A DNA stretch of 64,000 nt from Verrucomicrobiota bacterium (GCA_047947115.1 CP170459.1:2560001-2624000); one strand, 5' to 3'; counted from the stretch's first letter, positions 1-64,000 are shown. Translations and numbers: made by a program. Notes: generated by a model not told the origin, from the letters alone.

Positions 1-53
1 GCAACCCGGACGCCGCTTCGGTTAGCTTGAGCTACGAAATTCTTTCACCCTTA

Positions 54-95
54 ATTCACCATTCTAAATTCACTATTCACTATTCGTAATTCCCT
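54..95. repeat. Six tandem heptamers (ATTCNNN) overlapping the stop codon of the ABC transporter gene
   Basis: attcacc attctaa attcact attcact attcgta attccct read directly from the sequence; related copy at 24969-25006. Confidence 0.7.
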
Positions 96-1980
96 GCCGT
101 TTTGCCATGGCGGCAAAGAAGCCTTGGCGTTTGAGGAGTTCGTCGAAGCTTCCTTCCTCCACGATCACGCCTTCTGATAGGACGATGATACGGTCCATTT
201 TGCGAAGGGTAGAGAGGCGATGCGCGATGCAGATGACGGTGCGGTCCTGAGCCAGATCGTCGATGGCGGCTTGCACTTCGGCTTCGGAGGCGGAGTCCAG
301 TGCGGCAGTGGCTTCGTCGAGGACCAGGATAGGGGCGTTGCGAACGAATGCGCGGGCGATGGAGATGCGCTGTCGTTGTCCCCCGGAGAGTGAGGTGCCA
401 CGCTCACCAAGGATCGTTTGATAACCTTCCGGTAGTTTTTGAATGAATCCGTCGGCGTGCGCATCTTTGGCTGCTTTGCGGATGGTTGCTTCGGTGGCGT
501 TTTCACAACCGCATCCGATGTTCTCCATTACGGTTTGGTCGAATACGACCACATCCTGACTAACCAAAGCCATTTGGTTGCGGAGGTCTGATTGTCGGAA
601 TTGTCGGTAATCGGTTTCATCCAACTTCACACTTCCTTCGGTTGGATCAAAGAATCGAAAGACCAGGTTTATCAATGTGCTCTTGCCTGATCCTGATTCG
701 CCTGCAATGCCCAGCTTCTGGCCTCTGGGGATCGTCAGGTTGATCTTGTCCAGGACCTTGGTTTGATCGTAGGCGAAGGATACGTTTTCGAATCTTAGTG
801 ATTCGGAGAATTGAGTCAAAGGAGCCGGGGTATCCGGCTCGGTAACGGTTGGCTTTTCTTCCAGCACGCGCATCAAGCGGTCAACGCCGATGCTGGTCTT
901 TTCGATCATGACGTGCAGGTTGGCAAGTTTTTTCACGGGGGAATAGAATGTGGCCAATCCGGCGAAAAAAACCACCATGTCCGACATGCTGCGTTCGGTG
1001 GCAACGACGAATAAAATCAACCCTCCCATGGCGGCAACTCCCATGAATTCCACGAGCGGTCCCACTTTTTCCTGGGAACGAATGGTCTTCATGGTGTGAC
1101 CAAAGAGTCGGCGGGAAAGGGTGCCGAATCGGGACGTTTGAAGGGATTCCAGCCCGTATGCCTTGACCACTCGAATGGATTGAAGCATTTCGACGATCAG
1201 GCTGGATTGGGTGACGTTGGTCTCAACGGCCTTTCTACTCGCCTTGCGCGCTTTTTTGCCGAAGACCAGAATGGCGATGAGCACAAAAGGCAGTATCAGG
1301 AAAAGTGTCATGGTTAATTGCCAGTCCAGAATCAGCAGCAATATGAACACCGACATCACAGTCATAGGGGAGGTGATGCTGTTGCGTACGCCTGAACTGA
1401 GGCACATTTGGAGCATGGCTGTGTCTCCGTTGATGCGCGTGAGCATGTCCCCCATTTTGGCTTTGTTGAAATAGTCTAGCGACAAGCCGCTCAGGGTGTT
1501 GAATACTTTGATCCGCAGATCGTTGACCACTCTTTCTCCAACCCAACTGATACCATATTTGGACAGGAATTCCATGCTACCACGAAAACCTGCCACAAGG
1601 GGTACCAGTAAACAGGCTCCGATGATGTGCCGGGTGGTTAGTGGTTCGCCGAATCCGGGTAACCATTGTTCGGCTAGTGAGTCGGAGTATGCTTTCAGGT
1701 GATCCTCACGGGTTTTGATCCATTCCACCAATTGGCTTCCCATGCCTTCCGGAGTCGTGTCCTCTTCTATTAGGTTGGGGAGCTCATTTGGAAGTTCTTC
1801 TACGACCAGTTCTTTGGGAGGTTCCGGTTCGAGGCGGTGGAGTACGGCCTTGATGGTCCATAAAACGAAGGCATTGGACACGCCAAAACAAAGCGCTGCG
1901 GCTATCGAGAGCCAGAGGCGTGTCTTGTAGGGACGTAGAAACGGCCAGCTAAAGCGGAGTATGGCAAGTGCTTTGTCCAC
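73..1980 (-). CDS. ABC transporter, fused permease/ATP-binding protein (MsbA-like exporter)
   Basis: N-terminal TM helices, Walker A GESGSGKST, signature LSGGQRQR, Walker B ILVLDEATAALD, H-loop IAHRLST. Confidence 0.9.
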   Translation of the reverse strand: MDKALAILRFSWPFLRPYKTRLWLSIAAALCFGVSNAFVLWTIKAVLHRLEPEPPKELVVEELPNELPNLIEEDTTPEGMGSQLVEWIKTREDHLKAYSDSLAEQWLPGFGEPLTTRHIIGACLLVPLVAGFRGSMEFLSKYGISWVGERVVNDLRIKVFNTLSGLSLDYFNKAKMGDMLTRINGDTAMLQMCLSSGVRNSITSPMTVMSVFILLLILDWQLTMTLFLILPFVLIAILVFGKKARKASRKAVETNVTQSSLIVEMLQSIRVVKAYGLESLQTSRFGTLSRRLFGHTMKTIRSQEKVGPLVEFMGVAAMGGLILFVVATERSMSDMVVFFAGLATFYSPVKKLANLHVMIEKTSIGVDRLMRVLEEKPTVTEPDTPAPLTQFSESLRFENVSFAYDQTKVLDKINLTIPRGQKLGIAGESGSGKSTLINLVFRFFDPTEGSVKLDETDYRQFRQSDLRNQMALVSQDVVVFDQTVMENIGCGCENATEATIRKAAKDAHADGFIQKLPEGYQTILGERGTSLSGGQRQRISIARAFVRNAPILVLDEATAALDSASEAEVQAAIDDLAQDRTVICIAHRLSTLRKMDRIIVLSEGVIVEEGSFDELLKRQGFFAAMAKRQGITNSE

Positions 1981-2401
1981 AATGTGTCAGCGGCATGCTG
2001 GGTGTGACGGACCCTGCCCGATAACGGGAATGGTCTTTAGAGTTTGACTGCGGTGTCCGATTTGCATGACTAAGTTTTTGTTCATATCAATACAGGCAAC
2101 GTCCTGAATCGGAACAATCAGAACCGAAGCGAGTCGAAAATGCAACTGGTGATTTGCGTTTGAGAAAGCACTACAGGTAGAGCTGACCGTCCCGGTCCGC
2201 ACCTTGTGGCTTACGTGATCAAAAAGGTCATCCAAAGGAAATCCTGAGGTGGAGTCATCGCGTTGGCCTTATCGGGGAGCATCGAAAGTAACAGTTTATT
2301 GAGAATCGCAGGCTTTCCAAAACGGGAGTTGAACGAGCTGATGGATGCCTTAAGGAGGCGCGCCGAGGACGGCACGATCTACCTTGATGAGCCAAGAATG
2401 T

Positions 2402-2977
2402 TCATTCAGCGGCTTCGCTGGAAGTTTCTGAATCTCCCAATTCCCTTGGAGCATCGATCAGAGACTGGATTACCTTTTCCAATTTTTCAAATTTGACCAG
2501 CCCCATGAACTGTTTGTTGATGCGTCCTTCCGCATCAATGACGAACGTTTGCGGGATAGCAGAAAAATTCCCGTAATCAGCCACCATCTTTGAGTTGCCC
2601 ATCAGGATCGGATAATTAACTTTCTCCGTTCGCACATAACGCTTTACCGGCCCAAGCCCCTGATCAAGACTAATCCCCAGAAAAGTGACTCCTTTGTCCT
2701 TGTATGCGGCATGCAACTTCATGAAATCCGGCATTTCAGCGCGGCAGGGAGGGCACCAGGTAGCCCAAAAATTCAGGATGATGACTTTGCCTTTGTATTT
2801 TTCAGATTGGACGGGTTTGCCGTTCAGGTCGATCAGTTCCCATGCTGGAGCCTTTTTACCAATCTGAGTGTCGATCTCGGAACTGTAAACGGTTGAGTAA
2901 AGAAACAATGCAAAGAGTCCAAGCCATACGCATGGATTCATGTAGCTTTGCTTGATTTTATGATTCAGGTTTTTCAC
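2402..2977 (-). CDS. TlpA/ResA-family thiol-disulfide oxidoreductase
   Basis: NFWATWCPPC motif, signal/anchor segment, cis-Pro loop IPQTFVID. Confidence 0.9.
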   Translation of the reverse strand: MKNLNHKIKQSYMNPCVWLGLFALFLYSTVYSSEIDTQIGKKAPAWELIDLNGKPVQSEKYKGKVIILNFWATWCPPCRAEMPDFMKLHAAYKDKGVTFLGISLDQGLGPVKRYVRTEKVNYPILMGNSKMVADYGNFSAIPQTFVIDAEGRINKQFMGLVKFEKLEKVIQSLIDAPRELGDSETSSEAAE

Positions 2978-3149
2978 TTCGCTCCTATTTTAGCACGCCT
3001 GCATGCTGAAACCAGTTATTTGTATGACACTCATAGGAGGGTATTGTTGCTTGATTTTGAAGGTGAGGGTTTTAAGCTCACCGATCAATCAGGTTGTTTC
3101 AGTCAAAGGGGGAACTCTGTTCCTGTGGGGGTGGTATGATGATAGAGTT

Positions 3150-3740
3150 ATGAAAAATAGTATTGTTGTTATTGGAGTGGTGGGAGCGATTTGGTTCAGC
3201 GTCTTGCAAATTGGTTTGGCGGACCCTGGTACACTGTTTGCCGAGCGCAAGGCGGCTCTGGTGGCAAAGTTTGATGCAAATGGTGATGGCCGGTTGGATG
3301 CCGAGGAACGACTTGCCATGCGTGCCGACCGCCTGAAGCCAAATAACAAAGGAGGTTCCCGAGGTCGGGGAGGATTTATGCCTCCCGTTCTCCTGGAGGC
3401 TTTCGATGAAAACAAGAATGGCGAGATTGACGGGAATGAAGGGGTCGAGATGGATCGCGAGATGCAGCGAAGATTTCAAAAGCTCGTACAAACCTACGAT
3501 CAGAATGGAGATGGCGAATTGAACCAAAAAGAGGAAATCATGGCCTTACAAAAGGCTGTCAAAGATGGCGGCCATGATGCTTTGGATACCATGCTGGCTG
3601 GTTTTTTGTTTGGGCGTATGGGGAGTCAGGAGGATGGCAAGGATAATGGAAAACCGAATTGGAAGGCTTACGATCGAAATAACAACGGTATCGTCGAAGC
3701 GGATGAGTTGGAGGCGATGAGAGCGCAAGGATCAAAATGA
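3150..3740 (+). CDS. Secreted multi-EF-hand calcium-binding protein (start probably ATG 3150, not 3003)
   Basis: Signal-like N-terminus MKNSIVVIGVVG; four EF-hand loops DANGDGRLDAEE, DENKNGEIDGNE, DQNGDGELNQKE, DRNNNGIVEADE. Confidence 0.8.
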   Translation: MKNSIVVIGVVGAIWFSVLQIGLADPGTLFAERKAALVAKFDANGDGRLDAEERLAMRADRLKPNNKGGSRGRGGFMPPVLLEAFDENKNGEIDGNEGVEMDREMQRRFQKLVQTYDQNGDGELNQKEEIMALQKAVKDGGHDALDTMLAGFLFGRMGSQEDGKDNGKPNWKAYDRNNNGIVEADELEAMRAQGSK

Positions 3741-6403
3741 AATTGACTGAGAAGACGCCTCTTACTTTTGAAGATTTTTGCTCTATGACCGTTATCCAAA
3801 AAATGAACTTTTTCGCTTCAGTCCTGTCTTGCACCTTGATCTTGTTGGGTGCTGCGGGCTGCGAACGTCAGGAGAACACTCCTGTTCCGGCAGCTCCAGC
3901 TCAACAAGCCGGCGGGCGTATGGCGGTGCCTCCGCCAGCCGAAGTGAATGGGATCGCCGATTCGAATGAGGCTCCTGTCTTGTTTATAAGCGAATTTCTC
4001 GCAGCCAATGATCAGGGGGTGGAAGATGAAGATGGGGATCGTCTGGATTGGATTGAAATCTATAACCCGGGACAAAAGCCCGTGGATCTGTCTAAATACG
4101 GTTTGACGCAGGATCGCCAGTTGGAGACTGTGTGGCCGATGACCGGTATCCTGTTGGGGGCAGGAGATTTTCAATTGATCTTTGCGTCTGGAAAGGACCG
4201 ACGAGAAGCCGGGGGTGAATTGCATGCCGATTTCAAGTTAAGCAATCAAGGAGAGTTTCTCGCCCTGGTATTGCTTGATCCCCGTCAGTTGGTTCATGGA
4301 TTCGGATCGACCTACCCGTCTCAGCAGAGTGATGTGTCTTATGGCATCTCGGCTGATTGGAAAGCCGGCGAGTTTCTTGAGGATTACGAAAGCTTTTTCC
4401 TGAATCCGACTCCAGGGTCAACCAATGGGGACATTCTTTTCGGATTTGTGGAGGACGTCGTGGCCAGTCATGAACGCGGATTCATGGAAACTCCCTTTGA
4501 ACTGACCCTGAGCACGCCGACTTCTGATGCTGTGATTCGCTATACCCTAGATGGCTCAGAGCCTACCTCTGAACACGGTAATGTCTATGACGCTCCGATC
4601 CAGGTGGAACGTTCTTCAGTGTTTCGGGTGGCCGCATTCAAAGATGGGCACCACCCTTCCGACATTGAAACGCTGACCTTTTTGTTTTTAACTGATGTGG
4701 TGAAGCAGTCTCCCGATGGTTTGCCGCCTGTTGGTTTTCCTTTTGAATGGGGGCAGAATTTTGTGGATTATGGTATGGATCCGGAAGTGGTCGAAGATCC
4801 AGCCTACTCAGCCAGCCTTATCAAAGGGCTGCGTGATTTGCCTGCCATGTCCATTGTGATGGATGTTCAGGATTTGTTCGGCGAGGAAGGGGGTATTTAC
4901 AGCAATGCGGGTCGAGACGGACGTCAATGGGAGAGGCCTTGTTCGGTGGAATACATGTTTGCCGATGGTAAAGATGGATTTCAGATTGATTGTGGAATAC
5001 GCATCAGAGGCGGGTTCAGTCGGGCCCGCATGAATCCAAAACATTCTTTCCGCTTGTTTTTTCGGGATGAATACGGACCATCCAAATTAACCTACCCTCT
5101 GTTCGGGGGCGATGGAGTGAAGAAGTTTGACAATATCGATCTTCGCACCTCCCAGAATTACAGCTGGAGTTTCGGTAGTGACGGAGAGCATGGATTGTTC
5201 GTCAGAGATTTGTTCAACCGCGACCTCCAGCGCGCGATGGGGCATTTGTCCCCTAACGGGGAATTTTGTCATTTGTTTATCAACGGCGCCTATTGGGGAC
5301 TTTACAATACCTGCGAACGTCCGGAAGCTTCGTTTGCTTCGGCTTACCTGCCGGGTGGGAAGGATGATTTTGATGTGATCAAAATCAACAATGGATCGCG
5401 AGAAGAACGAACTTTCGCCACCGATGGTAACACCGATGCCTGGCAGAAACTTTGGAGTTTAGCTCGTGACGGTGTGGCATCCAATGAAGCCTATTTCAAA
5501 TTGCAGGGAAAAAATCCGGATGGCACGGATGATCCGGAAGGGACCGTCCTGCTTGATGTGGATAATCTGATTGATTACATGTTGATCATTATCTGGTCCG
5601 GAAATAAAGACGCCCCCGTGTCCGCCTTTATGGGGGATAATGGTTCCAATAACTGGTATGGTTTTCGTAATCGAAAGGGGCGCGAAGGATTCCGGTTCAT
5701 TGTCTGGGATGCCGAGCATACCATGCTCAAGGAGGATTTGGAAATTGATCGGACAGGACCATTTCCGGCAGGGCGGGAATTTTCGACCAGTAACCCTCAA
5801 TACATCTGGCAACAATGCCAGGAGAACCCGGAATTTCGACTGCGGGTCGCCGATCGCATCCATCGACATTTCTTTAACCAGGGTGTGTTGACCGTGGCGC
5901 GCTTGATTCAGCTGTTTGACAATCGGACTAAGCAAATTGAAGATGCGGTTATTGCTGAATCCGCTCGTTGGGGAGACTCCGATGGGCCCAGATTTGGTGG
6001 AGGCGGTGACAATCCGGGAATGCCTCTGGGTCGAGACGAACATTGGCGGAAAGTGGTGGAATATACCCGCGAGGAATACTTGCTAAAAAGGTCGGACATT
6101 GTCCTGGCCCAACTGTTCGCCCATGGGCTCTATCCTGATTTGGAACCTCCCAGTGCTTCGAGATCTGGTGAAGGAGCGGCAGCCCAATGGGTGATAAGCG
6201 CCCCAGCTGGTGATGTTTTCTACACACTGAATGGTTCCGATCCGCGTCAGGTGGGGGGAGACAGAAGCGCTGATGCATTGGAATACTCTGGCCCGATCAA
6301 GGCCGATGATTCGATCCACACGATAAAAGCTCGATCTTATCTGAACGGTGAATGGAGCGCTTTGCTGGAGTTGGAGTTGCTCTCGGCTCCAGCCAATCTC
6401 TAA
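3737..6403 (+). CDS. CotH-kinase family lipoprotein with lamin-tail and Fn3-associated domains
   Basis: Lipobox-like LLGAAGC; LTD motif ISEFLAAN..DEDGD..DWIEIYN; IRYTLDGSEP; CotH-type RIRGGFSR..PKHSFRL, YWGLY..CER, WDAE. Confidence 0.8.
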   Translation: MKLTEKTPLTFEDFCSMTVIQKMNFFASVLSCTLILLGAAGCERQENTPVPAAPAQQAGGRMAVPPPAEVNGIADSNEAPVLFISEFLAANDQGVEDEDGDRLDWIEIYNPGQKPVDLSKYGLTQDRQLETVWPMTGILLGAGDFQLIFASGKDRREAGGELHADFKLSNQGEFLALVLLDPRQLVHGFGSTYPSQQSDVSYGISADWKAGEFLEDYESFFLNPTPGSTNGDILFGFVEDVVASHERGFMETPFELTLSTPTSDAVIRYTLDGSEPTSEHGNVYDAPIQVERSSVFRVAAFKDGHHPSDIETLTFLFLTDVVKQSPDGLPPVGFPFEWGQNFVDYGMDPEVVEDPAYSASLIKGLRDLPAMSIVMDVQDLFGEEGGIYSNAGRDGRQWERPCSVEYMFADGKDGFQIDCGIRIRGGFSRARMNPKHSFRLFFRDEYGPSKLTYPLFGGDGVKKFDNIDLRTSQNYSWSFGSDGEHGLFVRDLFNRDLQRAMGHLSPNGEFCHLFINGAYWGLYNTCERPEASFASAYLPGGKDDFDVIKINNGSREERTFATDGNTDAWQKLWSLARDGVASNEAYFKLQGKNPDGTDDPEGTVLLDVDNLIDYMLIIIWSGNKDAPVSAFMGDNGSNNWYGFRNRKGREGFRFIVWDAEHTMLKEDLEIDRTGPFPAGREFSTSNPQYIWQQCQENPEFRLRVADRIHRHFFNQGVLTVARLIQLFDNRTKQIEDAVIAESARWGDSDGPRFGGGGDNPGMPLGRDEHWRKVVEYTREEYLLKRSDIVLAQLFAHGLYPDLEPPSASRSGEGAAAQWVISAPAGDVFYTLNGSDPRQVGGDRSADALEYSGPIKADDSIHTIKARSYLNGEWSALLELELLSAPANL

Positions 6404-6439
6404 ACCGAGATTCTCCTATGCTTTCAGACCGAGTGTGGT

Positions 6440-7339
6440 ATGGTCTGGCTTATGAACTTTATGAAACGTAACAAGGAAAAATGCCTATGGTTTTTTCTTT
6501 GTCCGGCCATTTTGATTTTCCTTCCATCGCAACACTGCGCCGCCCAGCAGGAGGGGATCATCAAGGCCACGCATGTTGCTGGCAGTGTGCACATGCTTGA
6601 GGGGCGCGGAGGCAACATTGCTGTCTCGGCGGGTGAGGATGGATTGCTGATTGTGGACAATCAATTCGCCGACCTGGCGCCTCAGATCGAAGCCAAGTTG
6701 GCGGAGTTAGGCAAGGGGGACCTGAAGTTTGTGCTGAATACCCATTTTCACAACGATCATACCGGAGGGAATGCTCATTTTGGTAAGAAAGCCACCATTG
6801 TCGCCCATGAAAATGTTCGGGAACGTTTGGAGGGGAAAAACGATACGCCAAAAGCGGCTTTGCCTGTCATCACTTTTCGTGAGGCTTCTTCGGTGCATTT
6901 TAATGGGGAGGAAATCCGTTTACTCCACCTTGGGCCGGGGCACACGGATGGTGACGTGATTGTCTGGTTTACCGGGTCCAATGTCATTCACATGGGAGAC
7001 CAGTTTTTCAATGGCCGTTTTCCTAATATCGATCTGGGTAATGGCGGAAGCGCCGCCGGGTATCAGAAGAATGTCAACACTGTCCTCAAGCATCTGCCCG
7101 AAGGGGTCCAGATTATTCCTGGACACGGTGCGCTGGCGAGCAAGGATGACTTGGCACGGTTCGCTTCCATGTTGTCCGATACAATCAATCCTGTTCGTCA
7201 ATCAATCAGCCTGGGCAAAACACTTGATCAAATCAAAGCGGCCGGTGTGGATGAACAATACAAGACCTGGGGTGTTGGTTTTATCAATACCTCCCGCTGG
7301 CTTGAGATGGTTTACAATTCCTTGACTTCGGAACCCTGA
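6440..7339 (+). CDS. MBL-fold metallo-hydrolase (cyclase-like), secreted
   Basis: THFHNDHTGGN, GHTDGD, HMGD and IPGHG metal-binding motifs. Confidence 0.85.
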   Translation: MVWLMNFMKRNKEKCLWFFLCPAILIFLPSQHCAAQQEGIIKATHVAGSVHMLEGRGGNIAVSAGEDGLLIVDNQFADLAPQIEAKLAELGKGDLKFVLNTHFHNDHTGGNAHFGKKATIVAHENVRERLEGKNDTPKAALPVITFREASSVHFNGEEIRLLHLGPGHTDGDVIVWFTGSNVIHMGDQFFNGRFPNIDLGNGGSAAGYQKNVNTVLKHLPEGVQIIPGHGALASKDDLARFASMLSDTINPVRQSISLGKTLDQIKAAGVDEQYKTWGVGFINTSRWLEMVYNSLTSEP

Positions 7340-7402
7340 TCGTGACGACTCGGTCCGTTCTCCAATACAACCATCATCATTGATTCGTAGCGTCCGCGAT
7401 TC

Positions 7403-10400
7403 ATGGAAAAAGCAACCGGAACCTGGCATATCTGGGCCGATACGGGAGGCACCTTTACGGATTGTCTCGCGAGGAATCCTGCGGGGCGACTTCGTCGCGC
7501 CAAAGTTTTGAGCAGTGGCCGCCTGCGTGCGCTCGTGCTTCAGGTGGCCGATGACAGGTCTCTGCGCCTCGCGGTGGCTGCGGAAATTCCCGACGGTTTT
7601 CTGGACGGAGCAAAGTTGGTGATTCCAGAAACAGGTCATACGGTGGGAACGGTCAAGTCTCACCTTGCTGTCAACGGCATGTGTCATTTGACGGATGACG
7701 CCGAGGGTTCTCTGAAAACGGGGGATTTGGTGGAACTGGACTTTGACGAAGAAGCTCCCATCCTGGCGGCCAGGGTGGTGACCTTGACTCCGTTTAACCA
7801 AAAGCTACCCCCATGTGTGTTCCATCTGGCCACGACCAAAAGCACCAACGCATTGTTGGAACGGAAGGGTGATCGAACGGCATTTCTCGTGACAAAGGGG
7901 TTCAAGGATCTGCTTCTAATAGGAGATCAAAAACGTCCACATCTCTTTGATCAGTTGATTCAGAAAAATCCACCATTGCACGAACTTGTTTTCGAAGTGG
8001 ATGAGCGTCTTGACTCTGGGGGCAATGTTTTGAAATCTCCAGCCGTTTCAGAACTGCAATCCATGGCTGATCAATTGATCCAACGGGGGATCAAAACAGT
8101 GGCCATTGCTTTTCTGCATGCTTTCAAGAATCCCCGGCACGAAACCATGGTGGCTGAGTTGTTAAGGTCCTGTGGAATTGCATATGTTTCCTGTTCTTCT
8201 GATTTGGCGCCTTTTGTTAAGTTGCTTCCTCGTGCTGAAACCGCCGTTGTGAATGCGTATCTTACGCCTTTGATGCAGACCTATCTGGACCAGGTTGAGC
8301 AGGCGTTGGGAGAGGGGCTTTTTCGTATTATGACGAGTGCGGGAGGATTTGTCTCTCGTCGTGATTATACCGCCAAAGACAGTTTGCTGAGCGGTCCGGC
8401 GGGAGGATTGGTCGGCGCTGCCACGGTTGCGAAACAGTGCGGGGAGCTGAAGACCATTGCTTTTGACATGGGAGGGACGAGCACGGATGTGGCCAGGTTT
8501 GATGGGAAATATGATTACCAATTCGAACAGCGCATCGGTGGGGTGCGCCTGCTATCGCCGTCCCTCAAGATTGAAACGGTTGCTGCCGGAGGCGGATCCA
8601 TTTGTCATTTTCATCATGGAGCGTTTGAAGTGGGGCCGGAAAGTGCGGGGGCTTCGCCGGGGCCTGCGGCTTATGGCGCAGGGGGGCCTTTGACAATCAC
8701 CGATGTCAACCTGCTCCTCGGCAGGATGGATCCGGATATGTTTGGCATACCGGCGGATGTGCAAGCTTCGTCGTACGCAGCGCTTGAGGTGCTGAAATCT
8801 GTGGATGCAGATCGGCGGCGGCAGTTAAACCTCGAAAGCATGCTCCAGGGTTTTTTGGAGATTGCTAATGAACGCATGGCCGATGCCATCAGGGGGATCT
8901 CCGTTCGGGAAGGGTATGACCCTTCTGAATATGCATTGACCGCTTTCGGTGGAGCCGGAGGACAACATGCGTGTCGTATTGCGGAAATGCTGGGCGTGGA
9001 TCGGGTACTGTTTCCGGCGGAAGCGGGATTACTGAGCGCCTATGGTCTGGCTCACGCCCGCATGGAACGATTCATCGAACAGCAGGTGTTGGAGGTGTGG
9101 GATGAATTACAAACGTCCTTCGAAGATGTTGTGCGCGAATTGGAGGAGCAGGCAAGACAAGCGTTGTTGAAGGAAGGATTGGATCCTGATTGGGTGTCGA
9201 TTTCCCGTCGTATCGTGCAATTGCGTCTGCTCGGACAAGAGACTGCTGAGTCTGTGGACTGGAATCCTGATCTGGATTTGATTCGGGCATTTCTTGAGCG
9301 TTATGAGGAAGTGTATGGATATTTGCCCGAGAACAAACCGGTTGAAATCGTCTCCATTCGTGTTGTATCCACGACGCGTGCTCTCAGTGTGGAATCAGAA
9401 GTGTTTGCATCTTCTCGTTTGGCAGAACCACGAAAGTCGATCAGAAGTTTCATCAACGGAACCTGGCAGAGCATTCCGGTGTTCAGTCGGGACGTGTTGG
9501 TTCCGGGGGATGACATTCAGGGACCGGCTTTGGTTCAGGACCGTTTCAGTACTTTGTCCATCGACACCCATTGGAGAGCGTCCGTAGGTTCGGCTGGAAC
9601 ACTTCGAGTGGACCGTGTTGTGGTAAAGCAAAAGGATCGAACTGCCGATGCTTCTTCCTGTGCCGGGGATATGGAATTGGAACTGTTCACGCATCGGTTT
9701 TTCCAATTGGTGGAGGAGATGGGGTTGATGCTCGAGCGCACGGCCATCTCAACCAATGTGAAGGAGCGGTTGGATTTTTCCTGCGCGTTGTTGGATGCCG
9801 AAGGAGAACTGATCGCGAACGCACCCCACATTCCGGTTCATTTAGGAGCGATCGGCTTGTGTGTGCGCCGAGTTGCGGCCGATTTTGAGTTGAGGCCGGG
9901 AGATATGATCGTGACCAACCACCCGGGTTATGGTGGATCTCACCTGCCGGATGTGACGGTGATCAGTCCGGTTTTTGATCGTAAAAATGTTCTGATTGGA
10001 TTCGTGGCCAACCGGGCGCACCATGCGGAACTGGGTGGCATCCGTCCGGGATCCATGCCTCCCAATGCAGGTCACCTGGGGGAAGAAGGCGTGGTGATAC
10101 CTCCGACCTACCTTTATCGTGAGGGAAGACCTTGTTTTGAAGAACTGGAGATCATTTTGATTCAGGCCGAATACCCCTCGCGCAGCCCTGATGATAACAT
10201 GGCCGATCTGCAAGCCCAGGCTGCCGCCAACCGTAAAGGGGGCAATGCGCTTCAATTTCTTGTCGATACATACGGATTACAAACGGTGCAGGGATACATG
10301 CGAGCGGTGAAGGAACATGCGTCGAAGTTGCTTTCCGAGCGGTTGGCCATGTTTGAGCCGGGTGTTTACCAAGCGGAAGAATCCTTGGATGACGGGGCGC

Positions 10401-11227
10401 TGCTCAAGGTAAAGATCACTTTGTCCGAAATGGGGGCCGCTTTTGATTTTACCGGGACATCGCCCACACATCCCGGTAACCTGAATGCGACTCCGGCCAT
10501 TGTGCACAGCGTCGTGTTATACGTGTTGCGGTTGTTGCTGACAGATAGCATTCCTTTAAACGAAGGGTTGTTGGAACACGTTAGAATGACACTGCCATGC
10601 TGCATGCTGAATCCTGTGTTCGACATGGAACCCGATCGATGTCCGGCGGTGGTCGGTGGCAATGTGGAGACGAGTCAACGTTTGGTGGACTTGTTGCTCA
10701 AAGCGTTGAAGGTGATGGCATGCTCGCAGGGAACGATGAATAATCTCATCATTGGCAATGACAAGGTCAGTTACTACGAAACTGTTTGTGGTGGTGCCGG
10801 AGCCAGTGCTCGGGGAGCGGGCGCGGATGCCGTCCATACCCACATGACCAACACAGCCATCACCGATCCCGAAATCCTTGAAAACCGATATCCCGTGCGC
10901 TTGCACCAATTCGAAATTCGAAATGGTTCCGGAGGAGACGGAAAACACAGGGGTGGGGATGGGATTGTGAGGACACTGGAATTTCTGGAACCGCTTGCTC
11001 TTTCGCTTTTGACTCAGCATCGAACATCCGGACCCTATGGCATGGATGGCGGTTTGGCTGGTCAGACCGGCCGTCAGCGACTGATGCGTCAGGGTGGTGA
11101 GGAGGTGGAACTGGCCCCGGTCTGTGGCACGGAAGTTTTGCCGGGAGACAGGCTGATCCTTGAAACCCCGGGCGGAGGCGGGTATGGTAGCCCCTGTGAT
11201 TCAAAGGTGTCATCCAAGGCTACTTGA
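7403..11227 (+). CDS. ATP-hydrolysing 5-oxoprolinase (fused hydantoinase A/B-type)
   Basis: [66 protein letters not shown]. Confidence 0.9.
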
Positions 11228-26197: not shown

Positions 26198-27139
26198 ATG
26201 GATCGACTTCCAAAACCAGATATCATATTAACCCACGAAAGTGATTTGGACGGATTGGTTTCCGGTTGCCTTTTGAAGCGACTGGCCCAGCACATGTTTC
26301 AAGTCGATGTGCCCCTGGCGGCCTATCATTTGCCTCATTGGCAAAACCGTCAGATGACTGAGCTTGCTGCGTGGGTATGTGACTTGACTTTGGATGCTCG
26401 AGTGGATCGTCAGGGATGGGTTGTGGTCGACCACCATCCATCGGCTCATCAGCCCAAGCGAGCGACATACGTATTTTCACAGGAGAAATCTGCCTCCAGG
26501 CTTTGTTATGATCTTCTGGAAAAGGAAGGCATTGGTAATCCCGAGCTGGAACGATTGGTGCATTTGACCAACGTAGCCGATTTGTTTCTGGAATCGGACC
26601 CCGACTTTGAGATGGCATGCGACTATGCTGAATTGGTCAAGGCCTATCATTTTCACCCCTTGGTGAAATTGTTGGAAGGCCGTGTCGAGTCCATTCTGAA
26701 TCATCCTTTGCTGGAAGTCATGCAAGTGAAGCGTTCGGTGGAGGATCCGATTGGGTTGGATTGGGCCAGGCGTCATCTGGAGCCCCTGGCTCCCGGGGTG
26801 TCGTCCGTGGACCTGGCCATTGGTAATCACAACGTGATCATGAATCAACTGTTGAAGGATTCGTCGCTCGAGGATCAGGTGCTGCTTTCCGTTTCGAGGC
26901 GGGCGCCGTACCAATATGGGGTCAGTTTACGCAGTCGCAATGGAAAGGCCCGTGACGTTGCTGTCCAATTGCATGGAGGCGGACACCCCAATGCAGCAGG
27001 AGCCACTTTGCCCAAGTCCGTTAAATCTGTTTCCACGGGATTGGACTACATTCGGCAGGTATTGTCCCCCAAGCAGGAATTGAAGCCTGACGGTGGGTTG
27101 TCGGACCTGGCATCAGCTTTGGATGCACTTCAGGATTGA
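26198..27139 (+). CDS. DHH/DHHA1 family phosphoesterase (start probably 26198)
   Basis: HESDLDG, DHH, SLRS and GGGHPNAAG motifs. Confidence 0.85.
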   Translation: MDRLPKPDIILTHESDLDGLVSGCLLKRLAQHMFQVDVPLAAYHLPHWQNRQMTELAAWVCDLTLDARVDRQGWVVVDHHPSAHQPKRATYVFSQEKSASRLCYDLLEKEGIGNPELERLVHLTNVADLFLESDPDFEMACDYAELVKAYHFHPLVKLLEGRVESILNHPLLEVMQVKRSVEDPIGLDWARRHLEPLAPGVSSVDLAIGNHNVIMNQLLKDSSLEDQVLLSVSRRAPYQYGVSLRSRNGKARDVAVQLHGGGHPNAAGATLPKSVKSVSTGLDYIRQVLSPKQELKPDGGLSDLASALDALQD

Positions 27140-27260
27140 GCTTCGGGCTGATCCGTTGATGTCGCCCAGGCGCGCGCCGCATCGTATTGCGGGCTTGTGC
27201 TGATCCGTAGAATAGTAAGGAAGCAGGTGACTGTTCCACCTGCTCGGGTGTTGAGGCTGG

Positions 27261-28370
27261 TTAATCCTTGGGAGAGCCCGACGCATCCATGACAGGGCCG
27301 GGCATTTTCTCCAAACTCTCACGCAGCAAAGAAGCTCTTCGGATGTCCCGCTCTTCCGGCGTTTTCTTCAGGGCTTCACCGTCTTTATTTTTTGCTTCGT
27401 ACTGGATGTGAGCCGGTTCGGTTACGATGAAAAGTTCATCCACGACCGCTGGATCCACATCGGGAAAGTAGCCCAGATCCAGCCCCAATCGAAGCAGACT
27501 CAGGAGGTTTTTTGCCTCTTTGGATGAGATGATATGGGAGTTGGTGAGGATGCCGTAAGCCCGTCCGATCTGATTGAACAGCATTTCGGGTTTTGTTTCG
27601 AGCAATTTGGCGCGGGCGTTCTCCTCGTTTTCGATCACCTGAAGGACCACCTTGTTCAGGCGTTCGATGATTTCCAGTTCGGATTCACCCAAGGTCATCT
27701 GGTTTGAAATCTGAAACACGTTGCCCAATGCTTCCGTACCTTCGCCATAGAGGCCTCGCACTGCCAGGCCAAGCTTGTTGACGGCAGTGATGGTTTGTTG
27801 CATGTGTTCGGCGATGACCAGCCCTGGCAGGTGCAGCATGGCACTTACCCGGATTCCGGTTCCAACATTGGTGGGGCAAGCTGTCAGGTAACCAAACTGG
27901 CTGGAGAAAGCGATGGGGAGCTTGGTTTCCACCATGGTGTCCAGTTTGTCGATGGCTTTCCACGCTTCCTTGATCTGCAAACCCGGAAGGATGGCCTGCA
28001 TGCGGAGATGATCTTCCTCATTGATCATCACGCAAAAAGTTTCATCCACACTCAGTACCATGGCCGCACCCTGGGTTTTCTTAGCCAGTTCCCGACTGAT
28101 CAAATGCCTTTCCACCAGAATTTGTCGATCCAGATCGGTCAACTTGGCGATTTCCTCCGAAAATCCTTCTTTCATGACCGGCATGGTTTCGATGACAGGT
28201 TGGACGGTTTGGAGGAGTTGTTGTCGTTCCTGCTTGTTGGCTTTGCCGGGGAAGGGGAGTTCCTGTAAATTACGGGCCAGCCGAACTCGACTTGTGAGTA
28301 CGACTCTGTCAAATGGGCCAGGACGTCTGCAGATGTCCTGGGTTGGAATCAGGAAATCATTGAGATTCAT
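27261..28370 (-). CDS. mcsB: Protein arginine kinase
   Basis: SRVRLARN, LVERHLIS, NEEDH, CPTNVGTG; lies directly downstream of mcsA. Confidence 0.9.
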   Translation of the reverse strand: MNLNDFLIPTQDICRRPGPFDRVVLTSRVRLARNLQELPFPGKANKQERQQLLQTVQPVIETMPVMKEGFSEEIAKLTDLDRQILVERHLISRELAKKTQGAAMVLSVDETFCVMINEEDHLRMQAILPGLQIKEAWKAIDKLDTMVETKLPIAFSSQFGYLTACPTNVGTGIRVSAMLHLPGLVIAEHMQQTITAVNKLGLAVRGLYGEGTEALGNVFQISNQMTLGESELEIIERLNKVVLQVIENEENARAKLLETKPEMLFNQIGRAYGILTNSHIISSKEAKNLLSLLRLGLDLGYFPDVDPAVVDELFIVTEPAHIQYEAKNKDGEALKKTPEERDIRRASLLRESLEKMPGPVMDASGSPKD

Positions 28371-28903
28371 GAGGTCGCCGTTTCGGTTTCGAATTCGCTG
28401 ATGGCATGGGCCAGAGCTTTGATGGAGTCCCGGATGATGGCGGCGTCTTCATACCGTTCATCTTTAATGGCTTTTTCCAGTTCTTTCTCAAGTTTCTTGG
28501 TCTTTGCCTCAAGTTCTCGCGTGTTGCGGAATCCTTTGGGGGTTTTTCCTTTGTGTCGAACGCCTTTGTGCATGGATCGGAGCATGTGTTCCAGTCCATC
28601 ATCAAACGTTGCATAGCATTCCGCACAGCCCAAGCGCCCTGTTTTCTTGAGGTCGGCTTGTGTATAGCCACATTTGGGGCAGTTGGACATGCCGGTCAGG
28701 GGCGTGGCTTTCGTCTTTGGCTGAGATTCGGTTGAGGACGGTCCGAGTCCGACCAGTAAATCCACCAATGAAATGCCGCTGGGATCATCGACCCCCTGTT
28801 TTTGGGCGCATGATTCACACATGTCCATCTTCTTGATCTCACCTTCCAGCATCTGTGTCAGGTGGACTGTGGCTTCATTTTGATTGCAGATGTTACAAAG
28901 CAT
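28367..28903 (-). CDS. mcsA: McsB activator with CxxC motifs and UvrB/C coiled coil
   Basis: Four CxxC motifs, GRLGCAECY, HKGKTP, ERYEDAAIIRD; 4-bp overlap with mcsB. Confidence 0.9.
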   Translation of the reverse strand: MLCNICNQNEATVHLTQMLEGEIKKMDMCESCAQKQGVDDPSGISLVDLLVGLGPSSTESQPKTKATPLTGMSNCPKCGYTQADLKKTGRLGCAECYATFDDGLEHMLRSMHKGVRHKGKTPKGFRNTRELEAKTKKLEKELEKAIKDERYEDAAIIRDSIKALAHAISEFETETATS

Positions 28904-29047
28904 AGTTCAGGCGGAGCGGGCCAGGCAATCTCTACCGGATTTCCCCAGCCGACGCTTTGAATGTAACTTGCCGGGCATAGAATTGCAATTCAGCAATTGG
29001 GGCAAGTTGTAAGCCAGAATCCTTCGAAAGGATTTGTTCCTCGTCCA

Positions 29048-29914
29048 TTATATCGGTTCCCCTGATACCTTTGTTAATTCATGGTATTTGGCTTCCAATT
29101 GACGAGTTACTTTCCCGGGTTTTCCTTCCCCGATGATGCGCTTGTCAATCTTGACCACCGGGACGATCTCAGCTCCGCTACCGGTTAGAAAACACTCGTC
29201 CGCAATAAACAGATCATATCGGGTCAAATTTTTCTCCTCTACGGTAAAGCCTTCCTGTCTAGCTAGTTCTATGACCGTATTCCGCGTGATGCCATAGAGT
29301 GCTCCGGCAGCCAGTGGAGGTGTGAATATTTTGCCTTGATGCAGGATGAATATATTGTCTCCGGTGCATTCGGCCACAAAGCCTTCACTGTTCAGCATGA
29401 TGGCCTCTTCGCATCCCGCGTTGCTTGCTTCGATCTTTGCCAGGATGTTGTTCAAATAATTCAGCGATTTGATCGCCGGATTGACGGCGTTTACCAGGTT
29501 GCGGGAGGTGGCTGCCGTGATGATTTCCATCCCTTGTTCGTAAAATTCTCGAGGATAGAGCTGAATTTCGTTGGCAATGATGATTACAGAGGGCTTCTTG
29601 CATGAGTTGGGGCTCAGCCCCAGCGAGCCCACGCCCCGCGTTACGATCAGTCTGATATAACCATTGTCGAGACCATTCGCCCGGCAAGCCTCCACGACCG
29701 CCTGACACAGTGCTTCCTGGGTCATCGGGATGGTTAGAAGGATGGCTTTGGCAGAATAAAAGAGTCGTTCGATGTGCTCTCGCAGCTTGAATACGCGTTT
29801 GTGGTAGATGCGAATACCTTCGAAGACACCGTCTCCATACAATAGCCCGTGGTCAAAGACCGATATCTTTGCGTTCTCCTTGTCGTAATATTCACCGTCG
29901 ATGTAAATCTTCAT
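29048..29914 (-). CDS. ilvE: Branched-chain amino acid aminotransferase
   Basis: DHGLLYGDGVFEG, KSLNY, EGFVAECTGDN, LYGITR. Confidence 0.9.
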   Translation of the reverse strand: MKIYIDGEYYDKENAKISVFDHGLLYGDGVFEGIRIYHKRVFKLREHIERLFYSAKAILLTIPMTQEALCQAVVEACRANGLDNGYIRLIVTRGVGSLGLSPNSCKKPSVIIIANEIQLYPREFYEQGMEIITAATSRNLVNAVNPAIKSLNYLNNILAKIEASNAGCEEAIMLNSEGFVAECTGDNIFILHQGKIFTPPLAAGALYGITRNTVIELARQEGFTVEEKNLTRYDLFIADECFLTGSGAEIVPVVKIDKRIIGEGKPGKVTRQLEAKYHELTKVSGEPI

Positions 29915-29986
29915 CTTTGCATCGGAGTTAAATCGAAGAAAGACCTTGCTGACAAGCAATTCTTTGGAAACTGGTCAGGAGATTTG

Positions 29987-31471
29987 TCACCTGCCGCTTC
30001 GAGAATTGTTTCCGATGGAAACTGGCTTTCGCGGTCGTGTTACCAGGGCGCCGACGGTTAATCCAATCAAGCAGACACAAAAAATCAGGTTGTTGGGGGA
30101 ACGGCTGGTCCATTGATCGAAGGGAGCCCAGGGAATAGGGAAACGGAAAAAGGCAAAATTCAGCAGAAAATATATCCAGGCATTCAGAATCAATAGGCTT
30201 CTGCAAAAATTGCGTCCATTCAGGGAGATGCGTGATCGTTCAGCCCAAAAGAAGCTGACGGCAATGGCAATGGTCATGGGGAGGATGAGGCAAAACACCC
30301 ATCCATATGCCCAATCCAGAAACTTCGCTTCATAAACCAAATGGCGAATCGTTTTCCCGGCAATCGGTAGCAATGTGATGGGAAGGCAAACCCAGAAAGG
30401 CCAGAAACGCCCTGCAGCCACTGCCAGAAAAGGCAACATGCCCATGGTGATGGCCAGGTCGGCAAATTGATCGAACGCCGGATAGTCCATAAAGCTCCAA
30501 CTGCACATTGCCAGCGCATAGATCCCAAACAATGCCCACTCAAATGATCCGGGAATTTGCGATTCCTCCTCACTGGTCGGGTCTGCTTGAATGAGGTGGC
30601 GGTTGACCCAGAGCCCCAAAGCCAGGACGGCCCCGAATATCAGGCCAAAGGTGGTTTCCATGATGTTCCACCAATTAAGGACCGCATCCAGTTGTTCGAT
30701 GAATCCCCCCTTGAACCATTCGGGATGCCACGCGTGAAATGCTTGCAGACATTGTCCGCCCGAAAAGCCCAGTCCCCCCCCCAGAACACCCCATATGCCC
30801 ATTCTTAGCGCCAGTGCGTCCCTGCGGAGAACCCCGGCATAGGCCCAGAGCCCAGTCAGCGCCAGAAGCATGCCGCCCCATTTCTCACGCCTTGGTTTAA
30901 GTTCGGCATCCGGCTCCCATTGCCAGTGATCCGAAAAGTAGATCCTTGGGAGATCTGCGTCCAGTGGGCGATAGGGTTCATTCAGTAGTAGGATTCCCAA
31001 AAAAATGAGAAAGATCATGCCGATAAACAAAAGTCCAAGTTCTCCGGTCCGGTAATGTTTGCCCCCCAGGGCCATGCCTAGAATAACTCCCGCGAAACCA
31101 ATCCAGATTCCCCCTTTGATGAAGAGTCCCAGCAACCCCCATTTCAATGCCGCTGTGTTGCCGATCAGGGGGGCGTCATGGGTAAGCCCGACCGTTTGCC
31201 CATAGGTCATACAGCCACCGAAGGATACTCCAATGGTGATCCAGGCGATGGCCCGGGCGGAAGACAGGGTGTTGAACATGGGGGCAAACAGCATGACCAG
31301 AACCGTTGCGACAAGCACTCCGGCGATCATGGCGCCTGTTTCGTGTCCATATTGTCCGCGGATGCCCCATCCCATACCGCCGGCCATGGCCGTCAGCAGC
31401 ATGGCCTTGCCCAGTGCGACAGTCGGATACCCGGACGACGTCGCAGTCATTTCATCGCTGTTCGCATTCAT
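29987..31471 (-). CDS. Multi-pass membrane protein of unknown function
   Basis: Long ORF with many hydrophobic helices; GWGIRGQYGHETGA motif; start uncertain. Confidence 0.7.
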   Translation of the reverse strand: MNANSDEMTATSSGYPTVALGKAMLLTAMAGGMGWGIRGQYGHETGAMIAGVLVATVLVMLFAPMFNTLSSARAIAWITIGVSFGGCMTYGQTVGLTHDAPLIGNTAALKWGLLGLFIKGGIWIGFAGVILGMALGGKHYRTGELGLLFIGMIFLIFLGILLLNEPYRPLDADLPRIYFSDHWQWEPDAELKPRREKWGGMLLALTGLWAYAGVLRRDALALRMGIWGVLGGGLGFSGGQCLQAFHAWHPEWFKGGFIEQLDAVLNWWNIMETTFGLIFGAVLALGLWVNRHLIQADPTSEEESQIPGSFEWALFGIYALAMCSWSFMDYPAFDQFADLAITMGMLPFLAVAAGRFWPFWVCLPITLLPIAGKTIRHLVYEAKFLDWAYGWVFCLILPMTIAIAVSFFWAERSRISLNGRNFCRSLLILNAWIYFLLNFAFFRFPIPWAPFDQWTSRSPNNLIFCVCLIGLTVGALVTRPRKPVSIGNNSRSGR

Positions 31472-31741
31472 GGATTCTCGGAATGCTGCAAACTCTAGAG
31501 AAGGCACCCTTCCTTGGCAAGTAACCTTCTTGGCTGGAAACGTGCAAAAGGACGGTGTGGACAAATATGGCCGGTGAATTGGATGCCCTGCCAAACATCA
31601 TTCACTGAAAACCCAAGGGTAGTGCAGCGACGATGAACCAACTTTGAAGTCTGGAGATCTGCGCCATCCAAGATTCCTCTTCTGGAAGACTTCCTGGAAA
31701 CGGTTTTTTTCAGTGATTTTCTACCGGCAACCATCCTGTCA

Positions 31742-32671
31742 TCACCTCTCCAGTGGCAAACTGGAAGCGTCCGCTTTCAGGTCGCCCAGGACGTATTGGA
31801 TGCCGTCGAGATAATGTCGCACGATGGTTTTGTTCCAGAAGATGTCGTGCTGGTGGCCCAGGGCGGAGTAGAAAATGCGGCCTGTGCCGTAGTGTTTGAT
31901 CCAGCTCAAGGCAAAATCGCCGTCGGTTCGATGCACGCCTGATTTGTTTTTGAGGTTCACCTTGTGCTTGTCGATCCGAAACAGCACACGGAGGAGGGAT
32001 CGATCATATTCCTTGAACTGATAGATCTCGTCTGTGATTTCAAAAAGAGACCCATTGAAGCATTGGCAGAGAGGGTGATTGGAATCTTCAATGTGCAGTT
32101 GAATGGTGGACCCCGCATTCCACGGATGATTGTCAAACCGTGCTCCCATGATCTCGCCATATTCTGGCCAAAGCCGGAAACTGGCTACTCCGGCATGAAT
32201 CACTGCCAGCCCTCTGCCTGTCGAAATGAAGCGCACCAGGTTTTGCTTGAGCCGGGTGTCGGTGGCTTCTGCTGCTTTTCGGTCGTTTGAATTCAATTCT
32301 CGTACATTTTCCGGCAGGAAGATTTCGTTGTTGGTGTTGTTGAAAAAGATGGCGTCGAACCCCTTCAATTTATCCCACTCGAACCAGGATAAATCTTCGG
32401 CTAAAGTCACCTCGAATGCTTTCGTTTTTTGTGCCATTGCCCTGACCAGTTCTCTTCCATAGGGGATGGAGGAGTGTTTGTATCCCCACGCTCTTGAGAA
32501 CACGAGCAACTTGCGGGGTGAAAGCGGGTTTGTTGTGGCTGATACTGGAATGGCTTCCCAAATGTCCTGTTTCTCCTTTGGACTGGGTTCCTTGAGTTGG
32601 GCATGCAGGTCGAATGCGAGCAAACAGCAGGCCGCCGCGATCAGGGTGCGCGTCTTTGTGTGGGTCTTCAT
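31742..32671 (-). CDS. ThuA-like (class I glutamine amidotransferase-like) secreted protein
   Basis: Signal peptide; GYKHSSI, DEIY, GRIFYSALGH. Confidence 0.8.
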   Translation of the reverse strand: MKTHTKTRTLIAAACCLLAFDLHAQLKEPSPKEKQDIWEAIPVSATTNPLSPRKLLVFSRAWGYKHSSIPYGRELVRAMAQKTKAFEVTLAEDLSWFEWDKLKGFDAIFFNNTNNEIFLPENVRELNSNDRKAAEATDTRLKQNLVRFISTGRGLAVIHAGVASFRLWPEYGEIMGARFDNHPWNAGSTIQLHIEDSNHPLCQCFNGSLFEITDEIYQFKEYDRSLLRVLFRIDKHKVNLKNKSGVHRTDGDFALSWIKHYGTGRIFYSALGHQHDIFWNKTIVRHYLDGIQYVLGDLKADASSLPLER

Positions 32672-32679
32672 TGTGGGGA

Positions 32680-35172
32680 CTACTCCTTGCTGTATTGTTC
32701 AAAGAGTGCGGCAATGTCCGCCTGTTCCGTGTCGCCCCGGTGGAGTATGAGCCGGTATCTCAACCTGATTGGCTGTTCTCTTGCTAGCGTGACGGGTTCG
32801 TTGCCCGGCCAGACCGGGTTCTGACAACTGCCGCTGTTTCGAATCGTCCATCCTTGAGGGTAACCGGGCGTGTCCGGGTGACAGAGAATGGCCTCGCCGG
32901 TGATCTTGCCGTCGTGATTGAAGTCAGCTGTGAAGTCCACCCAGGCCTGGGGAACAGATGGCTGCTGAAGGTTGGGTACGACAGGGCCGTCGGAACCGAT
33001 GATTTTCAAGTCCTCGGGGAGGGGGATTCGGGATGAAAAACCGCCATATCCCTTGGTATCCGTCGATCCTCCGAGTCGAACGTTTTCTTCGAGCGCTTTG
33101 AGAGTGATGTCAAAATCGATCAAGCGTCGCTCCGCAGTGGACGCGTGCACCCGAATGGTGGCGTGCTCCTCCACGATGGGAATCATCTTGGCTTTGTCAT
33201 CTGTCCATAGTGGAGATTCCCACAGGACGTCTGTATGGATGGCTGAGGAGGTAGCGTCTCCACTGACCCGGACATCTGTGACGTTCCATTCGAGTCCGCG
33301 TTGTTCCCAAGGATGTCCGATGCGTTTTTCTCCCACCCAGAGTTGTGTCCACGCCCAGAATACGGCGCGGTGATGCGGATGATCTTGGGGCATGTCATGG
33401 GACATGAGGTAACCGTCCAGATCGTAAACAGGATGCACATAGTGTCCTCGTTGATATCGCCCATCTTCGCGTCCGATCGGGTCTTTGATGTATTCGAGTA
33501 CGGCTTGATCGTTCTCAGTAAAACGAAAACCCCCATCGGTTCGGTAAACATTGACTTTCGAAGGTGTGCTCAGGGAGATGAATGCTTGTGGGCCGCCGAC
33601 AGATTTGACATTGGGTGGTGGATTGGGTGTGGTTCTTCTTGGCGCGGGCGTGGATTCTGGGGCAGGTGGTGCGGGTGTGTTTTTCAACAAGCGGTTCAGT
33701 GTGTAAACCATCCATTTGTTGATGAGTGGATGTCCGTCCTGGCTTTTCATATCCTTGATCCTGAGATCGTAGAGTCTCCACGCTTTCATGTCGCCAAGGT
33801 GCAGAGACACGGTTTTCCGATCTTTGGAGATGATCACGCTCGAAACCGGTTCGCGGGTTTGGGCATATTTTCCTGATCCATAGCGTTCATGGTAGTTGTA
33901 GAAGTAACTTTCGATGGTGTAATTCTCCGGATCCGAAGCTGTTTCAGGATTGATAGGCAGGGTGAAAGTAAGATCGAATCCGGACTCGGTGAGGTGCATC
34001 GCCTGGACTTCCAGCGGAGTGACACCATTCCACATCAGTCGTTGAAGTCCGCTGGCACCGACCCAGGCTTCGTGTTTGGTTTGTCCGACCCAAAGGCTTC
34101 CGTCCTCAGGATTGAAAGCGAGCCGGTTGTTTCCCAGATTCATCCCGGCATGGTCGAAGAATGGGATGCAGGCGCCTTGGAATTCGCCATCCACTTTTTC
34201 GAGCATGACACGGATCAACCCGTCGAAATTCATTTCACCAATGAACATCTGTCCTTCAAAAGGACCGAACCGGCCGCCTGTCGTATCGATGATCGGCTGA
34301 GTGGGGGAGTTGGACATCTCGCCGTGAGGGAAGATGACGGATGCCCGTGTCCGCATGCGGTCAAGGTCCGCTACGGGTATATCAAAAGGATGCCTGTTGA
34401 TTTCCCCCCTCCATACCAGGCTGTGAGGGTGTCCGTAAAAGCCTCCCTCGCGTACGTGGAACAATTTGCTGGAACCGACCCAATCGCCCTGGTTGTCAGC
34501 GACCCACAAATTGTCTTCCAGATCCAGCCCGAGCGAGTTTGGTTCGCGAAAGCCGTTGGCCCAGGGGATGGTCTGGCCGTCGGGAGTGACTTTCATGATC
34601 CATCCGCGATAGGGTGCGCTGGAGTTCATGCGTCCGTCGTGTCCGGCGCGACTGTAACTTCCCCGCACTTCGTCGGTGAGGAGGTTCCCGAAGGCGGAAC
34701 CTGTGCCGAGTCCATAGTAGAGGTTGCCTTTCTTGTCCTTGACCGGACCGAAGTTGAATTCCGCGTAGTTGCCCGACATGCCGAAATCGTCCGATACGGT
34801 TTTGAAAAGGTCTGCTTTGCCGTCTTTGTTCCGGTCGACGAGCTGGGTGATCTCCGGACGTTGTGCAACGAGGATTTCGTGGTTGTTGAGCGGGAGGATC
34901 CCGAGAGGAGTGTGCAGGCCTTCAGCGAAAAGATCCCATTGACCCGTGTCGGGGTGGTAGAAAAATATTTTGCTCAGAGACAAAGCGCAAGCCAGGCGCC
35001 CATCGGGCATGAACGCGATGGCATCCGCACTGGTTTCGCCTTCGGGCAGAGGGATGGTTTCGAGATTGTAGTAATCGAGAACCGCCGGTTTTGGATCAAT
35101 TTCCGCACCCGAAAGGACGGCGGACGTCAGCACCAGGATCAGGAAGTGTGTGATGGATTGGATGGGATTCAT
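32680..35172 (-). CDS. Secreted glucose/sorbosone dehydrogenase-like beta-propeller fused to a PmoA-like (DUF6807-type) C-terminal domain
   Basis: GFREPN, DNQGDW, GFYGHP in the N-terminal part; YVHPV..DHPHHRAVFWAW and KGYGGF in the C-terminal part. Confidence 0.7.
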   Translation of the reverse strand: MNPIQSITHFLILVLTSAVLSGAEIDPKPAVLDYYNLETIPLPEGETSADAIAFMPDGRLACALSLSKIFFYHPDTGQWDLFAEGLHTPLGILPLNNHEILVAQRPEITQLVDRNKDGKADLFKTVSDDFGMSGNYAEFNFGPVKDKKGNLYYGLGTGSAFGNLLTDEVRGSYSRAGHDGRMNSSAPYRGWIMKVTPDGQTIPWANGFREPNSLGLDLEDNLWVADNQGDWVGSSKLFHVREGGFYGHPHSLVWRGEINRHPFDIPVADLDRMRTRASVIFPHGEMSNSPTQPIIDTTGGRFGPFEGQMFIGEMNFDGLIRVMLEKVDGEFQGACIPFFDHAGMNLGNNRLAFNPEDGSLWVGQTKHEAWVGASGLQRLMWNGVTPLEVQAMHLTESGFDLTFTLPINPETASDPENYTIESYFYNYHERYGSGKYAQTREPVSSVIISKDRKTVSLHLGDMKAWRLYDLRIKDMKSQDGHPLINKWMVYTLNRLLKNTPAPPAPESTPAPRRTTPNPPPNVKSVGGPQAFISLSTPSKVNVYRTDGGFRFTENDQAVLEYIKDPIGREDGRYQRGHYVHPVYDLDGYLMSHDMPQDHPHHRAVFWAWTQLWVGEKRIGHPWEQRGLEWNVTDVRVSGDATSSAIHTDVLWESPLWTDDKAKMIPIVEEHATIRVHASTAERRLIDFDITLKALEENVRLGGSTDTKGYGGFSSRIPLPEDLKIIGSDGPVVPNLQQPSVPQAWVDFTADFNHDGKITGEAILCHPDTPGYPQGWTIRNSGSCQNPVWPGNEPVTLAREQPIRLRYRLILHRGDTEQADIAALFEQYSKE

Positions 35173-35199
35173 GATCTTTTGAAGTGGATTATGCGCTGA

Positions 35200-36258
35200 T
35201 TATTTTTTTTCAGTTGGAACAACGATGATGTAGAATTCCTCTGCGTCTTTGTCGCTGAAAACAAATGCGTCCCCTTCGCGTTTGCCCGTCGAATCCAGCT
35301 GGGGTGATTGGTCAGGATCGATCGGAAAACGCAGTTCAACCGTTTGATCGGAAGTGGTGCGAAATCTTCGGACGAGTTTGTTTTCGGTTACGACAAGACG
35401 CTCCTTGAAGTGGATCCGATCCGCTTCGTATTCGAATTCGGGAATGCCGGCCTCATCCAGTGAGTAACCCAGAAACCGCACGTTCGATGGTCGAGTGGGA
35501 GAGTCGGCTCCAAGTAGGAACGGAAACTGATGATCTTCCCGGTAATAAACTATTCCCAAAAGTTTTGCAGGTTTGCGATAGACCTGTTCCATGAAATCTC
35601 CCTGCCAGGCGTATCGGAAACAAACGGCTCCCGCGTCCCAACAATAGGAATGTCCGCCGGGCAGTTTTACCGCGATGGTTGCTGGTCCTGCGTCGGGCAT
35701 AAATCCGCGTTTGACGATGGCCTGGTTTTCGTCGTGATGATGTTCAGCCATGGCGACCATGGGACCTGTGTTCATTTCCTTGGGCTCGGGGGAATCCGTT
35801 ACCCGCATGGTGCCGTACATGATGAATCCATGACCGGGATAAGTGCACACGTAGGGATAGTCGTCTTTTTCCGAGGGGGCTTTGAAGGTGAGTGTAAAGG
35901 AATCATTGGAAGCCACGACTTCGGTGGACCATAACACATTGGGTGAATCGGGAACGAAATGTTTGGCAAGCGCCTGGGTGCCAAGCAGCATGGCTGCCTG
36001 GATGATTTCCATGCGTTTGCCAGGTTTCGTGATCACCAGATTGTGGAGCATGGTGTCTTTGTTTTCGAAAACAAGCCGCACATCTTCCCCGGGTTTCACA
36101 TCAAACCGCTTTACATCGTAACGCAACCCGGGAAGTGTGCCGATCTTGATGACCGTTGGCTCCGCTTGCGTGGATGGAGATGTAAACATTAACAAAACGC
36201 CCAGCAGATACATTCGGGCGATGCTTTCGATGTGTCGTTTGAATGGATTCGATATCAT
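35200..36258 (-). CDS. Azurin/auracyanin-type blue copper protein with C-terminal extension
   Basis: Type-1 Cu ligands MLHN and CTYPGHGFIM; His-rich linker. Confidence 0.85.
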   Translation of the reverse strand: MISNPFKRHIESIARMYLLGVLLMFTSPSTQAEPTVIKIGTLPGLRYDVKRFDVKPGEDVRLVFENKDTMLHNLVITKPGKRMEIIQAAMLLGTQALAKHFVPDSPNVLWSTEVVASNDSFTLTFKAPSEKDDYPYVCTYPGHGFIMYGTMRVTDSPEPKEMNTGPMVAMAEHHHDENQAIVKRGFMPDAGPATIAVKLPGGHSYCWDAGAVCFRYAWQGDFMEQVYRKPAKLLGIVYYREDHQFPFLLGADSPTRPSNVRFLGYSLDEAGIPEFEYEADRIHFKERLVVTENKLVRRFRTTSDQTVELRFPIDPDQSPQLDSTGKREGDAFVFSDKDAEEFYIIVVPTEKK

Positions 36259-36304
36259 GATGAGTGAGCTAAGCGGATGAGGTATGACGGATGGAACGCC
36301 GGTG

Positions 36305-37558
36305 TTATTCTACCACGTGGGAGACCCCTTTCGATAGTTCCCGAACCTTGGTTTCATCAACCTCGATGCCGAGGCCGGAGGCGATTGGGATTTTCAAGGT
36401 GCCGTCTTCTACTTCGAATGGTTGTTTCAAAACATCGGCAGTCAGGAACTGAGGGCCGTTCAAGGCAGCCGGTTTGTCCAATCCATATGCCCCGTAAATA
36501 CCGAGTGCCGCAGCCAGTGAAATATCCGGGTCCGTGAGACCGCTGCCGACCCACATGAGCCCTTCGGACCGAATTGTTTCAATCTGTTCTTTGGAGGAGA
36601 GCAAACCTCCGCAGCGCGAGTGTTTCATCGCCACCCCGTCGATCATTTTCAGTCGAATGAATTCTCTGAGATCTGTCGGTGTGATGACTCCTTCGTCCAT
36701 CAGGATGGGGAGAGCTCCCTGTTTCTTGAGAGCCTGATAGCCGCTGATGCGATTGGGCTTGATGGGGGCTTCCAGAATGTCCACTCCGGCATCCGCCAGT
36801 TTGGGGGCAACTTGAAGGGCAGTTTCCGGATCGTAACCTCCGTTGGCATCCGCCCAGAGAAAAGTGTCCGGCGCATACCTGCGGACTGCTTTGGCAAGAG
36901 CAACGTCGAAGGCGGGATCGGGGGCCACTTTGATGTTGAAATGTTTGAAACCGCGTGCGCGGCCTGCGTCGATCAATGGCTCCACTTGGTCCAATGTCTG
37001 CGGGTTCAGCGTCCAGCTCAAGGTAAGCCGATCTCTTTGAGGGCGCCTCCAGAGTTGTGACAGGGATTGCCTGGCGGCTTTTCCCGTGAGATCGTGCATG
37101 GCCAGATCGATGCCCGCCCGGCTGATGGGCATACCCGTGGTCGCCCCGTCCGCGATGGCGGTGGACATGAGTTTGTAAGCCCCAGCGATATCTGTGGCGT
37201 CGTGACCGATCAGTATCGGCGCAAAATAATCTTTCAGAACAATGGTGCCGGTTTCCAGCGTCTCATAGCTCCACTTGGCGATGGGCACGCTCTGACCCCA
37301 GCCGACCAGACCGTTTTCTGTGGTCATTTTGATGAAAATGGCGGCTCGCCCCAAGGACCCGTGAGGTCCTGTGAAGAATTTGAAGTGCCCGGTCATGGGG
37401 TAGCGGGCCGGAAAGATTTCGATGCGACGGATTTTCATGTCGGTGTTTTCTTCGCTGAGCGTTCGCCCGATCACATTGACCGCGAGCGGGATGGTCGCTG
37501 CAGTTTGAATAAACTTGCGCCGATGGATCTGCTTCAAATGGTTGCCTGGAAGTTTCAT
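36305..37558 (-). CDS. Enolase-superfamily (muconate cycloisomerase/epimerase-like) protein with a Tat-like signal
   Basis: DAN, EAP and MDE metal ligands, MKHSRCGG, GLGIEVD; N-terminal RRKFIQTAA; start probably 37558. Confidence 0.8.
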   Translation of the reverse strand: MKLPGNHLKQIHRRKFIQTAATIPLAVNVIGRTLSEENTDMKIRRIEIFPARYPMTGHFKFFTGPHGSLGRAAIFIKMTTENGLVGWGQSVPIAKWSYETLETGTIVLKDYFAPILIGHDATDIAGAYKLMSTAIADGATTGMPISRAGIDLAMHDLTGKAARQSLSQLWRRPQRDRLTLSWTLNPQTLDQVEPLIDAGRARGFKHFNIKVAPDPAFDVALAKAVRRYAPDTFLWADANGGYDPETALQVAPKLADAGVDILEAPIKPNRISGYQALKKQGALPILMDEGVITPTDLREFIRLKMIDGVAMKHSRCGGLLSSKEQIETIRSEGLMWVGSGLTDPDISLAAALGIYGAYGLDKPAALNGPQFLTADVLKQPFEVEDGTLKIPIASGLGIEVDETKVRELSKGVSHVVE

Positions 37559-37968
37559 GTTCGGGTCATGCCCTGTTGTTGAATCGACAGCCATCATAGA
37601 CGATATCAGTTGAATTGTTTTGCGGATCTTGTCTGGTTTGACATGGAAATTGGCGTAAAGGTTTCGAGTTTTGTTGTTTTGACAGGACCCACAGGATGCT
37701 TTTTGGTGAATCTGGGTTACTGGATGGAGCGGGATTGACTTTGATATTGGGGTCAATGATGATCTGTGTATGTTTTCAAGAGTTCTTTTCATTGTTGCTG
37801 TGCTGGTTGCCTTGAAAGTTCATGATTCCTGTGATGCCGGTCAGTTACCCTTTGCTGCACCTGACTCATCTCAATGATCTCAACAGGAATCACGGTGGAC
37901 AGCAGTATTACTTTTGTCATTGGAGTATTGTGCGTGACCTTTTGGTCGGAATGTTTTAGCAAAGAGGC

Positions 37969-38535
37969 ATGACACAGGACGAAGCATTGCAGATTTTTGA
38001 ACAGACCGGAGCCTTGTTAAAGGGGCATTTTGTTTTGCGGAGCGGGTTGCATAGTCGGGAATTTTTTCAGTGTGCTCTTGCTCTTCAGCAAATGCCGATT
38101 GTGGAGCGATTGGGCGAGGGGTTGGCTGCGTCACTTAAATCGCTGGGGGCCACCACGGTTTTGGCTCCTGCCATGGGCGGGTTGGTGATCGGGCAGGAAG
38201 TGGCCCGTCAATTGGGTTTGCGATTCATTTTTGTTGAAAAGGAAGAGGGGAAATTGGTCCTGCGCCGTGGATTCAAGATCCAGCAAGACGAGCGCATCCT
38301 CGTGGTTGAGGATGTCGTCACCAAGGGAGGGCGTGTGGCGGAAACACTCGAAATTGTGCGTCAACATGGTGGCGATGTGAAAGGCATCGGTGTGTTGGTT
38401 GACCGATCCAATGGTTCAGTTGAATTCGGCGTGCCGTTTTGTCCCCTGATCCGGATGAAGGTGGAAACATTCCAGCCTGATGAACTGCCGGACGATTTGA
38501 AAGATGTTGAAGCGGTTAAACCAGGTAGCAAATGA
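37969..38535 (+). CDS. pyrE: Orotate phosphoribosyltransferase
   Basis: GHFVLRSGLHS, PAMGG, PRPP motif VVEDVVTKGG. Confidence 0.92.
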   Translation: MTQDEALQIFEQTGALLKGHFVLRSGLHSREFFQCALALQQMPIVERLGEGLAASLKSLGATTVLAPAMGGLVIGQEVARQLGLRFIFVEKEEGKLVLRRGFKIQQDERILVVEDVVTKGGRVAETLEIVRQHGGDVKGIGVLVDRSNGSVEFGVPFCPLIRMKVETFQPDELPDDLKDVEAVKPGSK

Positions 38536-38545
38536 ACCCCATGGG

Positions 38546-38749
38546 TTATTTCTTTCCCTTACCAACTGAGGCTCCTGATTCGGCTTGATAGGATTTCATT
38601 CCAGACTTCACTGCCGCTCGGATAATAAAAAACAGGGTGGCTCCCCCCAAGAGGAAGCCACCCAATAAAACAACCAGGAAGAAGATTAATTCGGGTTCCT
38701 GAAGACCGCCCATCAAAGCCAGCAGTGGTGAGTATGTCATGGGGAACAT
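38546..38749 (-). CDS. Small membrane protein
   Basis: Single hydrophobic helix with a basic tail, co-oriented after the rhodanese gene. Confidence 0.5.
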   Translation of the reverse strand: MFPMTYSPLLALMGGLQEPELIFFLVVLLGGFLLGGATLFFIIRAAVKSGMKSYQAESGASVGKGKK

Positions 38750-38806
38750 ACTTCCAATCTAAAGGTGCTGCGACTATTACAATCGTTCGCTCTTCTTGTA
38801 GAGGAG

Positions 38807-39271
38807 TTATTCTTCAGATTTTTTCGGGGTGCCTTTTTCAGCAGGGAAACCTTCTTTCTCCCAGCCCTTCCAACCGTCGTTCATGTGATAGATGGAGGTG
38901 AATCCGAGGTCCTTAAAGATCTGCATGGAACGACCGCTTCTGCCCCCTGACGCGCAATGGACGAGATAAGATTTCTTACGATCCAGTTTTTCGAGGTTAC
39001 TCTTGAAATTGTTTTCAAAGAAATCGATGTGCTTTGCCTTCTGGATATGCCCGGCGGCGTACTCTTTCATGGTGCGGATATCCAGGATGACCATGTTTTT
39101 GTGCGCGTTGATCAGGGCTGAGGCTTCCTTGGATTTGATCTCATGATAACCTTCCTTTAAAGGAGCCGTGTCGGTTTTTTTGTCTTCGGCATGGGTGTTT
39201 GAAAAGGACAACAGCCCTACGGCACATGCCAACGTCTTGAGTAACCAGTTTTTCATATTAGAATTCGTCAT
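38807..39271 (-). CDS. Secreted rhodanese-domain protein
   Basis: ILDIRT..EY..GHI, active site HCASGGRS, signal peptide; start 39271 or 39256. Confidence 0.85.
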   Translation of the reverse strand: MTNSNMKNWLLKTLACAVGLLSFSNTHAEDKKTDTAPLKEGYHEIKSKEASALINAHKNMVILDIRTMKEYAAGHIQKAKHIDFFENNFKSNLEKLDRKKSYLVHCASGGRSGRSMQIFKDLGFTSIYHMNDGWKGWEKEGFPAEKGTPKKSEE

Positions 39272-39329
39272 AGATAATGTGTCACTGTGCCATGATTTTG
39301 TTTGGGTGCAAGCCTGCTGAAGGGCGGAT

Positions 39330-41735
39330 TTAGGGAAGATATCGGAAATCAACACAGGAGAACAGTGAATGGACAAGTCCTGCCCAGGCGCTTGAGTGGT
39401 TCTGGTTTGCTGTCAGATTCAGGTAGTCCAGGGCTATGTGCATCTCACTTTCGCTTGGGGCTCTGGAAAGTGTCCTCAGGTAAAGATGATGGATTTTATC
39501 CTGAAGAGGGGCGTCCTGGAGATCGTTTAGGAGACGTTGTGCTGCGAGTTCTGCCTGATCCATGATCCATTCATTGTTCATCAGATAAAGCGATTGGGTA
39601 GGGCGAACACCCGGGATGCGTCTGCCCACCGTGAAGCTTGGGTTCGCAAAATCAAACGCGTCCAGCAGGGCATTTCTGCCTTCTTCGCGAAAAATGGGTA
39701 TGTAAACAGAACGGGCCTTCGGTTGAACGATGTCTTCATAATCCAGTTTGGCATTGCGAAGCGCTGAGTCGCTGGAGGCGGCTCCCGGCAGCATGCTCTC
39801 TATATGGCCTCCTTGAAGTTGCCCGCTTGCGGTCAGGACTGAATCCCTAATGGCCTCAGCGGTCAGGTGGCGACGTTCCATGGCCCAGCGCAAGGCGTTC
39901 TCGGGGTCTTTGTGCCTGTTTTCAGGATGGTTGTTTGAGGACAACCGGTAGGTTTTGGAAAGTACGATCTGGCGTACCAGTTGTTTGGTGGACCATTGAT
40001 TTTCTGAAAAACGGCTGGCCAGGAAATCAAGCAAAGCCGGATGGGATGGGGCATCCCCGGTCGATCCAAAGTTATCCACCGAACGAACGATGCCGCGCCC
40101 AAACAGGTGGTGCCACACACGATTGACATATACGCGTCGAGTCAGAGGGTTCTCGTTCGAACCGATCCAATCAGCCAACTCCAGTCGTCCGCTTTGTCCT
40201 TTTGCTATGGTGGGAGGGGATGGTGTTTGAGGGAATGTGACTTGGAGGAATCCTCGTCGAACAGGATCCCCCAACTGATGGACATTACCTCTTACACACA
40301 ACGCATAATCGCCTGCATCTTTCTCATCTTCGACGCTGATCGCCATGGGTAATGGGGCAGGCGCAGATTGCTTCAAAGCCTTCAAATGATCTTCCAGATA
40401 AGTCAGGTTTGCTTTTTGCTCCGTATTGGGTTCTTTGATTTTTTTGATCTCCTTGAGAGCATCTTCCACTTCTTTCAGTGTCGTTTGATGCGTCTCGTAA
40501 CGGACTTTTTTTTCAGGGGGAACCGGAAGTTCCTGTTCGACCAACCGTGAAACATTGTCGCGGATGAGTGTGCGTGTGCTGCGAAAGATGCCTGCCAGCG
40601 CATAATAATCCACCATGGGGATGGGATCGAATTTATGGTCATGACACCGGACGCACCCCAGTGTCATGCCCAACAGCGATCGGCCAACGGTGTCGATCTG
40701 TTCGTCCACCGTGTTCATGCGCAGCATTTCCTTGTCCTGCAAATCCAGATTCTTCGGCCCGATGGCCAGGAAGGCGGTTGCAATCAATTGCGCGCTGCGC
40801 TGTTCCGGGGTTTTCCAATCCATCAGATCACCGGCCAGTTGTTCGCGGATGAATTGATCGACGGGTTTGTCTTTGTTGAGGGATTCGATGACGTAGTTGC
40901 GATACCTCCATGCATTGGCCAACACTGAACTTCGACCGCCTCCGGTCGATTCCGCATACCTCGCCAGGTCCAGCCAGTGCCGTCCCCATTTCTCGCCGAA
41001 GCCCCTGGATGCCAGTAGATGATCGACTATTTCCTGGTAATGTTTTTCGGATGGATCGGATGCGAATCGCTGGATGTCTGCCGCCGATGGAGGAAGTCCA
41101 GTCAGGTCAAAATAAACACGTCGGAGCAAATCCAGGGGGGCGGCCTCCTCCACGGGCGTGAGGCCTTTCTTTTCCAATTTGGCCAGGATGAAATGGTCGA
41201 CGGGATTGCTTGGCCAGTCGGTTTGTTTCACAGCAGGAATGAGCGGATCTTCCACTGCCCTGAACGACCAGAATTGTCGTCCTGTTTCAAGATCGATCGT
41301 ATCTTCCTTGGACGACTCCAATGCGCCGCTCCTCGGGTCGGGGGCTCCCATTCGGATCCATTGTGTGACCAGGTCAATGTTGTGATCCGGTATCTTGCCT
41401 TTTGGAGGCATTTCCAAATCTGGATCGGTGTATTGCATGGCCTCCAGCAGCAGGCTTTCTTCCGGTTGGCCGGGTTGAATGGCTTTGCCTGAGTCGCCTC
41501 CGATTTCCCAGCCTTGACGAAGATCCAGCCGCAAACCGCCTTTGATCTTGTGCTCTTTCGAATGGCATTCATAACAGTGTTCGATCAGCAGGGGCCGGAT
41601 GTTCTTTTCAAAGAAAGCCACTCCTTCGGTTTCCAGTCCTGAGACCGAGAGAAGGGAACACGCCATCCCGCTTAGGAAGGCAAGATATCTATTCTTCGGC
41701 CTGCAGATCCACCTGTTGATTGATATGATACCCAT
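39330..41735 (-). CDS. PSD1/planctomycete cytochrome c domain protein (PSCyt1-DUF1549-DUF1553)
   Basis: Heme motifs CYECH and CVRCHDHK; GEKWGRHWLDLARYA; VNRVWHHLFGRG. Confidence 0.88.
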   Translation of the reverse strand: MGIISINRWICRPKNRYLAFLSGMACSLLSVSGLETEGVAFFEKNIRPLLIEHCYECHSKEHKIKGGLRLDLRQGWEIGGDSGKAIQPGQPEESLLLEAMQYTDPDLEMPPKGKIPDHNIDLVTQWIRMGAPDPRSGALESSKEDTIDLETGRQFWSFRAVEDPLIPAVKQTDWPSNPVDHFILAKLEKKGLTPVEEAAPLDLLRRVYFDLTGLPPSAADIQRFASDPSEKHYQEIVDHLLASRGFGEKWGRHWLDLARYAESTGGGRSSVLANAWRYRNYVIESLNKDKPVDQFIREQLAGDLMDWKTPEQRSAQLIATAFLAIGPKNLDLQDKEMLRMNTVDEQIDTVGRSLLGMTLGCVRCHDHKFDPIPMVDYYALAGIFRSTRTLIRDNVSRLVEQELPVPPEKKVRYETHQTTLKEVEDALKEIKKIKEPNTEQKANLTYLEDHLKALKQSAPAPLPMAISVEDEKDAGDYALCVRGNVHQLGDPVRRGFLQVTFPQTPSPPTIAKGQSGRLELADWIGSNENPLTRRVYVNRVWHHLFGRGIVRSVDNFGSTGDAPSHPALLDFLASRFSENQWSTKQLVRQIVLSKTYRLSSNNHPENRHKDPENALRWAMERRHLTAEAIRDSVLTASGQLQGGHIESMLPGAASSDSALRNAKLDYEDIVQPKARSVYIPIFREEGRNALLDAFDFANPSFTVGRRIPGVRPTQSLYLMNNEWIMDQAELAAQRLLNDLQDAPLQDKIHHLYLRTLSRAPSESEMHIALDYLNLTANQNHSSAWAGLVHSLFSCVDFRYLP

Positions 41736-41791
41736 GGTGATGCGTCACAATTTATCAGAGTTCCGGAGGAATAAAATAGAAATCGGGCCGG

Positions 41792-42655
41792 TCACCTCCG
41801 GCGCGTGGATCGTTCCTGCATCCACAGGACGTCCGAGTTCTTGGGGGAAGTGATGTTCAAGGGGCGATCCCGTTTGGTGACGGGAGGGAAGGTGCGGGAA
41901 TCCCGCCATACCTTGATTTCGGAGTGTCCATCAGCAAAAGACAGGGTGGCGGCTTTGTTGTGGTAGCTGGCGGGTGTGTTGACCAATCGATGTCGTTCCG
42001 GTTGATCTGGAAAACCCGCCATGTCCACGACAAAGAAACCGTTGTTGATGCTGTCTTCGCGTTCATCCATGAAGACCCAGGTCATCGCCGGACCGGGATC
42101 CTTGATATCGCCCATCATGCGATAAGCCACCCATCCGTGCTTGTCCCGAGGATACCATGGCCCACCATTGCCCCATCCGGCTCCGCCCACCCAGTTGTTG
42201 ATGGCCATGCTGCGGATGCGGGGGACACGTTGGTTTTGTCGATTGATTCCGTAAGATTTATCGCTGGGGCATTTCCAAATGCCGATGGATTCGCCGCAGT
42301 AGGGCCAAAGCGGGCTTTGACGTGTGTAACGGTCGTGATCCCAGTTGTTCGGGTCTCGCAGATCATTCAGGGTCAGCCAGCTTCCTCCTGTCCAATCAGG
42401 TGCGCGGGGATTTGCTCCTGGGGCTCCCTGCCAGGAACCGACCAGTTTGTCCTCATTATCATCCGCGTACCATCGCCAGGCAAAAGCCAACTGGCGATGG
42501 TTATTCATGCAAGTAATGGCCTGGGCTTTGATTTTAGCCTTGCTCAGCGCCGGGAGCAGCATGCCTGCCAGGATGGCGATAATGGCGATGACGACCAATA
42601 ATTCGATCAATGTAAACGCGCTTAGCGCTCTTGTGCCTTGCTGGTGACTCGTCAT
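41792..42655 (-). CDS. Prepilin-type N-methylation / H-X9-DG domain protein
   Basis: [26 protein letters not shown]-terminal [13 protein letters not shown]. Confidence 0.9.
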
Positions 42656-42852
42656 CAGTTGATGAAAATTTATGGATTGAGGATCAGCATGAACCCATTT
42701 TCTCAAAAAAGCAGCTTCTTTTGCAGTGAATTTTGAGGGGATCGTATCCTCTCCAAAAGCCCGCTTTGAGGGCACGCTCATTCGAAACCTTCAATTCAGA
42801 GAAATAAAACCTTGCGGTAACCAAGGTGAATCCATTAAGCAAGTGGGGCGTT

Positions 42853-42939
42853 GCCCGCGTGGCGGAATTGGCAGACGCGCTAGATTCAGGTTCTAGTCCC
42901 AGCAATGGGGTGCAGGTTCAAGTCCTGCCGCGGGCACCA
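42853..42939 (+). tRNA. tRNA-Leu(CAG); probable island insertion site
   Basis: GCCCGCG/CGCGGGC acceptor stem, anticodon arm CTAGA-TTCAGGT-TCTAG, long variable arm, GTTCAAGTCC, CCA end. Confidence 0.95.
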
Positions 42940-43159
42940 TCTTATCTCTTTTGTTAACATACTATGCAGGAACAACTTGCGACTGGTTTTCACCTGTCTC
43001 CCGTGATTCTTGCATAACATAGTCATGATTTGTTCTTGGCGACTCTATGTGTTCACCAAAGTTCACCGGTGTCCTTATTGGCTTTCCTGCTAAGCCAGAT
43101 CCGTTAGAATGATCGGCATAGGCAGTCCGTGAAACCACCACCTTGCGAAGGGAACCGAC

Positions 43160-44133
43160 ATGAAATACAACCAACCACTCGGACAAGAAGTATTCCAGCA
43201 ATTTCCAGAACATGAGTGGAATTACGCTGACCTTTACGGCAACGAAACAGAAATTCGGATTGCTACAATTTATGAGTATACCAGGTGTTGTGGCTGGATT
43301 GCGGACAAATATGTTTCATGGCTTGACTCCCCAATTGAAGTTGAAAACTCAGATGCTATAGGCGGTTTATGTGCACGGTCGGATGGACTTTCCACGGCCA
43401 GGAAGCTACTTGCGTCCATCCAGGAATCGGACCCTAATGATCCCCCAAAAAAAAGGATGTTAAGGATCTTTTTCTGGCTCTCACTTTGTGTATGCCAGAA
43501 TGTTTGAAGGGACACTCATTGACCACTCAAATGTTGCATCTCGTGGAGTTCCCATCCCCCTTCATGAAGATCCGTAAGTCATCTTGGTTCCCCACTATCA
43601 ACCAATTTGACAATGCTATTTGTGAATTTATAAACCGGGGCGAATTGTTCAATAAGCCAGAGAAGAATTGGCCAGTAAGTAAGATTCTGAAAGTCCATCA
43701 GGACTTTGAGGAGGTAACAATCGCGATAAACTGGAACAAGAGGGACAAGGCAATTCTTGATGATCTAAAAAGGTGGATTAAAGAATCAAGGCCTATCCCG
43801 GAACCTACTTCACGTAACAGAGAAGCAGGTTACCCATTAAAATCTCTAGCCGCTCAAAGACTCAACCAAGCTTTTAAGCAAAGCCAAGTCAGCCCAATCA
43901 ATATTGCGTCGTGTCTTAAGGAAATTTTCGGAAATGACATCAAATCCAAAGCTGTCCAAGAGTTAGTTCCATATTACGAGGAGCAAGGGGCGGTCAGCCG
44001 TGCGGCCAAAGACTGCTTAAAATATATCCAGGATAGAATCGCATTCTATTGGCAATATGGAGACAGCACTGACACCAAACGAATCGCCATACCTTGGGGC
44101 CCAGACACGCCTTTAAAGGAAATGGACTCCTGA
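43160..44133 (+). CDS. Hypothetical island protein split in two frames at a C5A8 run (43160-43507 and 43441-44133)
   Basis: The second frame is open from 43441, exactly at CCCCCAAAAAAAAG; a -1 shift or one extra A gives a single ~324-aa ORF. Confidence 0.55.
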
Positions 44134-44139
44134 TTTTAA

Positions 44140-44162
44140 CAGCTAAGCAGCCACCTTAGCTG
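44140..44162. promoter_or_regulatory. Perfect 8-bp inverted repeat upstream of the HTH gene (operator or hairpin)
   Basis: CAGCTAAG-cagccac-CTTAGCTG. Confidence 0.45.
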
Positions 44163-44193
44163 GCAAGACACGCGTTATTAATATGGTTGTGTT

Positions 44194-44472
44194 ATGAAAC
44201 AAATAACACAAATAACGCAACCAAACCCCAAAGAGGCTGTCCCAAACAAGCCAGAATTCATCCGCCTGCCCAAAGGTGGACTCTGTCCATACACCGGTCT
44301 GTCCCGGTCTAAACTAAACCAGCTCATCCTTCCCTGTGAGCAAAATGATTGGAAGCCTCCGGTAAAGTCAGTTTGTCTCCGCCAGCGCGGAGCGGTCAAG
44401 GGCACAAGGTTGATTCTGCTAGAGAGTCTCTTGGACTACCTCTACAAACAGTTGGAGGAGGGTGCAGAATGA
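44194..44472 (+). CDS. AlpA/excisionase-like small DNA-binding protein
   Basis: EFIRLP..G.CPYTGLSRSKL..L HTH-like pattern and C-terminal GTRLI...SL..YL typical of island Xis-like proteins. Confidence 0.7.
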   Translation: MKQITQITQPNPKEAVPNKPEFIRLPKGGLCPYTGLSRSKLNQLILPCEQNDWKPPVKSVCLRQRGAVKGTRLILLESLLDYLYKQLEEGAE

Positions 44473-44660
44473 CTGGGATCGGTTATCAACTCCGCAAGCA
44501 GAGGGTTAGGCGCCCATTAGGTCGGTATACTCTAGTTGCGATTGTTTACTCGCTTGCGAACGATTTTTTGCGCCCGCGAAGAAATGGCGGAAGGGCTAGA
44601 TTTTTCAACCACACCAGAGGCTTCTAGACCTTCCTCTACTACATGAATTTCTCGGTAAAA

Positions 44661-45005
44661 TTATCGGAAGACCCTGATAAAAATACGGGTCGTAATTATT
44701 CCTGCTCAAATGCTGATCCCGCCGCAAGCGTTTCTTGCTGGAAGTCCGCTCCCGGCGAAACCAAGCTCCAAGTGCGCGACCCGAAATCGGCAAAAAAGGT
44801 CTCGCGGATCCGTTCAGCCAAACTGAGCGGTTTTAATGTAGCTGGCCCGTATCTACGCCTCTTTACCCTCCCTTGGCCCTTAAGACGCACCCGTGACTGG
44901 GTGAAACGGAATTTAAGGCACCTATAGAGGCCTTTTTTGCAAAGAATTTCCGTTCTGGGGGAGTTTGTTTCCGCTGCAAGGTGACGACAGCGGGAAGGCT
45001 TCTCA
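44661..45005 (+). ncRNA. Candidate structured RNA or structured leader upstream of the polA operon
   Basis: At least seven hairpins and two long-range closing helices found by eye, many needing G-U pairs on the + strand. Confidence 0.45.
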
Positions 45006-45052
45006 AGGGCGTTAGAAACCAAATAAAACAACAAAATCGTCACCACCATAAT

Positions 45053-45679
45053 ATGATCATGAAAACCGAATCGATACAGGAGGCGCCAGACGCCATCGAA
45101 ACCAATCTCAACCCATTCGCCAACCTTGACGCGTTCAAGGTCGGGCAGGACTTCAACGAGTTTGAAACAGCCGTTGACTACTCGGTTATACCGTTGCGTA
45201 AACCGGGCAAGCAACAGTGGTTCAGGGTTCACGCCGAACTCAAGCTAGACAATGTTTGCTTCCTTGAAGTGGAACAGGATGAGGGATCGCCCGAAAGCTT
45301 CCTTCTGACAAACAGTGTCGCACTACAACTCAGGGAGCTGCCCGGGATTTCCAAAAGGGGCCTGCGTCTCTGTGTTTGCCGGCCCAACAATGCGCCATTT
45401 GTTTGGGCAATAAAATTACCTAAGGGAACTGGGACCAAGCATGACGATTGGGGGCGTTCAGCTTTAGATGCAGCCAATATAGCGGAATCGAAATGGATCC
45501 GGATGAACGCTGACATGCAGTTGGGTGCCTACAAGCTCTTCAACTCAAAGGCGAGTTGGGAGGAGCCTGTTTGGCCAGCGCTTGATATCACGGAAATATT
45601 GAAACGGTCAATTGGTGAACAACACATCATCTCATCAGTCGACCACCCGGCCGTCCGGCAATTACAAGGGCTCGAATAA
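45053..45679 (+). CDS. Conserved-looking hypothetical protein translationally coupled to the polymerase
   Basis: Start at ATG 45053 or 45059; TAATG stop/start overlap with polA; motifs PLRKPGKQQWFRVH, W..SA..AA..A...W.R, EP.WP, DHP. Confidence 0.75.
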   Translation: MIMKTESIQEAPDAIETNLNPFANLDAFKVGQDFNEFETAVDYSVIPLRKPGKQQWFRVHAELKLDNVCFLEVEQDEGSPESFLLTNSVALQLRELPGISKRGLRLCVCRPNNAPFVWAIKLPKGTGTKHDDWGRSALDAANIAESKWIRMNADMQLGAYKLFNSKASWEEPVWPALDITEILKRSIGEQHIISSVDHPAVRQLQGLE

Positions 45680-47418
45680 TGAGAACGCTCAGCCAGTTCG
45701 AGGAAATTTGGGTCGTCGATTTCGAATTCCGCTCTACCGATGGCGAACTACCATCTGTCCACTGCATGGTGGCGAGGGAATGCAGAACAGACCGGCTCAT
45801 TAGGGTCAGTTTCGAGGAACTTTCTTTGATGAAGGAAGCCCCTTTCGACACAGGCCCCCATTCGCTCTTCGTGGCATTTTATGCACCTGCGGAGTTTGGT
45901 TGTTTCCTCGAACTGGGCTGGGATCTCCCGACTAACACCCTCGACCTCTACGTCGAATTCCGATTACTGCTATGCGGAACAAGCGCAGAAAAAAAATTCG
46001 GACTGGTGGCCGCTCTCAACCATTTCAATTTGGCACAACTCATCCCAAGTGAAAAACAGGAATGGCGTGAGTTGGCAATGCGTGGTGGGCCGTTTTCCGA
46101 AAGCGAACGGGACGGCCTGTTGGAGTATTGCCAGCAAGATGTAGATGCCACAACGTTCCTGCTCCGCTCGATGGCGAAGCACATCCACACTCCACACGCG
46201 CTGATCCGTGGTCGTTACATGCAATCGGTCGCCCGGATGGAGCAAAATGGAATCCCCCTCGACACCTGTCTACTCGCGGAGCTCACTGGGAAGTGGGACG
46301 ATATCAAGACCGCATTGATTGATATGACGGACAGTTACAACGTGTATACCGATGGAGCATTCTCTGAAAAACAATTCGAGAGGTTGCTTGCGAACCAACG
46401 TATAGCGTGGCCTCGGCTCCCATCAGGGCGTTTAGAGCTGACAGACGATGTCTTCCGGAAGCAAGCTCAGGCTCATCCTGATGTGATTGCACCGTATCAT
46501 GAACTACGCGCCTCCCTGAGCCGCTTAAAATTGTCTAGTCTCAGTGTTGGCCCCGACGGCCGCAACAGGACCATGCTGTCCCCGTTCCGCTCCGACACGA
46601 GCCGCAACCAGCCCAGCAATTCCAAATTCATATTTGGACCGTCGACTTGGATCCGCGGTCTGATCAAGCCACCTCCAGACAGATTCATAGCTTACATTGA
46701 CTGGAGCCAGCAGGAGTTGGGTATTGCTGCGGCACTATCCGGGGACAAGAAAATGATGGAGGCTTATCTGTCGGGGGATCCCTATTTGAGATTTGCACAA
46801 ATGGCAGGTGCCGTCCCTGATCATGCAACCAAACAAACTCACCCGGCGGAGAGGGCCGCTTACAAGGTATGCATGCTGGCTGTGCAGTATGGAATGGGCT
46901 CGAATTCATTATCCCAACAGTTGGGCAAAACTCGTCATGACGCAAACCGTCTCCTGCAAGCCCACAAGGATACATTCCCTGACTACTGGAGGTGGAACCG
47001 AAGGATACTCGACCAAGGATTCGGCAGCGGGCAGCTAAAAACGACATTTGGCTGGCAGCGGTTTGTAGCTTCTGACGCCAAACCAGCGAGCGTAGGAAAC
47101 TTCCCGGTTCAAGGGAACGGTGCCGAGATGTTACGGCTGGCGATCATCAAAATGCATGAAGCGGGAATTCAGGTTGCAGCCCCTATCCACGATGCTGTTC
47201 TGGTTGAAGGCTCCTGTGAGAACATTCAGGAGATTGTATCCACAACTCAGCTATGTATGCGGGAAGCTTCCACCATTATCCTGAATGGATTCGAGTTGGA
47301 ATCTGACGTCAAGGTGGTGACATACCCGGATAGGTATATGGACGAAGACAGGGGTGTCCAATTCTGGAACAACGTCATGAGTCTAATCGGTAGGGAGGAG
47401 TGTCACTACCAACTCTAG
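45679..47418 (+). CDS. Stand-alone family A DNA polymerase (3'-5' exonuclease + polymerase, no 5' nuclease)
   Basis: ExoI VVDFEF, ExoIII YCQQDV; motif A DWSQQE, motif B RAAYK...QYG, NFPVQG, motif C IHDA. Confidence 0.9.
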   Translation: MRTLSQFEEIWVVDFEFRSTDGELPSVHCMVARECRTDRLIRVSFEELSLMKEAPFDTGPHSLFVAFYAPAEFGCFLELGWDLPTNTLDLYVEFRLLLCGTSAEKKFGLVAALNHFNLAQLIPSEKQEWRELAMRGGPFSESERDGLLEYCQQDVDATTFLLRSMAKHIHTPHALIRGRYMQSVARMEQNGIPLDTCLLAELTGKWDDIKTALIDMTDSYNVYTDGAFSEKQFERLLANQRIAWPRLPSGRLELTDDVFRKQAQAHPDVIAPYHELRASLSRLKLSSLSVGPDGRNRTMLSPFRSDTSRNQPSNSKFIFGPSTWIRGLIKPPPDRFIAYIDWSQQELGIAAALSGDKKMMEAYLSGDPYLRFAQMAGAVPDHATKQTHPAERAAYKVCMLAVQYGMGSNSLSQQLGKTRHDANRLLQAHKDTFPDYWRWNRRILDQGFGSGQLKTTFGWQRFVASDAKPASVGNFPVQGNGAEMLRLAIIKMHEAGIQVAAPIHDAVLVEGSCENIQEIVSTTQLCMREASTIILNGFELESDVKVVTYPDRYMDEDRGVQFWNNVMSLIGREECHYQL

Positions 47419-47485
47419 CCCCATAGAAAATTATTAATAGACCACTAGGATATCATAACAAGATTATAATAAGAAGGGGACGGGT

Positions 47486-47573
47486 CGACAAAAAAGCAGA
47501 GGTTAGGCGACAAAAGCGCAGAGGTTACACGACAAAATGGCAGAGGTTGCACGACAAAATAGCGGAGGTTGTG
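47486..47573 (+). repeat. Four tandem 22-bp iteron-like direct repeats preceded by an AT-rich tract
   Basis: cgacaaaaaagcagaggttagg / cgacaaaagcgcagaggttaca / cgacaaaatggcagaggttgca / cgacaaaatagcggaggttgtg. Confidence 0.9.
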
Positions 47574-47611
47574 GCGGGTTCGACGTCGGGGATTTGATGA
47601 TGGAGGAACGA

Positions 47612-47935
47612 GTGACATTGGACGAACCCAAGACGTCCCCCACTTCAAAGGGCTCGAAAAGGCCGCAGCAACGGCCGTTCATTAAGGGGCCAATTGATTT
47701 GGAGTGGATGCAGGAGGCGTGCAAGGCAAATGCTGCCCCCATGGCTCTCTATCTCCAATACAAGCAGGGGATTTTGGGGAAAGGCGCAAGGATTCAAATC
47801 CGTCCTTCCGAGTGCAGGGAATTCGGAATGAACGATAGGGCCCGACAACGCCAAATTGACAGCCTCGCCTCTGTGGGCTTGATCGTGGCGGACAGAGGCA
47901 ATGGCCGCTGCCCGGTTGTGGAAGTGATTACCTAA
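47612..47935 (+). CDS. Small winged-helix DNA-binding protein (candidate replication initiator)
   Basis: GGAGG at 47602-47606 before in-frame GTG 47612 (ATG 47597/47600 also possible); C-terminal FG...RA..R.I..L...GLI...R..GR.P wHTH-like pattern. Confidence 0.65.
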   Translation: MTLDEPKTSPTSKGSKRPQQRPFIKGPIDLEWMQEACKANAAPMALYLQYKQGILGKGARIQIRPSECREFGMNDRARQRQIDSLASVGLIVADRGNGRCPVVEVIT

Positions 47936-48073
47936 GAGGGTGGTTGATTGAACCTGTCGCCCAGCCAAAAGAGCCACTATTTAAGTTCCCGCATTCTAGA
48001 TGGTTAGCAATATAACGAACAACGAGCCAACGACACATGGCACAGTCTTGTTGGGACAGGCGGTTTCCTAAAA

Positions 48074-48101
48074 ATTTAACGCGTATACGTTAATGTTAAG
48101 G
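48074..48101. other. dif-like 11-6-11 recombination site candidate
   Basis: ATTTAACGCGT-ATACGT-TAATGTTAAGG; right arm matches the E. coli XerD arm TTATGTTAAAT at 8 of 11 positions. Confidence 0.4.
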
Positions 48102-48138
48102 TTCATAAAAACGAAGACTTTCACTTGGGTTTCAGCGC

Positions 48139-48768
48139 TCAACCCCACAACCCCTCAAACCGCGCTGCAGCTACCCGGGTATAATGGGCCGTATGTTTAG
48201 GGTCTCTGTGCCCCAAATAATCCTGTATCAGCCGCAGGTCGTAGCCCTGATTGGCTAGGTAGAAACCACAAGAGTGGCGAAGCGTATGAGGGTGGACATT
48301 CGCAAGCCCAGCTTGCTCTGCCGCTCGGGCAACGATGTAGTTGACCGACTGCCTCGTCAGAGGCTGGTCACGTTCACTCAGGAACAGCCACGGTAATCCA
48401 CTGGTCCGCTTTGCCAAGTATCGCTTGATAGCCCGCAACTCGTCCCCGGGAATAGGCTGCTCCACGGATAATCCGTTTTTGAGTCGTTTGACCCACAATC
48501 TAGCCCGCTTCAGCTTAACGTCGGAAACTCGCATGGATACGGCTTCACTGACACGTAGACCGTGGCGGTAAACCATCATCAGCAACAGGAAATCTCTTGT
48601 TCCGTGACGACCTGCCTTTGCCGCAGCCAGCAGTTGGTCCATTTCGGTTTGATCGAGGTAATCCTTGTTCCGGCTGCGCTGGTCAGCAGGGAGCGTTGAC
48701 TCACTCTTTACATTTCGCCTTTTGGCAAGCCTCTTCGGCCTGGCCTTAACTTGTTCGTTCTCAGTCAT
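48139..48768 (-). CDS. FimB/FimE-like small tyrosine recombinase
   Basis: RHGLRVSE (R), HPHTLRH (HxxR), LGH and Y in HYT; catalytic domain only, no N-terminal binding domain. Confidence 0.88.
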
Positions 48769-48959
48769 GGGAATGACCTGACTTTAAACCTTTTGAGCTA
48801 TTTGTAAAAAGTTATCTCCAATAAAATGCTGATTTCGGAGGGAGGGGGGGGCGTCTGGCTGAGTTAAACATGCAGAAGAGGCTTCGGGTCCCATCAGCCA
48901 CTTTTAATGAGTTTGAAAAACTCATTACCTCCCCCCACTCCGAGCTGAATAGTGGCGGC

Positions 48960-49299
48960 AAGAATGAAGAATGCCAAATCAATTCAAGCCCAGATGATAT
49001 GCATGGCTCACAATTTAAGTCTACTCATGGAAAATACCTTGGAACGGGATCATGGCGTAGTCAACGAAGCGGAGGAAAAACGTCGTGAAGACCGGTTGAA
49101 GAAAATGAAAAAGGTGGCTAAAGCGGCGGGCCGTCAATGGTCCAATGTGTATGATCGCGTCCGAAGGTTCACTAAACGAAGTCTGAAATTCTTCCGCACT
49201 CTGAGGGCCTATTTCTTCTTAGTCTCCTAGACGTCGCAAATGGCGGCCCGTCTTCGGCAACTCTACGCAGAGTTATGACCTGAATGTTTCACAACGATC
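48960..49299 (+). pseudogene. 3' remnant of a probable IS4-like transposase with internal TAG, plus element end
   Basis: K..QA..IC.AHNL C-terminal pattern; frame continues past TAG 49228-49230 to TGA 49276-49278. Confidence 0.5.
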
Positions 49300-49435
49300 T
49301 CAACAAGCACCCTTCTTCTTATGTCATTCCATTGTTCCATATCGGCATACATGCTCCTTTCTTAGCATGATGCCGCACTTTTCGACTGTCACTTTCCTGA
49401 CCCCGACCCGCCGCACTTCTCGACTGGCGCCCACA
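49300..49435 (-). mobile_element. IS21-family left end with truncated istA 5' end
   Basis: Minus strand begins TGTGGGCGCCA; two 17-bp repeats gccgcactt[t/c]tcgactg (49372-49388, 49410-49426); RBS AAGGAG then ATG 49352 MYADMEQWNDIRRRVLVE. Confidence 0.7.
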
Positions 49436-49466
49436 TCTAAAAAAAAGAAAGAAATCAGCTCCATCA

Positions 49467-51038
49467 TTAAGGAGACTTCAACAGGGTAAACTTGAAAAAG
49501 CTGTGTTCCGATGGGAGTGGAATCACAAGGGGACTCGCTACTTGATCAATCAGGGTATAGGGTCCAGAAATTTGCTTCGCCCCATAAAGAAGGATTTTGC
49601 CAAGCCATGATACCACTACATGCTGGTTAATTTCCCCTGGAACTTCAGCTAAGCGAATGGTCACAGGGCTGTGCTCGTCCTCAGCCGGATTTACGATATG
49701 GACTTGAAAACGTTCCTCGTAATGCATGCCTTCGGCCTCTTGCGCAGTCACAAGAATCTCTACGATGCCGGTTTTGCCCTGTGTAGGTTGGATAAGCAAT
49801 CTGCGTTGAGCCTCATTTCCGATGAACGCGAGTCCGGAGTTCGGAATCACTTCTTCATAATTGGAGGAAGCGGCCAGTATCAATTGCGCCGCATCCGTAT
49901 GCGTATCTTCAAGTGTCAATAAAACTTCGATGGGCTCTCCCACTGGACTTATAAAATCGGCAATGGGACCGATTGAAGGAGCATTTGGTATGGCCTTAGT
50001 GAGCTCTGAGTCCTCCCGTTCTAGGTCACTCCTGAAACTGAGCAACCTGCCTTGGTTCTCAGCGCCAGGAATGGGTGAAATTGCCAACGAAAAGTCGTCG
50101 GATAACGCGAACATATCTGAATCAAGGCTAGTCTGTTCCTCGTGAAGAATCGTTCCTTTCAAACTGTCGTCATCAGCGGTAAACGGCGGCTCCGTATCTG
50201 GGGATACGCTCAAAGGATCGGTGAAATCCTCATCCTGATCGGAAAACTCCCTTTGCTTATCATCGTTTGGCAGTCTTGGGCCCTCTGTAGCTTCCGTTTG
50301 CTTCTGCGCGGCTTCTTCGGTCCAGTCGATGCTCAGGGGGCGGTAGTTCGCCTTCACCGGTTTGACTATCGAGGGTATCAAATCGTCGTCCTGATCCGAT
50401 AAAGCATAAGGTTCGGGCGCTCTGGAAAGGCTTTTTGTCTTATTAGGGGAGGGCGGAGGTTCAACCAAATCCTTATCCACATCCTCAGTGCTTCCATTGG
50501 AAGCATACGTAAAGATTAGGTCGCCAATTTTTTCGACGCTGAATTCGTCGCCTTGGATTAGGAAACTGATTCGCGTTTCTCCCGGGGTCCAATCTGGATG
50601 TCTTACCCAGACACTGCTTATATCAAAGTCTAGGTTTTGCTTGGGTCCCACTGCCGTGAACTCCACATACTCCCGCGCGACATGCGCCTGGGAATTTTCG
50701 GACACAGAATAAGCGTGGGTTTCCAGCTCTATTCTGTGGTTGCCTTCAAGGTTTCCCCGCGCTTGAAATCGAATGGATTTGAACTGCAAAATATCACGAG
50801 GAACCGTCAAGGTGAATGTTGCTGTCTTCTTCCTTTCCGTTCTCCCGTCCCTCACAGGCGAGACCTTGATTTCCTTGATGGCGTCAGCTGTCGCAATGGT
50901 GGATATCGACATGCTTGCTGCCAACAAGGTAGCAAAGGGGGCGCAGCATTTTACCGTTGACCGTTGATTATAGAATATATTCATTGTAATCCATCTCGCG
51001 TTTGCACAAACCTTACAAAGTTGAAAAACCCATAGCAA
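49467..51038 (-). CDS. Secreted hypothetical protein with an acidic Pro-rich linker, an Ig-like domain and a short C-terminal beta domain
   Basis: Signal-like segment, D/E/P-rich middle, NAPSIGPIAD..SSN...IPN..L.F.G...R.L.I.P Ig-like repeat; start uncertain (possibly 50984). Confidence 0.6.
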   Translation of the reverse strand: MLWVFQLCKVCANARWITMNIFYNQRSTVKCCAPFATLLAASMSISTIATADAIKEIKVSPVRDGRTERKKTATFTLTVPRDILQFKSIRFQARGNLEGNHRIELETHAYSVSENSQAHVAREYVEFTAVGPKQNLDFDISSVWVRHPDWTPGETRISFLIQGDEFSVEKIGDLIFTYASNGSTEDVDKDLVEPPPSPNKTKSLSRAPEPYALSDQDDDLIPSIVKPVKANYRPLSIDWTEEAAQKQTEATEGPRLPNDDKQREFSDQDEDFTDPLSVSPDTEPPFTADDDSLKGTILHEEQTSLDSDMFALSDDFSLAISPIPGAENQGRLLSFRSDLEREDSELTKAIPNAPSIGPIADFISPVGEPIEVLLTLEDTHTDAAQLILAASSNYEEVIPNSGLAFIGNEAQRRLLIQPTQGKTGIVEILVTAQEAEGMHYEERFQVHIVNPAEDEHSPVTIRLAEVPGEINQHVVVSWLGKILLYGAKQISGPYTLIDQVASPLVIPLPSEHSFFKFTLLKSP

Positions 51039-51057
51039 CCTTATTTCCGATTACTTA

Positions 51058-52761
51058 ATGGACACCTGTTTTAAAGAAATGCGCCGCTTCCCCTTGACCA
51101 CAATGGCTCTCTGCCTGCTGATTTGCTACTACGGATTCGGTGAGGAATCAACGATTCGATTTTCCGATTTGACCGAGTCCAGCGGCTTGTTTTTTCAGCA
51201 CCACACTGATTCGCGGGGTAGGCTCATGCTCCCCGAGATCACCGGTTCCGGTGGCGCGGCGTTCGATTATGATCAAGATGGTGACATGGATCTTTACCTG
51301 GTTCAAGGCGCAGTCCTTGACATGCGAATGGCGGATCCTAGCCCTTCGGTATTTCGTGACCGCCTTTTTCGGAATGACTTAAAGGGGGGCGAAGTTCGTT
51401 GGACCGATGTTACGGAGGCGAGCTGCATTCCAGCGGGCGGTTATGGCATGGGAGTGGCCAGCGGTGATTATAATAAAGACGGATGGATAGATCTCTACGT
51501 GACCAATCTAGGTCGGAATTTCCTATTGAAAAATCTCGGAAACGGTCGGTTTGAGGAAGTCGCCTTGGTCGCAGGTGTGGCCGATCCGGGGTGGGGGACG
51601 AGCGCAGTCTTTGTAGATTTCGATCGCGATGGCTGGCTTGACTTGTTTGTCGTCAATTACCTGGTTTTCTCGGCAGAATGGGACCGTCGGTGCTACGCAC
51701 GGAACAGCGCCTTGGATTTCTGCGGGCCCAGCGCCTATGAGCCCGCGCCTGATCGCCTCTTCCGTAACTTGGGTAATGGTTCCTTTGAAAACGTCACTTC
51801 GCAAATGGGCTTTGACGCCGCTCATGGGCCGGGGCTTGGGGTGGTCGCGGGGGACTGGGACCTCAATGGCTTTCCAGACATCTATGTCGCGAACGATGGC
51901 GCTCGCAATCAACTGTGGCTCTCTCAAGGAACTGATCGCCCTTTTAAGGATGTGGCTCTGCTTTACGGGGCGGCGGTTAACGGCATGGGCGCGCCGGAGG
52001 CGGGGATGGGCGTAGATTCCGCGGATTTTGACAATGACGGCGACGAAGATCTTTTTCTCGCTCATCTCATGACTGAGTCTAACACACTCTACGTGAATAA
52101 CGGCAAGGCGTTGTTCGATGACAGAACGATTGCTTTGAACTTGCATGCGTCGAGCCTGAACCACACCGGATTCGGCGCCGGATGGGCGGATTTCGACTCA
52201 GACGGTTGGCTGGATCTGTTGGTCGCCAATGGCGGCGTCAAGACTATGGGTAAGCCGGTCACGTCCCGACTCAATCCCATGGCGCAACCCAATCTGGTTT
52301 TTCGTAACTTGAATGGAAATCGATTCGACCCTATCAGCCAAGCATTTCCGGGCGAGTTGCCACAATCGAGTCGTGGCGCCATTTTTGGAGATTATGATAA
52401 CGACGGTGACGTAGATGTTGTGATTTCCAACAACGGTGGAACTGCTGAGTATTGGTCCAATGTCTCCAACCATTCCCACCATTGGATCGGGTTTCAGTTG
52501 CGCGATCCAAGCCTTCGCTCAACTTCTTTGGCTCGGGTGAAGCTCACTTCCCTCTCGCCTGACGCATCGCCGCTCACGCGCTGGGCCCGCGTCGATGGGA
52601 GTTATTGCTCTGCTCGGGATCCGCGTGTTTTGGTGGGACTTGGTTTGTTTAACGCGGATTGTCGAGTGGAGGTGACATGGCCTGACGGGGCTGCCGAGGT
52701 CTGGGGGCCTTTGAGTCCTGATCGATATTGGATTCTTGAAAGACGTTCGCGCATCGATTAA
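51058..52761 (+). CDS. CRTAC1/ASPIC-UnbV family FG-GAP repeat protein
   Basis: Repeated DxDxDGxxDL motifs; C-terminal GSYCS..DPR...GLG, VTWPDG. Confidence 0.88.
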   Translation: MDTCFKEMRRFPLTTMALCLLICYYGFGEESTIRFSDLTESSGLFFQHHTDSRGRLMLPEITGSGGAAFDYDQDGDMDLYLVQGAVLDMRMADPSPSVFRDRLFRNDLKGGEVRWTDVTEASCIPAGGYGMGVASGDYNKDGWIDLYVTNLGRNFLLKNLGNGRFEEVALVAGVADPGWGTSAVFVDFDRDGWLDLFVVNYLVFSAEWDRRCYARNSALDFCGPSAYEPAPDRLFRNLGNGSFENVTSQMGFDAAHGPGLGVVAGDWDLNGFPDIYVANDGARNQLWLSQGTDRPFKDVALLYGAAVNGMGAPEAGMGVDSADFDNDGDEDLFLAHLMTESNTLYVNNGKALFDDRTIALNLHASSLNHTGFGAGWADFDSDGWLDLLVANGGVKTMGKPVTSRLNPMAQPNLVFRNLNGNRFDPISQAFPGELPQSSRGAIFGDYDNDGDVDVVISNNGGTAEYWSNVSNHSHHWIGFQLRDPSLRSTSLARVKLTSLSPDASPLTRWARVDGSYCSARDPRVLVGLGLFNADCRVEVTWPDGAAEVWGPLSPDRYWILERRSRID

Positions 52762-52776
52762 GGGTATTCGTTAATC

Positions 52777-54351
52777 ATGTGTTTATTTATGTTTTGCCAC
52801 AGTTTTCCATGGATGGGGCCCGCGCTGGCTGTCACGTTGGTAAATCTTTCCATTTCTGCCCTGGTTGCTCAATCATCGGAGGTTTTTACTAAGCCTGCGC
52901 TGATCACTGTTTTGCCGCCTGCTCTCGACGGATTGGAGGAAGCGGTGGCTAATCAAATTCAGGATGTTCAGATTCAACTCGGGGACCATGCCCTTGCGAG
53001 CACCACCCCACCTGACGAGGTAATGGAGTCATTTGGTCTGATGGGGCGTATTTACCATGCTTATGAATTTTTTGAATCTGCCGAAAGTTGCTACATCAAC
53101 GCGTCCAGGTTGGCGCCGCAGGATTATCGATGGCCGCACTTGCTGGGTGATTTGTCGGAGAAGCAGGGGGATCTTGAGAAAGCTGTCTTGAGTTTCAGGA
53201 AAGCTCTGGAGTTGAATCGCGAAAACGTTTCATCTCAAGTTCGACTCGGTCGCGTGCTGTTGGGCTTGAATCAATTGGGCGAGGCGCGGGAGGTCCTTGA
53301 AGCTGCTTTGAAATCAGGCTCCGATGTGGCGGCGGCGGCTCAAAGCCTGGGTGAGTTGGCTTTGGCAGAAGAGCGTTATGAAAACGCACTGAGTTATTTA
53401 CAACAGGCATTGAAGTCGCAACCCGCTGCTAACCGGTTGCATTATCTCATTGGTATGGCGTATCGAGGATTGGGGCGCCTGGATTTGGCGGAAAAGGCGC
53501 TTGGCCAAAGTGGCATAGTCGGAATAAGACCCAGCGATACTTTAGTTGATGAGTTGCCTGAGCTTCTTGCTGGCGAGCGCGTTTTTCTCATTCGAGGACG
53601 CGTTGCTTTCGGTGCGGGCAGGTTTCAGGAGGCTGTGGACGCCTTCAAGCAGGCCCTTGACGCCGCGCCCAGGAGTTTGCGAGCGATGATCAATTTGGCC
53701 AGCGCTTACGAGAGGAATAACGAACCTCAGGAAGCCAAGAAATGGTTTCGACGCGCCTTGGCTATAGAGCCGGACAATTTTAATGCTCACTTCAATTTAG
53801 GTGTGGTTCTCAAGCAGGAGCGGCGATTCGACGAATCGATCATGCATTTAAGTCGTGCGCATGATATTCAGCCAAATGACGTGCAAAACATATGGGAGTG
53901 GGCCCAGGCCTTGTACGAAAATGGCATGCACGACGAAGCGATAGTCCGGCTTTTTGGCTTAGCGGCCAAGGCCCCGGGTGAGGAGAACGTAGTGTTGCAA
54001 TTGGCGGTTTACTTGGTGGAATCGGAACGCCACGCCGAGGCAAAATATGTGCTGACCCAGGCCCATTTGCTCTTTCCTGATCGCGGGTTGACTGCGACGG
54101 CTCTGGCGCGATTCCTGGTGACCTGCCCGGATGATGACTTGCGCGATGCGGTTGTGGCAATTCCACTGGCCGCCCGAGTTTATCACGCGCAACCCTCTAT
54201 CGCACACGCCGAAATTTTGGTGCTGGCCTTGGTGGAGGCTGGCCGTAAGCAGGACGCGGTAAATTTTCTGAGCCAACGGCTTGCTCAAGCTGATGAGGTC
54301 GACAACAATTTGAAGCCGCTGCAGGCTTTGCTTTCATCATTGAAGGATTGA
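52777..54351 (+). CDS. Tetratricopeptide repeat protein
   Basis: Multiple TPR consensus repeats; usual neighbour of CRTAC1-family genes. Confidence 0.85.
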   Translation: MCLFMFCHSFPWMGPALAVTLVNLSISALVAQSSEVFTKPALITVLPPALDGLEEAVANQIQDVQIQLGDHALASTTPPDEVMESFGLMGRIYHAYEFFESAESCYINASRLAPQDYRWPHLLGDLSEKQGDLEKAVLSFRKALELNRENVSSQVRLGRVLLGLNQLGEAREVLEAALKSGSDVAAAAQSLGELALAEERYENALSYLQQALKSQPAANRLHYLIGMAYRGLGRLDLAEKALGQSGIVGIRPSDTLVDELPELLAGERVFLIRGRVAFGAGRFQEAVDAFKQALDAAPRSLRAMINLASAYERNNEPQEAKKWFRRALAIEPDNFNAHFNLGVVLKQERRFDESIMHLSRAHDIQPNDVQNIWEWAQALYENGMHDEAIVRLFGLAAKAPGEENVVLQLAVYLVESERHAEAKYVLTQAHLLFPDRGLTATALARFLVTCPDDDLRDAVVAIPLAARVYHAQPSIAHAEILVLALVEAGRKQDAVNFLSQRLAQADEVDNNLKPLQALLSSLKD

Positions 54352-54386
54352 GCCCCGTGGTGAACACCGTCTGTTCCGCATCGGCT

Positions 54387-54410
54387 AAAAAGAGGGGTCT
54401 TGCCCCTTTT
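54387..54410 (+). terminator. Intrinsic terminator candidate
   Basis: AAAAAGAGGGG-tcttg-CCCCTTTT after the TPR gene. Confidence 0.55.
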
Positions 54411-54621
54411 GAACATTGCATCATCATGGTGTCTATGCCCTGGCCGAGTTGCTGCCCAGCTTTGGGTGGCTTGGTTAAAGGCGTTGGTTTTTATATTCTT
54501 ATCTCTGGTCGAAAAGCCGTAACACAGATCTGTTGATGGTGTTCCAGAGTCAAGTCTCGCATTGGTAATTATCGCACTTGTAGTTACTTAAATCCCGCCG
54601 CGACGAAATAATCTTGTTGCG

Positions 54622-55345
54622 CTAGTGTAGCCCGGCAATCAGACTGCGTATTAAGAATGTTCTCACGGCCACGTTTGACTTTTTCAAGAATATCTGTATC
54701 GGTGGCTGTCCAGATAAATGGTTTGGGATTCTTGTTGTGATGAGTAATGTGTGATTCGATTGTGCGGATCAAATCCTTAACGTTTTGAAACGCGCCTTAT
54801 CTGATGGTGTTGACTGTCGGGTTTCGGAAAAACCGTTCCACCATGTTCAACCATGAAGCACTGGTTGGCGTAAAGTGGAAATGGAATCGACGGTGTCTCT
54901 TTAGCCACGCTTTCACTTTGGAGTGTTTATGGGTTGCGTAATTGTCGCAGATCAAGTGGATCTGTTTCCCTTTGGGCGTTGATCTGTTAATCGAGTTAAG
55001 AAACCGAATCCACTCCTGATGCCGGTGCTTGTTCATGCAGGTTCCGATGATATTACCGTCAGCAGTGTTCATGGCTGCGAACAGGGATGTCGTTCTGTTC
55101 CGCTTGTAATCATGTGTCATTGTCCGCAGTCGTCCCTTCTTCATCGGTAGACCAGTTTGAGTCCTGTCTAGGGCTTGAATTTGACTCTTCTCGTCACACG
55201 AGAAAACCAACGCATGCTCAGGAGGATTGAGGTAGAGACCAACAATCTCTTCAAGTTTTTCTTGAAATTGTTTGTCGTTTGAAAGTTTGAATGATTTTAC
55301 GCGGTGTGGTTTGAGGTGGCCCCGGGAGTTCGGCCACGGAGTGGC
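54622..55345 (-). pseudogene. IS630-family transposase remnant (3' part, nonsense codon at 54797-54799)
   Basis: [48 protein letters not shown], then NPKPFIWT in frame after the TAA; CTAG at the probable end. Confidence 0.85.
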
Positions 55346-56299
55346 TGAATTAATCTGATCGGTGTTGACAATATCGGGCATTTTCTTGGCCTTGGACAAC
55401 GCTTCGTCCAAGGCTTCCACACAGAACCTTTCATCCATCGTATTGGACAGCTTCCAGGACAGCACTTTGCGAGAATACCAATCCATGACGGCCACCAAAT
55501 ACAGATGCCCATATTTCATCGGGATGTAGGTAATGTCCGCGCACCAGACTTGATCTGGTCGTTCAATCTCAATGTCCTTCAACAAATAAGGGTAACGCTT
55601 GCTCTCCCTGTTAGGGATGCTCAAACGCGGCTTACGGTAGATGGCTTGGATGCCCATTTGCTTCATCAATCCGCTGACCCGCTTTCGGCCGATCGGGATG
55701 CCGTCCCTTTTCAGCGTGGCCATCATTCGTCGTGCTCCAAAGGTTGGATCGATCATGTGGATCTCGTCGATTCTTCGACACAATTTCAGCTTTTCAGCCG
55801 ACGGAGCCTTGGGCTTGTATTGCGCGGTGGATCGGGCGATGCACAGAGGTTGGTAATGTCGCCGTTGACTTAGCTGGTTGCAGTTGAGCTCGATCCTTTC
55901 TCGTCGATGTCCAAGCTTAACTGTACGCACTTTTTTCGCAGCCACTCCACCTCCATGGTTAGCTGGCCAATCTCGGCTCTCTGCTTGTCGCGTTCCTCGG
56001 TGAAGTCCTCCTGATCCTTACTTTGACTTCCCTTTTCGAAAGCGGAATCCAGGTTGCCCAGCAGTTGCCTTTCCCAGTCGCTGATCTGGGCTGTATGGCC
56101 TCGTAGTCGGCTCCGATCTCCGAGGCATTTTTGATTTCCTTCACGGTCTCTAGGGCCACCTTGGCTTTGAATTTCGCGCTGTGGCGTCGTCTTTTCTTCT
56201 TGCTCATTTGGTTTTGTCCATTGACTTGCGTCATCCTACAAAACCCTCGCTAACGTTCAATTCAGCTTAACCTCTGGCCCAGTTTTCCGGCCCCCCTAA
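55346..56299 (-). pseudogene. IS3-family element remnant (degenerate orfA and truncated orfB)
   Basis: orfA RRHSAKFKAKVALE; orf[29 protein letters not shown]-like TAGGGGGGCCGGAAAACTGGGCCA at 56275-56298. Confidence 0.85.
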
Positions 56300-56350
56300 A
56301 ATTCAGTGATGTTTGTTGACAAAACAATTTTGAGAGGGATAAGGTGACGC

Positions 56351-57703
56351 ATGTCAAGGAGTACAACCCTAACTATCTTAACTTTTTTTACAATTGCAGT
56401 ATGCAATAGTGACCTTCGTGCTGACCAGTTGTTTAATGACGATGCCATTGTGAAGGGCAGCTTGGCCGTCGGTGTTGATGCCGTAAACGGCGAAAACTTT
56501 GGCTATGATACCATTCGCCTCAAAGAGAATAATCTCCGCATAGCGTTCATTGACACTAGTACCAGCTCAAGCTTTCCTACAGTCGATTGGGAAATCATGA
56601 TCAACGACAGCGCTAACGGTGGTGCTAATCATTTTTCGATTATTAACAGATCAAGAGATAACAAACCTTTTCGTATTTTCGATGGCGCGAAAGACTCGGC
56701 CTTGGTGCTGGGAGCCAACAGTTACATTGGCGTGGGGACCTCTAACCCCGTTCAGACACTGCACATGACAGACGGTAACTCGCCCTCCATTCGGTTGGAT
56801 CAGACATCGGCGGCTGGTTTCACGGCCCAGGTCTGGGACGTGGCGGGTAACGAAGCGAATTTCTTTATTCGCGACGCCACACACCAAACATTGCCTTTCA
56901 AAATTGAACCTCTAGCGCCCGATAATTCTTTTGTAGTTGATAGCGGTGGTCAAGTCGGACTTGGGGTCCGTTCGCCAATGGCTAAACTTCATGTCACTGG
57001 CAGCGGCTTGTTCGAATCGAATCTGACCTCCCAAGCGACAATCTCCGGAGTCACCGGATCTTTCTCTGGAAATCTTACCTCCCAAGCGACAGTGAGTGGA
57101 GTGAGTGGATTTTTTTCCGGAGCCGCCTCGGGGGCTACAGCTTCACCGGATGCGGATGAATTAGTCGTTGAGAATAATGCCGATGCCGGTATTTCTATCT
57201 TGACGCCTTCGGGTAAAAACGGACATTTATACTTTGGCGATCCCTCCAGTCCCACCCAAGGTGGCATGTCTTACAAACGTACTCGCGTTGGTGATCAGTT
57301 ATTCCTGAGGGTTGCAGGGTCTAATTCTATCATCGTCGGTCAAAATGGTACCATTACTACACTCACAGGGGCAACTCTCTCCGCCGGCGGTTCATGGACA
57401 GATGCTTCAAGCTTAGAGTTGAAACAGGACATTGCAGATCTATCGGGAGATGAAGCCTTGCGAGCTCTAACCAAAATGAGGCCCGTTACCTTTGCTTATA
57501 AAACAGATCCATCTGAACAGAAAGTTGGTTTTATAGCTGAGGAGGTTCCGGACTTGGTGGCTAACAACGATCGGAAAGGACTTTCTCCGATGGACATAAT
57601 AGGGGTTTTGACTCGGGTTGTCCAAATCCAAGAGGAACGAATAAACGTCCAAAGAGCTGAACTGGACGATTTACAAGCCAAAATCAAGGATCTTCACCGC
57701 TAA
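56351..57703 (+). CDS. Secreted protein with a C-terminal peptidase S74 (intramolecular chaperone) domain
   Basis: Signal peptide; GVGTSNP-type repeats; SS..LKQDI, GFIAEEVP and terminal coiled coil typical of S74 domains. Confidence 0.8.
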   Translation: MSRSTTLTILTFFTIAVCNSDLRADQLFNDDAIVKGSLAVGVDAVNGENFGYDTIRLKENNLRIAFIDTSTSSSFPTVDWEIMINDSANGGANHFSIINRSRDNKPFRIFDGAKDSALVLGANSYIGVGTSNPVQTLHMTDGNSPSIRLDQTSAAGFTAQVWDVAGNEANFFIRDATHQTLPFKIEPLAPDNSFVVDSGGQVGLGVRSPMAKLHVTGSGLFESNLTSQATISGVTGSFSGNLTSQATVSGVSGFFSGAASGATASPDADELVVENNADAGISILTPSGKNGHLYFGDPSSPTQGGMSYKRTRVGDQLFLRVAGSNSIIVGQNGTITTLTGATLSAGGSWTDASSLELKQDIADLSGDEALRALTKMRPVTFAYKTDPSEQKVGFIAEEVPDLVANNDRKGLSPMDIIGVLTRVVQIQEERINVQRAELDDLQAKIKDLHR

Positions 57704-57914
57704 AATCAACATTAAATCGAACTCGGTATCGACTTCTTAACAAGTCAAATTCAGGTATCGAGCAGAAAAGCCTTTCCCTAGGAAACGATCGTGATGACAG
57801 GGATCCCTTCATGTGGATATGCCTGTATCGGATTATTTGTTCAATTGGGGGGGGCACAGATTGTAGCTTCCGACGCATATCATACCTCGTTTTTATTGCT
57901 ATATTTACACCATC

Positions 57915-60900
57915 ATGCACCGTTTATCTCGTTACCGTGGATTGCTGGCTGGGAATCATTGCTTGAATCATTTGTTTCGGCTGTGGATCATTGTTTTCGT
58001 GGGGGGCTCATTACCAGGAATTTCGGTTTTTGCCCAGAATTTCAGTAAAACTTTTTCCCCTACCACTATTGCAGTCGGGAATCCATCCACGCTGACTTTC
58101 ACCATCGACAACTCCTCTGGCTCGGTTGTCGTTAACGACCCGACTTTTACCGACACTTTGCCCGCCGGCATGGTGGTCGCTAATCCGGCCAATATCAGTC
58201 ATTCTGGATTGACTCGCGATGGCGAGGGAGTGACGATTACTGCCACGCCGGGCTCTGGTTCAGTCGCGCTCGCCACCACTGGCATCTCTATCCCTATCGG
58301 TGCTACCTCGACGATTAGCGTTGACGTCACGGCTACAGCCGGCGCCGGGGCGTACCTATCTAATTCGACCACCCTGACTCATGCAGGGGGAGTCATTGGC
58401 TCCGGTTCGTCCACTCTCAATGTGGTCCAACCAACGACCACTTTCACGAAAGCCTTTTCTCCTTCCACCATTGACTTTGGCGGTACATCGACGCTGACCT
58501 ACACAATCGACAATTCAGCGAACGCTTCCGCAATCAACACGATGGCTTTTGCCGAAAACCTCCCGGAAGGATTGATTGTGGCGGATCCCCCGAACGTCAC
58601 TTACTCCGGCATTACGGAATACCGAGCAGGAATCACTCCAACCATAACGGCTGTCGCTGGGAGTGATTTGATAAGTTTTTCTGCGTCTGGTGTTCATTAC
58701 GTCTATACCCCTTCTTTTCAAACAGTGCAAAATTTTGAAGTGCTTGCGGGCGCTACCGCCACTATTTCGGTCGACGTCCAGGCAACTGCTGTTTGGGGCT
58801 CTCTTGTGAATACGTCAGGAGCCTTTACATCTTCGCAAGGAAACTCCGGAGTCGCCACTGCGACCCTAACGGTCAATCCGCCTGACGAATTGTATCTGAC
58901 CAAAGAGTTCATTGTGAATCCGGCAGTCCCAGGAGGAACCTCCCAGATTAAGTACACAATCACGAATCTTAATCGCGATTACACGATCACGAATATCGCT
59001 TTCACGGACGATTTGGATGCCGCGCTATCCGGCTTGGTCGCGACTGGATTGCCGGCCACGGACATATGTGGAGTGGGTTCCAGCTTGACGGGAACGAGTG
59101 TCATAACTCTCAGCGGCGGCAGTTTGGGGTCCGGGGAATCCTGTGAATTCACCGTAAACTTGAGCATTCCCTCAGGCGCAGGTGGCACATATACTTCCAC
59201 TACCAGCGGGATCACCGGCACGATGAACTCTGGCTCTGTGGCTTTTTCGGCGGCCTCGGATGACCTTATTGTCAAGCCGCTGCCTGAGATTACAACAGCC
59301 TTTGCCAGTTCAGTTAGTCAGGGCGGCATAGCCACGCTTCAAGTTACCGTTTCGAATACCAGCGCGTCTCATAGCGCGGACGACATCTATTTCACGATTC
59401 CAGTTGGTAATTTCTACGACGGTGCCACGGTGGCGGCGCTTCCAAGTGCAAACTTTATGGGAACGGGATCCACTGCCACAACAACCGCTCTTGCTGGCCC
59501 TATTCATACCCATATCGTCGTCCAAAATGGCTCATTGGCGGCGGGAGCGAACGGCGTGTTTACGGTGGATATTCAACTGCCAAGCAATGGTCCCAGTGGA
59601 CCTATAACTCACACGGTGGATGACCTAAAGGCAACGGTGAACAGCGAAAACCTAAGTGGAGCCTCCGCCAGCGCGACCCTGACTGTTTTGCCTGTGGTGC
59701 AGATGACGAAATCCTTTAGCGCACCGGTGATTCCGGGCAACACCGTTGATGTGACTTACACTCTTTCACTCGATACCTCATCACCCACAGATGCTACTGA
59801 TATTTCATTCAGCGATGACTTGAATGCGTCACTAACAGGCTTGACCGCGACTGGATTGCCAGTCTACGACATCTGTGGGGTGGGGTCTAGCCTTGGTGGC
59901 ACGAGCACGATCACTTTCACCGGAGGCACACTTTCACCCGGAGACTCACGCGAGATCACCGTGACATTGCAAGTTCCGGCAGGGGGCGCCATTGGAGATT
60001 ACGTTGGCACGAGCTCGGCGGTCTCGGCGACGATCGCTTCCGCTTCCTCGAGCGGTCCAGCCGCTTCCGCGACTCTTGAGGTGGTTCCCGATTTTGCCCT
60101 CACCCAAGCTTATGTGGGGAGTCCTTATTTGCCCGGTGATACCGTTACATTGCGATATACACTAACCAACAATACTGCCGAAAACGCTACTTCTATTACT
60201 TTCAAAGACGATCTTACAGACATCCTTTTTGGCGTCGTTCCGAATGAAAGTTTTCCGATTAGCAATCCTTGTGGCGTAGGCTCCTCCTTATCCTACGATA
60301 CGACTAAAGATGAACTCACGTTCGCCGGAGGGTCGTTGGACGCGGGAACTTCTTGGACATTCGACTTAACCTATGATTTGCCGCCGACAGGACTTGCCGA
60401 GGGTCAATATTCCCATGTGACCTCCGCTGTAGATTTAGTTTTTTCTTCAATTAATTTCAGAACAGCCGCTGCCTCAGCTGGTTTTGAGATTACCAGTCCG
60501 ACTCCACCCAGTGTCTCGATCAATCAAGCTTCAGGGCAGCCTGATCCAACGGGCACTGAACCGGTTCTTTTCACCGCGATCTTCTCCGAAGCGGTTAGCG
60601 GTTTTAACTCCAGTTCGGACGTTATCGTGACTGGAAGCGCTGGCTTGTTCGCAAATACGATCCTGATTACTGAAATGTCGCCTAATAACGGAACGACTTA
60701 TCAAGTGTCGGTAGGAGGATTGTCGGGAGAAAACACAGGGGGTGTTTCCGTTGCAATACCTTCTGGTGTAGCGACTGCAATTTCTAACTCCCTCGGAAAT
60801 AATGCCAGCACGAGCACGGATAACGTTGTCGTGTTTGAAGGCGATCGCGTGGTCCCTGCCTTGAGTCTTAGCATCTCGGAAGCCTATATTTCCGAAAATG

Positions 60901-63900
60901 GAGGAAGCTCGCAGGCAACTGTGACACGCAACACAGATACAACGAATCCGTTGACGGTTAACTTGGTCAGCGACAATGCAGGCGAAGCCACAGTCCCTGC
61001 CACCGTCACTATTCTTGCCGGCCAAAGTTCTGCTGTTTTTACGATAAATGGTGCGGACGAATCGTTGGTGGATTTGACTGAAACCGTCAAGATTACCGCC
61101 TCTGCCACTGGCTTTAAGCCCGGATCCGATACCCTAGGTGTTACCAATGACGATGCGGCGACGCTGGCGATTAATGACGTCACCTTGAATGAAGGTGATG
61201 GCGGGGCGACAACCTACACTTTCTCGGTGACGTTGGACAAGGCGGTGGATACTGGCGTGAGCGTGAACTATGCGAGCGCGGACGGCACGGCGACAACGGC
61301 GGACAATGACTACACAACGAGTTCCGGAACGTTGAATTTCGCGGGAACCGCCGGAGAGACCCAGTCCTTGACGGTGACGGTGAACGGTGACACGCCCGTG
61401 GAATCCGACGAAGTGTTTGTGGTGAATCTATCGGGCGTGAATGCATCGGGGAGAGCCGTCACGATTTCAGACAGCCAAGGTGAGGGAACGATCACCAATG
61501 ACGATGCGGCGACACTAGCGATTAATGACGTCACCTTGAATGAAGGTGATAGCGGAACGACAACCTACACTTTCACGGTGACGTTGGACAAGGCGGTGGA
61601 TACTGGCGTGAGCGTGAACTATGCGAGCGCGGACGGCACGGCGACCACGGCGGACAATGACTACACAACGAGTTCCGGAACGTTGAATTTCGTGGGAACC
61701 GCCGGTGAGACCCAGTCCTTGACGGTGATGGTAAACGGTGACACTCCCGTAGAATCGGACGAGGTGTTTGTTGTGAATCTTTCTGGCGTGAGTGCATCGG
61801 GGAGAGCTGTCACCATTGCGGACAGTCAAGGCGAGGGAACGATCACCAATGACGATGTGGCGACGCTGGCGATTAATGACGTCACCCTGAATGAAGGAGA
61901 TAGCGGGACGACAACCTACACCTTCACGGTGACTCTAAACAATGACGTGGACACATCGGTGGGAGTGGATTACGCCACTTCGGACAACACCGCCACAACG
62001 GCCGACAGCGATTACACCTTCACCTCCGGGACATTAAATTTCTCCGGAGCCTCCGGTGAAACCGAGACATTGACCGTGACGGTGACTGGTGATGGAAAAG
62101 TGGAACTGGATCAGTCGTTTTTTGTGAATCTATCCAGCGTGAGTGCGTCGGGAAGAGCCGTCACCATTGCGGACAGTCAAGGCGAGGGCACGATTACCAA
62201 TGACGATGCCGCGACGCTGGCGATTGATGACGTTAGCTTGAATGAAGGAGATAGCGGGACGACAACCTACACTTTCTCGGTGACGTTGGACAAGGCGGTG
62301 GATACTGGCGTCAGCGTGAACTATGCGAGCGCGGACGGCACGGCGAAAACGGCGGACAATGACTACTTATCAAGTTCGGGAACGTTGAATTTCGCGGGAG
62401 CTGCCGGTGAAACGCAGTCCTTAACGGTGTCAGTGAACGGTGACATACTCGTGGAATCAGACGAGGTGTTTGTGCTGAATCTTTCAGGCGTCAGTGCATC
62501 GGGAAGAGACGTCACGATTTCGGACAGTCAAGGTGAGGGAACGATCACCAATGACGATGCGGCGACACTAGCGATTAATGACGTCACCTTGAATGAAGGT
62601 GATAGCGGGACGACAACCTACACTTTCTCGGTGACGCTGGACAAGGCGGTGGATACTGGCGTGAGCGTGAACTATGCGAGCGCGGACGGCACGGCGACAA
62701 CGGCGGACAATGACTATACAACGAGTTCCGGAACGTTGAATTTCGTGGGAACCGCCGGTGAGACCCAGTCCTTGACGGTGATGGTGAACGGTGACACGCC
62801 CGTAGAATTGGACGAAGTGTTTGTGGTGAATCTATCGGGCGTGAATGCATCGGGGAGAACTGTCATGATTTTGGACAGCCAAGGCAAGGGAACGATCACC
62901 AATGACGATGCCGCGACGCTGGCAATTGATGATGTCACCAACACGGAAGGTGATAGCGGGACAACGACCTATACTTTCACTGTGACGCTGAATAATGACG
63001 TGGACACTTCGGTGGGGGTGAATTACGCCACTTCGGACAACACAGCCAGAAGGGCCGACAGCGATTACACGTTCAGTTCCGGGACCTTGAATTTTTCGGG
63101 AAGATCCGGTGAAACCAAGACATTGACTGTTACGGTGAATGGAGATGGAAAAGTGGAATTGGGTGAGTCATTTTTTGTGAATCTCTCCGGTGTAAGCGCA
63201 TCGGGCAGAGCCATCACGATTTCGGACAGCCAAGGCGAGGGGACGATCACCAACGACGACGCGGCAACGCTGGCGATTGACAACGTCACCTCTAATGAAG
63301 GAAATACCGGGACGTCAACCTACACTTTCACGGTGACTTTGGACACGGCGGTGGATACTGGTGTCAGCGTGAACTATGCGAGTGCGGACGGCACGGCGAC
63401 AACGGCGGACAATGACTACACAGCGAATTCGGGAATCTTGAATTTCGCGGGAGCTGCTGGTGAAACGCGGACTTTGACGGTGATGGTGAACGGTGACACG
63501 GTCGTCGAATCGGACGAATTGTTTGTGGTGAATTTATTGGGCGTGAGTGCATCGGGAAGAGCCGTCACAATTGCGGATAGCCAAGGCGAGGGAACGATCA
63601 CCAATGACGATGCGGCGACACTAGCGATTAATGACGTCACCTTGAATGAAGGTGATAGCGGGACGTCAACCTACACTTTCACGGTGACGTTGGACAAGGC
63701 GGTGGATACTGGCGTGAGCGTGAACTATGCGAGCGCGGACGGCACGGCGACCACGGCGGACAATGACTACACAACGAGTTCCGGAACGTTGAATTTCGCG
63801 GGAACCGCCGGTGAGACCCAGTCCTTGACGGTGACAGTGAACGGTGACACGGTCGTGGAATTGGATGAGGTGTTTACGGTGAATCTTTCCGGGGTAAGTG

Positions 63901-64000
63901 CATCGGGGAGAACCGTCACGATTTTGGACAGTCTAGGCAAGGGAACGATCACCAATGACGATGCCGCGACGCTGGCGATTGATGATGTCTCCAACACAGA
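57915..64000 (+). CDS. Giant surface adhesin-like protein (over 2000 aa, runs off the window; not in the ORF track)
   Basis: ATG 57915; same frame confirmed at 61143 and 63963; six DUF11-like Ig repeats (F.K.F.P..I..G..STLT.TI.N) then Calx-beta repeats. Confidence 0.88.
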   Translation, partial: MHRLSRYRGLLAGNHCLNHLFRLWIIVFVGGSLPGISVFAQNFSKTFSPTTIAVGNPSTLTFTIDNSSGSVVVNDPTFTDTLPAGMVVANPANISHSGLTRDGEGVTITATPGSGSVALATTGISIPIGATSTISVDVTATAGAGAYLSNSTTLTHAGGVIGSGSSTLNVVQPTTTFTKAFSPSTIDFGGTSTLTYTIDNSANASAINTMAFAENLPEGLIVADPPNVTYSGITEYRAGITPTITAVAGSDLISFSASGVHYVYTPSFQTVQNFEVLAGATATISVDVQATAVWGSLVNTSGAFTSSQGNSGVATATLTVNPPDELYLTKEFIVNPAVPGGTSQIKYTITNLNRDYTITNIAFTDDLDAALSGLVATGLPATDICGVGSSLTGTSVITLSGGSLGSGESCEFTVNLSIPSGAGGTYTSTTSGITGTMNSGSVAFSAASDDLIVKPLPEITTAFASSVSQGGIATLQVTVSNTSASHSADDIYFTIPVGNFYDGATVAALPSANFMGTGSTATTTALAGPIHTHIVVQNGSLAAGANGVFTVDIQLPSNGPSGPITHTVDDLKATVNSENLSGASASATLTVLPVVQMTKSFSAPVIPGNTVDVTYTLSLDTSSPTDATDISFSDDLNASLTGLTATGLPVYDICGVGSSLGGTSTITFTGGTLSPGDSREITVTLQVPAGGAIGDYVGTSSAVSATIASASSSGPAASATLEVVPDFALTQAYVGSPYLPGDTVTLRYTLTNNTAENATSITFKDDLTDILFGVVPNESFPISNPCGVGSSLSYDTTKDELTFAGGSLDAGTSWTFDLTYDLPPTGLAEGQYSHVTSAVDLVFSSINFRTAAASAGFEITSPTPPSVSINQASGQPDPTGTEPVLFTAIFSEAVSGFNSSSDVIVTGSAGLFANTILITEMSPNNGTTYQVSVGGLSGENTGGVSVAIPSGVATAISNSLGNNASTSTDNVVVFEGDRVVPALSLSISEAYISENGGSSQATVTRNTDTTNPLTVNLVSDNAGEATVPATVTILAGQSSAVFTINGADESLVDLTETVKITASATGFKPGSDTLGVTNDDAATLAINDVTLNEGDGGATTYTFSVTLDKAVDTGVSVNYASADGTATTADNDYTTSSGTLNFAGTAGETQSLTVTVNGDTPVESDEVFVVNLSGVNASGRAVTISDSQGEGTITNDDAATLAINDVTLNEGDSGTTTYTFTVTLDKAVDTGVSVNYASADGTATTADNDYTTSSGTLNFVGTAGETQSLTVMVNGDTPVESDEVFVVNLSGVSASGRAVTIADSQGEGTITNDDVATLAINDVTLNEGDSGTTTYTFTVTLNNDVDTSVGVDYATSDNTATTADSDYTFTSGTLNFSGASGETETLTVTVTGDGKVELDQSFFVNLSSVSASGRAVTIADSQGEGTITNDDAATLAIDDVSLNEGDSGTTTYTFSVTLDKAVDTGVSVNYASADGTAKTADNDYLSSSGTLNFAGAAGETQSLTVSVNGDILVESDEVFVLNLSGVSASGRDVTISDSQGEGTITNDDAATLAINDVTLNEGDSGTTTYTFSVTLDKAVDTGVSVNYASADGTATTADNDYTTSSGTLNFVGTAGETQSLTVMVNGDTPVELDEVFVVNLSGVNASGRTVMILDSQGKGTITNDDAATLAIDDVTNTEGDSGTTTYTFTVTLNNDVDTSVGVNYATSDNTARRADSDYTFSSGTLNFSGRSGETKTLTVTVNGDGKVELGESFFVNLSGVSASGRAITISDSQGEGTITNDDAATLAIDNVTSNEGNTGTSTYTFTVTLDTAVDTGVSVNYASADGTATTADNDYTANSGILNFAGAAGETRTLTVMVNGDTVVESDELFVVNLLGVSASGRAVTIADSQGEGTITNDDAATLAINDVTLNEGDSGTSTYTFTVTLDKAVDTGVSVNYASADGTATTADNDYTTSSGTLNFAGTAGETQSLTVTVNGDTVVELDEVFTVNLSGVSASGRTVTILDSLGKGTITNDDAATLAIDDVSNT
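61143..64000 (+). repeat. Tandem 351-bp (117-aa) Calx-beta repeats: 8 complete plus the start of a ninth
   Basis: ACCAAYGACGAY recurs at 61143, 61494, 61845, 62196, 62547, 62898, 63249, 63600 and 63951. Confidence 0.95.

Follow-up and report, generated by a model that had tools for sequence, protein, structure and literature searches.

An element-borne family A DNA polymerase with a small partner gene, iteron-like repeats and a winged-helix gene: a predicted replication module of small tRNA-integrated elements

The window analysed here, a 64,000-nt stretch of the genome of a Verrucomicrobiota bacterium (GCA_047947115.1, CP170459.1:2560001-2624000), contains a compact cassette in which, read along the plus strand, a gene for a small protein (termed here B) is followed by a gene for a family A DNA polymerase, an AT-rich tract, four tandem repeats and a gene for a winged-helix protein (termed here W). 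The cassette lies downstream of a tRNA-Leu(CAG) gene (42853-42939, plus strand; called by ARAGORN and matched by Rfam RF00005 with 55.3 bits), which forms the left border of the island and is its likely integration target; the tRNA-Leu gene of the original prediction is confirmed.

The polymerase gene (45679-47418, plus strand) encodes 579 aa with 3'-5' exonuclease and polymerase domains. Its product matches PF00476 with 94.8 bits (cut-off 34.3, E-value 6.8e-27) and phrog_17 with an E-value of 1.7e-44, and in a profile comparison with the PDB it matches 8jrb_A 'DNA polymerase I' (3.4e-26), Taq (3e-25) and Klenow (2.8e-17). Since the protein begins directly in the 3'-5' exonuclease region, it has no 5' nuclease domain, in agreement with the prediction of a family A enzyme devoid of this part. 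The exonuclease signatures DxE (residues 14-16) and YxxxD (residues 150-154) are invariant in the alignment of polymerase sequences; profile position 150 aligns with residue 174 of the Klenow fragment, and the acidic residue of Exo II is uncertain. In the polymerase domain D341, R392, K396, L400, Y404, G405, H504, D505 and A506 are invariant among 18 sequences, i.e. the aspartates of motifs A and C and the Arg, Lys and Tyr of motif B are retained; motif C reads HDA and not, as is usual, HDE, and the Phe that Pol I has in motif B is replaced by Leu. The motif positions were obtained from the HMMER alignment combined with Klenow numbering, and the labels A, B and C are in part our assumption on that basis. 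We assume, judging from the sequence, that the enzyme is catalytically active. The genome also encodes a 948-aa frame weakly similar to the element's polymerase, which we take for the chromosomal Pol I, so that the element's enzyme would be an additional one. None of the 72,556 PLSDB plasmid records carries the polymerase at an E-value of 1e-20 or below, hence no free-standing replicon with this module is known. At the same threshold, tblastn against 50,697 phage records returned a single record, a Silvanigrella phage, which indicates that the family is not close to named phages.

The gene for B (45053-45679, plus strand) encodes a conserved partner of the polymerase of about 207 aa; the alignment with relatives points to ATG 45053 or 45059 as the likely start, giving 206-208 aa. 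The predicted coupling of the two genes is confirmed: the TAA stop of B (45677-45679) shares one base with the ATG of the polymerase, forming TAATG, and such an overlap of stop and start codons is seen in 93 of 127 loci. None of the acidic residues of B is invariant; its fold is predicted to be beta-rich, structural matches fall below the noise level, and on the strength of the model it is possibly an OB-like ssDNA binder.

Downstream of the polymerase gene lies the AT-rich tract (47419-47485), a candidate unwinding element and/or promoter, whose richest 40-mer is 78% A+T, a value equalled by about 1% of 77 other 250-nt segments. Across related loci, the most AT-rich 40-mer falls in the equivalent zone in 62 of 153 cases, and this zone belongs to the top tenth of its locus for A+T in 98 of 153, where about 15 would be expected, the control being lenient because intergenic DNA is generally AT-rich. 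The tract is directly followed by four iteron-like direct repeats of 22 bp (47486-47570, plus strand) with the core CGACAAAANNGCAGAGGTT, for which TRF reports a period of 22, 3.9 copies and a score of 114, as anticipated in the original prediction. The 19-nt core occurs there four times with 0-1 mismatches (shuffled sequences lead one to expect 0.24 occurrences), and a fifth match with three mismatches is found elsewhere in the window. A tandem repeat of 19-26 bp is present between -120 and +300 of the polymerase stop codon in 34 of 164 loci, a count that holds at the detection threshold used, compared with 0.011 per 420 nt elsewhere. The sequence of the 21-24-bp repeats varies between clades, and their position and period are kept.

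The gene for W (47537-47935, plus strand) has two potential starts, ATG 47537 within the third repeat, giving 132 aa, and ATG 47597, giving 112 aa; conservation is poor over the first ~45 residues, which are modelled with low confidence. Profile and fold matches agree with the small wHTH protein predicted at this place: the profile matches the FadR/GntR wHTH at 7e-4, and the fold is a generic winged helix, predicted to bind DNA. W matches nothing in Pfam (including the Rep families), NCBIfam or PHROG. Tandem repeats beside an AT-rich tract and a candidate initiator gene reproduce the layout of an iteron replicon; W is predicted to bind the 22-bp repeats, and we infer that it acts as an initiator and not as a repressor. 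An unlikely alternative in our estimation is that W and the repeats constitute only a transcriptional switch, with the origin elsewhere or no self-replication, and that PolA and B provide accessory DNA synthesis, for instance by making incoming ssDNA double-stranded ahead of integration or by gap filling during excision and integration. The repeats lie directly upstream of the W gene and one of them holds its first ATG, which would fit autoregulation, many repressors are found among the nearest folds of W, and the module is on no PLSDB plasmid; moreover, Rice (PMC10061031) mentions second-strand synthesis after uptake as a possible role for the PolA-SSB pairs discussed below. Three or four even units of 21-24 bp next to the most AT-rich stretch of the locus exceed, however, the usual simple operator.

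The segment between the tRNA gene and B differs from what had been proposed. Two overlapping ORFs of 115 and 215 aa (43160-44133, plus strand) are specific to this copy: they match no family in four libraries (Pfam, PHROGs, NCBIfam and PADLOC), have no relative in the fetched loci or in the rest of the genome, and bear no similarity to the 271-aa protein at the equivalent position of the paralogous copy. The following 92-aa ORF (44194-44472, plus strand) had been described as an Xis/AlpA-like HTH protein. The sole points in favour of this label are its position, at which relatives have HTH_17/AlpA excisionase-like proteins (HTH_17 or AlpA scores from 1e-5 to 2e-10), and the name AlpA given by one source to one member of its family of 197 homologues without a precomputed Pfam domain. 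The protein itself gives no Pfam match even at an E-value of 10, and hhalign assigns a probability of 0.1 to its relationship with the positional HTH_17 analogues, so the label, like a DNA-binding role, is conjectural. The 580-nt gap between this ORF and B (44473-45052) includes the supposed densely structured non-coding segment of ~340 nt, regarded as a possible RNA component. This proposal finds no support: the fold z-scores in the gap (-0.33, -0.42 and -1.51) are not beyond those of shuffled sequences, an Rfam search of the gap gives no match, and the segment contains a small gene. This ORF, termed here S (44643-44927, plus strand, 94 aa), has a homologue in the related locus L114 (73 aa aligned at 70% identity) and a partial one in L126; among 62 codons aligned with L114, 23 are identical, 26 differ only synonymously and 13 carry replacements, the differences being distributed 11/7/33 over the codon positions. 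From this codon-level conservation S is a real gene that takes up about half of the supposed leader; it has no family match and no Atlas match. The remaining 125-nt spacer (44928-45052, plus strand) shows long stretches without any difference when the three loci (window, L114 and L126) are aligned, is no more structured than shuffled sequences (z -0.42), and is possibly the promoter or operator of the B-PolA operon.

Among the families encoded within 4.5 kb of the polymerase in 174 related loci, four recur. The polymerase (174 loci) is accompanied by W (142), B (129) and a tyrosine integrase (86), and every other family is found in at most nine loci; of the loci where the sequence leaves room for B, 118 of 134 encode it, and W is encoded in 136 of 151. 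These counts are not independent, since near-duplicates are part of the set, as are the window and its paralogue. No primase or helicase family and no third large gene recurs across the 174 loci, and no helicase was found among 57 neighbouring ORFs scanned. The same holds for the island in the window, none of whose ORFs matches a primase or helicase in Pfam, PHROGs, NCBIfam or PADLOC, as the original prediction had stated. According to the record labels, the relatives come from Verrucomicrobiota, Planctomycetota, Pseudomonadota, Myxococcota, Bdellovibrionota and Nitrospinota, and the upstream protein, the wHTH protein, the tandem repeats and the AT tract recur at the polymerase across phyla. 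This outcome of the synteny comparison proposed in the original prediction favours a conserved cis/trans module. Of the 174 loci, 47 have a tRNA gene no more than a few kb away from the cassette; many different tRNAs are represented, and in most of these 47 the integrase adjoins the tRNA gene. In eight loci we found tRNA-derived direct repeats of 20-45 nt, spaced by 5,394-9,284 nt. The cassette thus resides in tRNA-integrated elements of 5-9 kb with a tyrosine integrase in several phyla, and B, PolA, the repeats and W are conserved as a unit, with tyrosine integrases and tRNA genes linked to it.

Phage replication genes usually sit upstream of packaging genes. In four IMG/VR loci the cassette is located upstream of the genes for the small and large terminase subunits; the fetched stretch includes the integrase for two of these loci, one has a recognised portal gene, and no PHROG primase or helicase was found among 29 ORFs scanned. 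This placement in prophage-like loci, where no other replication gene was recognised, argues against the transcriptional switch, and also against the proposal that the cassette serves defence or counter-defence, the DNA product of the polymerase hindering phages in the manner of defence-associated reverse transcriptases. We regard the latter as very improbable. It draws on a match of the polymerase to the PADLOC family PDLC03816 'RTasPolA' (DRT) at 1.3e-27, on the frequent presence of defence genes in small integrative islands, and on the same possibility being raised for PolA-SSB pairs by Rice (PMC10061031). However, the PADLOC score is of the same size as that of the generic Pfam PolA match, the island encodes no reverse transcriptase or other PADLOC family, and the elements have the cassette as their conserved core, not as variable cargo.

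The copy in the window has kept B, PolA, W and the repeats intact. Further downstream it encodes a small tyrosine recombinase (48139-48768, minus strand; 209 aa, the size of FimB/FimE; PF00589, 2.3e-44) linked to the cassette in this clade, which matches NF007370 at 2.3e-52, under the cut-off of that model. The recombinase and the flanking non-coding DNA are kept in L109, the closest relative, which shows 92.6% DNA identity over positions 45621-48974 of the window, 94% protein identity of the polymerase and all four repeats. The blastn match stops at 48974, the end of the common block, and on this comparison we place the right border of the element at or before that position. A 92-aa ORF, which we take to be the tail of a transposase, follows in the window, and L109 has different genes there, including a 348-aa ORF, presumably an IS66-type transposase. 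A second, more complete copy of the cassette is located at a tRNA-Ser gene of the same genome and has the tRNA-side integrase; the repeats of the two copies differ, and the two W proteins share 46% identity across the 76 residues that can be aligned. In the window copy no integrase adjoins the tRNA-Leu gene, unlike in complete relatives, and we found no direct repeat of the 3' end of this gene in the window. As the tRNA-side integrase is missing and no second att site is recognisable, this copy may have impaired mobility, and its ends look decayed. It is nevertheless quite improbable, in our judgement, that the island is a decayed remnant of a satellite or prophage, which neither excises nor replicates and whose genes are kept by recent descent. 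Such a reading would account for the missing att repeat and for the missing integrase, present in the paralogue and in many relatives, as well as for the presumed transposase fragments at the right border and the two left-hand ORFs unique to this copy; against it, none of B, PolA, W and the small recombinase is truncated, the identity to L109 with all four repeats fits continued constraint, and the small recombinase may act as the integrase of this clade. In any case it bears on the mobility of the window copy and not on the function of the cassette.

On balance, we cautiously favour the view that B, PolA, the repeats and W constitute the replication module of small tRNA-integrating elements and related prophages, autonomous replication being what we infer from gene content and layout. 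After excision, W would bind the 21-24-bp repeats beside the AT tract and open the DNA, and the exonuclease-proficient PolA of the element, presumably strand-displacing as it lacks the 5' nuclease, would then copy the circle. The overlapping stop and start codons would cause B and PolA to be made in a fixed ratio; B would hold the template and may permit primer-independent starts, like MP for CcPol in SCCmec. Alternatively, the primer could be a transcript or come from the host primase, and the remaining needs would be met by host functions. In this manner the trio likely gives such islands, and some prophages, the means of self-replication although they encode neither primase nor helicase. 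A bolder version, which we hold to be doubtful, is that B and PolA act jointly as a primase-polymerase that needs no helicase: brought to the iteron origin by W, the pair would start chains de novo and replicate the entire 5-9 kb circle through strand displacement. If this were true, a complete portable replicon, working in at least half a dozen bacterial phyla, would consist of three small genes plus some 150 bp of cis-acting DNA.

The cassette shares features with several known systems. Like iteron theta replicons (Pi of R6K, RepA/RepE, and RepA_N of staphylococcal plasmids), it has repeats of about two helical turns by an AT tract together with a winged-helix gene, and the repeat sequences diverge along with the protein; W, however, is a single winged helix of ~85 residues and has no Rep match in Pfam. 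Iteron plasmids rely on host polymerases, whereas the cassette brings its own and is found on none of the PLSDB plasmids. Phage satellites (PICI, P4-like and PICMI) resemble the elements described here in their 5-9 kb size, the integrase and the excisionase-like HTH protein (encoded in relatives), and relatives of the core genes likewise occur in full prophages. In PICI, the replication unit includes origin repeats. To our knowledge a primase-helicase or a Rep protein is encoded by every satellite described to date. For SaPIs this is stated in PMC10061031. Unlike in satellites, no packaging or capsid-redirecting gene was recognised here.

Among phage polymerases, the SPO2-like and KPP25-like PolA subfamilies have Leu at the third position of motif B, according to Czernecki 2023 (PMC10201439), and the polymerase described here agrees with them in having Leu (L400) instead of Phe/Tyr at this position, in the exonuclease-polymerase architecture of ~580-650 aa without the 5' nuclease, and in its occurrence in phages and prophages, although the Silvanigrella phage was its only match among the phage records searched. 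Pipolins and other self-synthesising elements, according to PMC7385651 and PMC11551731, are small integrative elements, often at tRNA genes, that encode a tyrosine recombinase and their own DNA polymerase, a combination shared by the elements analysed here. Their polymerase is a primer-independent PolB, whereas here it belongs to family A and comes with a partner gene and an iteron/wHTH unit.

The PolA-SSB primase (CcPol-MP) of SCCmec elements and similar islands of Bacillota, reportedly the subject of Bebel 2020, is the closest published precedent. The original prediction did not mention it, nor the second copy in the genome, nor the lack of a tRNA-side integrase in the window copy. As described by Rice 2023 (PMC10061031), CcPol-MP consists of an A-family polymerase and a small OB-fold partner and primes de novo. 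In both cases an integrative element encodes an A-family polymerase and, next to it, a small beta-rich partner that matches no known sequence family, and some of the PolA-SSB polymerases also retain the 3'-5' exonuclease and catalytic residues; the role proposed there for CcPol-MP, replication after excision, is likewise similar. The same paper gives the PolA-SSB gene order as Pol, SSB and helicase, the last always present, whereas the order here is B, PolA, repeats and wHTH with no recurrent helicase; it associates those pairs with large serine recombinases that target rlmH or ssrA, in contrast to tyrosine integrases and tRNA targets here, and places them all in Bacillota, as opposed to six other phyla by record label. 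B also differs from the SSB partner in its length of ~200 aa and in an OB fold that is predicted weakly. In our view, the cassette is a variant of the known element-borne arrangement of PolA with a small partner, with a function that is predicted.

The window lies in a 6.08-Mb single-contig genome, and its island is placed beside a tRNA-Leu(CAG) gene (42853-42939), downstream of which follow the other parts on the plus strand: two ORFs unique to this copy (43160-43507 and 43486-44133), a 92-aa ORF (44194-44472), a 94-aa ORF termed here S (44643-44927), a ~207-aa ORF termed B (45053-45679), the family A polymerase PolA (45679-47418), an AT-rich tract, four 22-bp repeats (47486-47570, TRF score 114), and the small putative winged-helix protein W (47537 or 47597 to 47935). 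The minus strand encodes a 209-aa tyrosine recombinase (48139-48768), with hits to PF00589 (2.3e-44) and, under the model's cut-off, to the FimB/E-like NF007370 (2.3e-52). Scans of the island against Pfam, PHROGs, NCBIfam, and PADLOC named only the polymerase and the recombinase, and none of the ORFs is recognized by these libraries as a primase, helicase, or Rep protein.

Analysis of the neighborhood of related polymerases reveals that B, PolA, and W form a recurrent cassette. We clustered the ORFs of 181 loci, including 15 from viral collections and 80 from metagenomes; L001-L008, duplicates of stretches also present in longer form, were excluded, and the clustered polymerase ORF is present in 174 loci. 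Only four families recur within 4.5 kb of the polymerase, namely PolA itself (174 loci), W (142), B (129), and a tyrosine integrase (86), the next commonest family being found in at most nine. Among the loci whose contig has room for the gene, 118 of 134 encode B and 136 of 151 encode W; these counts are not independent, as the set includes the window and its paralogue as well as some contigs that are nearly identical. The stop codon of B overlaps the polymerase start by 4 nt in 51 of 127 loci and by 1 nt in a further 42; in the window it is the TAA of B that overlaps the polymerase ATG. The synteny of polymerase, upstream protein, repeats, and downstream winged-helix protein, which the original prediction of a PolA-centered replication module put forward as a test, is recovered among the relatives together with an AT-rich zone, and the observation is largely right.

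PolA matches PF00476 (94.8 bits), phrog_17 (1.7e-44), and the PADLOC model "RTasPolA" (1.3e-27); the last was set aside as a specific identity and taken as a generic PolA-domain match, searches having turned up no account of the sequences behind that model. The protein starts in the 3'-5' exonuclease region and lacks the 5' nuclease. Across 18 diverse relatives the exonuclease motifs DxE (residues 14-16) and YxxxD (150-154), D341 of motif A, R392, K396, L400, Y404, and G405 of motif B, and H504, D505, and A506 of motif C are invariant, hence motif C reads HDA, not HDE. The "B3" position of motif B is occupied by Leu, a variant described for several phage-type PolA subfamilies (Czernecki et al., PMC10201439); that study sorts PolA into 19 clusters, and its cluster tables may already include sequences of the family considered here.

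This polymerase family is very large, with 7,826 of the 8,000 scored protein clusters matching, and it is sporadic in the phylum of the window, being found in 4 of 301 sampled genomes at E<=1e-40, the window genome counted. When one genome per species was scanned with the alignment, 515 of 598 pattern matches were confirmed as stretches of the family (~830 estimated), whereas a single-protein search of the genome contigs gave zero matches. By their record titles these stretches belong to Planctomycetota, Verrucomicrobiota, Beta- and Gammaproteobacteria, Myxococcota, Bdellovibrionota, Nitrospinota, and others, although the labels of metagenome-assembled genomes can err; the polymerase relatives of the window copy carry the Verrucomicrobiota label. 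The nuclear eukaryotic polymerase abanPolA has been derived from a "PolI" clade of Planctomycetes and Myxococcales (Harada et al. 2024, PMC10877234), a pair of taxa that matches the spread of the element-borne family, and the two clades may possibly be the same.

None of Pfam, PHROGs, NCBIfam, and PADLOC places B in a family, the PDB contains no sequence relative of it, and its named homologues are all "hypothetical". Conservation in B falls on aromatic and basic residues, and no acidic residue is invariant, a pattern more in keeping with a binding protein than with an enzyme. A PH domain was suggested by a language-model lead alone (0.89); the list of structural matches gave no support, and we rejected this assignment. 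One 318-aa relative of B (P0351) carries HTH_17 and so joins B to the excisionase-like protein otherwise encoded upstream, a fusion hinting that the two act together.

The region 5' of B departs from the original prediction, according to which a densely structured non-coding leader of ~340 nt separates an Xis/AlpA-like protein from B. The gap in fact spans 580 nt, has no Rfam match, yields fold z-scores of -0.33, -0.42, and -1.51, and contains a gene in its middle; the ordinary folding energies relative to shuffled sequences, together with the coding signature in mid-gap, led us to reject the RNA leader. That signature comes from S: over 62 codons compared with L114, a locus with a related polymerase, 23 are identical, 26 differ only synonymously, and 13 carry replacements, third positions hold 33 of the 51 base differences, and stops occur throughout both other frames. 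A jackhmmer search over all fetched ORFs found S only in the window and in L114, and the ORF of 89 aa that occupies this position in L112 proved to be unrelated. The 125-nt spacer between S and B is conserved in three loci and may be regulatory. The Xis/AlpA label of the 92-aa ORF is unproven: this ORF, which has 197 homologues, has no Pfam match even at E 10, and its profile, compared with the HTH_17 proteins that occupy its position in relatives, gave a probability of 0.1. The small ORFs 5' of B in relatives belong to different clusters, and several of these ORFs score HTH_17 or AlpA.

The four repeats, by contrast with the leader, are real, their core occurring four times at the site against 0.24 matches expected by chance. 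Of 164 loci, 34 have a tandem repeat of 19-26 bp (TRF score at least 50) in the interval from -120 to +300 relative to the polymerase stop, against a background of 0.011 per 420 nt in the remainder of these loci. Periods are 21-24 bp and copy numbers 1.9-3.9; an inverted repeat lies within many of the units, which vary between clades, and that of the window is kept in its own clade (L109, L110, L111, and L114). The locus-wide AT maximum for 40-mers falls in this zone of the polymerase stop in 62 of 153 loci, and the zone ranks in the top tenth in 98 of 153, where ~15 would be expected; in some Planctomycetota loci the AT-rich part is a short 14-bp repeat. The cis elements are conserved by place, not by sequence. 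The first ATG of W (47537) lies inside the third repeat, which encodes MAEV, as is also the case in L109 and L114, while the next in-frame ATG (47597) is preceded by GGGGA and the first ~45 residues are unconserved, so that the true start of W is uncertain.

The same genome carries a paralogous, more complete element at tRNA-Ser(GCT) (C1:3848255-3854220; L009 5255-11218), comprising the tRNA gene, a 381-aa integrase, a 271-aa ORF, an HTH_17 protein, B, PolA, repeats, W, and an 89-aa ORF. Its polymerase is 59% identical to that of the window and its repeats are 2.5 copies of a different 22-bp unit; thus, two related cassettes with different repeats coexist in one genome. The left-hand ORFs of the window are not a frameshifted form of the 271-aa gene, as BLASTP similarity is nil. 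Paralogous proteins with prepilin-type N-terminal cleavage signals precede both tRNA targets (41792-42781, minus strand, 329 aa; L009 4198-5184, minus strand, 328 aa), their genes sharing 121 nt at 81% identity, and the islands therefore sit in similar local contexts.

In the closest relative, L109, the polymerase is 94% identical and the DNA matches at 92.6% over 45621-48974 of the window before diverging. This match spans the repeats, W, the small recombinase, and the surrounding DNA; the recombinase is therefore part of the element in this clade. The right border adjoins what we take to be transposase-like remnants, a 92-aa tail in the window (48952-49230) and, presumably, a 348-aa IS66-like transposase ORF in L109 (4766-5812). 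We found neither an att repeat for the window island nor an integrase beside tRNA-Leu; the cassette looks intact, and it is doubtful that the island can still move. The contig-end peptides of L114 (1-40 and 5190-5227) resemble what we assume to be sequencing-adapter read-through, and its first 1 kb, where an ORF resembles a penicillin-binding protein, could therefore stem from a chimeric join and not be genuine context. Elsewhere in the window, tRNA-Ala(TGC) precedes tRNA-Ile(GAT) (15761-15949, plus strand), the reverse of the Ile-Ala order of most bacterial rRNA spacers.

In 47 of 174 loci the cassette has a tRNA gene nearby; many different tRNAs are involved, and the order is either tRNA, integrase, (HTH), B, PolA, W or B, PolA, W, integrase, tRNA. 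A far-side copy of the tRNA end (20-45 nt) in eight loci delimits elements of 5,394-9,284 nt. In four viral-collection loci the cassette is upstream of genes for the small and large (GpA-type) terminase subunits; the fetched stretch includes an integrase in two of them and a portal gene in one, and none of the 29 ORFs scanned there matches a PHROG primase or helicase. A distant polymerase relative occurs in one isolated phage, a 43-kb Silvanigrella phage whose record has masked stretches. No PLSDB plasmid matches the polymerase at E<=1e-20. Terminal overlap was seen in none of 20 contigs of close relatives, a result of little weight, as most are fragments.

The best-supported reading, to which we give somewhat more credence than doubt, is that the cassette serves as a replication module, in which W would occupy the repeats next to the AT-rich unwinding tract, and the element's own polymerase together with B would carry out synthesis. 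That it is a self-priming, helicase-free replicon appears improbable to us at present. Repeats and W diverge in pairs, which provides a natural setting in which to study origin specificity. Full-text searches of openly accessible literature yielded no description of the cassette, which is of interest as a very large, unannotated family spread over several phyla, the polymerase's partner genes being annotated solely as hypothetical. It might also provide a compact broad-host replication unit for phyla without genetic tools, e.g. Planctomycetota and Verrucomicrobiota.

CcPol-MP of SCCmec is the nearest printed precedent for priming: this A-family polymerase depends on a small OB-fold partner for ssDNA binding and de novo starts, always has a helicase downstream, and is so far described in Bacillota only (PMC10061031). 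In such PolA-SSB primases the last thumb helix is shortened (PMC10061031). The cassette differs from it in gene order, partner size, recombinase type, and host range, lacks the helicase, and has the repeat/winged-helix unit attached. Its cis layout is like that of iteron plasmids, but it brings its own polymerase and, as judged from PLSDB, does not occur on plasmids. With pipolins it shares the lifestyle, but its polymerase is of family A and theirs of family B. Should the cassette be a self-contained replicon, it would extend the idea of priming by PolA plus a partner beyond Bacillota, in a helicase-free form, and would be the family A counterpart to pipolins.
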